A DNA stretch of 63,885 nucleotides, counting the filler, from Thermodesulfobacteriota bacterium (GTDB lineage Bacteria > DASVDK01), in the NCBI GenBank assembly GCA_036381125.1. It is 7 parts of 7 records of this genome, joined end to end, with 100 filler letters (N's around TTAATTAATTAA, not from the genome) between each part and the next. Parts side by side here need not be neighbours in the genome. Positions count along the whole stretch, not along the records: positions 38,356 to 58,680 come from DASVDK010000005.1; 6 more parts are not named here. The stretch is one strand, 5' to 3'. Below the pieces are notes generated by a model. That model was not told the origin of the DNA and did not search any database. It saw only the letters and a list, made by a program, of their open reading frames with translations. Positions 1 through 63,885 of this stretch are shown in pieces; within the stretch, counting starts at the first letter, position 1, and each line of letters begins with the position of its first letter. The position numbers and the translations under genes are program-made.

Positions 1-301
1 TGACGCCTTCTGCCCGACCGTGACGCCGCCTTCGCCCCGCTTCCGCATCCTGCCGAGCTTCGATGACCCGATCGTCGAGCGCTACCGGCGCTTCCTCGAG
101 GCCAACGGGATCGGGATCGCCGGCATCGAGTTCATCGCCGACGCCGCCGGGGAGATCTACACGTACGACGTGAACACCAACACGAACTACAACGCCGCGG
201 CCGAAGCCGAGGCAGGCCGCGCCGGCACCCCCGGCGCCGGGATGCGGGCCATCGCCCGCTACCTCGGCGCCGAACTGACCTCCCGCTACGCCTGCGTCTG
301 A
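1..301 (+). CDS. ATP-grasp (RimK-like) ligase, C-terminal part (5' truncated)
   Basis: GIEFI...YTYDVNTNTNYN resembles the ATP-grasp metal-binding C-terminal motif; the frame is open to the window edge. Confidence 0.7.
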   Translation, partial: DAFCPTVTPPSPRFRILPSFDDPIVERYRRFLEANGIGIAGIEFIADAAGEIYTYDVNTNTNYNAAAEAEAGRAGTPGAGMRAIARYLGAELTSRYACV

Positions 302-307
302 CGAGGC

Positions 308-452
308 GGGGTCAGGTCTTGACGTTTTCCTGCCCGATCGCGTTCGGCCCTTGAGGTTTTCCGGACACTTACCGGAGTGGTCGCGGCCGAACCCCAATGT
401 TTTTCGGTACTTTCGCGGGCCGGAGGCGTGGAAAATGGAAAGACCTGACCCC
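308..452. repeat. REPIN/MITE-like element with 23-nt inverted arms
   Basis: GGGGTCAGGTCTTgacgTTTTCC (308-330) and GGAAAAtggaAAGACCTGACCCC (430-452); internal inverted pairs gttcggcc/ggccgaac and tccgg/ccgga; lies between convergent genes. Confidence 0.8.
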
Positions 453-460
453 CTGGACGT

Positions 461-997
461 TCACGAGAGGAGGTCGCGGAGGGCGAGGCCGACCTCGCCG
501 TGCGCGTGGCGCGGGAAGTGGACCTGGCGCATGTACGTGAGCGCGCCGGCATGCCGGGGGAAGTCGGCCGCCAGGGCGCCGAAGAGCACGGCCCCCGGCC
601 GGTAGCGGGCCCGGTCGTGCTCGAAGACGCTCCGGTAAGCCCGCCGCCCCTGCTCGTGGAAGTAGTCGAGCCCTCCCCGGCGGGCCACGTACTCGGGGAA
701 GAGGCCGGACATGAAGAGGGCGTAGTCGCCGATGTGGCGGCGGATCTCCCGCTCGCGCTCGGGGTGCGAGGCGACCCCGGGCTCGAGGCGGCCGATCTCG
801 AGGAGCATCTCAACGATCGTGTCGATCCGGCGACCGCCGGGGTCGCGCAGCCGGTAGAGCCCGTCGGTCCGCGCGAACCGGACGAGGAGGTCGGCCACGT
901 ACCCGGCGAGCGTCTCGTCGCGGATGCCCAGCTCCCCGTACGCCTCGCGCGTCACCCCGTGGAAGAACCGCGTCAACGCGTCCGCGTTCCGCCGCAC
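461..997 (-). CDS. conserved hypothetical protein (178 aa)
   Basis: C-terminal part of ORF 461..1762; GTG at 997 preceded by GGAGGT; globular sequence with RHIGDYALFMSGLFPE...LDYF...GRRAY. Confidence 0.8.
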   Translation of the reverse strand: MRRNADALTRFFHGVTREAYGELGIRDETLAGYVADLLVRFARTDGLYRLRDPGGRRIDTIVEMLLEIGRLEPGVASHPEREREIRRHIGDYALFMSGLFPEYVARRGGLDYFHEQGRRAYRSVFEHDRARYRPGAVLFGALAADFPRHAGALTYMRQVHFPRHAHGEVGLALRDLLS

Positions 998-1746
998 AGC
1001 TTCACCTCCATGAACACGCACCGGCGGCACTTGCTCGGGTTGTCGGCAAGCCGCGCGGGCCGCCGTCCCTTCCAGAACGCCACCGCCCAGCCGAGCCGCC
1101 TCGCCGCCTCCGCCGCGTCGTAGGGGAAGAGGGAGAGCGTGCCGCCCGCCACCGCCTCGGGCGCCGCCGTCACGTCCGGCCCACCCGGCCTCCGGCGCGC
1201 CGCCAGGTGGGACGCGTGGGCGGCGCACACCGCGTAGTCCGCCTCCGCGAGCGCCGCGGGCCTCGCCCCCGGCGGGAGCATCAGCACGCCGCAGACGAGC
1301 CGCGACACGTCGTACCCACCCTGGCCGAGCAGGAAGCCGTAGGCGAGGAGCTGGAGCCGGTGCGACGGGAACGGCCGCCGCCACGCGGAGAACTTGAACT
1401 CGAGCACGAGGTCGGCGGCCCGCCCCCTCAGGAAGACCGCGTCGGGCCGCCCGACGATTGGCACGCCGTCGACGTCGCCGCGGAACCGGTACTCGTGCAG
1501 GCGCACCGCCTCGCCCGCCCCGACGAGGGCGTCGAGGTCGGCCGGCGCGATCGGCTCGGCCGCGGCCGCGAGCGCCGCGTGCCCGGCCGTTCCGGCCTCG
1601 ATCTCGGCCGTGGGCCGCTCGACCTCCGGGAAGTCGAGCGCCAGGTCGACCTTGCGCTCGCAGTAGAGCTGCTCGGCGATGAGGTGGATCGGCACGGCGG
1701 TGAGTCCGTGCCGGAGGCGTGCGGGCGTGCGGGTCGGGTGCGTCAT
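973..1746 (-). CDS. solo Cas4/Exo5-like PD-(D/E)XK nuclease with 4Fe-4S cysteines
   Basis: N-terminal YCERK, GxxxH helix, GRPD...EFK, QLLAY motif, C-terminal FWKG..KCRRC-x7-C. Confidence 0.8.
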   Translation of the reverse strand: MTHPTRTPARLRHGLTAVPIHLIAEQLYCERKVDLALDFPEVERPTAEIEAGTAGHAALAAAAEPIAPADLDALVGAGEAVRLHEYRFRGDVDGVPIVGRPDAVFLRGRAADLVLEFKFSAWRRPFPSHRLQLLAYGFLLGQGGYDVSRLVCGVLMLPPGARPAALAEADYAVCAAHASHLAARRRPGGPDVTAAPEAVAGGTLSLFPYDAAEAARRLGWAVAFWKGRRPARLADNPSKCRRCVFMEVKLCGGTRTR

Positions 1747-1827
1747 GCGGTGCGCACACCATCGTAGCGCGGCCGGCCGTAGCGCGACCGGCGTCGCGGC
1801 GGCGGCGAGAGCCGTTACCATACGGGC

Positions 1828-2406
1828 ATGCGAAGGCTCGCTCTCGGCTTGCTCGCCGTGCTGCTCGCCGCCTGCATCCAGCTTCCGGTGCCGGTCCAGC
1901 CGCCCCGCTCGAAGGAGGCGCCCGAGCCGAAGCAGGACGCGCCCTACGTCGGGACGCCGCCCGCGGTCGTGGCGGCCATGCTCGACCTGGCCGAGGTCAC
2001 CGTGCGGGACGTGGTCTACGACCTCGGATCCGGCGACGGCCGCATCGTCATCGCGGCGGCGCGCGAGCGGGGGGCCCGCGGCGTCGGCGTGGAGATCGAC
2101 CCGGCCCTGGTCGCGACGAGCCGCCGCAACGCCGAGCGCGCGGGGGTGGCCGACCGCGTCCGCTTCGTCGAGCAGGACCTCTTCGACACCGACCTCGGCG
2201 AGGCGACGGTCGTGACCCTCTACCTCTCCCGCACGCTGAACACCCGCCTGATGCCCACCCTCCTGCGCGACCTCCGGGCCGGCGCCCGGATCGTGTCGCA
2301 CGACTTCGACATGCCGGGCTGGGCGCCGCGAGCGGTCCGCACCGTTCGCGGTCCGTACCGCGACCACCGCGTCTACCTCTGGATCGTCCCGCCGAAGTCC
2401 CGGTAG
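1828..2406 (+). CDS. class I SAM-dependent methyltransferase (putative lipoprotein)
   Basis: LAAC lipobox; PYVGTP, YDLGSGDGRI, ATVVTLYL, RIVSHDF. Confidence 0.88.
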   Translation: MRRLALGLLAVLLAACIQLPVPVQPPRSKEAPEPKQDAPYVGTPPAVVAAMLDLAEVTVRDVVYDLGSGDGRIVIAAARERGARGVGVEIDPALVATSRRNAERAGVADRVRFVEQDLFDTDLGEATVVTLYLSRTLNTRLMPTLLRDLRAGARIVSHDFDMPGWAPRAVRTVRGPYRDHRVYLWIVPPKSR

Positions 2407-3098
2407 CGGACGCGCGCGACCAGCGGGAGGTGGTCCGAGGCCGCGCGCGCGAGCGGCGTGGCGTGGACCCACGCCGCGACGATCGCCCGGCGAGGGCTCG
2501 CCCAGATGCGGTCGAGCGCGAGCAGCGGCAGGACCGACGGGAAGGTGCGCCCGCGCGCCGAGGGGCCGAGGCGCGCCTCGAGGAGCCTGAGCGACCGGCT
2601 GAAGGGGTGCCACTCGTTCACGTCGCCGAGGAGCACGACCGGGTCGTCCGACTCGCCGATGCTCGCGAGGAGCCGCGACACCTGGTCGCGCCGCTCGGGA
2701 ATGCCCAGGCCGAGGTGCGTGACCACGACGCGCAGCAAGGCGCCGTCGAGGTCGAGGTCGGCGTCGATCGCCCCGCGCGGCTCGCGGCGCCCGACGGTGA
2801 GGTCGAGGTGGCGCAGGGCGCGGACGGGGTACCGGCTGAGGAGCCCGTTGCCGTAGTCGCCGTCGGGATCGACGATGGTCGGCCCGGCGAAGGAGGCCAG
2901 CCCGCTGCCGCCGGCCAGCATCTCGAGCTCGAGGGTGGGCCGGCCCCGGCGGACGCGGCGGTCCACCTCCTGCAACCCGACGACGTCGGCGCCGATCTCG
3001 CGAATGACCTCGGCGATCCGATCCGGCCTGAAGCGGCCGTCGACGCCGACGCAGCCGTGCACGTTGTAGGTGGCGGCGACGAGCTCGCCGTCAGCCAC
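2373..3098 (-). CDS. endonuclease/exonuclease/phosphatase (EEP, YbhP-like) hydrolase
   Basis: TYNVH, LQEVD, THLGL, GDVNEW, LDRIW, SDHLP. Confidence 0.9.
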   Translation of the reverse strand: MADGELVAATYNVHGCVGVDGRFRPDRIAEVIREIGADVVGLQEVDRRVRRGRPTLELEMLAGGSGLASFAGPTIVDPDGDYGNGLLSRYPVRALRHLDLTVGRREPRGAIDADLDLDGALLRVVVTHLGLGIPERRDQVSRLLASIGESDDPVVLLGDVNEWHPFSRSLRLLEARLGPSARGRTFPSVLPLLALDRIWASPRRAIVAAWVHATPLARAASDHLPLVARVRYRDFGGTIQR

Positions 3099-5268
3099 GG
3101 GTCGCGGGTGCGGTGCGCGCCCGCCTGGCGCGTCGGTCGTGGAGGCGCCGCCAGAACAGCCCCGCGACGACCACGAGAAGGGCCGCGCCGAACGAGACGA
3201 AGCTCGCCGTCCCCGGCTCCCGGAACGCGGCGCCGAGGCGGTCGCCGAGGATCGTGAGGACGAAGGTCCCCGGCGCCATGCCGATGAGCGTGCCGAAGAA
3301 GAAGTCGCGGAAGCGGACGCGGAGCGCGCCGGCCAGGAGGTCGATGATCGGCGAGGGGGCGACGGGCAGGAGCCTGACCGCGGCGACCGCCGTGATGCCG
3401 TGCTCCGCCAGCTTGCGGCTCGCCACGCTCACCCGCCGCCCGGCGAGCCGCCGCAGCGGCTCGTCTCCCACCACGCGGCCGATGCCGTAGAAGACCGACG
3501 CGCTCGTCAGGGCGGCCACGAGGGCGTAGACGAAGCCGCTCACGGGACCGAAGACCAGTCCGGTCGCCGGGATGAGCACCAGCACCGGGACGAGCACCGC
3601 GCTGGCCGCGACGAAGACGCCGATCACCGCGAGGAGCGCGAGCGGCGTCCCCTCGAGCCCTCGGGCCGCCTCGATCCAGCCGGACAGGTCGATCCGCTCG
3701 CCGCCCGGCAACGTCCGCGCGGCGAGGACCAGCAGCACGCCGACCGCGGCGGCCGCCGCCAGCAGCGACGGCCAGCGGCTCCAGGGCCGGCGGCCGCCGG
3801 TCCCCACGAGCCGCTCGGTGACGAGGTCGGCGCCGACGGGACGCTCGAGGTCGAGCAGCTCGCTGTCCGGGGCGACCTGGTCGGTCAGCACGTCGTGCCC
3901 GACCGGCATCGGCTCGAGCGTCCGGGGCCCGCCGCGGAGCGACTCGACGGCGAGCACCAGGGACCCCGTCGACGCGATCGCCTCGGCAACCGCGTCGCGC
4001 GAGACGCCGAGGTGCTCGGCGAGGAGACGGTCGCGCAGCCCCCCGATGACCGCGGCCACACGCGGGTCGCCGCAGGCCTCGAGCGCGAGGTCGCACTCGG
4101 TGTCGAGCCGCATCGACCGGTTGCTCGCGTTGGCCGACCCGACGCGCAGGATCTCGTCGTCCGCGACGAGGACCTTCGAGTGCACGTTCAGGCACGCGCC
4201 GTCCGCGAGGCCGTCCACGGCCGGGTAGTAGACGCGCAGGCGCCCGCGACCGTCGGCCCTCCTGAGTCGATCGAGGACGCGCTCCCGGGCGACGCCCATG
4301 GTCGCCTCCTCGAGCCACCCCGAGCAGCGCTGCGGGATCACGATGACCACCTCGGGCCCCTCGCGCTCCCCGAGCCGCTCGGCGAGCGCCGCCGCGATCC
4401 GGCCCGACGAGAGGTACTGGTTCTCGATGTAGATCCAGCGCCGGGCCGCGCGGATCGACTCGAGGTACAGCGCTTCCACCTCCAGGACCGCCGGCCGTCC
4501 CTGCCACTCGGGATCGGTCCGGGCGATCCCGACCACCGCGTCCGCGAGGTCGTGCGCAAGGCCGGGGGGCCAGGGATCGCTCCCGACGGCCGGAGGCTCG
4601 AGCGTCCTGCCCGTCGCCCGCCGCCACCGCTCCCGCGCCAGCTCGCCCAGCGCGGCGGCCGCCTCGCCCTCGACGATCACCTGGACGTCGTGGAACGGCC
4701 CGTAGAGCGCGCCGCCCGGGCGCGTGCGCCGCGGGTCGTCGGGACGGTGCTCGGGCGTGTCCCAGCGGACCGTCGTCAGGTCCAGGCCGCCGAGGAAAGC
4801 GACCCGGTCGTCCACGACGACGACCTTCTGGTGGTGCGAGCCGCCGGGCGGGTGCTGGTCGTCGAGCCGGAAGTGGAGCCGCCGGTGCGTACGCCAGTCG
4901 AGCTTGTAGACCGGGAACAGCTCGCGCTCGAAGGCGTAGATCATGGCGAAGTCCCAGTTGAGGACGTACACCTCGGGTCCGCCGGGCTGCGACACGACGG
5001 CGTTCAGGAACGCGCCCAGCTCGTCCGGCCAGGGCCCCCCGGCGGGCGCGTCGGGCGTGAGGCGGATCCGGCTGTTGATGTCCCAGGAGAGGATGAGGAC
5101 CGAGCGGCAGGCCCGCGCGACCGCCGACTTGAAGGCCGAGAAGTACGCCTGGCCGTCCACGAGGAAGGCGAGCCGGCTGGCGCGCACGCGGCGCCAGCAG
5201 GTCCGTCCCTCGACCAGCAGCGGTTCGGTCCGTTCGGCCGCCCTGCGCTCGATCCTGGTGCGCGCCAT
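3091..5268 (-). CDS. phospholipase D-family (two HKD) protein fused to VTT/TVP38 membrane domain
   Basis: HQKVVVVD and HSKVLVAD motifs, IENQY; hydrophobic C-terminus with VRLLPVAP...GTLIGMAPG; ATG 5268 with GGAGGG RBS. Confidence 0.9.
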   Translation of the reverse strand: MARTRIERRAAERTEPLLVEGRTCWRRVRASRLAFLVDGQAYFSAFKSAVARACRSVLILSWDINSRIRLTPDAPAGGPWPDELGAFLNAVVSQPGGPEVYVLNWDFAMIYAFERELFPVYKLDWRTHRRLHFRLDDQHPPGGSHHQKVVVVDDRVAFLGGLDLTTVRWDTPEHRPDDPRRTRPGGALYGPFHDVQVIVEGEAAAALGELARERWRRATGRTLEPPAVGSDPWPPGLAHDLADAVVGIARTDPEWQGRPAVLEVEALYLESIRAARRWIYIENQYLSSGRIAAALAERLGEREGPEVVIVIPQRCSGWLEEATMGVARERVLDRLRRADGRGRLRVYYPAVDGLADGACLNVHSKVLVADDEILRVGSANASNRSMRLDTECDLALEACGDPRVAAVIGGLRDRLLAEHLGVSRDAVAEAIASTGSLVLAVESLRGGPRTLEPMPVGHDVLTDQVAPDSELLDLERPVGADLVTERLVGTGGRRPWSRWPSLLAAAAAVGVLLVLAARTLPGGERIDLSGWIEAARGLEGTPLALLAVIGVFVAASAVLVPVLVLIPATGLVFGPVSGFVYALVAALTSASVFYGIGRVVGDEPLRRLAGRRVSVASRKLAEHGITAVAAVRLLPVAPSPIIDLLAGALRVRFRDFFFGTLIGMAPGTFVLTILGDRLGAAFREPGTASFVSFGAALLVVVAGLFWRRLHDRRARRARTAPATRG

Positions 5269-5336
5269 CCGCTGCCCTCCCGTGCGCCTCGCGGGCCGGC
5301 TCGGCTGCAAACGGAAGGCCACCGCCGGCAGACGGG

Positions 5337-6005
5337 CTACCCGGCCGGCTCGGGTCGGCCGCGCCGCCCGGGGCCGGGCCGCAACCGCCCCGCTTCGGGC
5401 AGCGTGCCCACGAGCACCTCGACGGCGCGGCGCATGAGGCCGAGGTCCATGCTGGGGGCGTCGGCGCCCGAGGCGGCGACCATCGCGGGCAGGAGCGGCA
5501 CGTGGACGAAGCCGACGCGGGTCGGGAGCCGCCGGGTCGCGACCGCGTGGAGCGTCGTGTAGAAGACCTGGTTGCAGAGATACGTGCCGGCCGTCCTCGA
5601 CAGGTAGGCGGGAATGCCGGCCGCCGCGAGCGCCGCGTGCATGGCGGCGTAGGGGAGCGTGCCGAGGTACGCGGCGGGCCCGTCCGGTACGCACGGTTCG
5701 CCGGCCGGCCGGTGACCTGCGTTGTCCGGAATCGGGTAGTCGAGCAGATTCACCGCCACCTGCTCGAGGGCGATCCGTGCCCGCCCCTCGGCGAGCCCGA
5801 GGTGCAGCACGGCCGCGGGGCGCAGCTCGTCGAGGAGGGCCAGCGCGTGGGCCGGCCCGTCGACCCGATGGACCGGCAGCACCGCCGCCCGGACCTGCCA
5901 GGCACCCAGCACGCGGCCCTCGAGGTCGCGCGCGAGCGTCTCGGTCGGGTTCACGGCATGGGCGCCGAAGCGCTCGAATCCGGTGAGGAGCAGCGTCGCG
6001 GGCAC
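5337..6005 (-). CDS. pcp: pyroglutamyl-peptidase I
   Basis: LLTGFERFG..NP, IALE, AGTYLCN, GFVHVP. Confidence 0.93.
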   Translation of the reverse strand: MPATLLLTGFERFGAHAVNPTETLARDLEGRVLGAWQVRAAVLPVHRVDGPAHALALLDELRPAAVLHLGLAEGRARIALEQVAVNLLDYPIPDNAGHRPAGEPCVPDGPAAYLGTLPYAAMHAALAAAGIPAYLSRTAGTYLCNQVFYTTLHAVATRRLPTRVGFVHVPLLPAMVAASGADAPSMDLGLMRRAVEVLVGTLPEAGRLRPGPGRRGRPEPAG

Positions 6006-6035
6006 GGGCGGACCCCCTCTGGGTTCTCTCTCCAA

Positions 6036-6084
6036 TAGACGAATCGTGGCGCGGTGTTAGAATAACTGTCGACCGTATACAGTT
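6036..6084 (+). promoter_or_regulatory. acnA sigma70-type promoter with downstream palindromic operator
   Basis: TAGACG-16-TAGAAT with extended TG (6055-6056), followed by AACTGT-cgaccgtat-ACAGTT. Confidence 0.55.
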
Positions 6085-6101
6085 TGCCAGGAGGCACCAG
6101 G

Positions 6102-8837
<2,736 letters not shown>

Positions 8838-8853
8838 CAGGGCCGCGCCCCCC

Positions 8854-8896
8854 GGGGGCAGGTCCCGACCAGAGTCAGCGGTCAGGACCTGCCCCC
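8854..8896. repeat. hairpin, variant of the REP-like family (possible terminator after acnA)
   Basis: GGGGGCAGGTCC...GGACCTGCCCCC stem, extended by GACC/GGTC. Confidence 0.6.
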
Positions 8897-9275
8897 AGGA
8901 GAGGCGATCCGTCGCCTCGGCGGCATCTGGTCGCGCCCTCCAGCAGCACTCCGGCATGCCGAGCCGGCAGGTGTGCCCGCCGCCCCCGTACCGGCCGGCG
9001 GTTCCTTGCATGCGCGCGAGCTGGTCGGCCCGCTCGCAGGCGGTGGAGGATCCATTGCACCACTGCGACGCCCCCACCGAGCGTGCGTCCCGTCTCGCGC
9101 CCGATGACCCGCCCTTCGATCGGGTCGGCGACATGGAACAACGGCTCCCCGAGTGCGCCGAACCGGGACGCGATCGGCCACACGAGCACCGGCACCGCCG
9201 TCCGGAGCGCGAGCCGGCGGAGGCCGCGGCGGCTCCCCCGCTCCGCCGGCGGCATCCCCGTGCGGTCCGCTTCGC

Positions 9276-9976
9276 CTGGAACCCCTCGAGCTTCCACAGC
9301 CCCTCCGCATCGAGGCCGAAGTCGAGCAGGTAGAGGCGCGTCTCGCCACCCTGGATTCGGCTGAGCACGTGCGTGGCGCGCTCGCTTGCAGCCGCGCATC
9401 CGACACCGCGCGTTTGGTGCGACCGGTATCATCGTCGTGTCGACATCATGCACCTCACCGTCGCCGCCGCGGGTGATCCGTCGGCTCGGCCGCGACGCCG
9501 TTCATGTCGACGGCGGCGGCGCTGTCGCTCACGAGCCCGGCGATCGTGATGGGCGAGCAGTTGACGACGAAGGGAGCTCGGTCGCACGATCACCGGACAG
9601 GCGTGGACGAGGGCACGGTCGCCGGTCCCATCGACCGTGGCGACCATGTCGTTCACGAGGACGGTCGCCCGCGCGTCCGTCACCTCTCCCATCACCGGGA
9701 AGAGGGGCGACTCGAGGACGGCACCCTCGACCGGCGTGAGGACCGTTCCTGCCCTTCGAGGGTGTACTGGATGACGTCCTGCCGCGTCCCGACCCAGACG
9801 ACGCCTCGCGTCTGGTCGACGGCGATGTCCTCGAGGTGCTGGACGGGGATCTCGAGCCGGTGTCGGCCTGCCGGGCCGACCACCTCGATGACCGTCTTCC
9901 GCTCACCGACCCAGAGGCTCTGCTGGGCCGCGGCCTCTACCGACACGACCAGCGTCGCCAGCACGGCGATGCCCAT
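9276..9976 (-). pseudogene. decayed remnant of a large secreted Ig-like repeat protein
   Basis: fragments in different frames: signal peptide plus propeller-like start (MGIAVLA...DIAVDQTRGVVWVG), Ig-like GEVTDARATVLVNDMVATVDG and VVNCSPITIAGLVSDSAAAVDMNGVAA, and a terminal-looking SRIQGGETRLYLLDFGLDAEGLWKLEGF. Confidence 0.5.
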
Positions 9977-10026
9977 CGTCTGGCAGGCGAGGACCCGTGG
10001 CGGGCAGGCGTGCGGCGAGCGGCTGG

Positions 10027-11379
10027 CTAGCCGGGGAGCCGCATCTCGAAGACGGCCCCGCCGCCCGGCCGGTCGGCGACCGTCACGGACCCGCCGTGGG
10101 CGCGGGCCGTCTCCATGACGATGGCCAGGCCGAGGCCGGCCCCTCCCGGCTTCGCGTCCTTGCCTCTCACGAAGCGGCGGAAGATCGCCTCCCGATCGGC
10201 CGGCGGGACGCCTGGACCCTCGTCCTTTACTCGCACCGTCCCGTCGGCCGAGACTTCCACCTCGACTCCGCCGGGCGCGGGGGTGTGCACGAGGGCGTTC
10301 TCGAGGAGGTTCTCGATCGCCACGAGGAGCGCAGGCCGGTTGCCGCGCACCCACACCGGCCCCGGCTCGCCGGTCAGTCCGAGCGCGCGCCCCTCGCGGA
10401 TCGCGAGCGGCGCGAGGGCGCCGAGCGCCTCGACCGCGATCTGTCGCAGATCCACGGGCTGGGAAACGTCCAGGGGGCCTGCGTCGAGGCGGCCGGCCCG
10501 CAGGAGCTGCTCGGCGAGGCGGTTGAGCCGTGCGGCGTCGCGCCTCAGCCCGTCGCTCGCAGGCCCGTCGAGACTGTCGATGCGCGCGGTCAGCACGGCG
10601 AGCGGCGTGCGCAGCTCGTGCGCCGCCTCCGCCATGAACCGGCGCTCCCGATCGAGGCCCGCCTGGAGCCGCGAGAGCGCGTGGTTGACCGCGCTGACGA
10701 GCGGGCGGACCTCGCGCGGCAGCCCGCCCTCCGGCAGCCTCGCGTCCAGCGTCTCGGGGCCGATGCGCGCCGCCTGCTCCGAGAGCCGCACGACCGGAGC
10801 GAGGCTCGTGCGGATGGTCATGACGCCGACCCACAGCGCGATCGCGACCACCGGCGCCATCCAGAGCAGGCCGACCTCCATGAACTCCTCGACCAGCGAA
10901 TCGGCCAGGACGTCGTCGTGGAACCAGCCCTGCGCAACCGCGATGCGGTAGCCGCCCTGCGCCTCCACGACGTACCCGAACATCGGGTCCCCGCGGCCGG
11001 CCTGGGGTCCGATCCGAAAGAAGGTCCGGTCGCGCTCCAGCGGGTGATGGCTCTCGAAGAGCGCCGGCGCGTCGCCGGCCGATGCGTGGACCGGGCGCCC
11101 GCGCGGGTCGTACACCACGTAGGCGAAGGCGCCGTCCCGGCGGCCGTAGGCCTCTGCCAGCGGGGCGGGCAGGTCGAGCACCGACGTGCCGTCGGGGTGC
11201 ACGGCGAGGTGCCTGGCGATGTCGCTCGCCTGGTCCTGCAGCGCCCGGTCGAGGAGCGTGTCGTTCGTGCTGGCGACCTTCCAGAAGAACCCGGCCACCG
11301 CCAGCACGATCGCAACGGTGAAGATGGCGGTGAGCCGCCAGGCCAGGCGGCCCTCGATGGAGACCGGCCGACCGCTCAC
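10027..11379 (-). CDS. sensor histidine kinase (QseC/PmrB-like)
   Basis: two TM segments, HAMP, AAHELRTPL, NLLENA, DEGPG, GAGLGL; GTGA overlap with the regulator. Confidence 0.92.
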   Translation of the reverse strand: MSGRPVSIEGRLAWRLTAIFTVAIVLAVAGFFWKVASTNDTLLDRALQDQASDIARHLAVHPDGTSVLDLPAPLAEAYGRRDGAFAYVVYDPRGRPVHASAGDAPALFESHHPLERDRTFFRIGPQAGRGDPMFGYVVEAQGGYRIAVAQGWFHDDVLADSLVEEFMEVGLLWMAPVVAIALWVGVMTIRTSLAPVVRLSEQAARIGPETLDARLPEGGLPREVRPLVSAVNHALSRLQAGLDRERRFMAEAAHELRTPLAVLTARIDSLDGPASDGLRRDAARLNRLAEQLLRAGRLDAGPLDVSQPVDLRQIAVEALGALAPLAIREGRALGLTGEPGPVWVRGNRPALLVAIENLLENALVHTPAPGGVEVEVSADGTVRVKDEGPGVPPADREAIFRRFVRGKDAKPGGAGLGLAIVMETARAHGGSVTVADRPGGGAVFEMRLPG

Positions 11380-12053
11380 GAGGCGCCCGCGTCGAGCATG
11401 TACCCCACCCCGCGGAGCGTGTGGATCTCGATCGTCGCCCCCGCCTCGGCGAGCCGCCTGCGCAGGCGATGTACGCTCACCTCGACGGCGTTCGACCCGA
11501 CCGGCTCGTCGAAGCTGTAGAGGTGCTCCTCGATCGATTCCTTGGCGACCACGCGCCCGGCGCGCCTGAGGAGCATCTCGAGAAGGGCCATCTCCCTGCG
11601 GGTGAACGGCACCGGGCGATTGCCGATCAGCACCTCGCGGTGCGTCACGTCGAAGGTCACGTTGCCGGCCTCGATCCGGAGCGGGGCGCCGCCGCGCGGC
11701 CGGCGGAGCACCACCTTTACCCGCGCGATCAGCTCGTCCATGTGGAACGGCTTGAGGAGGTAGTCCTCCGCCCCGGCGTCGAGGCCGGCGACCCGGTTTT
11801 CGACCGCGTCGCGGGCCGTCACGATGAGGACCGGCGGCGGATCGGGGCGCTCGCGCAGGGCGGCGAGGAGCGCCAGCCCGTCCCCGTCCGGCAGCCCGAG
11901 GTCGAGGACGACGGCGTCGTACGCCACGGCGGACAGGGCCGCCTGCGCCTCGTCGAGCCGCCCGACGGCGTCGGCCGCAAAGCCGGCCCTCCGGAGTGCC
12001 GCCGCGACGAGCGAGCCGAGCTCGGCCTCGTCCTCCACCACGAGCACGCGCAT
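11376..12053 (-). CDS. OmpR-family response regulator (QseB/PmrA-like)
   Basis: VLVVEDE, LDLGLPDGDG, TARD, KPF, NAVEVSVHRLRRRL, TLRGVGY. Confidence 0.93.
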   Translation of the reverse strand: MRVLVVEDEAELGSLVAAALRRAGFAADAVGRLDEAQAALSAVAYDAVVLDLGLPDGDGLALLAALRERPDPPPVLIVTARDAVENRVAGLDAGAEDYLLKPFHMDELIARVKVVLRRPRGGAPLRIEAGNVTFDVTHREVLIGNRPVPFTRREMALLEMLLRRAGRVVAKESIEEHLYSFDEPVGSNAVEVSVHRLRRRLAEAGATIEIHTLRGVGYMLDAGAS

Positions 12054-12073
12054 GGTCGTCCCGGTGGTCTGCG

Positions 12074-13663
12074 TCACGGCGCGCCCAGCACGGCGAGCCG
12101 GCCGCCCCGATAGGGACGGTCGACGAGCATCGACGCGGCGGGCGCCGCGGAGGCATCGTGGTAGCGTACCACCACCCGCCCCCTCGGGTGGGCCGCCAGC
12201 CACGGCTCGACCTCGTCCGGCCCGATGACCGCCACGGGGGTCGTGAGCCGCCCGAGGAAGCCGAACTCCCCGTTGTACCCGCCGACCACGGCAAGCCCGT
12301 CGTGCTCGCGGGCCGCCAGCGCGGTCGCCACCGGCCGCAGATCGTAGCGGTCGGCCGCGACGCGGCTCCACTCGACGTGGGCGACGCAGAGGACGAGGAC
12401 CGTCATGGCGGCGACGCCCGCGACCGCGGTCGCGCGCGCGTGCGCCGTGCCGACCGCGAGCGCGATCGTGCCGACGACGAGCGCCGCGCCCGCGGCCGGG
12501 TCGAGCGCGGCGGCCCACTCGGGGGGCGGCGGGGCGCCCATGCGCTGCGCGGCCTGTACCGCCGACCCGGGCACGAGGACCAGGCCCATGCCGACGGCGA
12601 CCGGCAGGAGGGCCGGCAGGAGGAGATCGACGGCCCGCAGCGGCGCCGGCGCCGTGTCGAGCAGGCGGGCCACGAGGAGCCCGAAGGCCGGCAGGAGGGG
12701 CACGAGGTAGTGCGGCTGCTTGCCGCTCACGAGCGACATGAGCACGACCACCGCCGCAATCCAGACGAGGACCATCCGCTGGCCGTCGTCCGGCGCCTGG
12801 CGTGCTTCGGCGCGTGCGGCCCGCCACACGGGCGGCCAGAGGGACCAGGGGAAGAGCAGTACCGGCAGCAGCACGACGTAGAACCAGCCCGGCTGCCGGT
12901 GCGCGAAGGACGCGACCATCCGGCCTGCGGTCTGGCCCCAGAGGATCGCGCGCGCATAGTCCTCGCCGCCCGCGGCGGCGGCCGGCAGCGCCCAGGCCAG
13001 GGCGATGGCCGCGCCGATCGCGGTGCCGGCCGCCGCACCCACGTACCAGGCCGTCCAGGACGGCGCACGACGCTCGTGCTGCCAGACCGGCGCCAGGACC
13101 GGAACGGGGAGGAGGTGCAGCAGGGCGACCGGGCCCTTGACGAGGATGCCGAGGCCGAGCGCGGCGCCGAAGAGGACCCACCCGCGGCGATCCTCTCGCC
13201 GCCAGGCGAGGACCACGCCCGCGAGGCCGAGGGTGACGCAGGCGGCGAGGGGACCGTCGAAGAGGACGACCCCGCCGAAGAGCGCGAAGCTTGCCGTTCC
13301 GGCGAGGGCGAGGGCCGCGTAGCCCGCGAGGTCGTCACGGCCTGGCCAGAGGAGGCTGGCCAGGACGGCCGTGCCCACGATCGCGGCCAGGGCAAGCAGC
13401 GGCGGCACCAGGCGCGCCGCCGTCTCGCCCACCCCGGCGAGCGCCCAGACGGCGTCGATGGCCCAGTACAGGGCGGGCGGCTTGTGGCTGTACGGAAGGC
13501 CGTTCAGGTGCGGGACGAGGTAGTCGCGGCGTACGCGCATCTCCCACGCCACGCTGAGGACGCGCGTCTCGTCCACCGGCATGAGCGGCCGCGCGGCAAT
13601 GCCCACCCCCGCCGACGCCGCGAAGAGGAGCGCCGCGACCAGCACCATCCCCGCCGACCGCAT
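12074..13663 (-). CDS. ArnT-like membrane glycosyltransferase (GT-C)
   Basis: DETR..VAWEM, PHLNG.PY.HKPP, KGP, KQPHYLVP; polytopic membrane protein. Confidence 0.88.
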   Translation of the reverse strand: MRSAGMVLVAALLFAASAGVGIAARPLMPVDETRVLSVAWEMRVRRDYLVPHLNGLPYSHKPPALYWAIDAVWALAGVGETAARLVPPLLALAAIVGTAVLASLLWPGRDDLAGYAALALAGTASFALFGGVVLFDGPLAACVTLGLAGVVLAWRREDRRGWVLFGAALGLGILVKGPVALLHLLPVPVLAPVWQHERRAPSWTAWYVGAAAGTAIGAAIALAWALPAAAAGGEDYARAILWGQTAGRMVASFAHRQPGWFYVVLLPVLLFPWSLWPPVWRAARAEARQAPDDGQRMVLVWIAAVVVLMSLVSGKQPHYLVPLLPAFGLLVARLLDTAPAPLRAVDLLLPALLPVAVGMGLVLVPGSAVQAAQRMGAPPPPEWAAALDPAAGAALVVGTIALAVGTAHARATAVAGVAAMTVLVLCVAHVEWSRVAADRYDLRPVATALAAREHDGLAVVGGYNGEFGFLGRLTTPVAVIGPDEVEPWLAAHPRGRVVVRYHDASAAPAASMLVDRPYRGGRLAVLGAP

Positions 13664-13950
13664 CAGCGGCCGTCGACCAGGACGGGGGCCGGCGCGCGGC
13701 GGCGCGGCCGGTGGATCAGGATGAGGTTGCGGAGGTAGACGACGAGCCCGGCCGCCTGGCCGAGGATGAAGACCGGATCGCGGCGCCAGATCGCGTAGGC
13801 GAGCAGGGCCATGCCTCCGGCCAGGCTGAGGTACCAGAAGGCGAGCGGCACGACGCTCTCGCCGCGGCGCTCGCTCTGGACCCACTGCACGAGGAAGCGC
13901 GCGCTGAAGAGCGCCTGCCCGAGCAGGCCGATCAGGAGCCAGACGCGCAT
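13663..13950 (-). CDS. lipid A biosynthesis N-terminal (LAB_N) domain protein
   Basis: GQALFSARFLVQW..SE...SVVP.AFW.LSL.GG...YAI.R.DPVFILGQ. Confidence 0.9.
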   Translation of the reverse strand: MRVWLLIGLLGQALFSARFLVQWVQSERRGESVVPLAFWYLSLAGGMALLAYAIWRRDPVFILGQAAGLVVYLRNLILIHRPRRRAPAPVLVDGR

Positions 13951-13961
13951 CGCGGTCACCC

Positions 13962-14726
13962 TCAGAGGGGGGCGACGCGTGGGACGCGCGCCCGCCGCCT
14001 GAGCCAGAAGACGCCGGCCAGGTCCACGAGGCCGGCGAAGAGGCGGTCGAGCGTGCCGTATTTGGAGCGGCCCGCGCGCCGCGGACGGTGCCCGACCGGG
14101 ACGACGTGCACCGCGTAGCCCTCGCGCTGGACCAGGGCCGGGAGGAAGCGGTGCATGTGATCGAAGTAGGGCAGGTCGAGGAACGTCTCCCGGGCGAACG
14201 CCTTGAGCCCGCAACCCGTGTCCGCGACGCCGTCGCCGAGGACGCGGCTCCGCACGCCGTTGGCCACGCGCGACGAGACGCGACGCAGCCAGGCGTCGCG
14301 CCGCCGCGTCCGCTGGCCGGTCACGAGGCCGACCGGGCGCCCGGCCGACGGCGCGCCGAGCGCGGCGAGCATGGCCGGGATGTCCGCGGGGTCGTTCTGC
14401 CCGTCGCCGTCGAGCGTCACGACGACCGGCGCGCGGGCGGCCCGCACGCCGGTCCGGATGGCGGCGCTCTGCCCGTAGCGGCCGTCGTGCCGCAGCACGC
14501 GCAACTCGGGCCAGCGGGCGGCGGCCTCGGCCAGGCGCGCGGGCGTCTCGTCGGTGCTCCCGTCGTCCACGTAGACGACCTCGAATCGCCGGCCGGCCAG
14601 CGCCGCGCGGATCTCGGCGACGAGCGGCAGGACGTTGTCGGCCTCGTCGAGAACCGGGACGACGACGGAGACCTCGACCTCCGGGCAGGTGGTCGGTTCG
14701 GCCGCGAGACGGCGCGCGGGCTGCAT
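13962..14726 (-). CDS. GT2 glycosyltransferase (ArnC/Dpm1-like polyprenol-phosphate sugar transferase)
   Basis: SVVVPV.DE, VDDGSTD, LDGDGQNDP, DTGCGLK, HRFLPAL, SKYG. Confidence 0.92.
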   Translation of the reverse strand: MQPARRLAAEPTTCPEVEVSVVVPVLDEADNVLPLVAEIRAALAGRRFEVVYVDDGSTDETPARLAEAAARWPELRVLRHDGRYGQSAAIRTGVRAARAPVVVTLDGDGQNDPADIPAMLAALGAPSAGRPVGLVTGQRTRRRDAWLRRVSSRVANGVRSRVLGDGVADTGCGLKAFARETFLDLPYFDHMHRFLPALVQREGYAVHVVPVGHRPRRAGRSKYGTLDRLFAGLVDLAGVFWLRRRARVPRVAPL

Positions 14727-14735
14727 GACGCTCTT

Positions 14736-14767
14736 CTTATAGACGGCGCCCCTTACGCTACCCTTAC
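14736..14767 (-). promoter_or_regulatory. PmrA/QseB-type direct-repeat box and -10 for the GT2-ArnT-TCS operon
   Basis: CTTAC-N6-CTTAC (14752-14767, 11-bp period); TATAAG on the minus strand at 14736-14741. Confidence 0.55.
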
Positions 14768-14770
14768 GGT

Positions 14771-15577
14771 GTGCTCTTCGTCGCCTCGAAGCTCTTCTGG
14801 GCGATCGCGCAGCCGGCGGCGCTGCTCCTCGCGGGGCTCCTGGCCGGGGCGGCGCTCCTCTTCACCCGGTGGCGGGCCGCCGGCCGGGTCGTGGTCACCG
14901 TCACTGCGGCGGCCGCGCTGGCGCTCACCCTGACGCCGCTCGGCCCCTGGCTGCTGCGCCCGCTCGAGGACCGCTTCCCGCGGCCCGAGCGGCTCCCCGC
15001 GCACGTGGACGGCATCGTCGTCCTCGGCGGGGCCGCCGACGCCTGGGTGAGCCAGGCGCGCGGGCAGCCCAACGTCGGCGCGGCGGCCGACCGGCTCATC
15101 GCCGGCGCCCTGCTCGCGCGGCGCTATCCCGACGCGAAGCTCCTCTTCACCGGCGGCTCCGGGCGGCTCGGCGGGGGCCCGGACGAGGCGGCCCCCTCGC
15201 GCGCCATCCTCGAGGCGCTCGGCGTCGCGCCCGAGCGGCTCCTCATCGAGGCCCGCTCGCGCAACACCTGGGAGAACGCGCGGCTCTCCTTCCCCCTGGC
15301 CAACCCGACCCCGGGCGAGGCGTGGCTCCTCGTCACGTCGGCCTCCCACATGCCGCGCGCGGTGGGGGTCTTCCGCCGGGTGGGCTGGCCGGTGATCCCC
15401 TACCCCGTCGACTACGAGACCACCGGCGACCCCTCGCCGCCGCCCCCCTACTCGCTCCGGGAGGGGCTCGAGCTGGCGAGCCTCGCGCTGCAGGAGTGGT
15501 ACGGCCTCGTCGCCTACCGGCTGCTCGGCCGGACCGACCGGCTCTTCCCCGGCCCCGAGGACCGGGAGAGGCCGTGA
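14771..15577 (+). CDS. YdcF/DUF218 (ElyC-like) protein
   Basis: GIVVLGG, FTGGSG, EARSRNTWENA, LVTSASHMPRA, PVDY. Confidence 0.92.
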   Translation: MLFVASKLFWAIAQPAALLLAGLLAGAALLFTRWRAAGRVVVTVTAAAALALTLTPLGPWLLRPLEDRFPRPERLPAHVDGIVVLGGAADAWVSQARGQPNVGAAADRLIAGALLARRYPDAKLLFTGGSGRLGGGPDEAAPSRAILEALGVAPERLLIEARSRNTWENARLSFPLANPTPGEAWLLVTSASHMPRAVGVFRRVGWPVIPYPVDYETTGDPSPPPPYSLREGLELASLALQEWYGLVAYRLLGRTDRLFPGPEDRERP

Positions 15578-15660
15578 GGCGCCGGGCTCGGCGCCCGGGG
15601 CCCGTGCCGCCCCCGGACCGGGGGCACGGCGCGCGGGCCGCGGCCGCGCGGCAAACGCGG

Positions 15661-15794
15661 GCGGTCAGCCCTCAACCTGCTCCCGTCCGGAAACCGGCAA
15701 GACCTGACCCCATGGAAAACGGCAAGACCTGACCCCATGGAAACCGGCAAGACCTGACCCCACGGAAAACGGCAAGACCTGACCCCATGGAACC
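15661..15794. repeat. REP-like element: degenerate left arm plus four tandem 25-nt right arms
   Basis: GGAAA(C/A)CGGCAAGACCTGACCCCA(T/C) at 15689, 15714, 15739 and 15764; no spacers. Confidence 0.9.
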
Positions 15795-15832
15795 ACGCAG
15801 GCCGGGGCGTAGACTGCGCTCGCCAGCGGTGG

Positions 15833-16795
15833 CTAGCGGTAGACGACGAGGTGGTCGGTTCCCGACTCCGGCGCCCAGACCTCGCCGGGCCGGCCGAGGA
15901 TCTGGCGGACGTTCGCGGGGGACCTGGGGCTCGGGAAGACCTCGAAGCGCTCCGTCTCCGGGTCGAAGCGAACCACGGCGTTGGCGCCGAAGTCCGAGAG
16001 CCAGACCTTGTCCTTGTCGTCCACGTACACCGCGTACGCGCGCGGCCGCTCGCCCGGTAGCTTCCACGCCTTCCAGGCGCCCGTGGCCGGGTCGTAGCGC
16101 GAGACCTGGCCCGAGTTCCACTCGCTCACCCAGATGCGGCCCTTCGAGTCGGACCAGACGCGACGCGCGCCCTGCCCGGGCGTCGGCGGCTCGATGACCG
16201 TCGCCTCGCCGCTCTCCACGTCGATCCGCGCGATGTGGTTGCCGGCGAGCGACGCGTAGTAGATCTGGCCGTCCGGCGTGGCGGTGATCCCGTACGGCCC
16301 GCGGCCGCGCGGCGCGTCCCACACGCGCATCTCGCCGCTCCTCGGGTCGAGGCGGCCGTAGACGCCGTTCTGGCCGGTGAACCAGAGGACGCCGCGGCCG
16401 TCGAAGGCGGCCGTGTTCAGGTTGGCGTAGCCGCGGCCCTTCGGCAGCGGGTAGCGCGTGACCGCGCGCGTCCGGGGATCGACGCGGACGATGGCGTTCT
16501 GTCCGCTGTCGGTGATCCAGGGCGCGCCGTCGGGCCCCACGATGACGCCGTGGGGCGCCGAGCCCGGGCCGAGCGGGATCTGCTCGACCTGGCCCGTGGC
16601 GGGATCGAGGCGGCCGAGCGCCCCCTGGCGCTGCGCCGTGTACCAGACGGCGCCGTCCGGGGCGGGCGCCACGTCGTGCGGCCCGGCGCCGTCGGGCAGC
16701 GGGTAGGCGCGTGACGTGATCTCGGCTGCCGCCGGAAGGGCCGCGAGGACGAACGCGGCCGCGAGGGGGAGCGCGGGGATCAGGGCGCGAGACAT
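15833..16795 (-). CDS. secreted Vgb-family (streptogramin lyase-like) beta-propeller
   Basis: signal peptide; repeated blades PHDVAPAPDGAVWY, PHGVIVGPDGAPW, PYGITATPDG. Confidence 0.85.
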   Translation of the reverse strand: MSRALIPALPLAAAFVLAALPAAAEITSRAYPLPDGAGPHDVAPAPDGAVWYTAQRQGALGRLDPATGQVEQIPLGPGSAPHGVIVGPDGAPWITDSGQNAIVRVDPRTRAVTRYPLPKGRGYANLNTAAFDGRGVLWFTGQNGVYGRLDPRSGEMRVWDAPRGRGPYGITATPDGQIYYASLAGNHIARIDVESGEATVIEPPTPGQGARRVWSDSKGRIWVSEWNSGQVSRYDPATGAWKAWKLPGERPRAYAVYVDDKDKVWLSDFGANAVVRFDPETERFEVFPSPRSPANVRQILGRPGEVWAPESGTDHLVVYR

Positions 16796-16881
16796 GAGGC
16801 ACCTCCGTCGAGGGTCGCACGAACCGCCATGGGCTCGGTCGCCTACACGGCGTCGGCACGACCTGTGCTGCACGGGCCGGT

Positions 16882-17013
16882 GTGCTCGAGACCGCGCTCG
16901 CCTACCTGGGGCTCGTGGCCCTTGTCCTGGCGGCGGCTGCCGCCGCGGGCCTCCTCGTGCTGCACCTCGCCGCCTGGGTCATCGTCCGCCTCCTCGGCGC
17001 GGGTGATGACTAG
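16882..17013 (+). CDS. putative 43-aa small membrane protein (below the ORF-track cutoff)
   Basis: GTG..TAG encodes VLETALAYLGLVALVLAAAAAAGLLVLHLAAWVIVRLLGAGDD; GC-rich third positions; fills the gap and its stop overlaps the pntB stop. Confidence 0.45.
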   Translation: MLETALAYLGLVALVLAAAAAAGLLVLHLAAWVIVRLLGAGDD

Positions 17014-18410
17014 ACGTTCTTCAGCTCCTGTACCACCTTCGTGATCGACGTCTTCGCGTCGCCGAAGAGCATCGAGGTCTTCGGATCGTAGAACAGCTCG
17101 TTCTCGATGCCGGCGAAGCCGGGGTTCATGCTCCGCTTGAGCACGATGATCGACCGGGCCTGGTCGACGTTGAGGATCGGCATCCCGTAGATGGGACTCG
17201 ACCTGTCGGTGCGGGCCGCCGGGTTCACGACGTCGTTGGCGCCGATCACGATGGCGACGTCGGTGTTCTGGAAGTCGTCGTTGATCTGGTCCATCTCGAG
17301 AAGCTTGTCGTACGGCACGTTCGCCTCGGCGAGGAGGACGTTCATGTGCCCCGGCATCCGGCCGGCCACCGGGTGGATGGCGTAGCGCACCTCGCCGCCC
17401 CGCTTCTCGATCAGCTCCGCCATCTCGCGCACCGCGTGCTGCGCCTGCGCCACCGCCATGCCGTAGCCCGGCACGACGATGACGGAGCTGGCGTAGGCGA
17501 GCTGGACCGCGGCGTCCTCGGGGGTGATGGACCTGACCGTGAGCCCGGCCGCGCTCTTGCCGGAGGCGGCCTGCGTGGTCGCGCCGAAGGCGCCGAAGAG
17601 CACGTTGGCGAGCGATCGGTTCATCGCCTTGCACATGATCTGTGTCAGGATGATGCCCGACGCCCCGACCAGGGCACCCGAGACGATGAGCAGGTGGTTC
17701 TGGAGCACGAACCCGGTCATCGCCGCCGCGAGACCGGAGTAGGAGTTGAGGAGCGAGATGACGACCGGCATGTCGGCGCCGCCGATGGGGATGACGAGGA
17801 GGACGCCGAGGACGGCCGAGACGACGAGGACGGCGACGAGGAGCCCGGCGGCAGCGGGCGCGAGCGGGTCGACGACGACGGCGATGCCCGCGGCGGCCAC
17901 GGCCGCGAAGACCAGCGCGCTCAGCGGCTTCTGCCCGGTGAACGTGATGGGCTTGCCCGTCATGACCTCCTGCAGCTTGGCCCAGGCGACGACGCTCCCC
18001 GTGAAGGTGACCGCGCCGATGAGGAGCGAGAGGACGATCGTGGTGGCGACGTCCGCCGGGACGGGCAGGCCCTCGAAGAGGAGCCGGTCGTGCTCGGCCC
18101 ACCCGACCAGCGCGGATGCCAGGCCGCCGAAGCCGTTGAGTAGCGCCACCATCTGCGGCATCGCGGTCATCTTGACCGTGCGCGCCATGTACGCACCGAC
18201 GGCCGACCCGGCGACCAGCACCACGAGGAGCCAGCGGTACGTGGTCACCTTGTGGTCGAGGATCGCGGCGGCGATGGCGACGAGCATGCCGAGCGCGGCG
18301 TAGTTCATGCCGCGGCGCGCCGTCGCCGGCGAACTCATCCGCTTGAGGCCGAGGATGAAGAGGACGCTCGCGACGAGGTAGGCGATCTCGATGAGGTTCG
18401 CCGCCGTCAT
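17010..18410 (-). CDS. pntB: NAD(P) transhydrogenase beta subunit
   Basis: MTAMPQMVA, IGGADMPVVIS.LNSYSG, VPGYGMAVAQAQH, HPVAGRMPGHMNVLLAEA. Confidence 0.97.
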   Translation of the reverse strand: MTAANLIEIAYLVASVLFILGLKRMSSPATARRGMNYAALGMLVAIAAAILDHKVTTYRWLLVVLVAGSAVGAYMARTVKMTAMPQMVALLNGFGGLASALVGWAEHDRLLFEGLPVPADVATTIVLSLLIGAVTFTGSVVAWAKLQEVMTGKPITFTGQKPLSALVFAAVAAAGIAVVVDPLAPAAAGLLVAVLVVSAVLGVLLVIPIGGADMPVVISLLNSYSGLAAAMTGFVLQNHLLIVSGALVGASGIILTQIMCKAMNRSLANVLFGAFGATTQAASGKSAAGLTVRSITPEDAAVQLAYASSVIVVPGYGMAVAQAQHAVREMAELIEKRGGEVRYAIHPVAGRMPGHMNVLLAEANVPYDKLLEMDQINDDFQNTDVAIVIGANDVVNPAARTDRSSPIYGMPILNVDQARSIIVLKRSMNPGFAGIENELFYDPKTSMLFGDAKTSITKVVQELKNV

Positions 18411-18703
18411 TTCTCCGTCCCCGGCTTCTTCTTGAACATGTCGAGCATCCGATCGGTCACGAGGAACCCGCCGACCACGTTGATCATGGCGAAGACCACG
18501 GCGACGAGGCCGAGGATCGTGTTGAGCTCCCAGTCGCCCGTGCCGCCGACGAGGATGGCGCCCACGATGGTGATGCCCGAGATGGCGTTCGAGCCCGACA
18601 TGAGCGGCGTGTGGAGCATCTGCGGGACCTTCGAGATGACCTCGAAGCCGACGAAGCAGGCCAGGACGAAGATGAAGAGGGAGATGAGCAGCGTCTCGAG
18701 CAT
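18407..18703 (-). CDS. pntA: NAD(P) transhydrogenase alpha subunit part 2
   Basis: LHTPLMSGSNAISG...INVVGGF.VTDRML.MF. Confidence 0.95.
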   Translation of the reverse strand: MLETLLISLFIFVLACFVGFEVISKVPQMLHTPLMSGSNAISGITIVGAILVGGTGDWELNTILGLVAVVFAMINVVGGFLVTDRMLDMFKKKPGTEK

Positions 18704-18718
18704 GGCGTTCGGGCTCCT

Positions 18719-18957
18719 CTAGCCGACCAGCGCCGCGGTCGGGCCGTGGACGACCTTGCCGTCGCGCGTGATGCAACTCTCGCGGATGACCTCGTCGTCG
18801 AAGTCGAGGACGAGGTTCCCCTCCTTGTCGAGCATGTCCGCGAGGAGCGCGTGGACGTTGCGGGAGTACATCTGGCTCGCGTGGAAGGGGATGCTCGCGG
18901 GGAGGTTCGAGGCCCCCACGAGGAGGACCCCGTGCCTGACGACCTCGCGCCCCGCCT
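18719..18957 (-). CDS. pntA: NAD(P) transhydrogenase alpha subunit part 1, C-terminal fragment
   Basis: NLPA..P.HASQMYSRN...DFDDEVI; truncated by the contig end. Confidence 0.9.
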
Positions 18958-19057
18958 NNNNNNNNNNNNNNNNNNNNNNNNNNNNNNNNNNNNNNNNNNN
19001 NTTAATTAATTAANNNNNNNNNNNNNNNNNNNNNNNNNNNNNNNNNNNNNNNNNNNN
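18958..19057. other. artificial contig linker
   Basis: N-run flanking TTAATTAATTAA (stops in all six frames). Confidence 0.98.
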
Positions 19058-19187
19058 GGGGTCGTGGCGGGAGCGACGGTTGCGCACGCCACGACGGCCG
19101 GCGGATGGTCCGCCGGTGAAGGGCGCCCGGGGCGGACAGGCGTGGGTCGTGTGGCCGCCCCGGGGCGCCAGGTGGAGGAAAGAGACG

Positions 19188-19397
19188 ATGCTCGAAGCGA
19201 TCGCGGTCCTCGTGACGCTCGGGATCTTCGCTGTCGGCACCCGCCTGACGTGGCTCGCGCTGCTCGATCGCCCCATCACGCCGCGGACGCTCGTCGGGCT
19301 GCCGCGGCGCCGGCCGAGCGCGCTCGCGAAGACGGTGGACCGGATGCCGGAACCCGACGAGCACGCGGAGCGCCCGCGCGGGATCGGGAGCTTCTGA
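19188..19397 (+). CDS. hypothetical phage membrane protein
   Basis: GGAGG RBS, N-terminal hydrophobic helix, TGATG coupling to the next gene. Confidence 0.55.
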   Translation: MLEAIAVLVTLGIFAVGTRLTWLALLDRPITPRTLVGLPRRRPSALAKTVDRMPEPDEHAERPRGIGSF

Positions 19398-19735
19398 TGG
19401 CCACCACCATGGACGCCTCCGTCGCCTGCACGGCTGCGGTCCGCGCGCTCGATCGGCGGGTCCGGGCGCGGGAGGCCCGGGAGGCGCCGGCGGTGATCGC
19501 GCTCCGGGCCGCGTACGAGGGGGCGAAGGCGGTGCCGGCCCTCTGGCTCTGGCGGCGGTGGGCGGCCCGCTGCCTCGATCATGGCCTGCGCGACCCGCGC
19601 GCGGCGCGGCTCGCCGAGGCGGTCGCGGCGGACGTCATGGCGAACCTCCGGGCCGCCGGGGCCGATCCGGACTGGCGGCTCGCGGCGGCCGACGCCGTCA
19701 CGGCGACGAGCCGGTTCCGGAGGGCGCTCGGGTGA
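19397..19735 (+). CDS. hypothetical phage protein
   Basis: coupled on both sides (TGATG, GTGA). Confidence 0.6.
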   Translation: MATTMDASVACTAAVRALDRRVRAREAREAPAVIALRAAYEGAKAVPALWLWRRWAARCLDHGLRDPRAARLAEAVAADVMANLRAAGADPDWRLAAADAVTATSRFRRALG

Positions 19736-21018
19736 CCTGGGAGATCCGCGTCGGCGACTGCCGCGCCATCCTGCCGACGCTGCCCGAGGCGAGCGTGGAC
19801 GCGGTCGTGACCGATCCGCCCTACGGGTTGGGATTCATGGGCGTTCGGTGGGACACCTTCGCGAACGAGCGGCGCGAGCGCAAGGCGCGCGGGCGCTTCG
19901 ATCACGTCGGCGGGAACCACAACCCGACCTCGTCGGCCGATGCCGCGCGCACCCGGCGCGTCGAGGCGAAGCGGTACGGCCGATGGTGCCGGGCGTGGGC
20001 CCGCGAGTGCCTCCGCGTCCTCAAGCCTGGCGGGCACCTCGTCGCCTTCGGCGGCACGCGCACGTATCACCGCCTCGCGTGCGCGATCGAGGACGCGGGC
20101 TTCGAGATCCGCGATCAGATCGGCTGGCTCTACGGGTCCGGCTTCCCGAAGTCGCTCGACGTGAGCAAGGCGATCGACAAGGCGGCCGGGGCCGAGCGGG
20201 AGGTCGTCGGCAAGCGGCCGGCGATCCCTGGCGTAGCGTTCGAGCAGTCCGCGCCCTATGCGACCGGTCGTCGCGAGATCGAGATCACGGCGCCTGCGAC
20301 CGCCGCCGCGCGCCAGTGGGCCGGGTGGGGGACGGCGCTGAAGCCGGCCCACGAGCCGATCTGCCTTGCCCGGAAGCCCCTCGTCGGCACGGTCGCCGAG
20401 AACGTCCTCCGGTACGGGACCGGGGCGATCAATGTCGACGCGTGCCGGGTGGCCGTGCCTGCAGGGGACCGGACCGAGTACGGCGTCAACGGCGATGAGC
20501 AGTCCGAGCCGGGGTGGTCTGGTGGACTCGGGCGCGTAGCCTACGAACGATCCGCCCTCGGCCGCTGGCCCGCGAACGTCGTCCACGACGGGAGCGACGA
20601 GGTGCTCGCGATCTTCCCCGTCGAGGCCGGGGCCTTCGCCCCGGTGCGCGGGACCGAGCCGAGCCGTCCGGCGAAGCACACCTATGGCGAGTTCCGTCGG
20701 GGCGGTGGCGCCTTCCACGCCGACGCCGGCTCCGCCGCCCGCTTCTTCTACTGCGCGAAGGCCGACCGCGACGAGCGCGGTGCGGGCAACGCTCACCCGA
20801 CCGTCAAGCCGGTGGCCCTCATGCTCTGGCTCGTGCGCCTCGTGACGCCGCCCGGCGGGCTCGTCCTCGACCCGTTTGCGGGATCGGGCTCGACCGGGAT
20901 TGCGGCCCTACGGGCCGGCTTCCGGTGCCTCCTGATCGAACGCGAGCCCGCGTATGCGGAGATCGCCCGGCGGCGGATCGTCGGGGATGCGCCGCTGCTG
21001 CACGGGGTCGGGGCATGA
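19732..21018 (+). CDS. phage DNA methyltransferase (N4/N6, beta class)
   Basis: GDC, VTDPPYG, RVLKPGG, GSGFPKS, WPAN, HPTVKP, DPFAGSGST. Confidence 0.93.
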   Translation: MTWEIRVGDCRAILPTLPEASVDAVVTDPPYGLGFMGVRWDTFANERRERKARGRFDHVGGNHNPTSSADAARTRRVEAKRYGRWCRAWARECLRVLKPGGHLVAFGGTRTYHRLACAIEDAGFEIRDQIGWLYGSGFPKSLDVSKAIDKAAGAEREVVGKRPAIPGVAFEQSAPYATGRREIEITAPATAAARQWAGWGTALKPAHEPICLARKPLVGTVAENVLRYGTGAINVDACRVAVPAGDRTEYGVNGDEQSEPGWSGGLGRVAYERSALGRWPANVVHDGSDEVLAIFPVEAGAFAPVRGTEPSRPAKHTYGEFRRGGGAFHADAGSAARFFYCAKADRDERGAGNAHPTVKPVALMLWLVRLVTPPGGLVLDPFAGSGSTGIAALRAGFRCLLIEREPAYAEIARRRIVGDAPLLHGVGA

Positions 21019-21076
21019 CCCGCGCGGCGTGGCTCGTGCAGGTCGGCGGCGAGCGGGGGCGGGAGAGGAGACGCTG

Positions 21077-21361
21077 ATGTCACGGGGGCGACCGATCGAG
21101 ATCCCGGTCCGGCGCGCACACCTGGCGGTGCTGCTCCAGATCGCCATCGATAACGCGAGGCAGGCGGCCTATGGCCGGTACACGCGCGAGATGATCCAGC
21201 GCTACGCGGACGACCTCGGGCCGTACCGGACGGACATCCGACGAGCCATCGGCGACGGCCTCAACCCGTCGGACGAGGAGCGCGGCTTCGAGGGGACCGA
21301 GCGCGAGGCGTGGGCGCGCCTCTGGCGAGACCTCGGCGGCGAGCGACGGCGGCGACGATGA
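21077..21361 (+). CDS. hypothetical phage protein
   Basis: GAGGAG RBS; ATGA overlap with rusA. Confidence 0.6.
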   Translation: MSRGRPIEIPVRRAHLAVLLQIAIDNARQAAYGRYTREMIQRYADDLGPYRTDIRRAIGDGLNPSDEERGFEGTEREAWARLWRDLGGERRRRR

Positions 21362-21717
21362 CCGACGACGCCCGGACCCTCGTCGTCGCCGTGATCCTCG
21401 GCGAGCCCGTCCCCAAGGGCCGGCCGCGGCTCGGGCTCGGCCGCGTCTACACGCCCCGGGCGACGAGGCTTGCGGAAGAGGCCATCGGGTGGAACCTCAA
21501 GCTCGCGATGCGCGGCGGGCCGTTCCTGGGGGATGTGCGGGTCGCGCTCCGCTTCCGCGAGACGACACGGCGGGCCGACCTCGACAACCTGGTCAAGCTC
21601 GTGCTCGACGCCGCGAACGGCGTCGTGTGGCGCGACGATCGCCAGGTCGTGGCGCTCGACGCGGCCTTCGTCGACGACGGCGAGCCGCGCACGGAGGTGC
21701 GGGTATGGATCGCCTGA
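21358..21717 (+). CDS. rusA: RusA-family Holliday junction resolvase
   Basis: GEPVPKGRPR, DLDNLVKLVLDAANG..W.DD.QV. Confidence 0.92.
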   Translation: MTDDARTLVVAVILGEPVPKGRPRLGLGRVYTPRATRLAEEAIGWNLKLAMRGGPFLGDVRVALRFRETTRRADLDNLVKLVLDAANGVVWRDDRQVVALDAAFVDDGEPRTEVRVWIA

Positions 21718-21763
21718 CGCGCGTCGGGGCGCTGGCGGCCCAGCCGGGCCAGCGGAGGCGGGG

Positions 21764-22399
21764 GTGAAGCCCTACTACGAGCACGCGGGCATCACGATCT
21801 ACCACGGGGACTGCCGGGAGGTGCTGCCGCAGCTGCCCGACGTGGACGTGGTGATTACGGACCCGCCCTACAGTTCGGGACGGACCGAGATGGAGTTCGC
21901 CGCCACGGGCAACATCGCCGTGGCGCTCCATCTGGCGAGCGAGAAGGCCAAGACCATGCTTGTGTTCGGCACGTCGAGTGGACGGGGCTATGAGTTCATC
22001 CGATCGAGCATTCGCCGCCTACCGCACTGTCGGACGCTCGCATGGCATCGGTCGTTCGTCAACAGCCCTGCGGCCGGGCCGTGGCGATGGGACCTCGTGC
22101 TGGTCCACGTCTTCGGCCGAGGCGCCTTCGGACGGCCCGAGCACAGTAGCCTCATGCAAACCAACGGCACGGCGGCGCTCGCCAACGAGGTCGAGCATCG
22201 GGCTCCGGTTCCGGTCGGCGTAATGACGTGGCTCTATCGTCCCTTCGCGCCCGGCATGCTGCTTGACCCCTTCTGCGGTTCTGGGGCCTCGCTCTTGGCC
22301 GCCAAGCTCCTCTCGGGCCGCGCCATCGGCATCGAGATCGAGGAGCGCTACTGCGAGATCGCGGCGAAGCGGCTCGCGCAAGAGGTGCTGCCGCTATGA
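21764..22399 (+). CDS. second, compact phage DNA methyltransferase (beta class)
   Basis: YHGDCREVL, ITDPPY, LDPFCGSG, GIEIEERYCEIAAKRL. Confidence 0.88.
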   Translation: MKPYYEHAGITIYHGDCREVLPQLPDVDVVITDPPYSSGRTEMEFAATGNIAVALHLASEKAKTMLVFGTSSGRGYEFIRSSIRRLPHCRTLAWHRSFVNSPAAGPWRWDLVLVHVFGRGAFGRPEHSSLMQTNGTAALANEVEHRAPVPVGVMTWLYRPFAPGMLLDPFCGSGASLLAAKLLSGRAIGIEIEERYCEIAAKRLAQEVLPL

Positions 22400-22722
22400 C
22401 TCAGCTCGTCCTCGACGTCCGCGCCGCGCGCACGTCGGACCCGGTGACCTCGCACGTGGCCGCCCGCGCCATCACGGCGAGCGGCGCGCGGCAGACGCAG
22501 GCCGACCAGGTGCTGGCCCTCGTGCGCCTCTTTCCCGACCAGACGGCGGGGGAGCTGGCCGCGCATAGTGCTCGGATGGACGACGTGCCGCTCGATTCGG
22601 TCCAGGTGACGCGCCGACTCGGCGATCTCGAGCGGGCGGGGCTCGTCACGAAGACGGGCCGGCGGCACTGCTCGATCCACGGGCGGCTCATGAGCACGTG
22701 GCGGGTAAGGGAGGGCACGTAG
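22396..22722 (+). CDS. phage winged-helix DNA-binding protein
   Basis: ARTSDPVTSHVAA leader, TAGELA...RRLGDLERAGLV. Confidence 0.75.
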   Translation: MTQLVLDVRAARTSDPVTSHVAARAITASGARQTQADQVLALVRLFPDQTAGELAAHSARMDDVPLDSVQVTRRLGDLERAGLVTKTGRRHCSIHGRLMSTWRVREGT

Positions 22723-22926
22723 ATGCCGAGGAAGCCGAGCCATCAGGACCGACTCGTAGCGGCAGAGGCGTCGAACGTCGTGTCGCTCATCCAGCAGAAG
22801 AATCCGCACCTGCGGTATCCGCGGGGGTTCCTGGACGAGGTCGAGAGTATCGCGCGCAGCTTCATGACGCGCCTCTACGCCCGCGCCTATCGTCGCGGCT
22901 ACGACCGGGGGCGGCGCCATGCCTGA
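22723..22926 (+). CDS. hypothetical phage protein
   Basis: abuts the previous stop; overlaps the next start. Confidence 0.55.
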   Translation: MPRKPSHQDRLVAAEASNVVSLIQQKNPHLRYPRGFLDEVESIARSFMTRLYARAYRRGYDRGRRHA

Positions 22927-23045
22927 CCAGGCCGACGCCCGCGCGCAGGCCGAGGCGCTCGTGGACGACTACGAGCGCGTGATCTCCGACGCGGTGCTCG
23001 AGCGCGAGTACCTGATCGAGGCGATCCTCGCCTACGGCACCGCCC
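22919..23045 (+). CDS. hypothetical phage protein (3' truncated)
   Basis: coupled ORF running into the linker. Confidence 0.45.
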
Positions 23046-23145
23046 NNNNNNNNNNNNNNNNNNNNNNNNNNNNNNNNNNNNNNNNNNNNTTAATTAATTA
23101 ANNNNNNNNNNNNNNNNNNNNNNNNNNNNNNNNNNNNNNNNNNNN
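23046..23145. other. artificial contig linker
   Basis: N-run with TTAATTAATTAA. Confidence 0.98.
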
Positions 23146-24091
23146 GCCACCGGTCGCCGGCCGGATAGGTGAAGTGGTAATTCGCGTGGACGCCGGCGAG
23201 GACCCCCTCCGGGTGGTCCCTGCCGATCGCGTGCGGGGCCACCGCCATCGCGATCATGCTCGCGAACTTCATCCTCTTGAACAGGCCGTAGCCGAGCGCC
23301 TGCTTGTACATGGCCACGTAGTCGCCGCCCCAGACGGACGAGACGAGGAGGTCCGGCTTGGCCGACATGGCCTTGGTGATGTGCGACGTGAAGTCGGTCG
23401 TCCCGAGCTTGGGCCACCCCTCGGACACGACCGTCGTGCCCGGCAGGAGCTTGTTGATGGCGACCGTGAAGTGGTCGAAGGCGTTGCGCCCGTAGGAGTA
23501 GTCGGGGTGGATGTGGGCGATCCGGCGCACCTCCGGGTACGCCATCGCCGCGCCGACCGCGCACATGACGCCGTCGGCCGACTGGATGTTCGTGATGCGG
23601 AAGATGTAGTGCGGGTCCGGCACCGCCTTGTCGAAGAGGAAGTCGGTGCAGCCATCGGTGAAGATGGTGAGCACCTTCAGCTCCTCGGCCACGGGGCCGA
23701 GCGCCGGCGTGTTGCCGCTCGAGGTGATGCCACAGAAGTGATCGATCTGCTCGGAGAGCTTCATCCGGCGCAGCTCGCGGACGTTCGCGTCGGTGCCGGC
23801 CGCCTCGTCGGCCTTGATGACCTCGATCTTCCGCTTGCCGAGGAGCCCGCCCTTGGCGTTGATCTCGTCGACGGCCAGCATGAGCCCCTTGTACATCGGC
23901 TCGCCGAGCACCGCGGCGGGGCCCGTGAAGAAGGTCATGTGGCCGATCTTGTACGGTCGATCGGGGATCTTGCCCTTCGGCGGCTCCTGGGCGTGGGCCG
24001 GCTTCGCGCCGACGAAGCCGGCGCCGATCGCGGAGCTGCCCATGGTGACGCCAAGAGCCGTGAGAAAGTCGCGTCGCTTGATCGAGATCAT
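23146..24091 (-). CDS. ABC transporter substrate-binding protein (Liv/HAAT type, Tat signal), 3' truncated
   Basis: KRRDFL Tat motif; IGH..F.TGP.A..G, EINAKGG, DYSYGR, TTDFT. Confidence 0.9.
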
Positions 24092-24318
24092 GCCCCGCCT
24101 CCCGGCTGTCGCAGGAAGGCGGTCCATCCATGGTGAGCGGCCGGCTCTCGCCGACCTGACGATCGTGCGGGACCGCCAAGACCGCGGCATTGCCAGCGGT
24201 CGCCGGCCCTGGAGCGGCGACCTGCCGCGCGGGCCGGGCGAGCTAAAACGATGTTCAAAGAGCGTAGTGCCCCGAGAGAGTGGCTGTCAAGCGCGCGCCG
24301 CGGGCGTACAATCGAAAT

Positions 24319-24993
24319 ATGCCGCAGGCCCTCCTGGGCATCCGCCGCGCCGTCGGCGCGCGTCCCGGGCTCTTCGGCGGCGTAGCGCTCGCCGTCCTGG
24401 CGCTCGACCTCGTCCTGCCGATCGCCGTCCTCTCGCTGGTCCGCAAGCCCTGGGACTACGCGGCGTTCAACGCGTGGCTGCCGAACCTCCCCGGCTACCT
24501 CGTCAACTCCGAGGTGCCGCTCGGTCGCAGGCTCGACTTCCTCTGGGACCTCGCGCTCGTCTGGTTCGTGGCCGACGGCCAGTACGGCGCGCCCGAGTGG
24601 GGCTTCTCGGTCTCCGTGGGGGACCTCGTGCGCATCGGCGCGACCGGTCTCCTCTTCGGCGCGTTCTTCGCCCTCTGGGCCCACGGCCGCGACCTCGCGC
24701 GAGCGGGCGCCTGCCCGGCGCGCGGCTGGCGCGCCGGCGGCGCGGCGGGCGCGGTCGGCAGCGTCCTCGGCCTCTCGAGCGCGCCCTGCGGCGTGGTGGG
24801 ATGCGGCGCGCCGGTGTTGCCGGTGCTGGGGCTCGCGTTCGAGGGGCTCTCGAGCGGCACGCTCGCCCTGCTCGCGGGCGTGTCGCGCTGGACGACCGCG
24901 GCCGTGATGCTGGCCGTCATCTGGGGGGTGCTCCACCTCGGCCGGCGCGTCGGCGCCGCGGAGGCCGTCCACGCCGCGGCGCGCGTCGGCTAG
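24319..24993 (+). CDS. hypothetical membrane protein with Cys motif
   Basis: 3-4 hydrophobic segments; PCGVVGCGAP; TACAAT 6 nt upstream of ATG. Confidence 0.75.
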   Translation: MPQALLGIRRAVGARPGLFGGVALAVLALDLVLPIAVLSLVRKPWDYAAFNAWLPNLPGYLVNSEVPLGRRLDFLWDLALVWFVADGQYGAPEWGFSVSVGDLVRIGATGLLFGAFFALWAHGRDLARAGACPARGWRAGGAAGAVGSVLGLSSAPCGVVGCGAPVLPVLGLAFEGLSSGTLALLAGVSRWTTAAVMLAVIWGVLHLGRRVGAAEAVHAAARVG

Positions 24994-25628
24994 CGCTGCC
25001 CGCAGAGAGCCAGCCCGGCGGCCGGCATGCGCGCCTCGAGGACGACGCCGGCCTCCGCCTCGGTGATCCAGAGGCTGCGGCGATCGGGCCCGCCGAAGGC
25101 GACGTTGCTCGTGCCGAGGCCGGCGGCGGAGCGGATGCGGGCGACCGTGTCGCCGAGCAGCAGCTCGAGGTCCCCCCCGGCGCGCAGCCGGAAGAGCCGC
25201 CCGTGCGGGTCGCGCAGGTCCGCCTCGCCCGGATCGGTGAAGTAGAGGTCGCCGTTCCTCGCGAAGACGAGGTCGTTCGGCGCCCGGAAGGGCTCCCCCC
25301 GGTAGCGGTCGACCAGCGTGGTGACCTCGCCCGTCCGCGGGTCGACCGCCGCGATCCCTCGGCGGTGGCAGGCGACGACGAGGCGGCCGTCCGCGTGTAC
25401 CTTGAGGCCGTTCGGCACGCCGCCGTAGTCGCTCACGACCTCCACGCGGCCGTCCCTCACGCGGAGGATCCGGCCGTTGTGGAGGTCGGTGCAATGGAAG
25501 ACCCCGCGGCGGTCGAAGGCCGGCCCCTCGAGGAAGCTGTCGCGCTCGCCCGCGCCGCCGTCGAAGGCCGCGCGTCGCCGGAGCGAGTCGGGCAGGCGCG
25601 CGACGACGCGCGTGTCGATCGTCTCCAC
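24990..25628 (-). CDS. SMP-30/gluconolactonase family protein, apparently internally deleted
   Basis: FLEGPAFD, PNGL, PNDL...LYFTDP, TSNVAFGG; only 212 aa and lacks the second PNG and PDG blades. Confidence 0.75.
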   Translation of the reverse strand: METIDTRVVARLPDSLRRRAAFDGGAGERDSFLEGPAFDRRGVFHCTDLHNGRILRVRDGRVEVVSDYGGVPNGLKVHADGRLVVACHRRGIAAVDPRTGEVTTLVDRYRGEPFRAPNDLVFARNGDLYFTDPGEADLRDPHGRLFRLRAGGDLELLLGDTVARIRSAAGLGTSNVAFGGPDRRSLWITEAEAGVVLEARMPAAGLALCGQR

Positions 25629-25630
25629 CC

Positions 25631-27064
25631 TCAGCCTCGCACGCGCGCCAGCGCCTCGTACACCGCCCCCGGATGCGGATGGGGCGGCCAGGCGAGCACG
25701 CCCACGGCGTCGGCGACGTACTCGGGGGCGCGCATGCCGGCGAGCACGGCGGTGACGCCGGACGTGCTGGCGACGACCCAGATCGCCTTGCGCGAGAGCG
25801 ACTCGGCGCGCCGGTCCGGCGGCAGGTGGCGGTCGACCAGGGTGCGCACCGCCTCGGACGCGGCGCGGCTCTTCAGGGCCGCCTCGCGCCGCATCGCCTC
25901 GAGGTAGCGCGCCAGCTCCGGCACGTAGCGGCCCCGCCAGCTCCGCCACCGCTCGCCCACCTCGCCCGCGAGCGCGCCGTCGAGGACCCGCACGACCTGG
26001 TTCATGGCCGGGATCACCATCCGCGTCTCGACGTGGCGCCAGTGCTCGAGCGTCTTGACGCGGCCCGACACGCCCGCCAGCTCGTCGGACCACCGGAAGA
26101 AGTCCGACGGGCTGACGCTGCCGGGCCCGACCTCGATCTCGGGGGCGAGGTCGCGCTGGAACTCCGCCTCGAGCGCGGCCAGGACGATGCGCTGCGCGTC
26201 GAGGCCGACGACCGGAGCCGGCACCTCGACGTCCGCGAGCCGCAGGAGGCCTCCAGGGCCGATGGCGTTGAGCGGGCGGTTCGCGAGCACGGCGATCCCC
26301 TCGCGCATGGCGAGGTCGAGCACCGTGAGCCCCTCCTCCCGGCGCTCGAGCGCGACGGCCGGCTCGAGGAGGTTCATCGGCGCCTGCAGGACGCGGAAGC
26401 GGTGCCGCTCGCCGCCCGCCTCGCGCGCCGCGACCAACATGTCGGCGAGCGAGGTCGCCTCGGGGTCGGAGGTCGGCCGCGCGACGGTGTTGGACGAGAC
26501 GCCGTAGGCGCCGATCCGGCCCGCGTCCACCTGCGTCTCCAGATACCGGAAGGCCTCGCGCAGGCGCCGGTGGAACGCCTCGCGCGTCGCCGCGAGCGCG
26601 GCCGGGGTGGCCGAGCGGCCGCGGCGCGCCGCGTCCATGAGGAAGGACTCCGGGTTGTGGAGCAGGCAGACGTCGAGCGTCTCGAGATCGAGCCGCTCGA
26701 GCGAGCGCGAGAGCTGGTCGTCGAGGAGATCGAACCCGATCTTCGAGACGACCACGACCGCGTCGCGGGGGACGCGGCCCGACCGCGCCAGGTCGCCGAC
26801 GACCGCACCGACGAGTCGCTCGGCCGCGCCGTCGGTGTAGTTCGTGGAGGTGTCGATCAGGTTGACGCCCGACTCGAGCGCGCGCTCCAGGGCAGCACGG
26901 TGGGCAGGCGTCCGGTCGTCCACACGGTAGGTGCCGAAGCCGAGCCGGCTCACGGTGAGGCCGGTCACGCCGAGCGGCGTGAAGGCGGCGGCCGGGAGGC
27001 GGCCGGCGAGCCGGGTGGCATACGCGGCGGTGGCGGCGGGCGTGGCCCGTCCGGCGATGGACAT
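25631..27064 (-). CDS. aldo/keto reductase family protein with large helical insertion
   Basis: LGFGTYR, NLIDTS.NY, SKIG, SLERL...LLHNPE, GVSSN, NRPL. Confidence 0.85.
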   Translation of the reverse strand: MSIAGRATPAATAAYATRLAGRLPAAAFTPLGVTGLTVSRLGFGTYRVDDRTPAHRAALERALESGVNLIDTSTNYTDGAAERLVGAVVGDLARSGRVPRDAVVVVSKIGFDLLDDQLSRSLERLDLETLDVCLLHNPESFLMDAARRGRSATPAALAATREAFHRRLREAFRYLETQVDAGRIGAYGVSSNTVARPTSDPEATSLADMLVAAREAGGERHRFRVLQAPMNLLEPAVALERREEGLTVLDLAMREGIAVLANRPLNAIGPGGLLRLADVEVPAPVVGLDAQRIVLAALEAEFQRDLAPEIEVGPGSVSPSDFFRWSDELAGVSGRVKTLEHWRHVETRMVIPAMNQVVRVLDGALAGEVGERWRSWRGRYVPELARYLEAMRREAALKSRAASEAVRTLVDRHLPPDRRAESLSRKAIWVVASTSGVTAVLAGMRAPEYVADAVGVLAWPPHPHPGAVYEALARVRG

Positions 27065-27203
27065 GGCTCATCGTAGCCGGGGGTGCCCCGACCGCGCCAG
27101 GGGACCCGGTCGGCTCCGGTGCCTGCGTGCCGCCCACGGACCGGCGTCACGGCGCTCGGGGCTCTGGCCCGGCCCCGCTCACGCGGGGCGCAGCCGCTAC
27201 GCG

Positions 27204-27617
27204 TTAGCGCGCGCCGAGGATGCGGCCCGCCGCTCGTGTGTCCTCGGGACGGACCCAGAGGATCGCGCCGAAGCGTCCCCTGCCCGCGGTCGCCGCATCG
27301 ACGGCCACGACGTTGATGGCCGCCTCGGCGAGCTTGCCGAGCACCCGCGCGAGCGCACCCGGCCGATCGTCGCCGCTGATCAGGAAGGCGCGCTTGGGCC
27401 CCACGAGCCGCCACTTCTCGCGGCGCGCCAGGGCGCGGAAGGCGCGCGGATCGACCGGCACGAAGTCGAGCTGCCCGCCGCGTCCCTCGGGGAACCCCGA
27501 GAAGGCGAGGAGATCGATTCCCTCGCGCTGCAGAGCGGCCAGGTGGCGGGCGGCCTCGCCGGGGCGATCCGGAACGAGGACGTAGAAGTAGTCGACGCGG
27601 CGGACGGTGGTGGCCAT
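27204..27617 (-). CDS. tandem ACT-domain protein
   Basis: VPDRPGEA..L..L...GIDL and GDDRPGALA..L..LAEA.IN. Confidence 0.8.
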   Translation of the reverse strand: MATTVRRVDYFYVLVPDRPGEAARHLAALQREGIDLLAFSGFPEGRGGQLDFVPVDPRAFRALARREKWRLVGPKRAFLISGDDRPGALARVLGKLAEAAINVVAVDAATAGRGRFGAILWVRPEDTRAAGRILGAR

Positions 27618-27673
27618 GCCCCAGTAGACTCCCGAAGCGGCAGCCGCGTCAAGCGCGGTGTAGACTCGTGCGC

Positions 27674-28072
27674 ATGACCGCACCGCTCGAGGTCGGCGCC
27701 CGCGCCGAGATCACCAGGACGCTGACCGACGCCGACATCCGGAAGTTCGCCGAGGCGACCGGCGACACGAACCCCGTCCACCTCGACGAGGCCTACGCGA
27801 AGGGCACCGTCTTCGGCGGCCGCATCGCGCACGGCCTCCTCACGGCCGGCCTCGTGTCGGCCGTGCTGGCCAACCGGTTGCCCGGGCCCGGCACCGTGTA
27901 CCTGTCGCAGACGCTCGAGTTCAAGGCCCCCGTCCGGCCGGGCGACACGGTGACGGCCGAGGTGGAGGTGCTCGAGGTGACGGGGCGGCGCGCGCGCCTC
28001 GCCACCCGTTGCCGGCTCGCCGACGGCACGGTGGTGCTGACCGGCGAGGCCGTCGTGAGGCCGCCCCGATGA
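27674..28072 (+). CDS. MaoC/PhaJ-like (R)-enoyl-CoA hydratase
   Basis: TGD.NPVHLD..YA...FGGRIAHG, LPGPG..YLSQ.L.F.APV. Confidence 0.92.
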   Translation: MTAPLEVGARAEITRTLTDADIRKFAEATGDTNPVHLDEAYAKGTVFGGRIAHGLLTAGLVSAVLANRLPGPGTVYLSQTLEFKAPVRPGDTVTAEVEVLEVTGRRARLATRCRLADGTVVLTGEAVVRPPR

Positions 28073-28509
28073 CCCCGTCGATCCAGGTGACGTTCGACTG
28101 CGCCGATCCCGACCGGCTCGCCCGCTTCTGGGCCGACGTGCTCGGCTACCAGGTGCAGCCGCCGCCGCCCGGCTTCGCCTCCTGGCCCGAGTTCCTCGCG
28201 GCCAGGGGGATCCCCGAACACGAGCAGCCCGTGGCGAGCGCCATCGTCGATCCGGTCGGCGCCGGACCGCGGCTCTTCTTCCAGAAGGTGCCGGAGGGGA
28301 AGCGCGCGAAGAACCGGGTTCACCTCGACGTGAACGTCGGCGGCGGGCATGCCGCGCCGCTTGCCGAGCGGCGCGTCCGCGTGGACACCGCGGTGGAGCG
28401 CCTCGTGAAGGCCGGCGCCGCACGGCTGCACGCCCACGAGGACCCGCGGCTCGGCGAGTACTGGGTCGTCATGCAGGATCCGGAGGGCAACGAGTTCTGC
28501 CTCCAGTGA
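28069..28509 (+). CDS. VOC/glyoxalase family protein
   Basis: FDCADP..LA.FW...LGY, FQKVPE.K..KNRVHLD, DPEGNEFC. Confidence 0.92.
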   Translation: MTPSIQVTFDCADPDRLARFWADVLGYQVQPPPPGFASWPEFLAARGIPEHEQPVASAIVDPVGAGPRLFFQKVPEGKRAKNRVHLDVNVGGGHAAPLAERRVRVDTAVERLVKAGAARLHAHEDPRLGEYWVVMQDPEGNEFCLQ

Positions 28510-28521
28510 ACCGCCACGACC

Positions 28522-28597
28522 GGGGTCAGGCCTCTACGCGTTCCCAACTGGAAAACGGAAAGGCCTGACCCCGCGGAAAATGGAAAGACCTGACCCC
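28522..28597. repeat. REP-like element: hairpin plus one extra right arm
   Basis: GGGGTCAGGCCT..TTCC-caact-GGAA..AGGCCTGACCCC, then GGAAAATGGAAAGACCTGACCCC (identical to 430-452). Confidence 0.85.
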
Positions 28598-28604
28598 CAG
28601 GCGG

Positions 28605-30056
28605 CTAGTCCACGAGGACGAGGGCCTCGGCGTTGCGGATGGTGACGGTGGAGGTGGGATCCGAGAGCGTCCCGTCCTCGCGGAGGATCCGCATCTCCCG
28701 CGGCAGCGAGACGGTGGCGGCCGACGCGTCACCCCAGTTCGTGCACTCCGAAGAGTCCTTGGTCCGGACGAGGACGAGCCCGTTCGTGTAGCGGCGCGAG
28801 AAGACCTCGTACCGGCACGTCCTCGACCCGTCGGCGTACGAGCCGCGCTCGAGGACCTCGACCTCGCCGTCCGGCGAGCCGAACCCGATCTCGTAGGCCG
28901 GCAGCCACTCCTCCGTGAAGGCGAGCGGATCGGACGACCCGGGCCTCACGCAGAGGCCGGGGTTGAAGTAGATCGTGCCGGGGCTCCCCTCCGGCTCGCG
29001 CACGAGGTAGTAGCTCGCAAGCCGCCACATCCGGTAGCGCGCCGCGGCCGAGCCGTAGTTGCCCGCGTCGTAGCCCGACGGTCCCTCGTAGCAGAGGGTC
29101 CCCGAGAGGTCGGCCGTGCCGCCGACGGCCGCAAGCTCCTTCATGAGCTCGATGAACCGCTCGTACTGGTCGCTGCCGCCGTCGAACTGGTCGGGCCGAT
29201 GGAGGAACTCCGTGAAGGCGCCGCGGGTCGCCATGACCTGGTCGATCATGGGCTCGTTGAGGAGCCAGCCGGCCGCGTTCACGAGCACGACCTTCCCCGC
29301 CTCGGCGGCGCGAGCGCGCAGCACCGTGAGCCAGCTCGTCACCATCGGCTGATAGATCTCGCTCGCCGCGGCGCCCGGCCGCCGGCCGTCGAGCTCGCGG
29401 ACGCCGCCCCCGGATACGGCGAAGGTCTGCCTGTCCCAGTACCAGTTGCCGCTGATGCTCGAGGCGTGCTCGTCGAGGAGCAGGCCGTCCTGATCGCTCG
29501 AGAGGCTCTCCACGAGCCGGTCGGCCTGCCAGGCCTGGAAGCCGGGGTCGTTGACGTTGAAGGCCCACCGGGCGTCGTCCCACATCCAGAGCTGCACGCG
29601 GCAGTCCTTCCTCACGGGCTGTGACGGCGGGCAGCCGGGGATCGTGACGGTATCCACGGTCTCCCCGTCGAGGCCGACGAACCTGAGCGTCGTCGTCTCC
29701 GAGAAGTGCATGTAGTACGACTCGGGAAGGTCGGCCGCCTCCTCGTCGACCTCGTTCGTGCTCACGCAACCGACGTGCTGGCAGGCGGTGAGGTCGATCC
29801 GGTACGCGAAGGTCCGGATCGCCTCGTTCCGGGAGGTCATCTCCGAGGCGAAGCGCGGTCCGTTGGCCTCCATCGCGTCGACGTGGGTCGCGTACCAGTC
29901 CCAGGCCGCCTCGCGCGCGTCCGGATCGGGGACGTACTCGATGCCGCGTCCGAGGTCGAGCACGCGGATGTGGGACCAGGCGGCGGCCGCCCGAGGTGGA
30001 GACGCGGCATGCAGCGCGCAGACGAGGACGACGAGGAGGGCGAGTCGTGCGAGCAT
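28605..30056 (-). CDS. secreted putative glycoside hydrolase-like protein
   Basis: signal peptide; DGLLLDE, VLVN, FTE; C-terminal VFSRRYTNGLVLV...VTIRNAEALVL as in GHL15-type proteins. Confidence 0.55.
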   Translation of the reverse strand: MLARLALLVVLVCALHAASPPRAAAAWSHIRVLDLGRGIEYVPDPDAREAAWDWYATHVDAMEANGPRFASEMTSRNEAIRTFAYRIDLTACQHVGCVSTNEVDEEAADLPESYYMHFSETTTLRFVGLDGETVDTVTIPGCPPSQPVRKDCRVQLWMWDDARWAFNVNDPGFQAWQADRLVESLSSDQDGLLLDEHASSISGNWYWDRQTFAVSGGGVRELDGRRPGAAASEIYQPMVTSWLTVLRARAAEAGKVVLVNAAGWLLNEPMIDQVMATRGAFTEFLHRPDQFDGGSDQYERFIELMKELAAVGGTADLSGTLCYEGPSGYDAGNYGSAAARYRMWRLASYYLVREPEGSPGTIYFNPGLCVRPGSSDPLAFTEEWLPAYEIGFGSPDGEVEVLERGSYADGSRTCRYEVFSRRYTNGLVLVRTKDSSECTNWGDASAATVSLPREMRILREDGTLSDPTSTVTIRNAEALVLVD

Positions 30057-30126
30057 GAGAACCCCCTTTCTCCCGGCGCCGCACCGCGCCGAGGAGAGGC
30101 AGTATCTCATCGCACGGCCGGGTGAC

Positions 30127-31389
30127 CTAGAGGCGTGCGGTCGCTCGTGCACCGACGACGGGCACTGCGCGGAAGTACCGGTAGCCGCCCCCGCCGCGCC
30201 ACCCGACCTCCTCGCCGATGCCGCCCCGGTCGGTCCCGTCGATCACCTGCCGCATGCGGGGGACGATGTGCGTGTCGCATTGCGGCCCGATCTCGATCAT
30301 GACCCATCGCCGGCCGAGCTTGTGCGCCACGGCGCCGGTCGTGCCCGAGCCGGCGAAGGGGTCGAGGACCAGGTCGCCCGGCCGCGTGACGGCCCGTACC
30401 AGGAGGCCGATGAGCGATTCGGGCTTCGGGTAGTGGAAGGCGGCCTCGCCGAAGAGCCGGCGGCTCTCCTCGGTGGCGTCCTCGTACGTGCCGACCGGAT
30501 AGTGCGCGGCGCTGAGGAGGTTCTTGAGCTTCTTCGGCGCGCCGCCAGCGCGCACGTGGTTCGGGCGGAAGGGGGCCCGGCTGATGGTGATGCGGTCGCC
30601 CGCGGCGAGGCAGCGGTCGAGCGTCGCCTGGGTGTAACGCCACTCCCCCTCGAGGCGGAAGGGGCCGACGTTGCGGTGGTCGCGCACCTCCACCCGGTCG
30701 AGGAGGCGCGTCACGACCCGCCCCTCCGACATGTCCTGCGGCTCGAAGACCTGGTCGGCGCAGCCGAAGTGCACGGCGCCGGCCGGGAAGGCGAGCACGC
30801 CGAGCGGGTTGCCGGCGTTGTTGAGCGGGTACTTCTTGCCGCGGGTCGTCGTGCCGCCGACGAAGGGGGGCGCCGCCTCGCGGCGCCCGGCGTAGGCGAG
30901 GATCGTCTCGGTGACGCCGCCGACGCGGCCGTCGAGGAAGGACGGTTTGCGCTTCTTCTCCCAGACGAGGGGCCCGCACGCGTTGCGGCGGCCGAAGACC
31001 TCGTCCATGAGGAGGGTCATGTACGCGGCCTGCGCGTCGTCGATCGACACGAAGACGACGCCGCTGTCGGCGAGCAGCGGCCGGAGGCGGACGAGGTGGG
31101 CGTACATGAAGCCGAGCCACTCGGCGTCGTCCGCGTCGTCGTCGTAGTGGCTCACCCCGGCGCGCGTGTTGTACGGGGGATCGAGGTAGGCGCACTGCAC
31201 GCGGCCGGCGAGGTCGGCCCGGAGCGCCTCGAGGACCGGCAGGTTGTCGCCGTGGACGAGCCGGTTGTCGGCCGGCCCCCCGTCCGCGGCGGCGCGGCCG
31301 AGCGCCGGCACCTCGACGAGCGAGACCGGCGGCACGTGGGGCGGGACCTTCTTGCCGGGCCAGACCAGCTCGGGCGCAGGCCTCCGCAT
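30127..31389 (-). CDS. orphan type III Mod-like DNA methyltransferase
   Basis: L.WPGK, HGDNL, YLDPPYNT, SIDD, PKPE.L, DPFAGSGTT, W.GGGG.RYF. Confidence 0.88.
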   Translation of the reverse strand: MRRPAPELVWPGKKVPPHVPPVSLVEVPALGRAAADGGPADNRLVHGDNLPVLEALRADLAGRVQCAYLDPPYNTRAGVSHYDDDADDAEWLGFMYAHLVRLRPLLADSGVVFVSIDDAQAAYMTLLMDEVFGRRNACGPLVWEKKRKPSFLDGRVGGVTETILAYAGRREAAPPFVGGTTTRGKKYPLNNAGNPLGVLAFPAGAVHFGCADQVFEPQDMSEGRVVTRLLDRVEVRDHRNVGPFRLEGEWRYTQATLDRCLAAGDRITISRAPFRPNHVRAGGAPKKLKNLLSAAHYPVGTYEDATEESRRLFGEAAFHYPKPESLIGLLVRAVTRPGDLVLDPFAGSGTTGAVAHKLGRRWVMIEIGPQCDTHIVPRMRQVIDGTDRGGIGEEVGWRGGGGYRYFRAVPVVGARATARL

Positions 31390-31564
31390 GGCGCAGAGAA
31401 TAGCGCTACGCTCGCTGCCGTCGGCCCCGCGGCCGTGCGGATGCTCCGCCCGACGGAGGCGCGGCCGGGACCGGCCGAGGTCCGCCGCGAGGCCGAGGCC
31501 TGCGGCACCGGGTGGACGGCGTCCATCTGGCAGCCGGCGCCGCGGGCCGGTATGATCGCTTCCC

Positions 31565-32335
31565 ATGCATCCGTTCTTCGATCTGACCGGCAAGGTGGCG
31601 CTCGTGACCGGCGGGGGTGGGGCCATCGGCGGCGCCTCGGCCCGCGCCCTGGCCCGGGCGGGCGCGGACGTGATCGTCTCCGATCTCAGGCCCGAGGCGG
31701 CCGAGGCCGTGGCCGCGCAGATCCGCGAAATCGGCCGCCGCAGCGACGTGCTCGTCGGTGACGCCGCCGACTACGACGTGGTCGGCGGCCTCGCGAGCAC
31801 GGCGCTCGAGCGGTTCGGCCGCGTCGACATCCTCGTGAACGTCGCGGGGGGCGGAGACCCGCGCTGGTTCCACGAGATGACCCACCGGGACTTCGACAAG
31901 GTGGTCCGGCACAACCTCAAGTCCGCCTGGAACTGGTGCCACCACCTGGTGCCGCAGATGCGGACGCGCGACGGCCAGCGGATCATCAACATGGCCTCGA
32001 TCTCCGCCAAGCACGGCGGCGGCCCGCCGGCCACGGTGAGCAAGTCGGCCTACGCGGCCGCCAAGGCCGGCGTCATCGGCCTCACCAAGGGGCTCGCCAA
32101 GGAGCTGGCGCCGCGCATCACGGTCAACGCCGTGTGCCCCGGCCTCATCCAGACGCCGAGGACGGCCGGGATCTGGAACGGTCCCCTCATCGGCGAGATC
32201 CTCACGACGATCCCCATGGGCCGCGTGGGACAGCCGGACGACGTCGCGGCCGCGGTCCTCTTCTTCGCGTCGCCGGGCGCCGGCTGGATCACCGGCGAAA
32301 GCATGGACATCAACGGCGGGCAGTACATCGACTGA
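31565..32335 (+). CDS. SDR-family oxidoreductase
   Basis: TGGGGAIG, NVAG, YAAAK, VNAVCPG. Confidence 0.93.
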   Translation: MHPFFDLTGKVALVTGGGGAIGGASARALARAGADVIVSDLRPEAAEAVAAQIREIGRRSDVLVGDAADYDVVGGLASTALERFGRVDILVNVAGGGDPRWFHEMTHRDFDKVVRHNLKSAWNWCHHLVPQMRTRDGQRIINMASISAKHGGGPPATVSKSAYAAAKAGVIGLTKGLAKELAPRITVNAVCPGLIQTPRTAGIWNGPLIGEILTTIPMGRVGQPDDVAAAVLFFASPGAGWITGESMDINGGQYID

Positions 32336-32353
32336 CGTTCCGGGAGAGATGCC

Positions 32354-33931
32354 ATGAGCCTCCGTCTCGTCCTCGCGGCGCTCGCGGCCGCGATCCTCCT
32401 CGCACCGGGCGCCGCCTTCGCGCAGAAGACGGGCGGCACCCTCACGATCGGCCGGCCGAGCGACGCGATTTCGCTCGACCCCCAGAAGGCGACGACCGCG
32501 CCCGAGGTCTGGGTCTACAACAACATCTTCGAGACCCTGGTCGCGCTCGACGAGAACATGAAGATCGTGCCGATGCTCGCCGAGCGGTGGGAGCGGGTGA
32601 GCCCGACGGCGATGCGCTTCCACCTGCGCAAGGGGGTCAGGTTCCACGACGGCACCCCCTTCAACGCGCAGGCGGTCAAGTTCACGATCGAGCGGGTCAT
32701 CGACCCGAAGTCGCCCGCGCGCGGCCGCGCCTGGCTCGGGCCGGTGAGCGGCGCCAGGGTGGTCGACGAGCACACCGTCGACATCCTCACCGCCTCGCCC
32801 TTCGGCCCGCTCCTCAACCACCTCACGATGGTCTTCGTCGTCGGGATCGTGAGCCCCACGGCCGTCGAGAAGCACGGCGACGCCTTCGGCCGCAACCCGG
32901 TCGGCACGGGGCCGTTCCGGTTCGAGGAGTGGCGGAGCAACCAGTCCATCACGCTCGTCCGCAACGACGACTACTGGGGCCCGAAGGCGTACCTCGACCG
33001 GGTCGTCTTCCGCGTCATCCCGGAGGAGGGGGCGCGGATGATCGCCTACGACCGCGGCGACATCGACATGCTCCTCAGGGCGGCCCCGATCGAGATGGAG
33101 CGCCTCAAGCAGGACCGCAAGACGCTGGTCGTCGAGAACCCGGGGCTTCGCATCGTCTACATCGGCTTCAACACCGCCGCGCCGCCGATGGACGACGTGC
33201 GCGTGCGCAAGGCGGTGGCGCACTCGATCGACGTGAAGGGGATCAACGAGTACGTCGTCGAGAACGCGATGCTCCCGGCCCGCAGCGTGATCGCGCCGTC
33301 GGTATTCGGCTACAAGGACACGCAGCTCCCGGAGAAGTACGCCTACAACCCGGAGCTCGCGAAGAAGCTCTTCGCGGAGGCGGGCTACACGCCGGGTCCG
33401 GACGGCGTCCTGCAGAAGGGGGGCAAGCCGCTCGAGGTCGCCTTCTGGGCCTCCGAGGGCCGGGACCTCAAGGACCGGGAGATCGCCGAGGCGGTGCAGG
33501 CGCAGCTCACGAAGGCCGGCATCAAGGTGAACTTCCGGCGGATGGAGTTCGGCGCGTACCTCGCGGCGATCCGCAGGGAGGTGGCGGAGTACAACCTCTT
33601 CGCGCTCGGCTGGGTCACGATGACCGGAGACGGCGACTTCGGCCTCTACGCGAGCTTCCACTCGGCCAACATCCCGCCGAAGGGGACGCAGTACCCCCGC
33701 TACAGGAACCCCGAGGTCGACCGCCTGCTCGACCAGGCTCGCACGTCGCTCGATCCGGCCGTGCGCGAGGCGGCGTACGGCAAGGTGCTCGAGCACGTCA
33801 CGGACGACGTCGTCTGGATCCCGATCTACCAGACGAAGGAGTCGGTCGTCATGCGGACGTACGTGAAGGGCTACGTGGGGCACCCGGCCGAGTACTACTT
33901 GCGGCTCCGTCCCGTCTGGCTCGATCGATAG
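32354..33931 (+). CDS. peptide/glutathione-type ABC substrate-binding protein
   Basis: signal peptide; LRKGVRFHDG, PVGTGPF, NDDYWG, DVRVRKA. Confidence 0.93.
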   Translation: MSLRLVLAALAAAILLAPGAAFAQKTGGTLTIGRPSDAISLDPQKATTAPEVWVYNNIFETLVALDENMKIVPMLAERWERVSPTAMRFHLRKGVRFHDGTPFNAQAVKFTIERVIDPKSPARGRAWLGPVSGARVVDEHTVDILTASPFGPLLNHLTMVFVVGIVSPTAVEKHGDAFGRNPVGTGPFRFEEWRSNQSITLVRNDDYWGPKAYLDRVVFRVIPEEGARMIAYDRGDIDMLLRAAPIEMERLKQDRKTLVVENPGLRIVYIGFNTAAPPMDDVRVRKAVAHSIDVKGINEYVVENAMLPARSVIAPSVFGYKDTQLPEKYAYNPELAKKLFAEAGYTPGPDGVLQKGGKPLEVAFWASEGRDLKDREIAEAVQAQLTKAGIKVNFRRMEFGAYLAAIRREVAEYNLFALGWVTMTGDGDFGLYASFHSANIPPKGTQYPRYRNPEVDRLLDQARTSLDPAVREAAYGKVLEHVTDDVVWIPIYQTKESVVMRTYVKGYVGHPAEYYLRLRPVWLDR

Positions 33932-33947
33932 GCCGCGAGGGACGGCG

Positions 33948-34880
33948 GTGGCGCGCTATGTCGCGAAGCGACTCGCCTGGTCGCTCTTCGTCCTGGTCGG
34001 CGTCACCTTCGTGATCCACACCGTCATGAGCCTCGTCCCCGGGGACCCGACCGTGGTGCTCCTCGGGGACGCGGCCACCGCGGAGCAGCGGGCGGCGCTC
34101 CGCGCCGAGCTGGGCCTCGACCGGCCCTTCCTCGTGCGCTACGCGGACTACCTCGGCGGCATCGTCCGCGGCGACCTCGGGCTCTCCTACCGGAACCGGC
34201 GTCCGGTCGTCGAGGAGATCGCCGACGCGTACCCGGCCACGCTCAAGCTCTCGGCGGCCGCCATGGCGGTGACCGTCCTCCTCGGCCTGCCGGCCGGCAT
34301 CCTCTCGGCCGTCCGCCGCAACCGCATCGAGGACTACGGCATCACCGTGGTCTCCCTCCTCGGCCTGTCGATGCCGGTCTTCCTGATCGGGCTCCTCCTG
34401 ATCTACTACTTGGCGTACCGGTGGCCGATCTTCCCGGTGGGCGGGATGGACGACGGCCTGGTGAGCTACGTGCTGCCCGCCTTCACGCTCGCGCTCACGT
34501 CGATCGCCATGGTGTCGCGGATGACCCGCGCCTCGATGCTCGAGGTGCTCGGCGAGGACTTCATCCGGACGGCGCGGGCCAAGGGGCTCGCCGAGGCCCG
34601 GGTGGTGAACCGCCACGCGCTCAAGGCGGCGTTCATCCCGGTCCTCACGGTGCTCGGGCTCCAGATCGGGCTCCTCCTCGGCGGCGCGGTGATCACCGAG
34701 ACCGTGTTCGCCTGGCCCGGCATCGGGCGGCTCATGGTGGCCGGCATCCGGACGCGCGACCTCTATCTCGTCCAGGGGTGCGTCCTGGTCATGGCCGCCT
34801 CCTTCGTCCTCATCAACCTCCTCACCGACCTCGCCTACACGCTGGTCGACCCCCGGGTGCGCCATGGCGCTCGCGCGTAA
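33948..34880 (+). CDS. peptide ABC permease (DppB-like)
   Basis: PGDP, GDLG.S, TARAKGL, ETVFAWPGIG. Confidence 0.93.
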   Translation: MARYVAKRLAWSLFVLVGVTFVIHTVMSLVPGDPTVVLLGDAATAEQRAALRAELGLDRPFLVRYADYLGGIVRGDLGLSYRNRRPVVEEIADAYPATLKLSAAAMAVTVLLGLPAGILSAVRRNRIEDYGITVVSLLGLSMPVFLIGLLLIYYLAYRWPIFPVGGMDDGLVSYVLPAFTLALTSIAMVSRMTRASMLEVLGEDFIRTARAKGLAEARVVNRHALKAAFIPVLTVLGLQIGLLLGGAVITETVFAWPGIGRLMVAGIRTRDLYLVQGCVLVMAASFVLINLLTDLAYTLVDPRVRHGARA

Positions 34881-35472
34881 CCCGATGGTGGCGGCGAGCC
34901 TCGTGGTCGTCGCCGCCGTGCTGGTCATGGCGCTCTTCGCGCCGTGGCTCGCGCCGAAGGACCCGTACCTCCAGAACCTCCCCGACCGGCGGGCGGCGCC
35001 GAGCGCGGAGTACCCGCTCGGCGCGGACGAGTTCGGCCGCGACATCCTCTCGCGCGTCATCTACGGCGCCGGGATCGCCCTCCGGGTGGCCACCGTGGCG
35101 ACCGGGCTGGGCCTCGTCCTCGGCTCGGCCCTGGGGCTCGCGGCCGGCTTCCTCGGCGGCTTCGTCGACGACCTCCTCATGCGGGCGACCGACGTGCTCC
35201 TCGCCTTCCCCTACCTGCTGCTCGCCATCGCCATCGTCACGGCGCTCGGTCCGGGCGAGGCGAGCACGCAGATCGCCATCGGCTTCTGGGCGCTCCCCGC
35301 CTTCGCGCGGCTCGTCCGCGGCTCGGCCCTCGCCCTCAGGGAGAAGGAGTTCGTCGAGGCGGCGCGCGCCCAGGGGGCCGGCGCCGCGAGGATCCTCGCG
35401 CGATACATCCTGCCGAACTGCCTCTCGCCGGTCATCGTGCTGGCGACGCTCTTCGTGGCCAGGGCCATCATG
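34864..35472 (+). CDS. peptide ABC permease (DppC-like), 3' truncated
   Basis: LGADEFGRDI.SR, EFVEAARA.GA. Confidence 0.92.
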
Positions 35473-35572
35473 NNNNNNNNNNNNNNNNNNNNNNNNNNNN
35501 NNNNNNNNNNNNNNNNTTAATTAATTAANNNNNNNNNNNNNNNNNNNNNNNNNNNNNNNNNNNNNNNNNNNN
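35473..35572. other. artificial contig linker
   Basis: N-run with TTAATTAATTAA. Confidence 0.98.
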
Positions 35573-35767
35573 CTTCAGCCCGCGGTCCGGGGTGCTGGTG
35601 TCGGTGGGGGCGGGCTTCGGGGGGCCGCGGCCGGCGCCGTGAGGGTGCCCCGGGGCGGGCGTGGGGGCGCGCATCCGCCGCCGTCGGGCGCGAATCGGCG
35701 GGCGTGGGGGCACGAATCGGCGGGCGGGTGGGCGTGAGTCGACCGGCGGGCGGGACCGGATGCCGGC

Positions 35768-37051
35768 CTATCGCACGAGTGGCGAGGCGTCGATGACGTA
35801 GAGGCCGTGGACCATGTCGGAAGCGTAGAGCTTGCCGTTCTCGAAGTGGACGCCCCAGGTGTAGGGCTGCGGGACGTCGCCGAGGGCGTGGCCGACATCG
35901 CGGCCCATGCGGGCGAGGTCGCAGCGGCCGTCGGTCGACTTCTGCGCGGCGGTGCAGCTCGAGAGGTCGCCGCGCACGTCGAGGGCGCGGACGCCGGCGT
36001 TGTAGTAGGCGGCGTAGAGGATCCCGCTCGCCTCGTCCATGTGGAAGTTGTGGGTGCCGGCGCCGTCGACGTGATAGAACGCGACCTCGCGGGGCTTGGA
36101 GAAGTCGCTGACGTCGACGACGTGGATGTCGCCGGTGGCGGAGACGCCGACCTGGCCGGGCGCGTTCTCCTCGCCGACGAACGCGAAGCGCTTGGAGCCG
36201 GTGCGGGGGTCGTGGAACCACCAGACGTTGTGGACCGACGGGTGGTTGTTGTAGCTGGCGGTGCGCACGGCGCCGAGCTGGACGGGGTTGGCGACGGTGC
36301 CTCCCCGGCCGGCGCCGCCGATGTCCCAGAGGACGAGGCCGTCGTCCCAGTTCGCGGTGAAGAGGATGCCGTCGCGCACGAAGACGTCGTGCACGTACGG
36401 GTTGCCCATGGTGCGGGCGAGGATCTCGCGCGGGGCGCGCGGGTCGGTGATGTCGACGATCACGAGGGCGGCGTGGCGGCCGCCGCCGGGATCGACGGAG
36501 AGGAACGCGTAGTGGCGGTCGTTCCAGCGGGCGAGCTTGACGGTGTGCACGCCCGGATTGGTGTTGGCGGACGTGAACTTCGAGAGCTGGACCGGCCGGG
36601 CCGGGTCGCTCCGGTCGTAGATGATGATGGAGCCGCCGGCGTACTCGGTGGCGACGACGAGGAGCTTGCCGTCGTCGGAGATCTGGAGGTCGTCGAGCGT
36701 CTGGGCGCCGGGGACCTTGAGCGAATCGACGAGGGCGGGCGTGCCGGAGCGAGCATCCCAGATCTTGACGACGTCGCCGAAGTTGCCGCCGCGGGGGAAG
36801 CCGCCCCAGGTGCTGGTGTAGGCCCAGCCGTCGCGCTCGGCGACCTCGGCGGTGTAGCGTTCGGGGACGTCGCCGTTGCCGAGGACGGCGAGCGTCCTCG
36901 GCGCCGAACCGAAGGTCGAATCCCCGGAGTTCCCGGTCGGCGCCGAGTCGGCGGGTGTCGTGGGCTCGGGCGTCGTCGGCGAGCCGTCGCCGCAGGCGAG
37001 GGCGGCGAGGAGGCTGAGGAGGAGGGCGGCTCGGGGCGCGGTCGGTTTCAT
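35768..37051 (-). CDS. LVIVD-repeat beta-propeller lipoprotein
   Basis: LAC lipobox; LVIVDITDP..P, IHVVDVSD, repeated VHT/VHD/VHN/THN histidines. Confidence 0.8.
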   Translation of the reverse strand: MKPTAPRAALLLSLLAALACGDGSPTTPEPTTPADSAPTGNSGDSTFGSAPRTLAVLGNGDVPERYTAEVAERDGWAYTSTWGGFPRGGNFGDVVKIWDARSGTPALVDSLKVPGAQTLDDLQISDDGKLLVVATEYAGGSIIIYDRSDPARPVQLSKFTSANTNPGVHTVKLARWNDRHYAFLSVDPGGGRHAALVIVDITDPRAPREILARTMGNPYVHDVFVRDGILFTANWDDGLVLWDIGGAGRGGTVANPVQLGAVRTASYNNHPSVHNVWWFHDPRTGSKRFAFVGEENAPGQVGVSATGDIHVVDVSDFSKPREVAFYHVDGAGTHNFHMDEASGILYAAYYNAGVRALDVRGDLSSCTAAQKSTDGRCDLARMGRDVGHALGDVPQPYTWGVHFENGKLYASDMVHGLYVIDASPLVR

Positions 37052-37097
37052 GCGATCCGGGGTCGCGGCGGGCCGGCGTCCGGCCCGCGCGTTGGCG

Positions 37098-38255
37098 TCA
37101 GGGCATCCTCATCATGACGGGCGAGGCGGCGACGCCGTAACGTCCCATGCGGGCGGGGGCGTGGCCGGTCGCCAGGCGAGCGCCGACGGAGAGGCTCCAG
37201 AGGCGGTCCGAGCCGTACACCTCGCGGGCGTCGAAGAGCGAGCCGGGCGTGAGGCTTCGGACGCGGCCGAGCGAGATCTCCGCGAACGGCGCGACGCGGA
37301 CCGGGAACGTCCACGCGGGCTCGATCGTGACGTTGGCGGTGGCGATCTGCCAGCGGCTGCGCGCGAGGATGCTGAGGTCGGGCGCGGGGCGGGGCGAGCG
37401 GAACGGGTAGCCGCGAAGGAGTCGCTCCTCCTCGGGCCGCTCGCTGCTCTCGAGGCGGGCGGCGAGCGCGACGCTCCCGCGGCGCACGGCGGCCTCGGCG
37501 AGCAGGCTGTGGAACGCGTAGCCCCACTGGCCGGGGTGGCCGTCGCGCGTGAGCGCCCACTCGAGGTGCGCGTACGGGCTCCAATCGAGGTCGGGGCGGT
37601 CGAAGTGGACGGAGGCGCTCCACTTCGACTGGTCGAGGCCGCCGCCGGTGTCGTGCTCGGGCGACGCCACGAACGCATGGCTCGCCTGGAGCTCGAGCCC
37701 GTCCGCCGGCGCGATCGTGAGGCGAGCCGCGCGCGAGTCCCCGAAGCGGTCCAGGTTCGGCCAGTCCGTGGGCCCCGTCGGCTCGTCGCCGTCGAAGAGC
37801 GCGCCCTCGAGGATCACCGGCCCGTAGCGGAGCGCGCCGATCACGACCGCGCGCTCCAGGAGCTGCGAGAGGTGGTGGTTCGAGGGATACTTCACGAACG
37901 GCCGCATCATCGGGTCGTCCGTGCCGAACGGCACGAAGCCCTTGCCAACGGAGAGCGACGCGGCGGCCGCGTCGCGCCGGACGTTCGCGCTGAGCACGGC
38001 CTCGTGCAGGTAGGTGTGCGGGTGCCGCCGGTCGATGTATCCCTCGCCCCAGCCGCCGGCGTTGAGCTCCCCGCGCCGCAGCGTCAGCCCCTCCAGATTG
38101 AGCGTCCCCGCGAACGCGAGCAGGCCGCCGAGCGCATCCGCGTGCGCCATCAGGTTCGGCTGCGTGAGGTACGCCTCCGTCGCGCCCTCGCCCGCGACCG
38201 CCGGCGCGGCGCGCGTCAGCAGGAGGATGCCCTGCGCGGAGCCGCGGAAGCGCAC
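37098..38255 (-). CDS. probable outer-membrane beta-barrel protein, 5' truncated
   Basis: alternating amphipathic strands; DRRHPHTYLHE and NHHLSQ His motifs. Confidence 0.6.
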   Translation of the reverse strand: MRFRGSAQGILLLTRAAPAVAGEGATEAYLTQPNLMAHADALGGLLAFAGTLNLEGLTLRRGELNAGGWGEGYIDRRHPHTYLHEAVLSANVRRDAAAASLSVGKGFVPFGTDDPMMRPFVKYPSNHHLSQLLERAVVIGALRYGPVILEGALFDGDEPTGPTDWPNLDRFGDSRAARLTIAPADGLELQASHAFVASPEHDTGGGLDQSKWSASVHFDRPDLDWSPYAHLEWALTRDGHPGQWGYAFHSLLAEAAVRRGSVALAARLESSERPEEERLLRGYPFRSPRPAPDLSILARSRWQIATANVTIEPAWTFPVRVAPFAEISLGRVRSLTPGSLFDAREVYGSDRLWSLSVGARLATGHAPARMGRYGVAASPVMMRMP

Positions 38256-38355
38256 NNNNNNNNNNNNNNNNNNNNNNNNNNNNNNNNNNNNNNNNNNNNT
38301 TAATTAATTAANNNNNNNNNNNNNNNNNNNNNNNNNNNNNNNNNNNNNNNNNNNN
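38256..38355. other. artificial contig linker
   Basis: N-run with TTAATTAATTAA. Confidence 0.98.
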
Positions 38356-38493
38356 CGCACATCATGCGGTTCGGCAGCCGGGCCCTCTACCAGTACTGAC
38401 CCCTCGCCTGCCGTCCGGGCGCCGCGGCGCCCGGACGGCAGGCGAGGGGTCAGTACTGGTAGAGGGCCCGGCTGCCGAACCGCATGATGTGCG
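38356..38493. repeat. perfect 138-bp palindrome at the contig end (likely fold-back artefact)
   Basis: 38356-38424 is the exact reverse complement of 38425-38493 and duplicates the 3' end of the mtoX-like gene. Confidence 0.85.
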
Positions 38494-39760
38494 GCCGGCC
38501 GAGCTGGAGGGCGGTGAAGTCGAGGGCGAACCGGTCGCGCAGCTCCCGGCCGTCCCACGTGTAGGCCTTGAGGTACTGCTCGTTGTCCGCCCCTTTCTTG
38601 TCCCACCTGGCGAGGAGCGAACTCGTGAAGTAGAGCCGCTTGCCGTCCCAGCTCTGCGAGACCATGTTGAGCTGGGCGCCGATCCTCTTCTCGTGGATCA
38701 GCTTCGGCTCGAACGGATTCGAGACGTCGTAGGCGCGCGTGATGCCGTCCATGAACGTGTCGACCCAGAGCGTCCGGTCGTCGGCCGAGAGGCTGATCGC
38801 CACGGGCAGCGGCACCTTCGCCGGGTCGCCGATGTCGGCCACGGCCCTGGCCTGCCACTCGCCCCGCTCGTCCTCGTGGATGAGCCAGAGCTTCGAGGTG
38901 AGGGCCGTGGCCGTGAAGGCGTAGTTGCTGCGCGGGCCCCAGGCGACCCGGATCTCGAGCGGCGAGCCGGGGACGTGGAGGACCTTCTTCGGCTGCCGGG
39001 TGTGGAAGTCCCACACGGCCACCGTCTGCCCGAACCGCTTCATCGCCTCGCCGTCCTTCAGCATCTGGCCGAAGTCCATCATGTAGTTCGACCACCCGCT
39101 GAAGGAGGAGGTGAAGAGGGCGTTCTTTCGCGGCAGGACGCGCGCGTCGTAGCCGTAGCCGTCGGCGACCTTCTCGACCCGGGCGCCCCGCGGGTCCTGG
39201 TCGGTCGGCATCCAGTGCGTGGCGATGTGCGTGCCGTCGTTCGTGTACTCGACCAGCGCCGTCCGCCCGCCGTGGTCCCTGGCGTTCGAGAGGCCGCTGA
39301 TGAGCATGCGGCCCGGCAGCGCGTAGAACGCGTGCGGGCCGACGACCCCCCCGCTCCGCTCGGTGAAGTCGTGGATCACCGTGTGGAGCGTCGGCTTCGA
39401 CGGGTCGGTGTGGACGTCGAACACGAAAATCCGGCTCGTGTCGAGGCCGCCGGCCCAGAGGTACCGGCGGTCGTCCGTGAAGCCGGCGTGGTGCGCCTCG
39501 TGGCGGCCCCCCACGGAGACGGTGTGGACGACCGTCCCGAAGGTCCGCGAGCCCTCGCGGACGTCGACGGTGACGAGCTTGTCGGAGCCGTCGCCCATCC
39601 CCTCGACGCCGAGGGTCCAGACGTAGACGAACTCCTCCGAGCCGGTGATCTTCGGCAGGTACGGCGACTGGCAGGTCTCGTCGGCCCGGGCGGCGGACGG
39701 CCCGAATCCCGCGAGCCAGATCGCCGCTGCGAGCGCGGCGGTCGACCTCTTCGCTCTCAT
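38450..39760 (-). CDS. mtoX: SBP56-family protein, methanethiol oxidase-like
   Basis: signal peptide then DETCQSPY...YVWTLG..G.GDGSDKLVT, EAHH, GPHA, GYGYD, SGWSNY, MVSQSWDGKR.YFTSSLL..WDK, PH.M. Confidence 0.8.
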   Translation of the reverse strand: MRAKRSTAALAAAIWLAGFGPSAARADETCQSPYLPKITGSEEFVYVWTLGVEGMGDGSDKLVTVDVREGSRTFGTVVHTVSVGGRHEAHHAGFTDDRRYLWAGGLDTSRIFVFDVHTDPSKPTLHTVIHDFTERSGGVVGPHAFYALPGRMLISGLSNARDHGGRTALVEYTNDGTHIATHWMPTDQDPRGARVEKVADGYGYDARVLPRKNALFTSSFSGWSNYMMDFGQMLKDGEAMKRFGQTVAVWDFHTRQPKKVLHVPGSPLEIRVAWGPRSNYAFTATALTSKLWLIHEDERGEWQARAVADIGDPAKVPLPVAISLSADDRTLWVDTFMDGITRAYDVSNPFEPKLIHEKRIGAQLNMVSQSWDGKRLYFTSSLLARWDKKGADNEQYLKAYTWDGRELRDRFALDFTALQLGRPHIMRFGSRALYQY

Positions 39761-39808
39761 GTTCGCATCCTCCGTTCGGCCGCCCCGCGCGGCCGCGGCC
39801 GCCTGGTA

Positions 39809-39824
39809 CGCAACGGGGATGCCG
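39809..39824 (-). promoter_or_regulatory. sigma54 (-24/-12) promoter for the mtoX-like gene
   Basis: minus strand cGGCAT-CCCCG-TTGCg with exact spacing, about 50 nt upstream of the ATG. Confidence 0.6.
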
Positions 39825-39998
39825 AACGGAGAACCGAGCGAGGTCGCGAGCTTCGGAGCGATCCGGCGAGGTGAGCGGCGTCGAAGCTCGACAGCGTTCG
39901 ACAGCGTTCGGCGCCGCGACGGCGTCCGGCGTCGCCGTCAGCGGTGACCCGCGCGCGGCGTGTCTCCTGCTCGCGGGCGTGCGTATGATGGCGTGCGT

Positions 39999-40520
39999 AT
40001 GATGACGGCAGGTCGAGACCGATCCGCGGCGCTGCTCGCCGCGCTCCTGCTAAGCGCCTGCGCCGTACCGCAGGGCGGCTACCCCGGCACGGCGTCGGTC
40101 GCGGCCGGCGCCCCGCCGCTCGTCCGGATCGACCGGACCGGGTCGACCCGGACCGATCCGGCGACGCTCTACGTCCCGCCGGGGACGGAGGTCACCTGGC
40201 AGAACGGGACGACGCGCCAGGTCTTCGTCCGCTTCGACGACCCCATCGACCAGGTCTGCGGCGACCCGGTCCGCTTCTCGCGCTCGACCGACGGCCGCTC
40301 GTTCGCGAGCGACTTCCTCGGCCCGTTCGAGGAGGCGCGCCTCTGCTTCCCGACGCCGGGCCGCTACGACTTCGTCGTGTCGATCACCGAGCCGGCCCGG
40401 ACCGGCCGCTTCTTTCCCCGCGACTCCCTTCCCCCTGCCAAGTACGGCACGGTGGTGGTCACGCGGCCGGCCTCCCGGCTCGGCGCCGAGGACCGTCCTC
40501 GTCAGGTCACCCCCATGTAG
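39999..40520 (+). CDS. lipoprotein with cupredoxin-like fold
   Basis: LSAC lipobox; P.TLYVPPG.EVTWQN, F.TPGRYDF. Confidence 0.6.
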   Translation: MMTAGRDRSAALLAALLLSACAVPQGGYPGTASVAAGAPPLVRIDRTGSTRTDPATLYVPPGTEVTWQNGTTRQVFVRFDDPIDQVCGDPVRFSRSTDGRSFASDFLGPFEEARLCFPTPGRYDFVVSITEPARTGRFFPRDSLPPAKYGTVVVTRPASRLGAEDRPRQVTPM

Positions 40521-41215
40521 AGGTCCATCAGGCGACGGTCGTCGGCCAGTTCGTCCGGCCGGCCGTGGAACCGCGCCTCGCCGGCGACGAGGATGTGGAC
40601 GACGTCGGCGATCGGCAGCGCCTCGCGGATGTTCTGCTCGACCATGAGGACGCCGATGCCCCGGTCCCTGAGCTCGCGGGCGCGGGCGAGGGCGTCGGCG
40701 ACCATGGCCGGCGCGAGGCCGGCCGACGGCTCGTCGAGCAGGACGAAGCGGGGCTCGGCGACGAGCACCCGCGCCATGGCGAGCATCATCCGCTCCCCCC
40801 CGCTGAGCTGGCCGGCCGGCACGGCGCGCCGCCTGGCGAGCGACGGGAACTCGCCGAGGAGGCGCTCCACCCGCCGCTCCACCGCGCGCCGGTCGGGGAT
40901 CGCGTAGCCGCCCATCCGGAGGTTCTCGACGACCGTGAGCCGGGGGAAGACGCCCCCGCTCTGCGGCAGCATGATCACCCCCCGCCGCACGACCTCGTGC
41001 ACCGGGAGCCCCGTCAGCTCGAGGTCGCCGAGGGCGACGCGCCCGCCCCAGATCGGGACGGCCCCGGCGATCGCCTTGAGGAGGGTGCTCTTGCCGCTGC
41101 CGTTCGGCCCGAACACGCAGGTGATCTCCCCGGCCCTCGCCTCGAGCGAGACGCCGTGCACCACCTCGTGCTTGCCGTACCCGGTGACGATCCGCTCGGC
41201 GGCGAGCGCCGGCAT
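40502..41215 (-). CDS. ABC ATP-binding protein (LivF-like)
   Basis: GPNGSGKST, LSGGE, LLDEPSAGL, VEQN. Confidence 0.93.
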   Translation of the reverse strand: MPALAAERIVTGYGKHEVVHGVSLEARAGEITCVFGPNGSGKSTLLKAIAGAVPIWGGRVALGDLELTGLPVHEVVRRGVIMLPQSGGVFPRLTVVENLRMGGYAIPDRRAVERRVERLLGEFPSLARRRAVPAGQLSGGERMMLAMARVLVAEPRFVLLDEPSAGLAPAMVADALARARELRDRGIGVLMVEQNIREALPIADVVHILVAGEARFHGRPDELADDRRLMDLYMGVT

Positions 41216-41934
41216 CAGGTCCTCCGCCCCAGGTAGGCCTGCATGACCCGCGAGTCGCGCAGCAGCCCCTCGAAGTCGCCGACCGCCACGATCTCGCCGA
41301 AGTTCATGACGGCGATCCGATCGCAGACCGCGCGGATGAACTCCATGTCGTGCTCGATCAGGAGGAACGTGGCCCCCGCCTCGCGCCTGGCCTTCACGGC
41401 GTCGAGGATGACCTGCCGGACGCTCACGTGCACGCCGGCGGTCGCCTCGTCGAGCAGGATCAGGCGCGGCTCGCGCATGAGCACCCGGCCGAGCTCGAGG
41501 AGCTTCTGCTGCCCGCCCGACAGGTCGGCCGCGAGGGTGTCGCGCACCGCCGCGAGCCGCAGGAGGTCGAGCACCCGGGCCGCCCGGGCCGGCGCGGTCC
41601 TCCACTCGCCCTCGACCGAGGCCGCCCTGAGGTTCTCGAGCACGGTCATGTGCTCGAAGAGCGCCGGGATCTGGAAGGTCCGCCCCACGCCGGCCCTCGC
41701 GATCCGGTGGGGCTTCCAGCCGGTCACGTCGACGCCCCCCACGCGGATGCGGCCGGCGTCGGGCGCGAGCACGCCCGAGATCAGGTTGAAGAGCGTGCTC
41801 TTGCCGCTCCCGTTGGGGCCGATGATCCCCACGATCTCCTGCGGGGCGACGGCGAGGTCGACGCCGCGAACGGCCTGGATGCCGCCGAAGGCGCGGTGGA
41901 CGCCGACGAGCTCGAGGAGGGGGGCCGCGGTCAC
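41215..41934 (-). CDS. ABC ATP-binding protein (LivG-like)
   Basis: GPNGSGKST, RTFQ, LSGGQQK, IEHDM. Confidence 0.93.
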   Translation of the reverse strand: MTAAPLLELVGVHRAFGGIQAVRGVDLAVAPQEIVGIIGPNGSGKSTLFNLISGVLAPDAGRIRVGGVDVTGWKPHRIARAGVGRTFQIPALFEHMTVLENLRAASVEGEWRTAPARAARVLDLLRLAAVRDTLAADLSGGQQKLLELGRVLMREPRLILLDEATAGVHVSVRQVILDAVKARREAGATFLLIEHDMEFIRAVCDRIAVMNFGEIVAVGDFEGLLRDSRVMQAYLGRRT

Positions 41935-42887
41935 CACAGCTTGCCGATGAGGGCCCGCAGCGCGCCCCGCCGCCGACGCCCCGACCCGAGGCTGACCAGG
42001 CCGTCGGGGAGGAACAGCACGACGGCGCCGATGGCGATGCCGAGGAGGGCGATGTACGCGGCCGTGTCGCCCCAGGTCGCCCAGAAGAACCGGTTCACCA
42101 GGTAGAGCGCCGCGGCGCCGAGCGCCGGCCCCCAGGGGTGACCGAGCCCGCCGAGGAGGACCATGACGACCATCTGGTCCGTGAGGTCGCCGCCCATGAC
42201 GCTCGGCGGGTCGATGAACGTGACCCAGTACGCGTAGATGCTCCCGAAGAGCGCCGCGAGGGCCGCGCTCAGCGCGAACGCCTGCACCTTCACCCGGGTC
42301 GTGTCGATCCCCATCGTCTCGGCCGCCACCTCGTTGTCGCGCAGCGCCTTGAGCCGGTAGCCGAAGCGGGCCCGCTCGAGGAGCACGTAGGCGAGGGCGT
42401 AGGTACCCGCCGCGGCCGCGAGCATCGTGTAGTAGAAGAACCGCTCGTCGAGGAGCGGCGGGAGGCTCAGGCCCCCCGTCCCGCCGGTGACGTCGAGGAG
42501 CGTCGCCAGCTCGAAGAGCACCTCGGCGAAGGCCCAGGTCGCGATCGCGAAGTAGGCCCCGCGCAGCCGGAGCGTCGGCGCGCCGATCGCGGCCGCGAGC
42601 GCCGCGGCGACGGCCAGGCCGACCGGCAGCGTGAGGAAGAAGGGCCACTCGTGGTCGTATCCCATGAGGATGGCCGTGCTGTAGGCGCCGACCCCGAAGA
42701 AGGCCGCGTGACCGAAGTTCACGTAGCCGGCGTAGCCGCCCACGATGTTCCAGGAGCAGGCGAGCCCGGCCCACATGAGCGCGCCGGTCGCGATGCGGGT
42801 CCAGTACGAGGAGGTCCAGAGCGGCAGCGCGAGGAGCGCCGCCGCGACGGCCGCGAGCAGGACCGCCCTGGCTGCCGTTCCCCTCAC
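41931..42887 (-). CDS. ABC permease (LivM-like)
   Basis: WNIVGGYAG..NFGHAAF.G.GAY, ALRDNE.AA. Confidence 0.92.
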   Translation of the reverse strand: MRGTAARAVLLAAVAAALLALPLWTSSYWTRIATGALMWAGLACSWNIVGGYAGYVNFGHAAFFGVGAYSTAILMGYDHEWPFFLTLPVGLAVAAALAAAIGAPTLRLRGAYFAIATWAFAEVLFELATLLDVTGGTGGLSLPPLLDERFFYYTMLAAAAGTYALAYVLLERARFGYRLKALRDNEVAAETMGIDTTRVKVQAFALSAALAALFGSIYAYWVTFIDPPSVMGGDLTDQMVVMVLLGGLGHPWGPALGAAALYLVNRFFWATWGDTAAYIALLGIAIGAVVLFLPDGLVSLGSGRRRRGALRALIGKLW

Positions 42888-43768
42888 GACTCGGCGATCG
42901 CCCCGCGGCGGAGGATCCCCTGCGGCGAGAGCAGGAGGACGAGGTAGAGGGTGCCGAAGACGACGAGGTGCGAGTAGCTGCTGCCGACGTACACCGCGAC
43001 CATGGCCTCGAGGACCCCGAGGAAGAGCGCCGCCGCCAGGACGCCCCCGACCGACCCGAGCCCGGCCAGGACGGCCACGAAGAAGGCGAAGAGGGTATAC
43101 CGCAGGCCCGTCTCCGGCGTGACCGAGTAGATGGCGGCCATCAGGACGCCGGCCACGCCGGTGAGCCCGGTGTAGAGCGCATAGACCAGGGCGGAGAGCC
43201 GCTTCACGTCCACCCCCATGAGCCCGGCGTACTCCCGGCTCTGGGCGGTGGCCCTGATCGCCAGCCCGAGCCGCGTCCGGTACAGGACGGCGAAGAGCCC
43301 GAGGGCGAGCGCGGCGGCGAAGAGGAACGCGATCAGCCTGAGCAGCGGGACCACGACCGGCCCGATCCGGATGTTCTCGCCGCTCGCGACCGTGGAGACG
43401 GCGCGGGTGTCGAACCCCCAGAAGGTGAGCGCGCCGCCGCGCATGACGAGGAACAGGCCGAACGTGAAGGCGAGCGTCATGAGCGCCGGCCGCGCGTAGC
43501 GGGTCGCCCGGACCCGGTAGACGAGCGGCCCGAGGAGGTACCCGGTCGCCGCGAACAGGGCGAAGGTCGCCGGCAGGAGGAGGAAGGGGTCCACGCCGAG
43601 GAGCGTGGACCCCCAGTAGCCGGCGTAGCCGCCGAGCATCACCCAGCCGCCGACGGCGAAGTCGACGACGTGCAGCACGCCGAAGGCGAGCTGGAAGCCG
43701 AGCGAGAAGGCGGCGAAGACGCCGCCGATCAGGAGCCCGTTGATCGCGGTCTGCAGGAAGAGGTCCAT
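42884..43768 (-). CDS. ABC permease (LivH-like)
   Basis: NGLL.GG, G.AIRA.AQ...A.LMGV. Confidence 0.92.
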   Translation of the reverse strand: MDLFLQTAINGLLIGGVFAAFSLGFQLAFGVLHVVDFAVGGWVMLGGYAGYWGSTLLGVDPFLLLPATFALFAATGYLLGPLVYRVRATRYARPALMTLAFTFGLFLVMRGGALTFWGFDTRAVSTVASGENIRIGPVVVPLLRLIAFLFAAALALGLFAVLYRTRLGLAIRATAQSREYAGLMGVDVKRLSALVYALYTGLTGVAGVLMAAIYSVTPETGLRYTLFAFFVAVLAGLGSVGGVLAAALFLGVLEAMVAVYVGSSYSHLVVFGTLYLVLLLSPQGILRRGAIAES

Positions 43769-45028
43769 CTACGTCCACGCGGGCAGCGGGTAGACCATGT
43801 CGGTCTTCTTGGCGTCCTGCGGCCCCACCGTCAACTGCTGTCCGCCGCGGATCTGGATCAGCACCGGCACCGGCTCGATGTTGCAGTGGTGGTGATCCCC
43901 CGACTTCGCGAACCGGACCGGCCCGTAGAAGGTGGTCAGGCTCGCGTCCTCGATCGCCGCGTTGAGCGCCTGACGGTCCTCGGGCGAGTACGGCGGCAGC
44001 TTGCCGAGCTTCCGGATCGCCGCGGCCAGGACGAGGCCGCTCGCCGAGCAGGCGGCCTCGGTGTAGTCGGGGTGGGTCCCCCAGCGCTTGAAGGACGCCT
44101 GGTCGTACTGCTGCGCGGTGCCGAAGACCTCGTCCTTGTAGGGGACGTCGGGCGTCCAGACCGTGATCCCGAGCGTCCCGTCGGCGTCCTTGCCGAGCTG
44201 CTCCGCGAAGGCCGGGACCGTGACGCCGTAGTGCATGATGAGCGCCTTCGGCCGGTAGCCGAGCGCCTTCGACGCCTTGACGAAGTTGATCAGGACCTCC
44301 TCATGGCCGCCCACGGCGACGATGTCCGGGTTCGCCGAGGCCACGCTCGACACGACCGGCGCCAGGTCGGCGCGCGCCGGGATCAGGTCGTACCGGGCCA
44401 CCTCGAGCTTGATGTCCCGGGCCCCCTTCTGGAAGCCCTCGGCGGTCTCCTTCGAGAACGGCTCGTTCACGCCGATGACCGCCGCCGAGCGCGGCTTCGG
44501 GTTCGCCTGCTCGACGATGACCGCGAGCGACTTGCCGGCGGTGAGGTCGACCGCCGGGATCATGCCGAACGTGTACGTCGGCCTTCGCTTCCAGACGTTC
44601 GGCGACTCGGCGGACCCGGCGATCATCGGCACCCGGTACTTGTCGCAGATCGGCGAGACCGCGATCGTCGAGCCGCTCGTGTAGGGGCCGAAGATGGCGT
44701 CGACCTTCTCCTGGACGATCAGGCGCTCGGCCGCGTCCGCGCCGGCCGACGGCGTGCTCTGGTCGTCGCCGTAGAACATCTGGACCCGGACGCGCCGGCC
44801 GCCGACCTCGACGCCGCCCGCGGCGTTGACGGTCTCCGCCCAGAAGTCGTAGCCGCGCTTCGTGAGGTTGCCGCCGAGCACGTCCTTGCCCGAGAGCGAC
44901 GTGACGACGCCGACCCGAAGGACCGGCGCCTCGCCCCCGCGCGCGCTCGGGGCCGTGAGGCCGGCAGCCGCTCCGGCGGCCAGACCGCTCCGCGCAAGGA
45001 ACTTCCGCCTGGTGATTCCGTGTGCCAT
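43769..45028 (-). CDS. ABC substrate-binding protein (Liv type, Tat signal)
   Basis: TRRKFL Tat motif; NAAGG, DDQS, FGPYTS. Confidence 0.9.
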   Translation of the reverse strand: MAHGITRRKFLARSGLAAGAAAGLTAPSARGGEAPVLRVGVVTSLSGKDVLGGNLTKRGYDFWAETVNAAGGVEVGGRRVRVQMFYGDDQSTPSAGADAAERLIVQEKVDAIFGPYTSGSTIAVSPICDKYRVPMIAGSAESPNVWKRRPTYTFGMIPAVDLTAGKSLAVIVEQANPKPRSAAVIGVNEPFSKETAEGFQKGARDIKLEVARYDLIPARADLAPVVSSVASANPDIVAVGGHEEVLINFVKASKALGYRPKALIMHYGVTVPAFAEQLGKDADGTLGITVWTPDVPYKDEVFGTAQQYDQASFKRWGTHPDYTEAACSASGLVLAAAIRKLGKLPPYSPEDRQALNAAIEDASLTTFYGPVRFAKSGDHHHCNIEPVPVLIQIRGGQQLTVGPQDAKKTDMVYPLPAWT

Positions 45029-45235
45029 CCCGCGTACCTCCTGGCTCTGCCGTCTCCCGGGGCCCCGTCGTGCCGGCCGACCCGCGGGCCGCCCGAGCCC
45101 GCGGTCGGATGCGTCCGCCACCCCGGATCGCACGCTCCCGAGGCCGTCAGTGCCACTATAACGGAATTTCGCCCCCGCCCGTCCTCGGAACCGGCCGGCG
45201 CGGCGCCTCGACCCGCCGCGCGCGGCCGTTGCCAC

Positions 45236-45266
45236 TTGACATCGTCGTGCTTTGGACATAGTCTAA
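45236..45266 (+). promoter_or_regulatory. sigma70 promoter overlapped by a Fur/PerR-type box
   Basis: TTGACA-17-TAGTCT; TTGGAC-ata-GTCTAA overlaps the -10. Confidence 0.7.
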
Positions 45267-45272
45267 CCGACC

Positions 45273-45707
45273 GTGAAGCCCGACGTCGTGCAAACGCTTC
45301 GTGAGCGGGGCATTCAGCCCTCGGCGCAGCGCGTGGCCGTCGCGCAGTACGCGCTGTTCACGGACGAGCACCCGTCGGCCGACCAGGTCTGGGAGCGCGC
45401 GAGCGGCTCGCTGCCGATGCTCTCCCGGGCCACCGTCTACAACACGCTGAACCTCTTCGTCCGCAAGGGCCTCCTGCGCGCGTTCGTGCTCGCGGAGGGC
45501 CGGGTGGTCTTCGACCCGAACGTCGAGGCCCACCACCACTTCATCGACGACGCCACCGGCGCCATCCACGACGTCCCGTGGGACGCCGTGCAGGTCCACA
45601 ACGTCGACGCCCTCGAGGACTACGACGTGCGGGAGTACCAGGTGGTCATGCACGGGCGGCGGCGGGCGCCGGCGGGCGCGAGGAAGTCGGGCGGGCGGAG
45701 GCGGTAG
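45273..45707 (+). CDS. Fur-family regulator (PerR/Irr-like)
   Basis: QR.A, HPSAD, SRATVYNTL, FD.N..AHHHF; no CxxC; directly upstream of ahpCD. Confidence 0.9.
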   Translation: MKPDVVQTLRERGIQPSAQRVAVAQYALFTDEHPSADQVWERASGSLPMLSRATVYNTLNLFVRKGLLRAFVLAEGRVVFDPNVEAHHHFIDDATGAIHDVPWDAVQVHNVDALEDYDVREYQVVMHGRRRAPAGARKSGGRRR

Positions 45708-45720
45708 CGCGTCCTTTTTT

Positions 45721-45764
45721 TTGGGACCGTGTTTAGACACCGTATAACCCTGGACACTGTTCAC
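45721..45764 (+). promoter_or_regulatory. ahpC promoter with three Fur/PerR-type boxes
   Basis: TGGGAC-cgt-GTTTAG, TTAGAC-acc-GTATAA, CTGGAC-act-GTTCAC. Confidence 0.6.
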
Positions 45765-45791
45765 GCAACGGAGACACACGGAGGCCTGTGC

Positions 45792-46331
45792 ATGCTGACC
45801 GTCGGAGACCGGATGCCGGAGTTCGCCCTGCAGGGCGTGGTGAGCCTCGAAAAGGGCAAGGAGTTCGAGGTGATCACCGACCGGGGCTACCCGGGCAAGT
45901 GGAAGGTCCTCTTCCTCTGGCCCATGGACTTCACCTTCGTCTGCCCGACCGAGATCGCGGAGTTCGGCCGGCGGGAGCGCGACTTCCGGGACCGTGACGC
46001 CCAGGTGCTCGGCGCGAGCACCGACACGCACTACGTCCACCTCGCGTGGCGCAGGGACCACCCGGACCTGCGGGACCTCCCCTTCCCGATGCTCGCCGAC
46101 ACGAAGCGCGAGCTGTCGACCGCGCTCGGCGTGCTCCACAAGACGGACGGGGTCCCGCTCCGGGCGACGTTCGTGGTCGACCCCGACGGGATCATCCGCT
46201 TCGTCAGCGTGAACGACCTGTCCGTCGGCCGGAACGTGGACGAGGTGCTCCGCGTGCTCGACGCCCTGCAGACGGACGAGCTGTGCCCCTGCAACTGGAA
46301 GAAGGGCGAGCCGACGCTCGCGGTGGCCTAG
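45792..46331 (+). CDS. ahpC: peroxiredoxin AhpC
   Basis: DFTFVCPTEI, GRNVDEVLR, ELCPCNW. Confidence 0.96.
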   Translation: MLTVGDRMPEFALQGVVSLEKGKEFEVITDRGYPGKWKVLFLWPMDFTFVCPTEIAEFGRRERDFRDRDAQVLGASTDTHYVHLAWRRDHPDLRDLPFPMLADTKRELSTALGVLHKTDGVPLRATFVVDPDGIIRFVSVNDLSVGRNVDEVLRVLDALQTDELCPCNWKKGEPTLAVA

Positions 46332-46333
46332 CG

Positions 46334-46879
46334 ATGGCGGCCCTCGAGCGACTCCGGGACGCGATCCCCGAGCCGGCGAAGGACATCCGGCTGAACCTCC
46401 AGTCGGTCCTCCAGGCCGGGGTCCTCACGCCGGCGCAGCGCTGGGGCGTGGCGGCGGCGTCGGCGATCGCCGCGCGCAACCCGGAACTCAGCCGGGCGGT
46501 GCTCGCCGACGCGCGGAGCGAGGCGGGCGCGGCGGTCGTCGACGACGCAATGGCGGCCGCCGCCCTGATGGCGATGAACAACGTGTACTACCGGTTCCGC
46601 CACGTCGTCGGCAAGCCGGGCTACTCGGAGAAGCCGGCCCGGCTCAGGATGAACCGGCTCGCCAGCCCCGCCACGAGCAAGGTCGATTTCGAGCTGTTCT
46701 CGCTCGCCGTGAGCGCCGTCAACGGCTGCGAGGCCTGCGTGCGGGCGCACGAGAAGGTGGTGCTCGAGGGCGGCCTCACGGAGGATCACGTCCACGAGGC
46801 GGTGCGGATCGCGGCCGTCGTGCACGCGGCCGCCGTGGCGCTCGAGATGGGCGCCGCGGAGGCGACGGCGGGGGTCTGA
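46334..46879 (+). CDS. ahpD: alkylhydroperoxidase AhpD
   Basis: KDIRLNL, MAMNNVYYR, NGCEACVRAH. Confidence 0.95.
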   Translation: MAALERLRDAIPEPAKDIRLNLQSVLQAGVLTPAQRWGVAAASAIAARNPELSRAVLADARSEAGAAVVDDAMAAAALMAMNNVYYRFRHVVGKPGYSEKPARLRMNRLASPATSKVDFELFSLAVSAVNGCEACVRAHEKVVLEGGLTEDHVHEAVRIAAVVHAAAVALEMGAAEATAGV

Positions 46880-46943
46880 ACCGCCGGGTCCGTTGCCGGG
46901 CGCGAGGCCGGCGCCTCGCGCCCGGACGGGACCTTCGGCCCGG

Positions 46944-47990
46944 TCAGCTCAGCTCGGGTACGACCGGCCGCTTCTCCTTCCAGAGGCAGGCGACGCCCGG
47001 CACCTCCCACTTCTCCCACATCTCGTCCACCTTCCGCTGGAAGTAGTCGACGTCCTCGTCGGTGAAGTGGGCGAAGCGGCCCTGCTTGAGGAGGTACTCG
47101 CGCACCGGCTTGCGCGGCTTGCCCTCCGCGTGCCCCTTGCTCTTGCCGTAGTACTTGACGACCCCGTCCTCCACCTCGTAGAGCGGGAAGATCCCGGTCT
47201 CGACCGCCAGCTCCCCGAGGTCGTGCGAGAGCATCGGGTCGTAGTCCCACCCCTTCGGGCAGGGATCGAGCGAGTGGATGAAGGTCGGCCCGCCGATCGA
47301 GAGGGCGCGCCGCACCTTGTTCGTGAACTCGACCGGGTACGACGCGCAGACGGTCGCCACGTACCGGCACTCCGGATGCCCCGCCGCGAGCATCCCCGCG
47401 GTGTTCTTCTTCCACCGGGTGTGGATGATCCGCTTGACGCTCCCCGGCGGGCTGAAGGTCGTGTTCGCCCCGTACGGCGTCGAGCCGGAGAGCTGGATGT
47501 CGGTGTTGGCGTACGACTCGTTGTCGTAGAGCAGGATGAGGCTGTTGTACTCCTTGTGGGTCAGCGTGGCCGAGATGGCGGCAAGGCCCATGTCGGCGCC
47601 GCCGCCGTCGCCGCAGAAGGCGATCACGTTGATCGGCTCGCTCTTGATCTTCCCCTTCTTCATGAGGGCCTTGAGGCCGGCCGAGGTCCCGAGCGCCGCC
47701 GAGCCCGAGGAGCCGAGCTGCGTGTGCATCCAGGGCACCACCCAGGGGGTCGTGTAGTACGTCGTGTTCGCCACGTACATGCAGCCGGTCGACCCGAGCA
47801 CGATCGTGCGCGGGCCGGCCGCCTTGGCCATCAGCTTCATGACGAGGGCCGACTCGCACCCCTGGCAGGTGCGGTGCCCCGACGTGAAGTACTCCGCGAG
47901 CGGCAGCTTGTGGACGCCCTTGATGGGCTCCAGCTTCTGCGTCGCGTTCGTGAAGGCGGACGAACTACCTGACTTCGTTGCCGTCGTCAT
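46944..47990 (-). CDS. 2-oxoacid:ferredoxin oxidoreductase beta subunit (oxalate oxidoreductase-like)
   Basis: GHRTCQGC, TGCMYVANT, GDGG, DNESYANT, PCPKGW. Confidence 0.9.
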   Translation of the reverse strand: MTTATKSGSSSAFTNATQKLEPIKGVHKLPLAEYFTSGHRTCQGCESALVMKLMAKAAGPRTIVLGSTGCMYVANTTYYTTPWVVPWMHTQLGSSGSAALGTSAGLKALMKKGKIKSEPINVIAFCGDGGGADMGLAAISATLTHKEYNSLILLYDNESYANTDIQLSGSTPYGANTTFSPPGSVKRIIHTRWKKNTAGMLAAGHPECRYVATVCASYPVEFTNKVRRALSIGGPTFIHSLDPCPKGWDYDPMLSHDLGELAVETGIFPLYEVEDGVVKYYGKSKGHAEGKPRKPVREYLLKQGRFAHFTDEDVDYFQRKVDEMWEKWEVPGVACLWKEKRPVVPELS

Positions 47991-47999
47991 GACGATCTC

Positions 48000-49229
48000 C
48001 TACTCGCGCACGCCGAGCCACGTGGTCTTCGACGGCGACGTCCCGCTCGCCGCGGCCGCGTAGCACATGTCGGTCGCCTTGTAGACGTCCTCGAGCGTCA
48101 CCTCGCGCCCGCCGAGCCCGCAGATGAAGGAGAGGAGCGGCGGATGGTGCGGCGCGTGGTACAGGGCGGCCCGGACCTCGTTGGCGAGGACGCCCGAGCC
48201 GAAGGGGGAGCCGAACGAGTAGTCGCGGTCGATGATGCCGACGACCTTCGCCCTCGAGAGCGCCGCCACGAGCCTCTCGGTCGCGAAGGGCCGGAACCAC
48301 CGCTGCCGGATGAGGCCCACCTTCTTGCCCTGCTTGCGCATCTCGCGGATGCCGACCTTGAAGGGCAGCGAGATGGTCCCCATTCCCATGAGGATCACCT
48401 CCGCGTCCTCGGTCATGTACTCCTCGAACCAGGGGTTCTCCGGGCCGCGGCCGAAGACCTTCCGGAAGTCGGCGTACGCCTCCTCGATCACCGTGTACGC
48501 CCGCTCCATCGCCGCGTCGTTCTGGCGGCGGATCTCGATGACCCAGTCCTCGTTCGCCTGCGGCGCGACGGTGATCGGGTTGTCGGGGTGGAGCTGCAGC
48601 TCGTGCCGGTTGTAGGGCGGCAGGAACCGCTTCACCTTCTCCTCGGCCGGGACGCTGACCAGCGCCTGCGAGTGCGTGAGGAAGGCGCCGTCGGCCGAGA
48701 TGGCGATCGGCAGCAGGACGCGCCGGTCCTCGGCGATCCGGTAGGCGAGGAGCGTCGTGTCGAGCATCTCCTGCGCCGTGTCGACCCAGATGAGCATCCA
48801 GCCGAGGTCGCGCACGGCGAGGGCGTCGTTGTGCTCGACGCCGAAGGCGCCGGGGTCGTCGAGGGCGCGGTTGCCCACCATGGCCACCATGGGGACGCGC
48901 AGGGGCGGCGTCACCGTGAGGCACTCCATCGCGTACATCCAGCCGACGCCCGAGGAGCCGCAGAAGACGCGCGCGCCGACCGTCGACGCGTGCTTCACGA
49001 TCTCGAACTGGCTGTGCTCGCCCTCGGCCACGATGTACTCGGCCACGAGCTTCCCGTTGGCGATCTTCTTGGCGATCGCCTGCATGACCGTGTCGTACGG
49101 CCGGATGGGATACGCAGTGACCACATCGATGTCCGCCAGCGCCAGCGCCTCGGCGCAGGCCTCGCTGCCGGAGAGGAGCCGCTCGACGTCGCCGTCGTGG
49201 GCGACGGGCGGCCGCATCGCGACTGCCAT
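48000..49229 (-). CDS. 2-oxoacid:ferredoxin oxidoreductase alpha subunit (YPIRP type)
   Basis: AYPIRPY, EGEH, GSSGVG, NRALDDPGAFGVEHND, FRPF, GLGG. Confidence 0.9.
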   Translation of the reverse strand: MAVAMRPPVAHDGDVERLLSGSEACAEALALADIDVVTAYPIRPYDTVMQAIAKKIANGKLVAEYIVAEGEHSQFEIVKHASTVGARVFCGSSGVGWMYAMECLTVTPPLRVPMVAMVGNRALDDPGAFGVEHNDALAVRDLGWMLIWVDTAQEMLDTTLLAYRIAEDRRVLLPIAISADGAFLTHSQALVSVPAEEKVKRFLPPYNRHELQLHPDNPITVAPQANEDWVIEIRRQNDAAMERAYTVIEEAYADFRKVFGRGPENPWFEEYMTEDAEVILMGMGTISLPFKVGIREMRKQGKKVGLIRQRWFRPFATERLVAALSRAKVVGIIDRDYSFGSPFGSGVLANEVRAALYHAPHHPPLLSFICGLGGREVTLEDVYKATDMCYAAAASGTSPSKTTWLGVRE

Positions 49230-49245
49230 GACTCTCCTCCCTTCC

Positions 49246-50460
49246 CTACGCGGCCGCGACCTTGCGGTCGGCGTTCTTGCCCGGGATCCCCTCGGTGATC
49301 TCCACCCCGCCGATGTCGAGCTGCTCCTGGATCTCCTCGTCGTACTGGCCGCGGAAGCGGAAGCCGTGCGACCGGACCACGTACTTCCTGTCGCCGATCT
49401 TCCCCTGCATCCAGGCCCGGTAGGCCTCCTTGTCCGCCTTCCACATCTCGTACTGGCTCGCGTTGTCCTCGAACGCCGCCTCGTTGACCATGGTGATGCA
49501 GTCCTTGGCCGGGCAGACCGCCTCGCAGACCCCGCAGCCGCAGCAGGCCTCCATCGCCGGGTCGTAGAGCTGCTCGGCCGTGACGTTGAAGACCGAGTCG
49601 GGGCAGGCGATCCAGCAGAGCGTGCACTTCACGCACTTGTCGAAGTCGACGACCGGCCGCATCGTGCGGGTCGTGAACTTCTTGAAGTACGGGTTCCGCT
49701 CGGGGATGAAGCCGTTGCCCTCGGCCGTGGCGTGGCCGGCCGGGATCGCCGGGATCGTGACCCCGTCGCGCATCTGGTGCCAGGCCGGCATGTCGAACGC
49801 GTACGGCTTCTCGGGGTTCCCCTCCGTGGGGCTCACCGGGCGCAGCTCGATCCGGTCGTAGGCCTTCTCCGCCGAGGCGACCTTGAGGTCGTTGCCCCAC
49901 TCCGCCTCGCGAATCGCCTGCGACACCGCGTCGAGCGAGAGGAACTCCGGCTTGATGCGGGCAAGCGCGCCGAGGACGCGCGCCTCGGTGTGGTCCTCGC
50001 GGTGGACCCAGAGGCCGGAGAAGGACGCCTTGGCGGGGAGCAGGCCGAGGCTGTAGGGCTCGTCCTTCCGGTGGATGTCCTCGAGCAGCTCCTCGGCGCT
50101 CTGCAGCGACGTGATCAGGACCGTGCCGTCCCTGACCGTGAGCCGGTTGATCGGCTGCAGGCCGTACCACGCCCAGGACTCGACCCCCTTCGCCAGCGTG
50201 TCGTCGAGGCAGATCGTGACGTCCACCTCCTTGGGCTCGTAGCGGGCCATGTTCTGCTCGAGCTCCTCCTGGGTGTCCGCCACGATGGCGAAGTCCTTCG
50301 CCGGGATTCCGTTGCGCTGCGGGCTGTCGCCGTACCGCCCGAACGCGATCCCCCAGCGGCCCGCCTTGCGCGCGGCGAGCACGATGCCGCGGCAGATCCG
50401 GGCGGCCAGGTTCTTCTGGAAGATGCCGCGGTACACGACCTCACATGTGAACGCCGCCAT
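49246..50460 (-). CDS. 2-oxoacid:ferredoxin oxidoreductase gamma-delta fusion subunit, 2x[4Fe-4S]
   Basis: N-terminal gamma-like domain (YGDSPQRNG); CVKCTLCWIACP and CCGCGVCEAVCP. Confidence 0.88.
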   Translation of the reverse strand: MAAFTCEVVYRGIFQKNLAARICRGIVLAARKAGRWGIAFGRYGDSPQRNGIPAKDFAIVADTQEELEQNMARYEPKEVDVTICLDDTLAKGVESWAWYGLQPINRLTVRDGTVLITSLQSAEELLEDIHRKDEPYSLGLLPAKASFSGLWVHREDHTEARVLGALARIKPEFLSLDAVSQAIREAEWGNDLKVASAEKAYDRIELRPVSPTEGNPEKPYAFDMPAWHQMRDGVTIPAIPAGHATAEGNGFIPERNPYFKKFTTRTMRPVVDFDKCVKCTLCWIACPDSVFNVTAEQLYDPAMEACCGCGVCEAVCPAKDCITMVNEAAFEDNASQYEMWKADKEAYRAWMQGKIGDRKYVVRSHGFRFRGQYDEEIQEQLDIGGVEITEGIPGKNADRKVAAA

Positions 50461-50486
50461 TGCTCCCTCCGGTGTAAGATCCGTTC

Positions 50487-51023
50487 ATGATCATCGCCCA
50501 CGTCGCCGTCACGACCGCCGACGACTACCTCGCCCGGCGCGCCCCCTACCGGGAGGCCCACCTCGGCCGCCTCCTGGACCTCAGGGCCCGCGGCCTCGTG
50601 GTGGGCGGCGGCCCCGCCCCCGACGGCCGGTCGGCCGACGTCGTCTACCGGGCCCCCGACGAGGCCGCGGTGCGGCGCCTGGTCGACGAGGACCCCTACG
50701 TGACGGGCGGCGCCTGGACCGGCTACACGGTGACCCCCTTCACCGAGTTCCTCGAGCCCTGGCGCCTGCCCCCGCTCGTGACCGACGGCTCGCGCCGGGT
50801 CACGATCGTCGAGGGCGTCGTCACCGACCCGGACATGGCGCCCCTCGCGCTGGTGGAGGCCCGCGGGGCGGGGCGCCTCCTGTTCGGCGGCCTCTTCGCG
50901 GGCAGCCGGGCGCTGGCGGTCATGGCCGAGCCGGAGCCCGAGGGGCCGCTCCGCTGGTTCGCCGAGACCGGCTTCTTCGCCCCCGACAGCCTCCGCTCCC
51001 GTCCCCTCCTGTACGTGCTCTAG
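50487..51023 (+). CDS. YciI-family protein (tandem YCII-like domains)
   Basis: RRAPYREAHL, GGGP, EDPYV; second degenerate copy LLFGG. Confidence 0.75.
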   Translation: MIIAHVAVTTADDYLARRAPYREAHLGRLLDLRARGLVVGGGPAPDGRSADVVYRAPDEAAVRRLVDEDPYVTGGAWTGYTVTPFTEFLEPWRLPPLVTDGSRRVTIVEGVVTDPDMAPLALVEARGAGRLLFGGLFAGSRALAVMAEPEPEGPLRWFAETGFFAPDSLRSRPLLYVL

Positions 51024-51045
51024 GGGTCGGGTCCGTACCCGTTCC
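51023..51045. repeat. lone degenerate left arm of the REP-like family
   Basis: GGGGTCGGGTCCGTACCCGTTCC aligns ungapped with 28522-28544. Confidence 0.5.
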
Positions 51046-51062
51046 CGGTGCCCGGCGCGGCG

Positions 51063-51893
51063 CTATGTCCTCACCCCTTCCTTGACAGTGGTCCGACCGT
51101 TGTCGGCAGCGGTCGGATCATCGCCCGACGGCCCCGCCCGGTCGGACGGCCCCCCTTGCAAGCGCACGAGCGCCCCGCGGTACGACTCGAGCGCGTCGAC
51201 GAGGAGCCCCTCGAGCGTCTTGAGGTGCTGCAGCATCGCGGCCGACGCGGCCGGCCCGTCGCCGGCCGCGACGGCATCGAGGATCTGGCGATGGTCGACG
51301 ATCGCCTGCTCGCGCCGGGCATGGCTGTCCACCAGCTCGCGCCGGCTCTCCGAGACGAGGTCCGAGAGGTAGTTGTGCAGGCGGATGAAGGTCTGGTTGT
51401 GCGCCGCCTCGGCGATGGCGAGGTGGAAGCCCCGGTCGGCGTCGTAGGCGACGTCGAGGTCGTCGGCCTCGAGGTCCCGCTCCTGCCGCGCGAGCGCGTC
51501 GCGGATCCGCTCCACGTCGGCGCGCGTGGCGCGCTCCGCCGCGAGGAAGGCGAGGCGCGGCTCGAGCATCTGCCGCGCTTCGTAGAGGTCGAGGAGCGCC
51601 TGCCGCTGGCGCACCAGGTAGTTGCCGAGGGGGACCGTGAGCGCGGAGGGGAGGCTCTGCGCCACGTAGTTGCCGCCCCCCTGGCGCGACCGGATGAGCC
51701 CCGACAGCTCGAGCGCGCGCAGCGCCTCGCGGATCGAGCCGCGGCTCGCCTGGAACACCTCGGCGAGCTGGCGCTCGGGCGGGAGCTGCTCGCCCGGCTT
51801 GAGCTCGCCGCGCGCGATCCGGCCCTGGAGGGTGCGGACGATCGCCTCCGTGACCTTGCCGCGTCTGCGAGGCGGCGCCGCGTCGTCGGCCAT
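51063..51893 (-). CDS. GntR/FadR-family transcriptional regulator
   Basis: LPPERQLA..F..SRGSIREAL, RQGGG; FCD domain D..FH..IA...H..I...M..H. Confidence 0.93.
   Translation of the reverse strand: MADDAAPPRRRGKVTEAIVRTLQGRIARGELKPGEQLPPERQLAEVFQASRGSIREALRALELSGLIRSRQGGGNYVAQSLPSALTVPLGNYLVRQRQALLDLYEARQMLEPRLAFLAAERATRADVERIRDALARQERDLEADDLDVAYDADRGFHLAIAEAAHNQTFIRLHNYLSDLVSESRRELVDSHARREQAIVDHRQILDAVAAGDGPAASAAMLQHLKTLEGLLVDALESYRGALVRLQGGPSDRAGPSGDDPTAADNGRTTVKEGVRT
51087..51120. promoter_or_regulatory. FadR-type operator(s) at the 3' end of the regulator gene
   Basis: AGTGGTCCGACCG (51087-51099) and the related CGGTCGGATCA (51110-51120). Confidence 0.55.
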
Positions 51894-52031
51894 GGCGACT
51901 CTCCCCAGCCCCGGTCGGCACGAGGGTGGATCACGCGGGATCGGCGGGAGAGCGGGCGTGGAGGCGTGCGCTGCGAGCCGCGCGGGGACCCGGTGGACCG
52001 GGGGCCCGAGTGGTCCCGCAACCGGCCGCGC

Positions 52032-52058
52032 CGGTCGGACCACTGGCATCCACCATAC
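52032..52058 (-). promoter_or_regulatory. -10 and FadR-type autoregulatory operator
   Basis: minus strand TATGGT followed by AGTGGTCCGACCG (52044-52032). Confidence 0.6.
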
Positions 52059-52115
52059 TGCGCGGGCTGTTTGATTGTTATGAGAAACTTCGCACAGGCG
52101 GCAGGGCAGGCGGTC

Positions 52116-53183
52116 TCACGCCTGCCGCGCCCCTCGCACCGGCTCGACCTCCTCGCGCGCCCGCTCGAGGTCCTCCGCCGCGGGACGTGGGCCCGGCTGC
52201 TCGGCAGCCGCGCCAGGCTCGTAGGCCAGCTCGACCAGGAGCGGCAGGTGGTCGGAGCCGATGTCGCCGAGGGTCCGCATCTGCACGAGCCGGAAGTGCC
52301 CCGAGTGGAACAGGTGGTCGAGCGGGTAGCGGAGCCACCTGGGCGTCCGGGCGTGGAACGTGGCGTAGAGGCCGCGGCCGCGCCTCGGGTCGAGCAGGCC
52401 GCTCACCTTCTGGAAGAGGCGCGACGTCGCCGACCAGGCCACGTCGTTCATGTCGCCGCAGACGATCGTCGGCCCGGGCGTCGCGGCCGCCTCCCGGCCC
52501 ACGAGGACCAGCTCCGCGTCGCGCTCGCCGGTGTCGGACGCCGGTTGCGGCGGCCTCGGGTGGAGGCTGATCACCCGGACCGCCTCGCCCGACCGCAGCC
52601 GCGCCCGGGCGTGGATCGACGGCACGTCGGGCTCGACGAGGAACCGCACCTTCGACTCGTCGACCGGCAGCTTCGAGTAGAGGGCCATCCCGTAGGCGTT
52701 GTCGAGCGGGCAGGTCGTCGCGTGCGGGAAGGTCGCCCGGAGCCGGTGGAGGCGTCCGACCCACCAGTCGTCGGCCTCGTCCAGCACGACGACGTCCGGC
52801 TCCACCGCCGCGACGAGGTCGAGCAGGCGATCGACGCGGCGGTTGCCCTGGCGGACGTTCGCCACGAGGAGGCGAACGGCGCGGGTCCGGTCGTGCCGCG
52901 ACGCGGCGCCGACCTCGACCGGCGCGCCCGGCAGGTACGGCCAGACCCACGCGGCCTGGTACACGGCGGCCGCGACGAGCGCCCCCGCGGCGAGCCGGCC
53001 GGCTCGCGACGCGCCTGCGGCCCGCAGCACGAGCGGGGCCGCGGCGACGTACAGGGCCAGCAGCTGCAGGCGCGGGAAGTCGAGCGCGCGGATCCACCAC
53101 CGGTCGCTCCGCGACATCGGCAGGACCGCCGTCGCGGCCAGGCCGAGGCCGGCCGCTAGTGCCCAGAACCCGCCGCGCCTCAT
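52116..53183 (-). CDS. membrane-anchored EEP-family hydrolase
   Basis: three N-terminal TM segments with DFPRLQ; ANV, GDMND, PLDH, GSDHLP. Confidence 0.9.
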   Translation of the reverse strand: MRRGGFWALAAGLGLAATAVLPMSRSDRWWIRALDFPRLQLLALYVAAAPLVLRAAGASRAGRLAAGALVAAAVYQAAWVWPYLPGAPVEVGAASRHDRTRAVRLLVANVRQGNRRVDRLLDLVAAVEPDVVVLDEADDWWVGRLHRLRATFPHATTCPLDNAYGMALYSKLPVDESKVRFLVEPDVPSIHARARLRSGEAVRVISLHPRPPQPASDTGERDAELVLVGREAAATPGPTIVCGDMNDVAWSATSRLFQKVSGLLDPRRGRGLYATFHARTPRWLRYPLDHLFHSGHFRLVQMRTLGDIGSDHLPLLVELAYEPGAAAEQPGPRPAAEDLERAREEVEPVRGARQA

Positions 53184-53313
53184 TGCGGCCCCGGTCGCTC
53201 GCACCCGCCGTGCCCGATCCCCGGGTGGGGTCGGCGCGAGGCCGAAGCCCGGTGAGCCCGGCCGGCCCGCGAGATCACGGCCCCGGGGCCTCACGGCCTG
53301 CCGGGGACGGCCT

Positions 53314-53943
53314 TCACGGCAGCCAGCACCGCAGCACCTCGTCGGCCCGCACGACGGTGCCGTAGCGCCGCTGCCAGTTCACCAGCGCGGCCGCGTGCAG
53401 GTTCGGGACGTAGCCGGCCACGGCGTCCGCGACCGGGACGACGTAGTAGTCGAGCTGGAACGCGTCGCGAACCGTGCAGTCGACGCAGCCGTTCGAGACG
53501 ACGCCGGCGGCGACGCAGGTGCGGACTCCGCGGCCGCGGAGGGCCATGTCGAGGTGGGTCCCGAGAAAGGCGCTGAATCGGCGCTTCCTGATGACGACGT
53601 CGCCCGGCTCGGGCCGCAGCTCGTCGACGACCTGGTGCCCCCATGTGCCGTCGAGGCAGCTGGCCACGAGGCCGGCCTCCTCCCGCTTCTCGCGCCACGG
53701 GGGCGAGTCGGCGGCGGGGTCGGCGGTCATCATCGCGTACACGACCGTGGCGCCCGCGCGCCTGGCCCCGGCGAGGAGGCGCTGCACGGTCGGGATGACG
53801 CCGCGCACCGGTGCGAGGGGAAGCCGGTTCCGATCGCAGGCGCCCCCCTCGGCACAGTAGTCGTTCTGCATGTCGACGACGACGAGGGCGGTGTGCTCCG
53901 GGCGGACCTTCTCCGCCAGGGTCCTGAGGGGCGTGGTGGGCAT
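53314..53943 (-). CDS. isochorismatase-family cysteine hydrolase (RutB-like)
   Basis: VVDMQNDY, K.RFSAF.GT, GVVSNGCV..T.RDA. Confidence 0.9.
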   Translation of the reverse strand: MPTTPLRTLAEKVRPEHTALVVVDMQNDYCAEGGACDRNRLPLAPVRGVIPTVQRLLAGARRAGATVVYAMMTADPAADSPPWREKREEAGLVASCLDGTWGHQVVDELRPEPGDVVIRKRRFSAFLGTHLDMALRGRGVRTCVAAGVVSNGCVDCTVRDAFQLDYYVVPVADAVAGYVPNLHAAALVNWQRRYGTVVRADEVLRCWLP

Positions 53944-53948
53944 CACGG

Positions 53949-55456
53949 TCACACCCTCCGCACGGCCTCGGCGAGGAGCCGGCGGCCCTGGTCGATCTGC
54001 CGCCGCCGTGCCTCCCGCCAGGCGCGGTGACGCTGCAGTCGTCCGTCGGCGTCGGCGAGCTGCTTCCCCATCTCCCGCGGGCTCGGGCTCCCCTCGGTGG
54101 CGAGCGCCTCGAGGAACCGCTCCGGGTCGAGCTGCTGCCGGACCCACGGTGTGGGGAGCCCGAGCGGCCGGCCGAGGGTCTCCTGGGCCGCGGCGTCGAG
54201 CATGGCGCCCGTGACGGCCTCGACCGTGACCCCGTCGCGAACGGCATTGCGGACCAGGCGGGCGACCACGTGATGCGCGGTGCGGAAGGAGAGATCGCGC
54301 TCCCTGACGATGGCGTCGGCGAGGGCGCTGGCGGTGCTCCAGAAGGCACCGGCCCGGCGGCGCATCTCGTCCGCGTTGATCGTCAAGGACTCGAGGACGC
54401 CGACCACGAGGTCGAGGCAGCGCCACGTCGTGTCGGTCGCCTCGTCGAGAACGTGGCCCGCGTAGGCCGGGTCGCAGTCGGTGCTCGACGCGCTGCGAGC
54501 GATGCCGGCCGAGGCGGGGAACCAGCCGACGGCGCGCCCGGCGAAGCCGCGGACGTGCTCCAGGGCGACGGCGTTCTTCTTCTGCGGCATGATCGACGAC
54601 GAGCCGCAGTACCCGTCGTCGACCTCGACGAGGTCGAATTCCCAGCTGTGCCAGAGGTAGAGGTCGCCGGCCATTCGGCCGAGGTCGACCATGGCGATGC
54701 CGAGGACCGCCGCCGTCTCCATGACCCAGTCGAGCGTGAACTCGCCGGCGTCGTGCGAGTTGACGACGATGTCGTCGTGCCCGAGCAGCTCGGCGACGCG
54801 CCGGCGGTCGAGCGGCCACGAGGTGCCGCAGAGCGCCGCCCCGCCGAGGGCGCTCAGGTTCACGCGGGCGAACGCCTCCTCGACCCGCTGCATGTCCCGC
54901 TCGAACAGGTAGAACTGCCGCAGCAGGTAGTGGCCGAGGGTCCAGGGCTGGGCGTGCTGGAGGTGGGTCCAGCCCGGCATGAGGGTCCCCACGTGCCGGG
55001 CGGCCATCCGATGGAGACGGTCGGACAGCGCCGCGAGACCGTCGTGGACCACGAGGAGGCGATTGCGGACGAAGAGCCTCGCCACGGCCGCGTTGTGGTC
55101 GATGCGGCTTCGCCCCGTGTGCATCCGGCCGCCGACGTCCTCGCCGATACGGTCGGTGAGGAAGGTCTCCACCTGCAGGACGAGCGAGTCGAATCTGGGG
55201 TCGATCGGGAACGCATCGCCGAGGGCCGCCGCCTCCTCGAGCGCTCCGAGGATCGCCCGCGCCTCGTCCGACCGCAGGATCCCCCGCTCGCGGAGCATCA
55301 CGACGTGCGCCGTGTCGACCTGCAGGTGCTCCGGCAGGGCACGCCGGTCCCTCGCGAGCCGCGGCGTCAGCATGTGGTCGAGCACCCGCTGCGCGGTGGC
55401 GGAGAGGCGGCCCGAGGTGAGGGGCCTCCTGGCACCGGTCGTCGATGTCTCGCTGC

Positions 55457-55460
<4 letters not shown>
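53949..55460 (-). CDS. argininosuccinate lyase-like C-N lyase (fumarase/aspartase superfamily)
   Basis: HTGRSRID, THLQHAQP, SSIMPQKKN, FRTAH; long C-terminal helix. Confidence 0.88.
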
Positions 55461-56595
<1,135 letters not shown>

Positions 56596-56599
<4 letters not shown>

Positions 56600-57597
56600 G
56601 ACGGCTTCGGCCCCGCCGGGCCAGGCTCGGCGAGCCAGCAGGCGGCCGCGTGACCCGGGCCGATCGTCAGCGGCGGCGGCTCCCGTTCGGCGCAGGCCGG
56701 CATCGCGCTCGGGCACCTCGGGCCGAACCGGCAGCCCGTCGGGAGGTCCGCCAGGCTCGGAACGAAGCCCTCGATGGCGTAGAGCTCCGCGTCGGGGCGC
56801 TCGAGGCTGATCACCGAGCGAAGGAGCCCGGCGGTGTAGGGATGGGCGGGGGCATCGAAGAGGCGCTCGACCGGCGCCTCCTCCACGACCCGGCCGGCGT
56901 ACATGACGTACACGCGGTCGCAGACCTCCGCCACGACCCCGAGGTCGTGCGTGATCAGGAGGAGCGCCATCCCGAGCTGCTTCTGCAGCGACTTGAGGAG
57001 GTCGAGGATCTGCGCCTGGATCGTCACGTCGAGGGCCGTCGTCGGCTCGTCGGCGATCAGGAGTGCCGGCCGGCACGAGAGCGCCATCGCGATGAGCACG
57101 CGCTGCCGCATCCCGCCGGACAGCTCGTGCGGGTAGCGCTCCGCCACCCGGGCGCTCCGGGGGAGGGCGACCATGTCGAGCGCCTCGGCCACCCGTGCCT
57201 CGACCCGGTCGTGACCCCGGTGGAAGCGGATCGCCTCGGCGATCTGCTCGCCCACCCGCATGACCGGGTTGAGGTAGGTGGAGGGGTCCTGGAAGATCAT
57301 GGCAATCTCCCGGCCGCGCACCCTGCGCATCGCCTCCGGCGGCAGCCGCAGGAGGTCGACGCCCCGGTAGAGCACCTGGCCGCCGGCGTAGCGCCCGGGC
57401 GGCTCGGGGATCAGCCGGAGCACCGACAGCGCCGTCACCGACTTGCCGCAGCCGGACTCGCCGACCAGGCCGACGGCCTCCCCCGCGCGCACGGCGAGGC
57501 TCACCGCGTCGGTCGCCCTGACCACCCCTCGCGACGTGAGGAAGTGCGTCGAGAGCTCCTGCACGGCGAGCAGGGGCTGCCCCGCCGTCGCGCTCAT
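56596..57597 (-). CDS. oligopeptide ABC ATP-binding protein
   Basis: [29 protein letters not shown]. Confidence 0.93.
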
Positions 57598-58418
57598 CGC
57601 TCTCGAAGACGGGGATTGAGGGCGTCGTTCAGCCCGTCCCCCACCAGGTTGAAGCCGAGGACCGTGAGGAAGACCGCCGCCCCGGGAAAGGCCGAGAGCC
57701 ACCACGCCTGGCGCAGGTAGCGCTGGGCCTCCTGCAGCATCGTCCCCCACGACATCGCGTTCGGATCGCCGAGCCCGAGGAAGGAGAGGCTCGCCTCGAG
57801 CAGGATCGCCTGCGCCACGTCGAGCGAGCCGGCGACGACGGCCGGGGGCAGGGCGTTGGGGAGGATCTCGGAGACGATGATCCGGAGACGCGACAGGCCG
57901 ATGGACCGCGCCGCCTCGACGAACTCCTGCTCCTTGAGCGACAGGAACTGCGCCCGCACGAGGCGGGCCGCCGGCGGCCACGAGAGGATGCCGATGACGG
58001 CGATGATCCGGTCGAGCCCGCCCCCCAGGAGCGCCACCACGACGAGGGCGAGGACGAGGCGGGGCATGACCTGGAACATCTCCGTGATGCGCATGAGCAC
58101 GGCGTCGAGCCGGCCGCCGTGGAACCCGGACGTCGCGCCGACGACGATCCCGATGGCAACGGCGACGGCGGCGGCCAGGAGCCCGACGGTGAGCGAGACC
58201 CGGGCGCCGTGGACGAACTGGCTGAACACGTCCCGCCCGAGGGCGTCGGTCCCCATGAGGTACCCCTCGCCAGGCGGCCGGAACGAGGCCCGGGAAATCG
58301 CGAACGGGTCCGCGGGGGCGATGGCCGGCGCGAGGAGCGCGACCAGCCCGAACAGGCCGACGACCGCGAGTCCGAAGACCGCCGCCCGATTCCGTCGAAA
58401 CCGCCGCCAGAAGTCCAT
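57594..58418 (-). CDS. peptide ABC permease (DppC-like)
   Basis: [25 protein letters not shown]. Confidence 0.93.
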
Positions 58419-58437
58419 GCCCGCTCCAGGGATCCCG

Positions 58438-58680
58438 CTAGTACCGGATCCGCGGATCCAGGTAGGCGTAGAGGACGTCGGTCAGGAGGTTCGTCACGAC
58501 GACCACGACCGAGAGGAAGAGGAAGATCCCCAGGAGCAGCGGGTAGTCGCGGCTGCCGATGGACTCGAAGAGGAGGCGGCCGAGACCGGGCCAGCCGAAG
58601 ACCGTCTCCACCAGCACCGAGCCGCTCAGGGCGAAGCCGAGGTTGTAGCCGACGATGGTCACGACCGGCAGGAGCGCGTT
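58438..58680 (-). CDS. peptide ABC permease (DppB-like), C-terminal fragment
   Basis: ETVFGWPGLG, RDYP, LDPRIR. Confidence 0.9.
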   Translation of the reverse strand, partial: NALLPVVTIVGYNLGFALSGSVLVETVFGWPGLGRLLFESIGSRDYPLLLGIFLFLSVVVVVTNLLTDVLYAYLDPRIRY

Positions 58681-58780
58681 NNNNNNNNNNNNNNNNNNNN
58701 NNNNNNNNNNNNNNNNNNNNNNNNTTAATTAATTAANNNNNNNNNNNNNNNNNNNNNNNNNNNNNNNNNNNNNNNNNNNN
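58681..58780. other. artificial contig linker
   Basis: N-run with TTAATTAATTAA. Confidence 0.98.
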
Positions 58781-59025
58781 AGGCGGTCGTGCGGCCTCAG
58801 TTCGAGCACGATGAGCGCCTGGGCGTCGGCCGCGAACTCGATCCGGGGGACGACCCGGATCCCGAACGGGGGGCTGTCCCCCTCCCAGCGGCGTCGGGCC
58901 GCCCGCCTCGCCCCGCAGGGCAGGCAGAGCGGGTGCTCCGGCTCGCCGTCCCACCCCGAGGCGGTCGTCAAGGGCTCCGCGCAGACGCTGCAGCGGGCGC
59001 CGGTCGGGAGATTGGCCACGGCCAT
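58781..59025 (-). CDS. hypothetical protein with CxxC...CxxC zinc ribbon, 3' truncated
   Basis: CSVC-x18-CLPC; start uncertain. Confidence 0.45.
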
Positions 59026-59106
59026 TGCGGCCGGACCCTACTCGATTCCGGTCCCGGCCGTCAAGCGTGATCCCTTGCCCGGCCGGGCCGATGACCGCGA
59101 TCGGTC

Positions 59107-60579
59107 CTACCAGCGGCTCCGCACGCGGTAGCTCAGGACGACCTCCCCCCCGGCGGGCACCGGGACGTCGAAGCGGAGGGTGTTGGCGTCGACGCGCTGT
59201 CCCGGCCGCGACGACCGGACGACCTGCCAGTCGCCCGGCACCGACTCGACGACGCGAACCGTCTCGGCGCGACCGCTCCGGTTGCGGAGCCTGATCTCCC
59301 ACTCGACCTCGTTCGTCCGGTCGTCGATCCGGTTCCAGGCCACCTGCCGCCGCGCCGCGCGCACGTCGAACACGGTGCCGACGCGGAGGCGGGCCGTCTC
59401 GTCGCGCGGGACGTGGCCGATGGCGTCCTCGCCCGCGAGGCGGAGTGCGCCGGAGGCGTCGGGCGCGAGGACGCGGACGGTGCCGGCCGGCAACGGACGG
59501 CCGAGCCCGTCGGCCTGCGTGTTGCGGATCTCGAGGACGGCGGAGACCGGGCCTTCGCGGAAGCCGTCATCCGGGGCGCCCGGGACCGGCCGCGGCTGCC
59601 AGAGGCCGACGTCCCCCTGGTAGATCAACCGGCGGGTCACCGCGACGCCCGGCGCGTCGACGAGGCGGAGCTGCGTCGTCTCGTTCTGCTCGAGCGTCGT
59701 GCGGCCGTCGATCGGGTAGAGGTGGTACCCGCTGAAGGCCTGCGGCTGCGGCAGGCCCGCGTCGGCCGCCGCGGCCGTCTCCCTGGCGCGGGCCGCGAAG
59801 GGTACCGCCGGCGGCCGCGCGCGGTTCAGGTCGCCGGCCACGAGCGCGAGCGTCGCGTCGCGATAGGCGACGCCGCTGCGGTTGGTGACCGAGGCCCAGC
59901 CGGTCAGGTCGCCCCGGGTCGACTCGCGGTCGAGGACCAGCGTGTAGACCGCCTGCCAGGAGAGGCCGGACGTGAGGTACGAGGCCTCGAGCCGCTGCGT
60001 CTGCGCCCGGGTGCTCCTGACGCGCCAGAAGAGCGTCGGCCGCGCGACGAGGTCGTCGGGCGCCGAGGGGAGGACGGGCGACGCGTCGGGGTCGACGTAC
60101 ACCTTGCCGTCGATCTCGTACACCGGGCCGCCGGCCACGCCGAGCAGCCGCGCCCGGACCAGCTCGCCGTCGAGCCGCACCTCGATCTCCCGCCCCACGA
60201 AGCGGGCGAGGAGCGTCTCGGGCGTGAGGAGGTCGAAGGCGTACCGCTGCTCGAGCACGGTGAGGGCCTCGGGGTCCGGGAGGGCGCGCAGGACGACGGA
60301 CGTGGGGTCGATCGCCGACGGGACGTCGCGGAACTGCACCGCCTCCACGCCGGCCGCCAGGCGCGCCTCGCGCACCTCGCGAACGAGGGCGAGGTCGCTC
60401 GCGTAGACGGTGAGGGCGAGGTCGCGCTGCGCGTCGCGCTCGACGACGACCGGCGCGGCGGGCGCCGCGGCGGGGAGCGCGAGGACGAGCAGGGCGAAGG
60501 CGAGGAGGGACGGGATCGCCGCGAGCGCGCGGCCGATCGGGACGCGACGAGAGATCACGAGAGGGTCCTCCCTGGCCAC
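59107..60579 (-). CDS. secreted DUF4139-domain protein
   Basis: signal peptide; LTVY..DLALVRE.R, SYLT.GLSW.A.Y, WA.V.N.SG, YHLY, PLPAG.VR; start could be 60558. Confidence 0.85.
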   Translation of the reverse strand: MAREDPLVISRRVPIGRALAAIPSLLAFALLVLALPAAAPAAPVVVERDAQRDLALTVYASDLALVREVREARLAAGVEAVQFRDVPSAIDPTSVVLRALPDPEALTVLEQRYAFDLLTPETLLARFVGREIEVRLDGELVRARLLGVAGGPVYEIDGKVYVDPDASPVLPSAPDDLVARPTLFWRVRSTRAQTQRLEASYLTSGLSWQAVYTLVLDRESTRGDLTGWASVTNRSGVAYRDATLALVAGDLNRARPPAVPFAARARETAAAADAGLPQPQAFSGYHLYPIDGRTTLEQNETTQLRLVDAPGVAVTRRLIYQGDVGLWQPRPVPGAPDDGFREGPVSAVLEIRNTQADGLGRPLPAGTVRVLAPDASGALRLAGEDAIGHVPRDETARLRVGTVFDVRAARRQVAWNRIDDRTNEVEWEIRLRNRSGRAETVRVVESVPGDWQVVRSSRPGQRVDANTLRFDVPVPAGGEVVLSYRVRSRW

Positions 60580-60699
60580 GCGGTCCTCCCTGCCGGGCGT
60601 GGCCCCGGTCACGCGAGGCGCGTGCCGCCGGCGCCGCCAAGCGTACACGGCGCCTGCCGGCGGCGCAAACGCGGGCCGCGCCCGCGCTAGAATCGCCGC

Positions 60700-60966
60700 A
60701 TGGGGGAGCGCATGCCCGTTCGCGCCGGAGGGGCGCTGACGATCGACGAGGCGGCGTCGCTCGTGGGCGTCGACCGCAAGACCGCCTACGCCTGCCTGCG
60801 TCACGGGCTCCTGCCGGGCGCCAAGGTGGGGGCCCGCTGGATCGTCCTGCGGGCCGACCTGGAGGCGTGGTTGCAGGGCGGCGGACGCGCCGAGCTCGAG
60901 GCGGCACGCGCCCTCGTGGCGCCGGCGAGGCGCGCGCCGAGGCGCCCGTCGCGCCCGCGCCGCTAG
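60700..60966 (+). CDS. excisionase-family helix-turn-helix protein
   Basis: LTIDEAA.LVGV...T.Y.....G.LP..KVG.RW.V; TAGAAT 6 nt upstream. Confidence 0.85.
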   Translation: MGERMPVRAGGALTIDEAASLVGVDRKTAYACLRHGLLPGAKVGARWIVLRADLEAWLQGGGRAELEAARALVAPARRAPRRPSRPRR

Positions 60967-60998
60967 CGCACGCCGACCCCGCTCCCGCCGATCGCTCC

Positions 60999-61403
60999 TC
61001 AGGAGACCTGCGCCGGGACGGCGGCGCGCGCCGCCAGGGCGAGCGTGTGCCGGGCGACCATCAGGTTCTCGTTGGTCGGCACGACCCACGCCGACGCCGC
61101 GCTACCCGGCGTCGAGATCCGGGGGCCGCCCGCCCGGTTGGCCGACTCGTCGAGCCGGATCCCCAGCCAGGCCGCGTCACGGCAGACCCGGGCGCGGATC
61201 TCGACCGCGTGCTCGCCGATCCCCCCGGTGAAGACCAGGGCGTCGAGCCCCCCCAGCGCCGCCGCCATCGAGCCCAGCTCGCGCGAGATCCGGTAGACGA
61301 AGAGGTCGATCGCCTCGCGCGCCTCTGCCGCGTCGCTCGCGAGGAGCGTCCGCATGTCCCCCGATATCCCCGACACGCCGAGGAGGCCGGACTCCTCGTA
61401 GAG
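60999..61403 (-). CDS. ackA: acetate kinase, C-terminal fragment
   Basis: ESGLLGVSGIS.DMR, LDALVFTGGIGEH, VVPTNE. Confidence 0.93.
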   Translation of the reverse strand, partial: LYEESGLLGVSGISGDMRTLLASDAAEAREAIDLFVYRISRELGSMAAALGGLDALVFTGGIGEHAVEIRARVCRDAAWLGIRLDESANRAGGPRISTPGSAASAWVVPTNENLMVARHTLALAARAAVPAQVS

Positions 61404-61503
61404 NNNNNNNNNNNNNNNNNNNNNNNNNNNNNNNNNNNNNNNNNNNNTTAATTAATTAANNNNNNNNNNNNNNNNNNNNNNNNNNNNNNNNNNNNNNNNN
61501 NNN
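61404..61503. other. artificial contig linker
   Basis: N-run with TTAATTAATTAA. Confidence 0.98.
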
Positions 61504-61505
61504 CG

Positions 61506-62384
61506 CCCTCAACCCTCCTGGAGGCGCCGACGATCGCGGCGCTGTCGGCCGTCGTCGCCGACCCCTCTCTGCAGGTCGAGCCGCTGGTGCGGATGCGGCG
61601 CGACGGGGACGGCCCTCCGCTCTTCATCGTCCACTCGATCTGGGGAGACGTGCTGGGCATGCGGGAGATCACCGCCGCGATGACCAGTGACGTCCCGGTC
61701 TACGGGCTGCGGGCGCGCGGCGTCCCGGCCGACGGAGCCGGTGAGGTCAGCGTCGAGGGCATGGCCCGGGACTACGTCGCGGTCATGCGGGGGGCGCAGC
61801 CGGCCGGGCCCTACCGCGTCACCGGGCACTCCTTCGGCGCCCTGATCGCCTTCGAGATCGCCCGACAGCTGGCCGCACAGGGCGAGATGGTCGAGTGGCT
61901 GGGGCTGATCGACGGGGAGCTGAGCACCGGCTGCCATCCGCCCGCAAGGCGCTGGGGACACCGCCTCGCGCTTCCATACCACTACCTGCGGGCCGCCCTC
62001 CGCGATCCTCGGGGAGCCCTGGGGACGGCCGCCCGCGTGGTCCCCGGCATGCTCCGCCGCGCGGCCCTGCGCCTCTTCCCCAAGGCGCCCCTGGAGAGCA
62101 GGCCGGCCGAGTGGCTCGAGGACGTGCCCGCCGCCGATCGGGAGCAGGCCGCCGTCTACCTGGAGGCCGCGGACGCCTACAGGCCGCGGCCCTACGCCGG
62201 CCCGGTCACCTACTTCCTCCCCGCTGTCCGCCGCTTCCACGTCTTCGCCGACCCGATGCCCGTCTGGCGGCGGGTCGCGCGCGGCGGGCTCACGGTCGAG
62301 CGGGTGCCGGGGCCCCACGTCGGCATGGTCCGCGGCGAGAGCGCCCGCCTGATCGCCCGGCGCATCGACCGGGACCTGGGCTAG
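61506..62384 (+). CDS. NRPS/PKS C-terminus: end of carrier domain plus thioesterase (5' truncated)
   Basis: LLEAPTIAAL (carrier-domain end), PLFIVH, GPY...GHSFG, VPGPH..M. Confidence 0.85.
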   Translation, partial: PSTLLEAPTIAALSAVVADPSLQVEPLVRMRRDGDGPPLFIVHSIWGDVLGMREITAAMTSDVPVYGLRARGVPADGAGEVSVEGMARDYVAVMRGAQPAGPYRVTGHSFGALIAFEIARQLAAQGEMVEWLGLIDGELSTGCHPPARRWGHRLALPYHYLRAALRDPRGALGTAARVVPGMLRRAALRLFPKAPLESRPAEWLEDVPAADREQAAVYLEAADAYRPRPYAGPVTYFLPAVRRFHVFADPMPVWRRVARGGLTVERVPGPHVGMVRGESARLIARRIDRDLG

Positions 62385-62414
62385 GTGCGGACCGGGCGCT
62401 GCTTAACTGGCTCC

Positions 62415-63005
62415 ATGAGAGCCGGTGCCCTCCTCGGCCTGCCCACGCTCGCCCTCGTCGCGGCCGCCGCGGCCGGCTGCGGCGGTTCCGGCAACGGCGG
62501 CGAAACCCGCACCACCGGTACCGCCGACCGCTCCTTCGGAGTGCACTTCGACCAGCCGGCGAGCCGGTCGCGCCTCAGCCGCGGCGATTGCTCCCGGCTG
62601 GCGCGCCTCGCCGAGAGGCAGGTCGGCCGCTCGCTGCGCCGTGCGCCCGAGCCCTCGCCCCCGCTCTCGCGATGCCACCTGAGCGGCGGGGGTGTCCAGG
62701 TGAGCGTCTACCTCGACGCCGCCTACGCGGCCCGCCAGCGATACGACAACCGCATGGTCGAGCAGGTCCAGTTCAACGCGCCGGACCAGGCGCGCCTGCC
62801 CCATCACGTGGCGGGGGTCGGCGACCCCTCGGCCGGCGACCACTACGCGAGCTGGATCCCCGCCTACCGGACCCTGTTCGCCGTGCGCGGCAACCGCTTC
62901 CTGACCGTGGCCTACTCGTCGCCCGGCCGCTCCCGCCGCGCCGCCGAGGCCGCGGAGGCGGCGCTGGCCCGCCGCGCCTTCCGGCTCTCGGCGCGGGAGG
63001 GCTAG
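62415..63005 (+). CDS. hypothetical lipoprotein
   Basis: AAAGC lipobox followed by a GS-rich linker. Confidence 0.7.
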   Translation: MRAGALLGLPTLALVAAAAAGCGGSGNGGETRTTGTADRSFGVHFDQPASRSRLSRGDCSRLARLAERQVGRSLRRAPEPSPPLSRCHLSGGGVQVSVYLDAAYAARQRYDNRMVEQVQFNAPDQARLPHHVAGVGDPSAGDHYASWIPAYRTLFAVRGNRFLTVAYSSPGRSRRAAEAAEAALARRAFRLSAREG

Positions 63006-63038
63006 CGACGACGCCCGCCTGGATGTTCGATTCCCGGT

Positions 63039-63885
63039 CTAGTAGTCGGCCTCGAAGCCGAGGCCGCTGGCGCGCTCGCCGGCGAGATCGACGATGTCGT
63101 CGATCACGGGCGCATGCCAGCCCTCCGCCCGGGCACGGTCGGCCATCGGGCCGAGAGCGTCGCCGACACGGCGGGCGACGGTCGCGGCGAGCATGCGCAG
63201 GTCATCGAAGTCGATGCCGCATTCTTCGCTGATCCACCCCATTTCAAGCAGGTAGACGCCCTGGTCGTAGTCCTCGTTGACGACCATCCCGACGTGCACC
63301 GGGATGTCGTAGACCACCGTGGAGGCGAGGTCGTAGAAGGGCGCCAGGCGGGTGCCGCCGTCCTCGTGGAGCAGGCTGAAGTTGCTGCCGTGGCCGTCGC
63401 CGTTGCCGATCACGTAGTTGAAGAAGGCGAGCGAGAGCAACAGCAGGATCGCGTCGGGCCGGTCGACCGCCTTGAGCAGGCCCGAGGCCTCGGCGAAGCC
63501 GGGCCCGCGACGCTCGGCGTCGTCGAGCGCGCTGTCGGGGCGGGGAAAGCCGAGGGCCTGGCAGAAGTCCTCCTGATGTAGGCGGGCGCCCCCCTCACGG
63601 TCGAAGCGGCGCGAGACGAGGCAGGTCCGGCCGTCCACCTCCTCCAGCGTGGCCTCGGCGACCGGAAGCCCGATCGAGCGGGCAAGCTCCATGCAGAAGA
63701 GCTCGTTGTGCAGGAGGTCGGGGAATTCGCCGGCTTCGGGCTTGATCACGTGCGTGCTCGGCGCCGATGCCGTGGGCATCGCCCAGCGCTCACCGGCCTC
63801 GTCCCGCAGCAGGGCAAGCTTGTGGCTGATGCCGGCGAGGCTGTAGCGAGGCAGTGGGCCGTCCGTCGGAGCGCCGTCGAGAAGG
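63039..63885 (-). CDS. hipA: HipA-family kinase/toxin (5' truncated)
   Basis: SLAGISHK, STHVIKP, NE..CM.LA, RFDR, HQEDFCQALG, GNGDGH.N, LAPFYD. Confidence 0.88.
   Translation of the reverse strand, partial: LLDGAPTDGPLPRYSLAGISHKLALLRDEAGERWAMPTASAPSTHVIKPEAGEFPDLLHNELFCMELARSIGLPVAEATLEEVDGRTCLVSRRFDREGGARLHQEDFCQALGFPRPDSALDDAERRGPGFAEASGLLKAVDRPDAILLLLSLAFFNYVIGNGDGHGSNFSLLHEDGGTRLAPFYDLASTVVYDIPVHVGMVVNEDYDQGVYLLEMGWISEECGIDFDDLRMLAATVARRVGDALGPMADRARAEGWHAPVIDDIVDLAGERASGLGFEADY

Follow-up and report, generated by a model that had tools for sequence, protein, structure and literature searches.

To our knowledge, only one oxalate oxidoreductase (OOR) has been characterised; its source is an acetogen, and Asp116 is the basis of its bait-and-switch mechanism. 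This Moorella thermoacetica enzyme (MtOOR; PDB 5C4I, 5EXD and 5EXE; NCBIfam NF045790-NF045792) has a three-chain layout that includes a gamma-ferredoxin fusion. One report assigns mechanistic roles to Arg31 and Asp116, describes Asp116 as important to the MtOOR mechanism and calls the YPIRP motif unique (PMC5020499). In two further sources, OOR is presented as the only enzyme of its kind that needs no CoA (PMC12337175), and a Gly-rich loop is tied to CoA binding (PMC8091585). The nearest CoA-dependent group, the four-subunit archaeal-type pyruvate:ferredoxin oxidoreductases (PFORs; PorCDAB; Methanosarcina acetivorans 9BT4), shares the fold (TM 0.83) and gene order of the enzyme described here but differs in having YPITP, Asn at the 116 position and a Gly-rich loop in the gammas compared, and in forming a separate clade. 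Hydrogenobacter and Aquifex have five-subunit Por/For enzymes, which resemble it as 2-oxoacid oxidoreductases of hosts that meet O2, but these have an epsilon subunit and the gene order D-E-A-B-C (PMC13768988) and are CoA-dependent.

The three-gene locus

Within the window (the whole stretch of DNA analysed, 63,885 nt with filler), the minus strand encodes a delta subunit (49246..50460; 404 aa), an alpha subunit (48000..49229; 409 aa; domains I-II) and a beta subunit (46944..47990; 348 aa; domain VI, with TPP/Mg and a proximal [4Fe-4S] at Cys42, 45, 70 and 244). Delta joins domain III (gamma) to a 2x[4Fe-4S] ferredoxin domain V and ends in an extra tail, roughly 70 aa long. The three genes and the YPIRP motif (alpha 40-44) described in the earlier note are indeed there: all ORFs are intact, with gaps of 16 nt (delta/alpha) and 9 nt (alpha/beta), and the layout and fusion are those of MtOOR. 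MtOOR was the first match for every subunit in PDB sequence and fold searches. The window alpha matched MtOOR alpha (5C4I_A) at E 5e-95, compared with 1e-57 for the best PFOR (9BT4) in the PDB sequence search, and its predicted fold gave a TM of 0.85 to 5C4I_A. A profile of delta residues 7-332 aligned to 5C4I_B 16-315 (E 5e-19), and the top eight delta fold matches were all OOR delta chains. Ligands for TPP and three [4Fe-4S] are present in the sequence across subunits I-II, VI and III-V.

The delta motif RGIFQK (50413..50430, minus strand) sits where CoA-dependent gamma subunits have the Gly-rich CoA phosphate loop. OOR has RGVVMNK at the same site, and the Gly-rich loop, seen in two CoA-type gammas (PorC), is missing from canonical OOR, MtOOR included, and from the enzyme studied here and its homologues (hereafter the variant). 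The plug residue of OOR domain III we take to be Glu154; delta Glu155-Asp156 (49993..49998, minus strand) aligns with this acid in a weak region of two chains that are only about 22% identical overall. Across this weakly aligned region, residue 155 is acidic in 146/149 loci and residue 156 is Asp in 147/149, and the AlphaFold delta monomer has low pLDDT at 145-154, leaving the plug loop unresolved. Variant delta also differs from MtOOR delta by an insert near 95-103 and by two extra cysteines in the ferredoxin domain (49498..49635, minus strand; two CxxCxxCxxxC motifs), Cys307 and Cys321, which are kept in 153/156 and 158/158 loci, respectively. The tail (residues 333-404; 49249..49464, minus strand), which MtOOR delta lacks, is conserved to about residue 375 and has no Pfam match; a complex prediction of tail residues 328-385 on alpha plus beta scored 0.00, giving no answer and weighing neither way.

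A convergent perR-ahpC-ahpD cluster neighbours the locus, and COX1-family genes are encoded in the genome. The adjacency and the aerobic traits claimed earlier thus stand, but a functional link finds no support: across all loci compared, AhpD adjoins the cluster in just two genomes, this one and its single congener, and we therefore rejected ahpCD as a functional partner. A YciI-like gene (50487..51023, plus strand), inserted antisense between regulator and delta, is genus-specific and probably lies outside the enzyme system. Scanning for promoters and terminators gave no signal above chance. In the RNA runs, only 5-7% of words matched.

Active site and family position

The YPIRP motif (49098..49112, minus strand) contains Arg43, the equivalent of OOR Arg31, and is followed by Tyr45 and a clade-specific Asp46 (Thr34 in MtOOR). 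The switch loop RALDDPGAFGVEH (alpha 121-133; 48831..48869, minus strand) corresponds to RTLDPPGDFGEEH in the MtOOR PDB sequence, with Arg121 at Arg109, Asp125 at Pro113, Ala128 at Asp116 and Phe129 at Phe117. The two alphas, 42% identical, align without gaps across both YPIRP and the loop, which upholds the replacement of Asp116 by Ala and the new Asp three residues earlier; the MtOOR loop given in the earlier note likewise agrees with the PDB sequence, and the roles of Arg31 and Asp116 with PMC5020499. In beta, Asn162-Thr163-Asp164 (47499..47507, minus strand) has Asn162 at OOR Asn143 and Asp164 in place of Gly145. Kept from MtOOR are Arg31 of YPIRP, Glu59, Gln62, Arg109, Asp112, Phe117 and Gln211, together with beta Asn143, CMYVAN and the four cysteines. 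The roles used here for MtOOR Glu59, Gln211, Asn143 and Glu154 are presumed ones; the numbering of these residues agrees with the PDB sequences.

Ala128, Asp125 and Asp46 were identical in 167/167 homologous loci, and so reflect neither chance nor sequencing error. By contrast, all six canonical loci have Asp at the 116 position. Beta residue 164 was Asp in 139/139 variant loci in which it was read, and Gly (5) or Asn (1) in the six canonical loci. The AlphaFold alpha monomer has pLDDT below 50 over residues 121-135; because models leave the loop unplaced, the identity of any replacement acid is a guess.

An IQ-TREE phylogeny of 38 alphas, with bootstraps not fully settled, separated the YPIRP enzymes from 20 YPITP enzymes at 100/100 and recovered variant and canonical OOR clades at 100/100 each; a FastTree of 108 rows gave the same split. 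In these trees, canonical OOR rows stood in for MtOOR, and Aquificota For/Por sequences were left out. The window enzyme is sister to the canonical OOR clade and outside it. The OFOR phylogeny that the earlier note had suggested thus sets the variant apart from YPITP enzymes and, with the missing Gly-rich P-loop, supports its view of an OOR-clade enzyme that is no ordinary PFOR or OGOR; this placement and the altered switch loop make a changed mechanism likely. As read from its sequence, the enzyme shares the OOR fold, has the ligands for its cofactors and the two substrate arginines, lacks a CoA loop and stands sister to OOR. All three subunits failed the NCBIfam OOR cut-offs (NF045790, 80.7/230; NF045791 for alpha, 373/500; NF045792 for beta, 346/590), whereas in a control a canonical paralogue (below) and three other canonical alphas passed NF045791; we accordingly predict OOR-like working without OOR membership. 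CoA-dependent family cut-offs were failed too (PorA_Arch, 331/550; PRK08367, 276/625; PRK08366, 235/646; PadG, 274/700).

Uncultured bacteria of soil and groundwater commonly encode the variant, which is carried by at least 128 of the 201 Methylomirabilota genomes sampled. A plasmid collection held no member, ESM Atlas returned only generic POR clusters, and a literature search, mostly of non-subscription papers, found no description of the clade.

Gene neighbourhoods and the substrate

This genome (G000) also encodes a canonical OOR on contig C273 (alpha 15617-16834), with YPIRP and with Asp116 in RTLDPPGDF, which passes NF045791 (542 > 500) and NF045790 (242 > 230). A gene of its own encodes the gamma domain of this paralogue, whose alpha is 42% identical to the window alpha. 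Both forms also occur in G053, G058, G188 and L114, in tandem in the last. Having two OOR forms in one genome makes them directly comparable.

Upstream of delta lies a GntR/FadR-type regulator gene (51063..51893, minus strand; 276 aa), whose product is 76% identical to the GntR of C273. A putative FadR-type operator, TGGTCCGACC (52033..52042, minus strand), precedes the regulator, and a second copy lies at its 3' end, between regulator and delta (51089..51098, plus strand); a similar box occurs at C273. Two boxes in the window do not exceed chance alone (17/100 shuffles). Of 68 GTDB loci, 63 have the same box in the 150 nt upstream of delta, against 0/68 in a control stretch. Because the box is a general FadR-type palindrome and was found in only 21/65 metagenome loci, we rejected the shared operator as strong evidence. 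The C273 OOR, this regulator with its operator, alpha Asp46, beta Asp164 and the conserved tail and two additional cysteines of delta went unnoticed in the earlier note.

An OxlT gene adjoins the cluster in 18/80 metagenome loci and in 14 of the 37 that extend 1.5 kb or more downstream. All OxlT antiporters tested passed TIGR04259 (15/15, plus 2/2 in L097; 17/17), and 15 of the 17 also cleared the cut-off for L-lactate SfMCT, though with lower scores. Most OxlT cases sit on a single branch of the alpha tree, and only about three separate associations are apparent. Neither OxlT nor TctC was found in 18/37 long metagenome loci; the window copy has no adjoining transporter, and no OxlT exceeded the cut-off anywhere in its genome. 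TctC proteins beside variant and canonical OORs, that of C273 among them, form one clade (32 rows, SH 99) that leaves out the 18 other TctC of this genome, and in L033 an OxlT-like gene occupies the TctCBA place of the Rokubacteria cassette. Judging from neighbours alone, this TctC may bind oxalate; a literature search, mostly of non-subscription papers, found no TTT oxalate transporter. An oxalate-CoA-ligase-like gene and a PanE2-like gene each lie beside the cluster in 6/80 loci, and in the PDB the ligase finds oxalate-CoA ligases as its top four matches (436 bits, versus 222 for the next enzyme). With oxalate genes as clade-wide neighbours, oxalate is the best guess for the substrate, and the different substrate proposed earlier loses support.

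An enzyme that acts, without CoA, on an oxalate-like compound (glyoxylate, oxamate, mesoxalate or oxalurate) is unlikely. Here Arg43 would bind a polar group, Ala128 would give room and the acyl-TPP would be hydrolysed, and the oxalate regulon would be shared on account of an oxalate-related substrate or product. Consistent with it are the loss of Asp116 to Ala in every one of the 167 loci and the three new invariant Asp residues, the retention of canonical OOR alongside, seen in four or more genomes, with a tandem arrangement in L114, an FMN alpha-hydroxy-acid oxidase gene beside 5/80 metagenome loci, and related TctC genes near gcl/hyi in two of the four Azospirillaceae plasmids read. Against these stand the oxalate-type neighbours (OxlT, oxalate-CoA ligase and PanE2 homologues), the match of both arginines, Gln224 and Asn162 to OOR, and the failure of amidase, carbamate kinase or oxamate carbamoyltransferase genes to recur in neighbour clusters inspected by eye.

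We consider it highly improbable that this is a pyruvate or 2-oxoglutarate:ferredoxin oxidoreductase (PFOR or For-type) of the ordinary, CoA-dependent kind that feeds PPDK. Databases do name these proteins 'pyruvate ferredoxin oxidoreductase', Rokubacteria carry the enzyme as a near-core one, PPDK follows in 37/80 GTDB loci, and the regulator's best NCBIfam matches, all below cut-off, are PdhR and LldR. The PPDK link, however, vanishes in metagenome loci (0/80), outside the Rokubacteria type, and we rejected it as proof of a pyruvate substrate; moreover, E1 dehydrogenases occur in 5/5 carriers. The lack of the Gly-rich CoA loop and the clade apart from YPITP enzymes, with Arg in place of the Thr of that motif, likewise argue against it. 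The For-type 2-oxoglutarate alternative of the earlier note also fits poorly: against the five-subunit layout (PMC13768988), the locus has three genes and lacks an epsilon subunit, and no further subunit recurs among the neighbour clusters.

Also in line with an oxalate function, no Oxc or Frc exceeded its cut-off in five of five carriers, nor did Oxc in 101/101 Methylomirabilota, 12 of which encode an Oxc-like protein at 515-537 bits (cut-off 739). Unlike Moorella, variant hosts have COX1 and lack acetyl-CoA synthase (5/5 tested).

Mainly reversed operation in vivo (2 CO2 + 2 e- to oxalate, and on to oxalyl-CoA and glyoxylate), whether to fix carbon or as an electron sink, seems very remote. 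Reduction of CO2 to oxalate requires a very low-potential donor, and the neighbourhoods show no recurring one; neighbours of the importer type, like a repressor of the FadR type, suit a catabolic role. The genes for an oxalate-CoA ligase and a PanE2-like reductase, which would suit the reverse route, are accounted for if oxalate is imported and assimilated. A lost decarboxylation switch would also suit it, since the residue said in PMC5020499 to drive decarboxylation is missing.

Proposed mechanism and significance

We therefore favour, as the likely explanation, a CoA-independent oxalate oxidoreductase of a second type, in which another acid or Arg withdrawal replaces the switch. A (delta-alpha-beta)2 assembly with TPP and three [4Fe-4S], controlled by a FadR-type repressor, would convert oxalate to 2 CO2 plus a pair of low-potential electrons. 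By analogy with MtOOR, oxalate would pass a putative acidic plug in domain III (delta Glu155/Asp156) on its way in and be held by Arg43, Arg121, Gln224 and beta Asn162, while Glu71 would activate TPP; adduct formation, a first decarboxylation, two one-electron transfers via the clusters and a second decarboxylation would follow. With Ala at position 116, no 'Asp-in' switch would operate there, and another invariant acid may destabilise the carboxylate, either by a direct push or by drawing Arg43 away ('Arg withdrawal'). Alpha Asp125 is the leading candidate, at somewhat below an even chance; beta Asp164 is doubtful, and alpha Asp46 and the need for no replacement acid at all are each improbable. 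Counting against an oxalate enzyme of this type are the absence of Asp116, important in MtOOR, and the failed NCBIfam OOR cut-offs; co-occurrence with canonical OOR could equally mean another substrate.

The window enzyme is probably an isoenzyme of the C273 OOR for other conditions (O2, oxalate level), with oxalate probably taken up by the TctCBA importer of the C273 locus. The two OGORs of H. thermophilus, reported to be unequal in O2 sensitivity, offer a precedent for such a pair (PMC13147460).

A widespread natural clade that has the Arg bait and never that Asp tests the need for the switch, and the C273 paralogue provides a matched control under a near-identical regulator. Owing to the PFOR label, pyruvate synthase may also have been inferred too often in these genomes. 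Tolerance of O2 is a guess, and an air-stable, CoA-free CO2/oxalate interconverter, if true, would be useful for bioelectrocatalysis. More speculatively, and with doubtful prospects, this could be an O2-tolerant, switchless OOR, guarded by the delta tail and Cys307/Cys321, that serves as the main oxalate degrader of Rokubacteria and many abundant uncultured soil bacteria, gives respiring hosts low-potential electrons from oxalate and is missed by oxc/frc/oxdC surveys. In one survey that relied on oxc, frc, oxdC and oxlT, the word 'oxidoreductase' occurs nowhere in the text (PMC10192776). If oxalate is the substrate, one of the major uncultured lineages of soil possesses a route for oxalate that this survey lacks and that databases label PFOR.

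Gene cluster and phylogenetic placement

The delta, alpha and beta genes of the oxalate oxidoreductase (OOR)-like enzyme were indeed present where the earlier note had placed them, as three intact, closely spaced open reading frames on the minus strand (49246-50460, 48000-49229 and 46944-47990, respectively). They lie on contig C5 (window 38356-58680) of a 4.33-Mb host genome that is 96% complete. The first PDB match of each subunit was the Moorella thermoacetica OOR (MtOOR), with E values of 5e-95 for alpha, 1e-87 for beta and 2e-16 for delta. Fold searches gave a TM score of 0.85 to 5C4I for alpha, and OOR delta chains were the top eight matches for the delta model (mean pLDDT 60). Alpha aligned with MtOOR ungapped, pairing Arg43 with Arg31, Glu71 with Glu59, Arg121 with Arg109, Asp125 with Pro113, Ala128 with Asp116 and Gln224 with Gln211; in beta, Asn162 aligned with Asn143. 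PMC5020499 describes the YPIRP motif as found in OOR alone, a bait-and-switch mechanism in which Arg31 and Asp116 take part, and CoA as dispensable for OOR.

In a FastTree phylogeny of 108 alpha chains, all Arg-type rows (33/33) formed one clade (SH 100), divided into canonical enzymes with the RTLDPPGDF loop and a sister group with DDPG[A/N]F. IQ-TREE on 38 alpha rows gave 100/100 support to the variant, to the canonical group, and to the two together apart from the YPITP rows, of which there were 20, including two with a PorA annotation. As for the OFOR phylogeny proposed in the earlier note, the trees (motif columns retained, midpoint root, neither MtOOR nor ForA among the rows) set Arg-type alphas apart from YPITP rows and made the variant sister to canonical OOR. 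Two proteins (P0134 and P0274) formed a small third branch, sister to the Ala variant, with FPIRP, RALDDPGNFAMEW and Asn at the 116 position. The best NCBIfam model was OOR for each of the three window subunits, every score being below cut-off; canonical alphas scored above it. Our literature searches found no description of the variant clade. It probably functions as OOR does, yet falls outside OOR membership.

The loop was unchanged in 119 of the 120 top homologues. At 167 variant loci (80 from GTDB, 80 from metagenomes and 7 further), alpha Arg43, Asp46, Glu71, Gln74, Arg121, Asp124, Asp125, Ala128 and Gln224 were invariant (167/167); for Arg43, Arg121 and Asp124-125 this is partly built in, as the metagenome scan patterns contained them. 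The patterns included neither Ala128 nor Asp46 nor any residue of beta or delta, and the counts for these are free of that effect. Beta residue 164 was Asp in 139/139 variant reads. Six canonical loci had Thr at 46, Pro at 125, Asp at 128 and Gly or Asn at beta 164. Named variant hosts, all MAGs, include Rokubacteria, NC10, Binatia, Nitrospinota, Tectomicrobia, Dehalococcoidia, Armatimonadota and Firmicutes, and in all of them the database label is 'pyruvate ferredoxin oxidoreductase'. Searching the host's whole phylum returned two genomes, the host (G000) and a congener with a 97% identical alpha. Among 201 genomes sampled from Methylomirabilota, to which G002 with its Rokubacteria locus belongs, at least 128 had a match at 66% identity or more and 12 a match at 39-43% (hand counts among the matches listed); all five genomes examined from the latter group carried the Asp116 loop.

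CoA loop and proposed mechanism

PFOR domain III has a phosphate loop that binds CoA, according to PMC8091585. In six aligned gamma domains, the Gly-rich loop was present in two CoA-type PorC, with RGVV[M/K]DK in two canonical OORs and RGIFQK in the variant. Variant delta Arg11 and Gly12 were identical in 141/141 loci where read. A profile of 11 delta chains aligned along the entire MtOOR delta, placing Glu155 on MtOOR Glu154, which we take to be the plug residue. Because the CoA-type loop is missing from variant domain III, PFOR and For are disfavoured. The For-type alternative raised earlier also implies five subunits (PMC13768988), whereas no extra subunit recurred at variant loci.

By sequence, the variant retains the cofactor ligands and both arginines and lacks the CoA loop and Asp116. 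It would act on oxalate by OOR chemistry; speculatively, Asp125, beta Asp164 or Asp46 might fill the role of Asp116, the replacement acid acting via direct repulsion or pulling Arg43 off the carboxylate. The structure models left the switch loop unplaced. Asn occupies the 116 position both in the PFOR of M. acetivorans and in the small DDPGNF branch, so the canonical line may have gained Asp116 late, with no loss having taken place in the variant.

COX1-family genes were found in 5/5 carriers tested and acetyl-CoA synthase in 0/5; electrons there are therefore not feeding the Wood-Ljungdahl pathway. Two additional cysteines of delta are nearly invariant, and its conserved tail had no Pfam match. 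The disulfide-based air resistance of D. africanus PFOR (PMC13768988) and the two H. thermophilus OGORs differing in O2 sensitivity (PMC13147460) are no more than analogies.

Neighbouring genes and likely substrate

The usual variant gene plan was GntR-delta-alpha-beta-transporter. TctCBA was the transporter at 64/80 GTDB loci, mostly Rokubacteria, and an OxlT-like transporter was found at 18/80 metagenome loci; where at least 1.5 kb lay downstream (37 metagenome loci), 14 had OxlT-like genes, 6 TctC and 18 neither. All 15 tested of the 18 OxlT-like genes passed the oxalate/formate antiporter cut-off, as did both MFS genes of locus L097; 15 of 17 also passed that of the L-lactate SfMCT model, with lower scores. 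An acyl-CoA ligase at 6/80 loci had oxalate-CoA ligases as its top four PDB matches (one representative searched). A ketopantoate-reductase-like gene occurred at 6/80 loci; M. extorquens PanE2 is an oxalyl-CoA reductase (PMC8411744).

The OxlT cases fell at roughly three distinct positions on the alpha tree, with most in a single large branch, and at locus L033 an OxlT-like gene replaced TctCBA in an otherwise Rokubacteria-type cassette. TctC proteins next to variant and canonical OORs formed one clade with five proteobacterial plasmid homologues, leaving out the 18 other TctC of G000; related TctC lay near gcl and hyi in 2/4 Azospirillaceae plasmids. Neither Oxc nor Frc was found above its own cut-off in five carrier genomes, nor Oxc in 101 Methylomirabilota genomes. 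An Oxc-like ThDP enzyme (515-537 bits, below the Oxc cut-off) occurred in 12 of these 101 (G029, G060, G089 and nine more).

Pointing away from oxalate were PPDK, at 37/80 GTDB loci versus 0/80 metagenome loci, and alpha-hydroxy-acid oxidase at 5/80 loci. In one variant branch (L144, L169, L175, L180 and L189) an FMN alpha-hydroxy-acid oxidase gene stands beside the cluster in place of an oxalate transporter, and the substrate of this branch may differ.

The adjacent ahpCD, taken earlier as a hint, lost weight: AhpD stands beside the variant cluster in this genus only. The perR-like, ahpC, ahpD operon (45273-46879, plus strand) is convergent with beta, with a GC-rich inverted repeat between (about 46897-46925). 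Delta and a YciI-like gene start back to back, 26 nt apart (50460-50487). A TAAGAT hexamer 6 nt ahead of the YciI-like ATG suggests a leaderless transcript for that gene; delta transcription must be read-through from the GntR side. Elsewhere in the window are an SBP56 family protein (38450-39760, minus strand; 436 aa; selenium-binding protein/methanethiol oxidase-like) and a group of genes at 53949-58418 (minus strand). In this group, ABC transporter genes of the peptide/nickel type precede one for an isochorismatase-like hydrolase and one of the argininosuccinate-lyase family, and the whole resembles a cluster for the catabolism of some N compound.

Variant and canonical OOR in one genome

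No transporter lies beside the window copy, and no OxlT above cut-off was found in the G000 genome. G000 also holds a canonical OOR on contig C273, followed by a TctCBA orthologue (TctC 71%, TctA 80%) and preceded by a paralogous GntR 76% identical to the window GntR (next best 32%). In this region (C273 12221-22237, locus L002 and flanks) the Asp116 OOR has gamma as a separate gene, and a Cys-rich ORF (12221-13393, about 390 aa), a possible electron acceptor, diverges from GntR. The window GntR has one FadR-type box upstream and another at the 3' end of the gene, and the C273 GntR and TctC are preceded by similar boxes; a further copy of the C273 operator lies on contig C97 near 1669.

Variant and canonical OOR also occur together in three other genomes (G053, G058 and G188). 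Their operons stand in tandem at L114 (5893-16919), and at L156 (144-3302) a canonical gamma gene begins directly after variant beta. In the canonical operons at L098, L103, L104, L105 and L108, GntR and gamma are separated by a CDC48-like AAA ATPase; in some of them TctA is followed by a TerC/YjbE gene and an NAD-dependent epimerase.

The common regulator and importer are consistent with one effector and two isoenzymes, and the keeping of both OOR types is also consistent with two substrates. What the window contributes is variant and canonical OOR as a matched pair within one genome.
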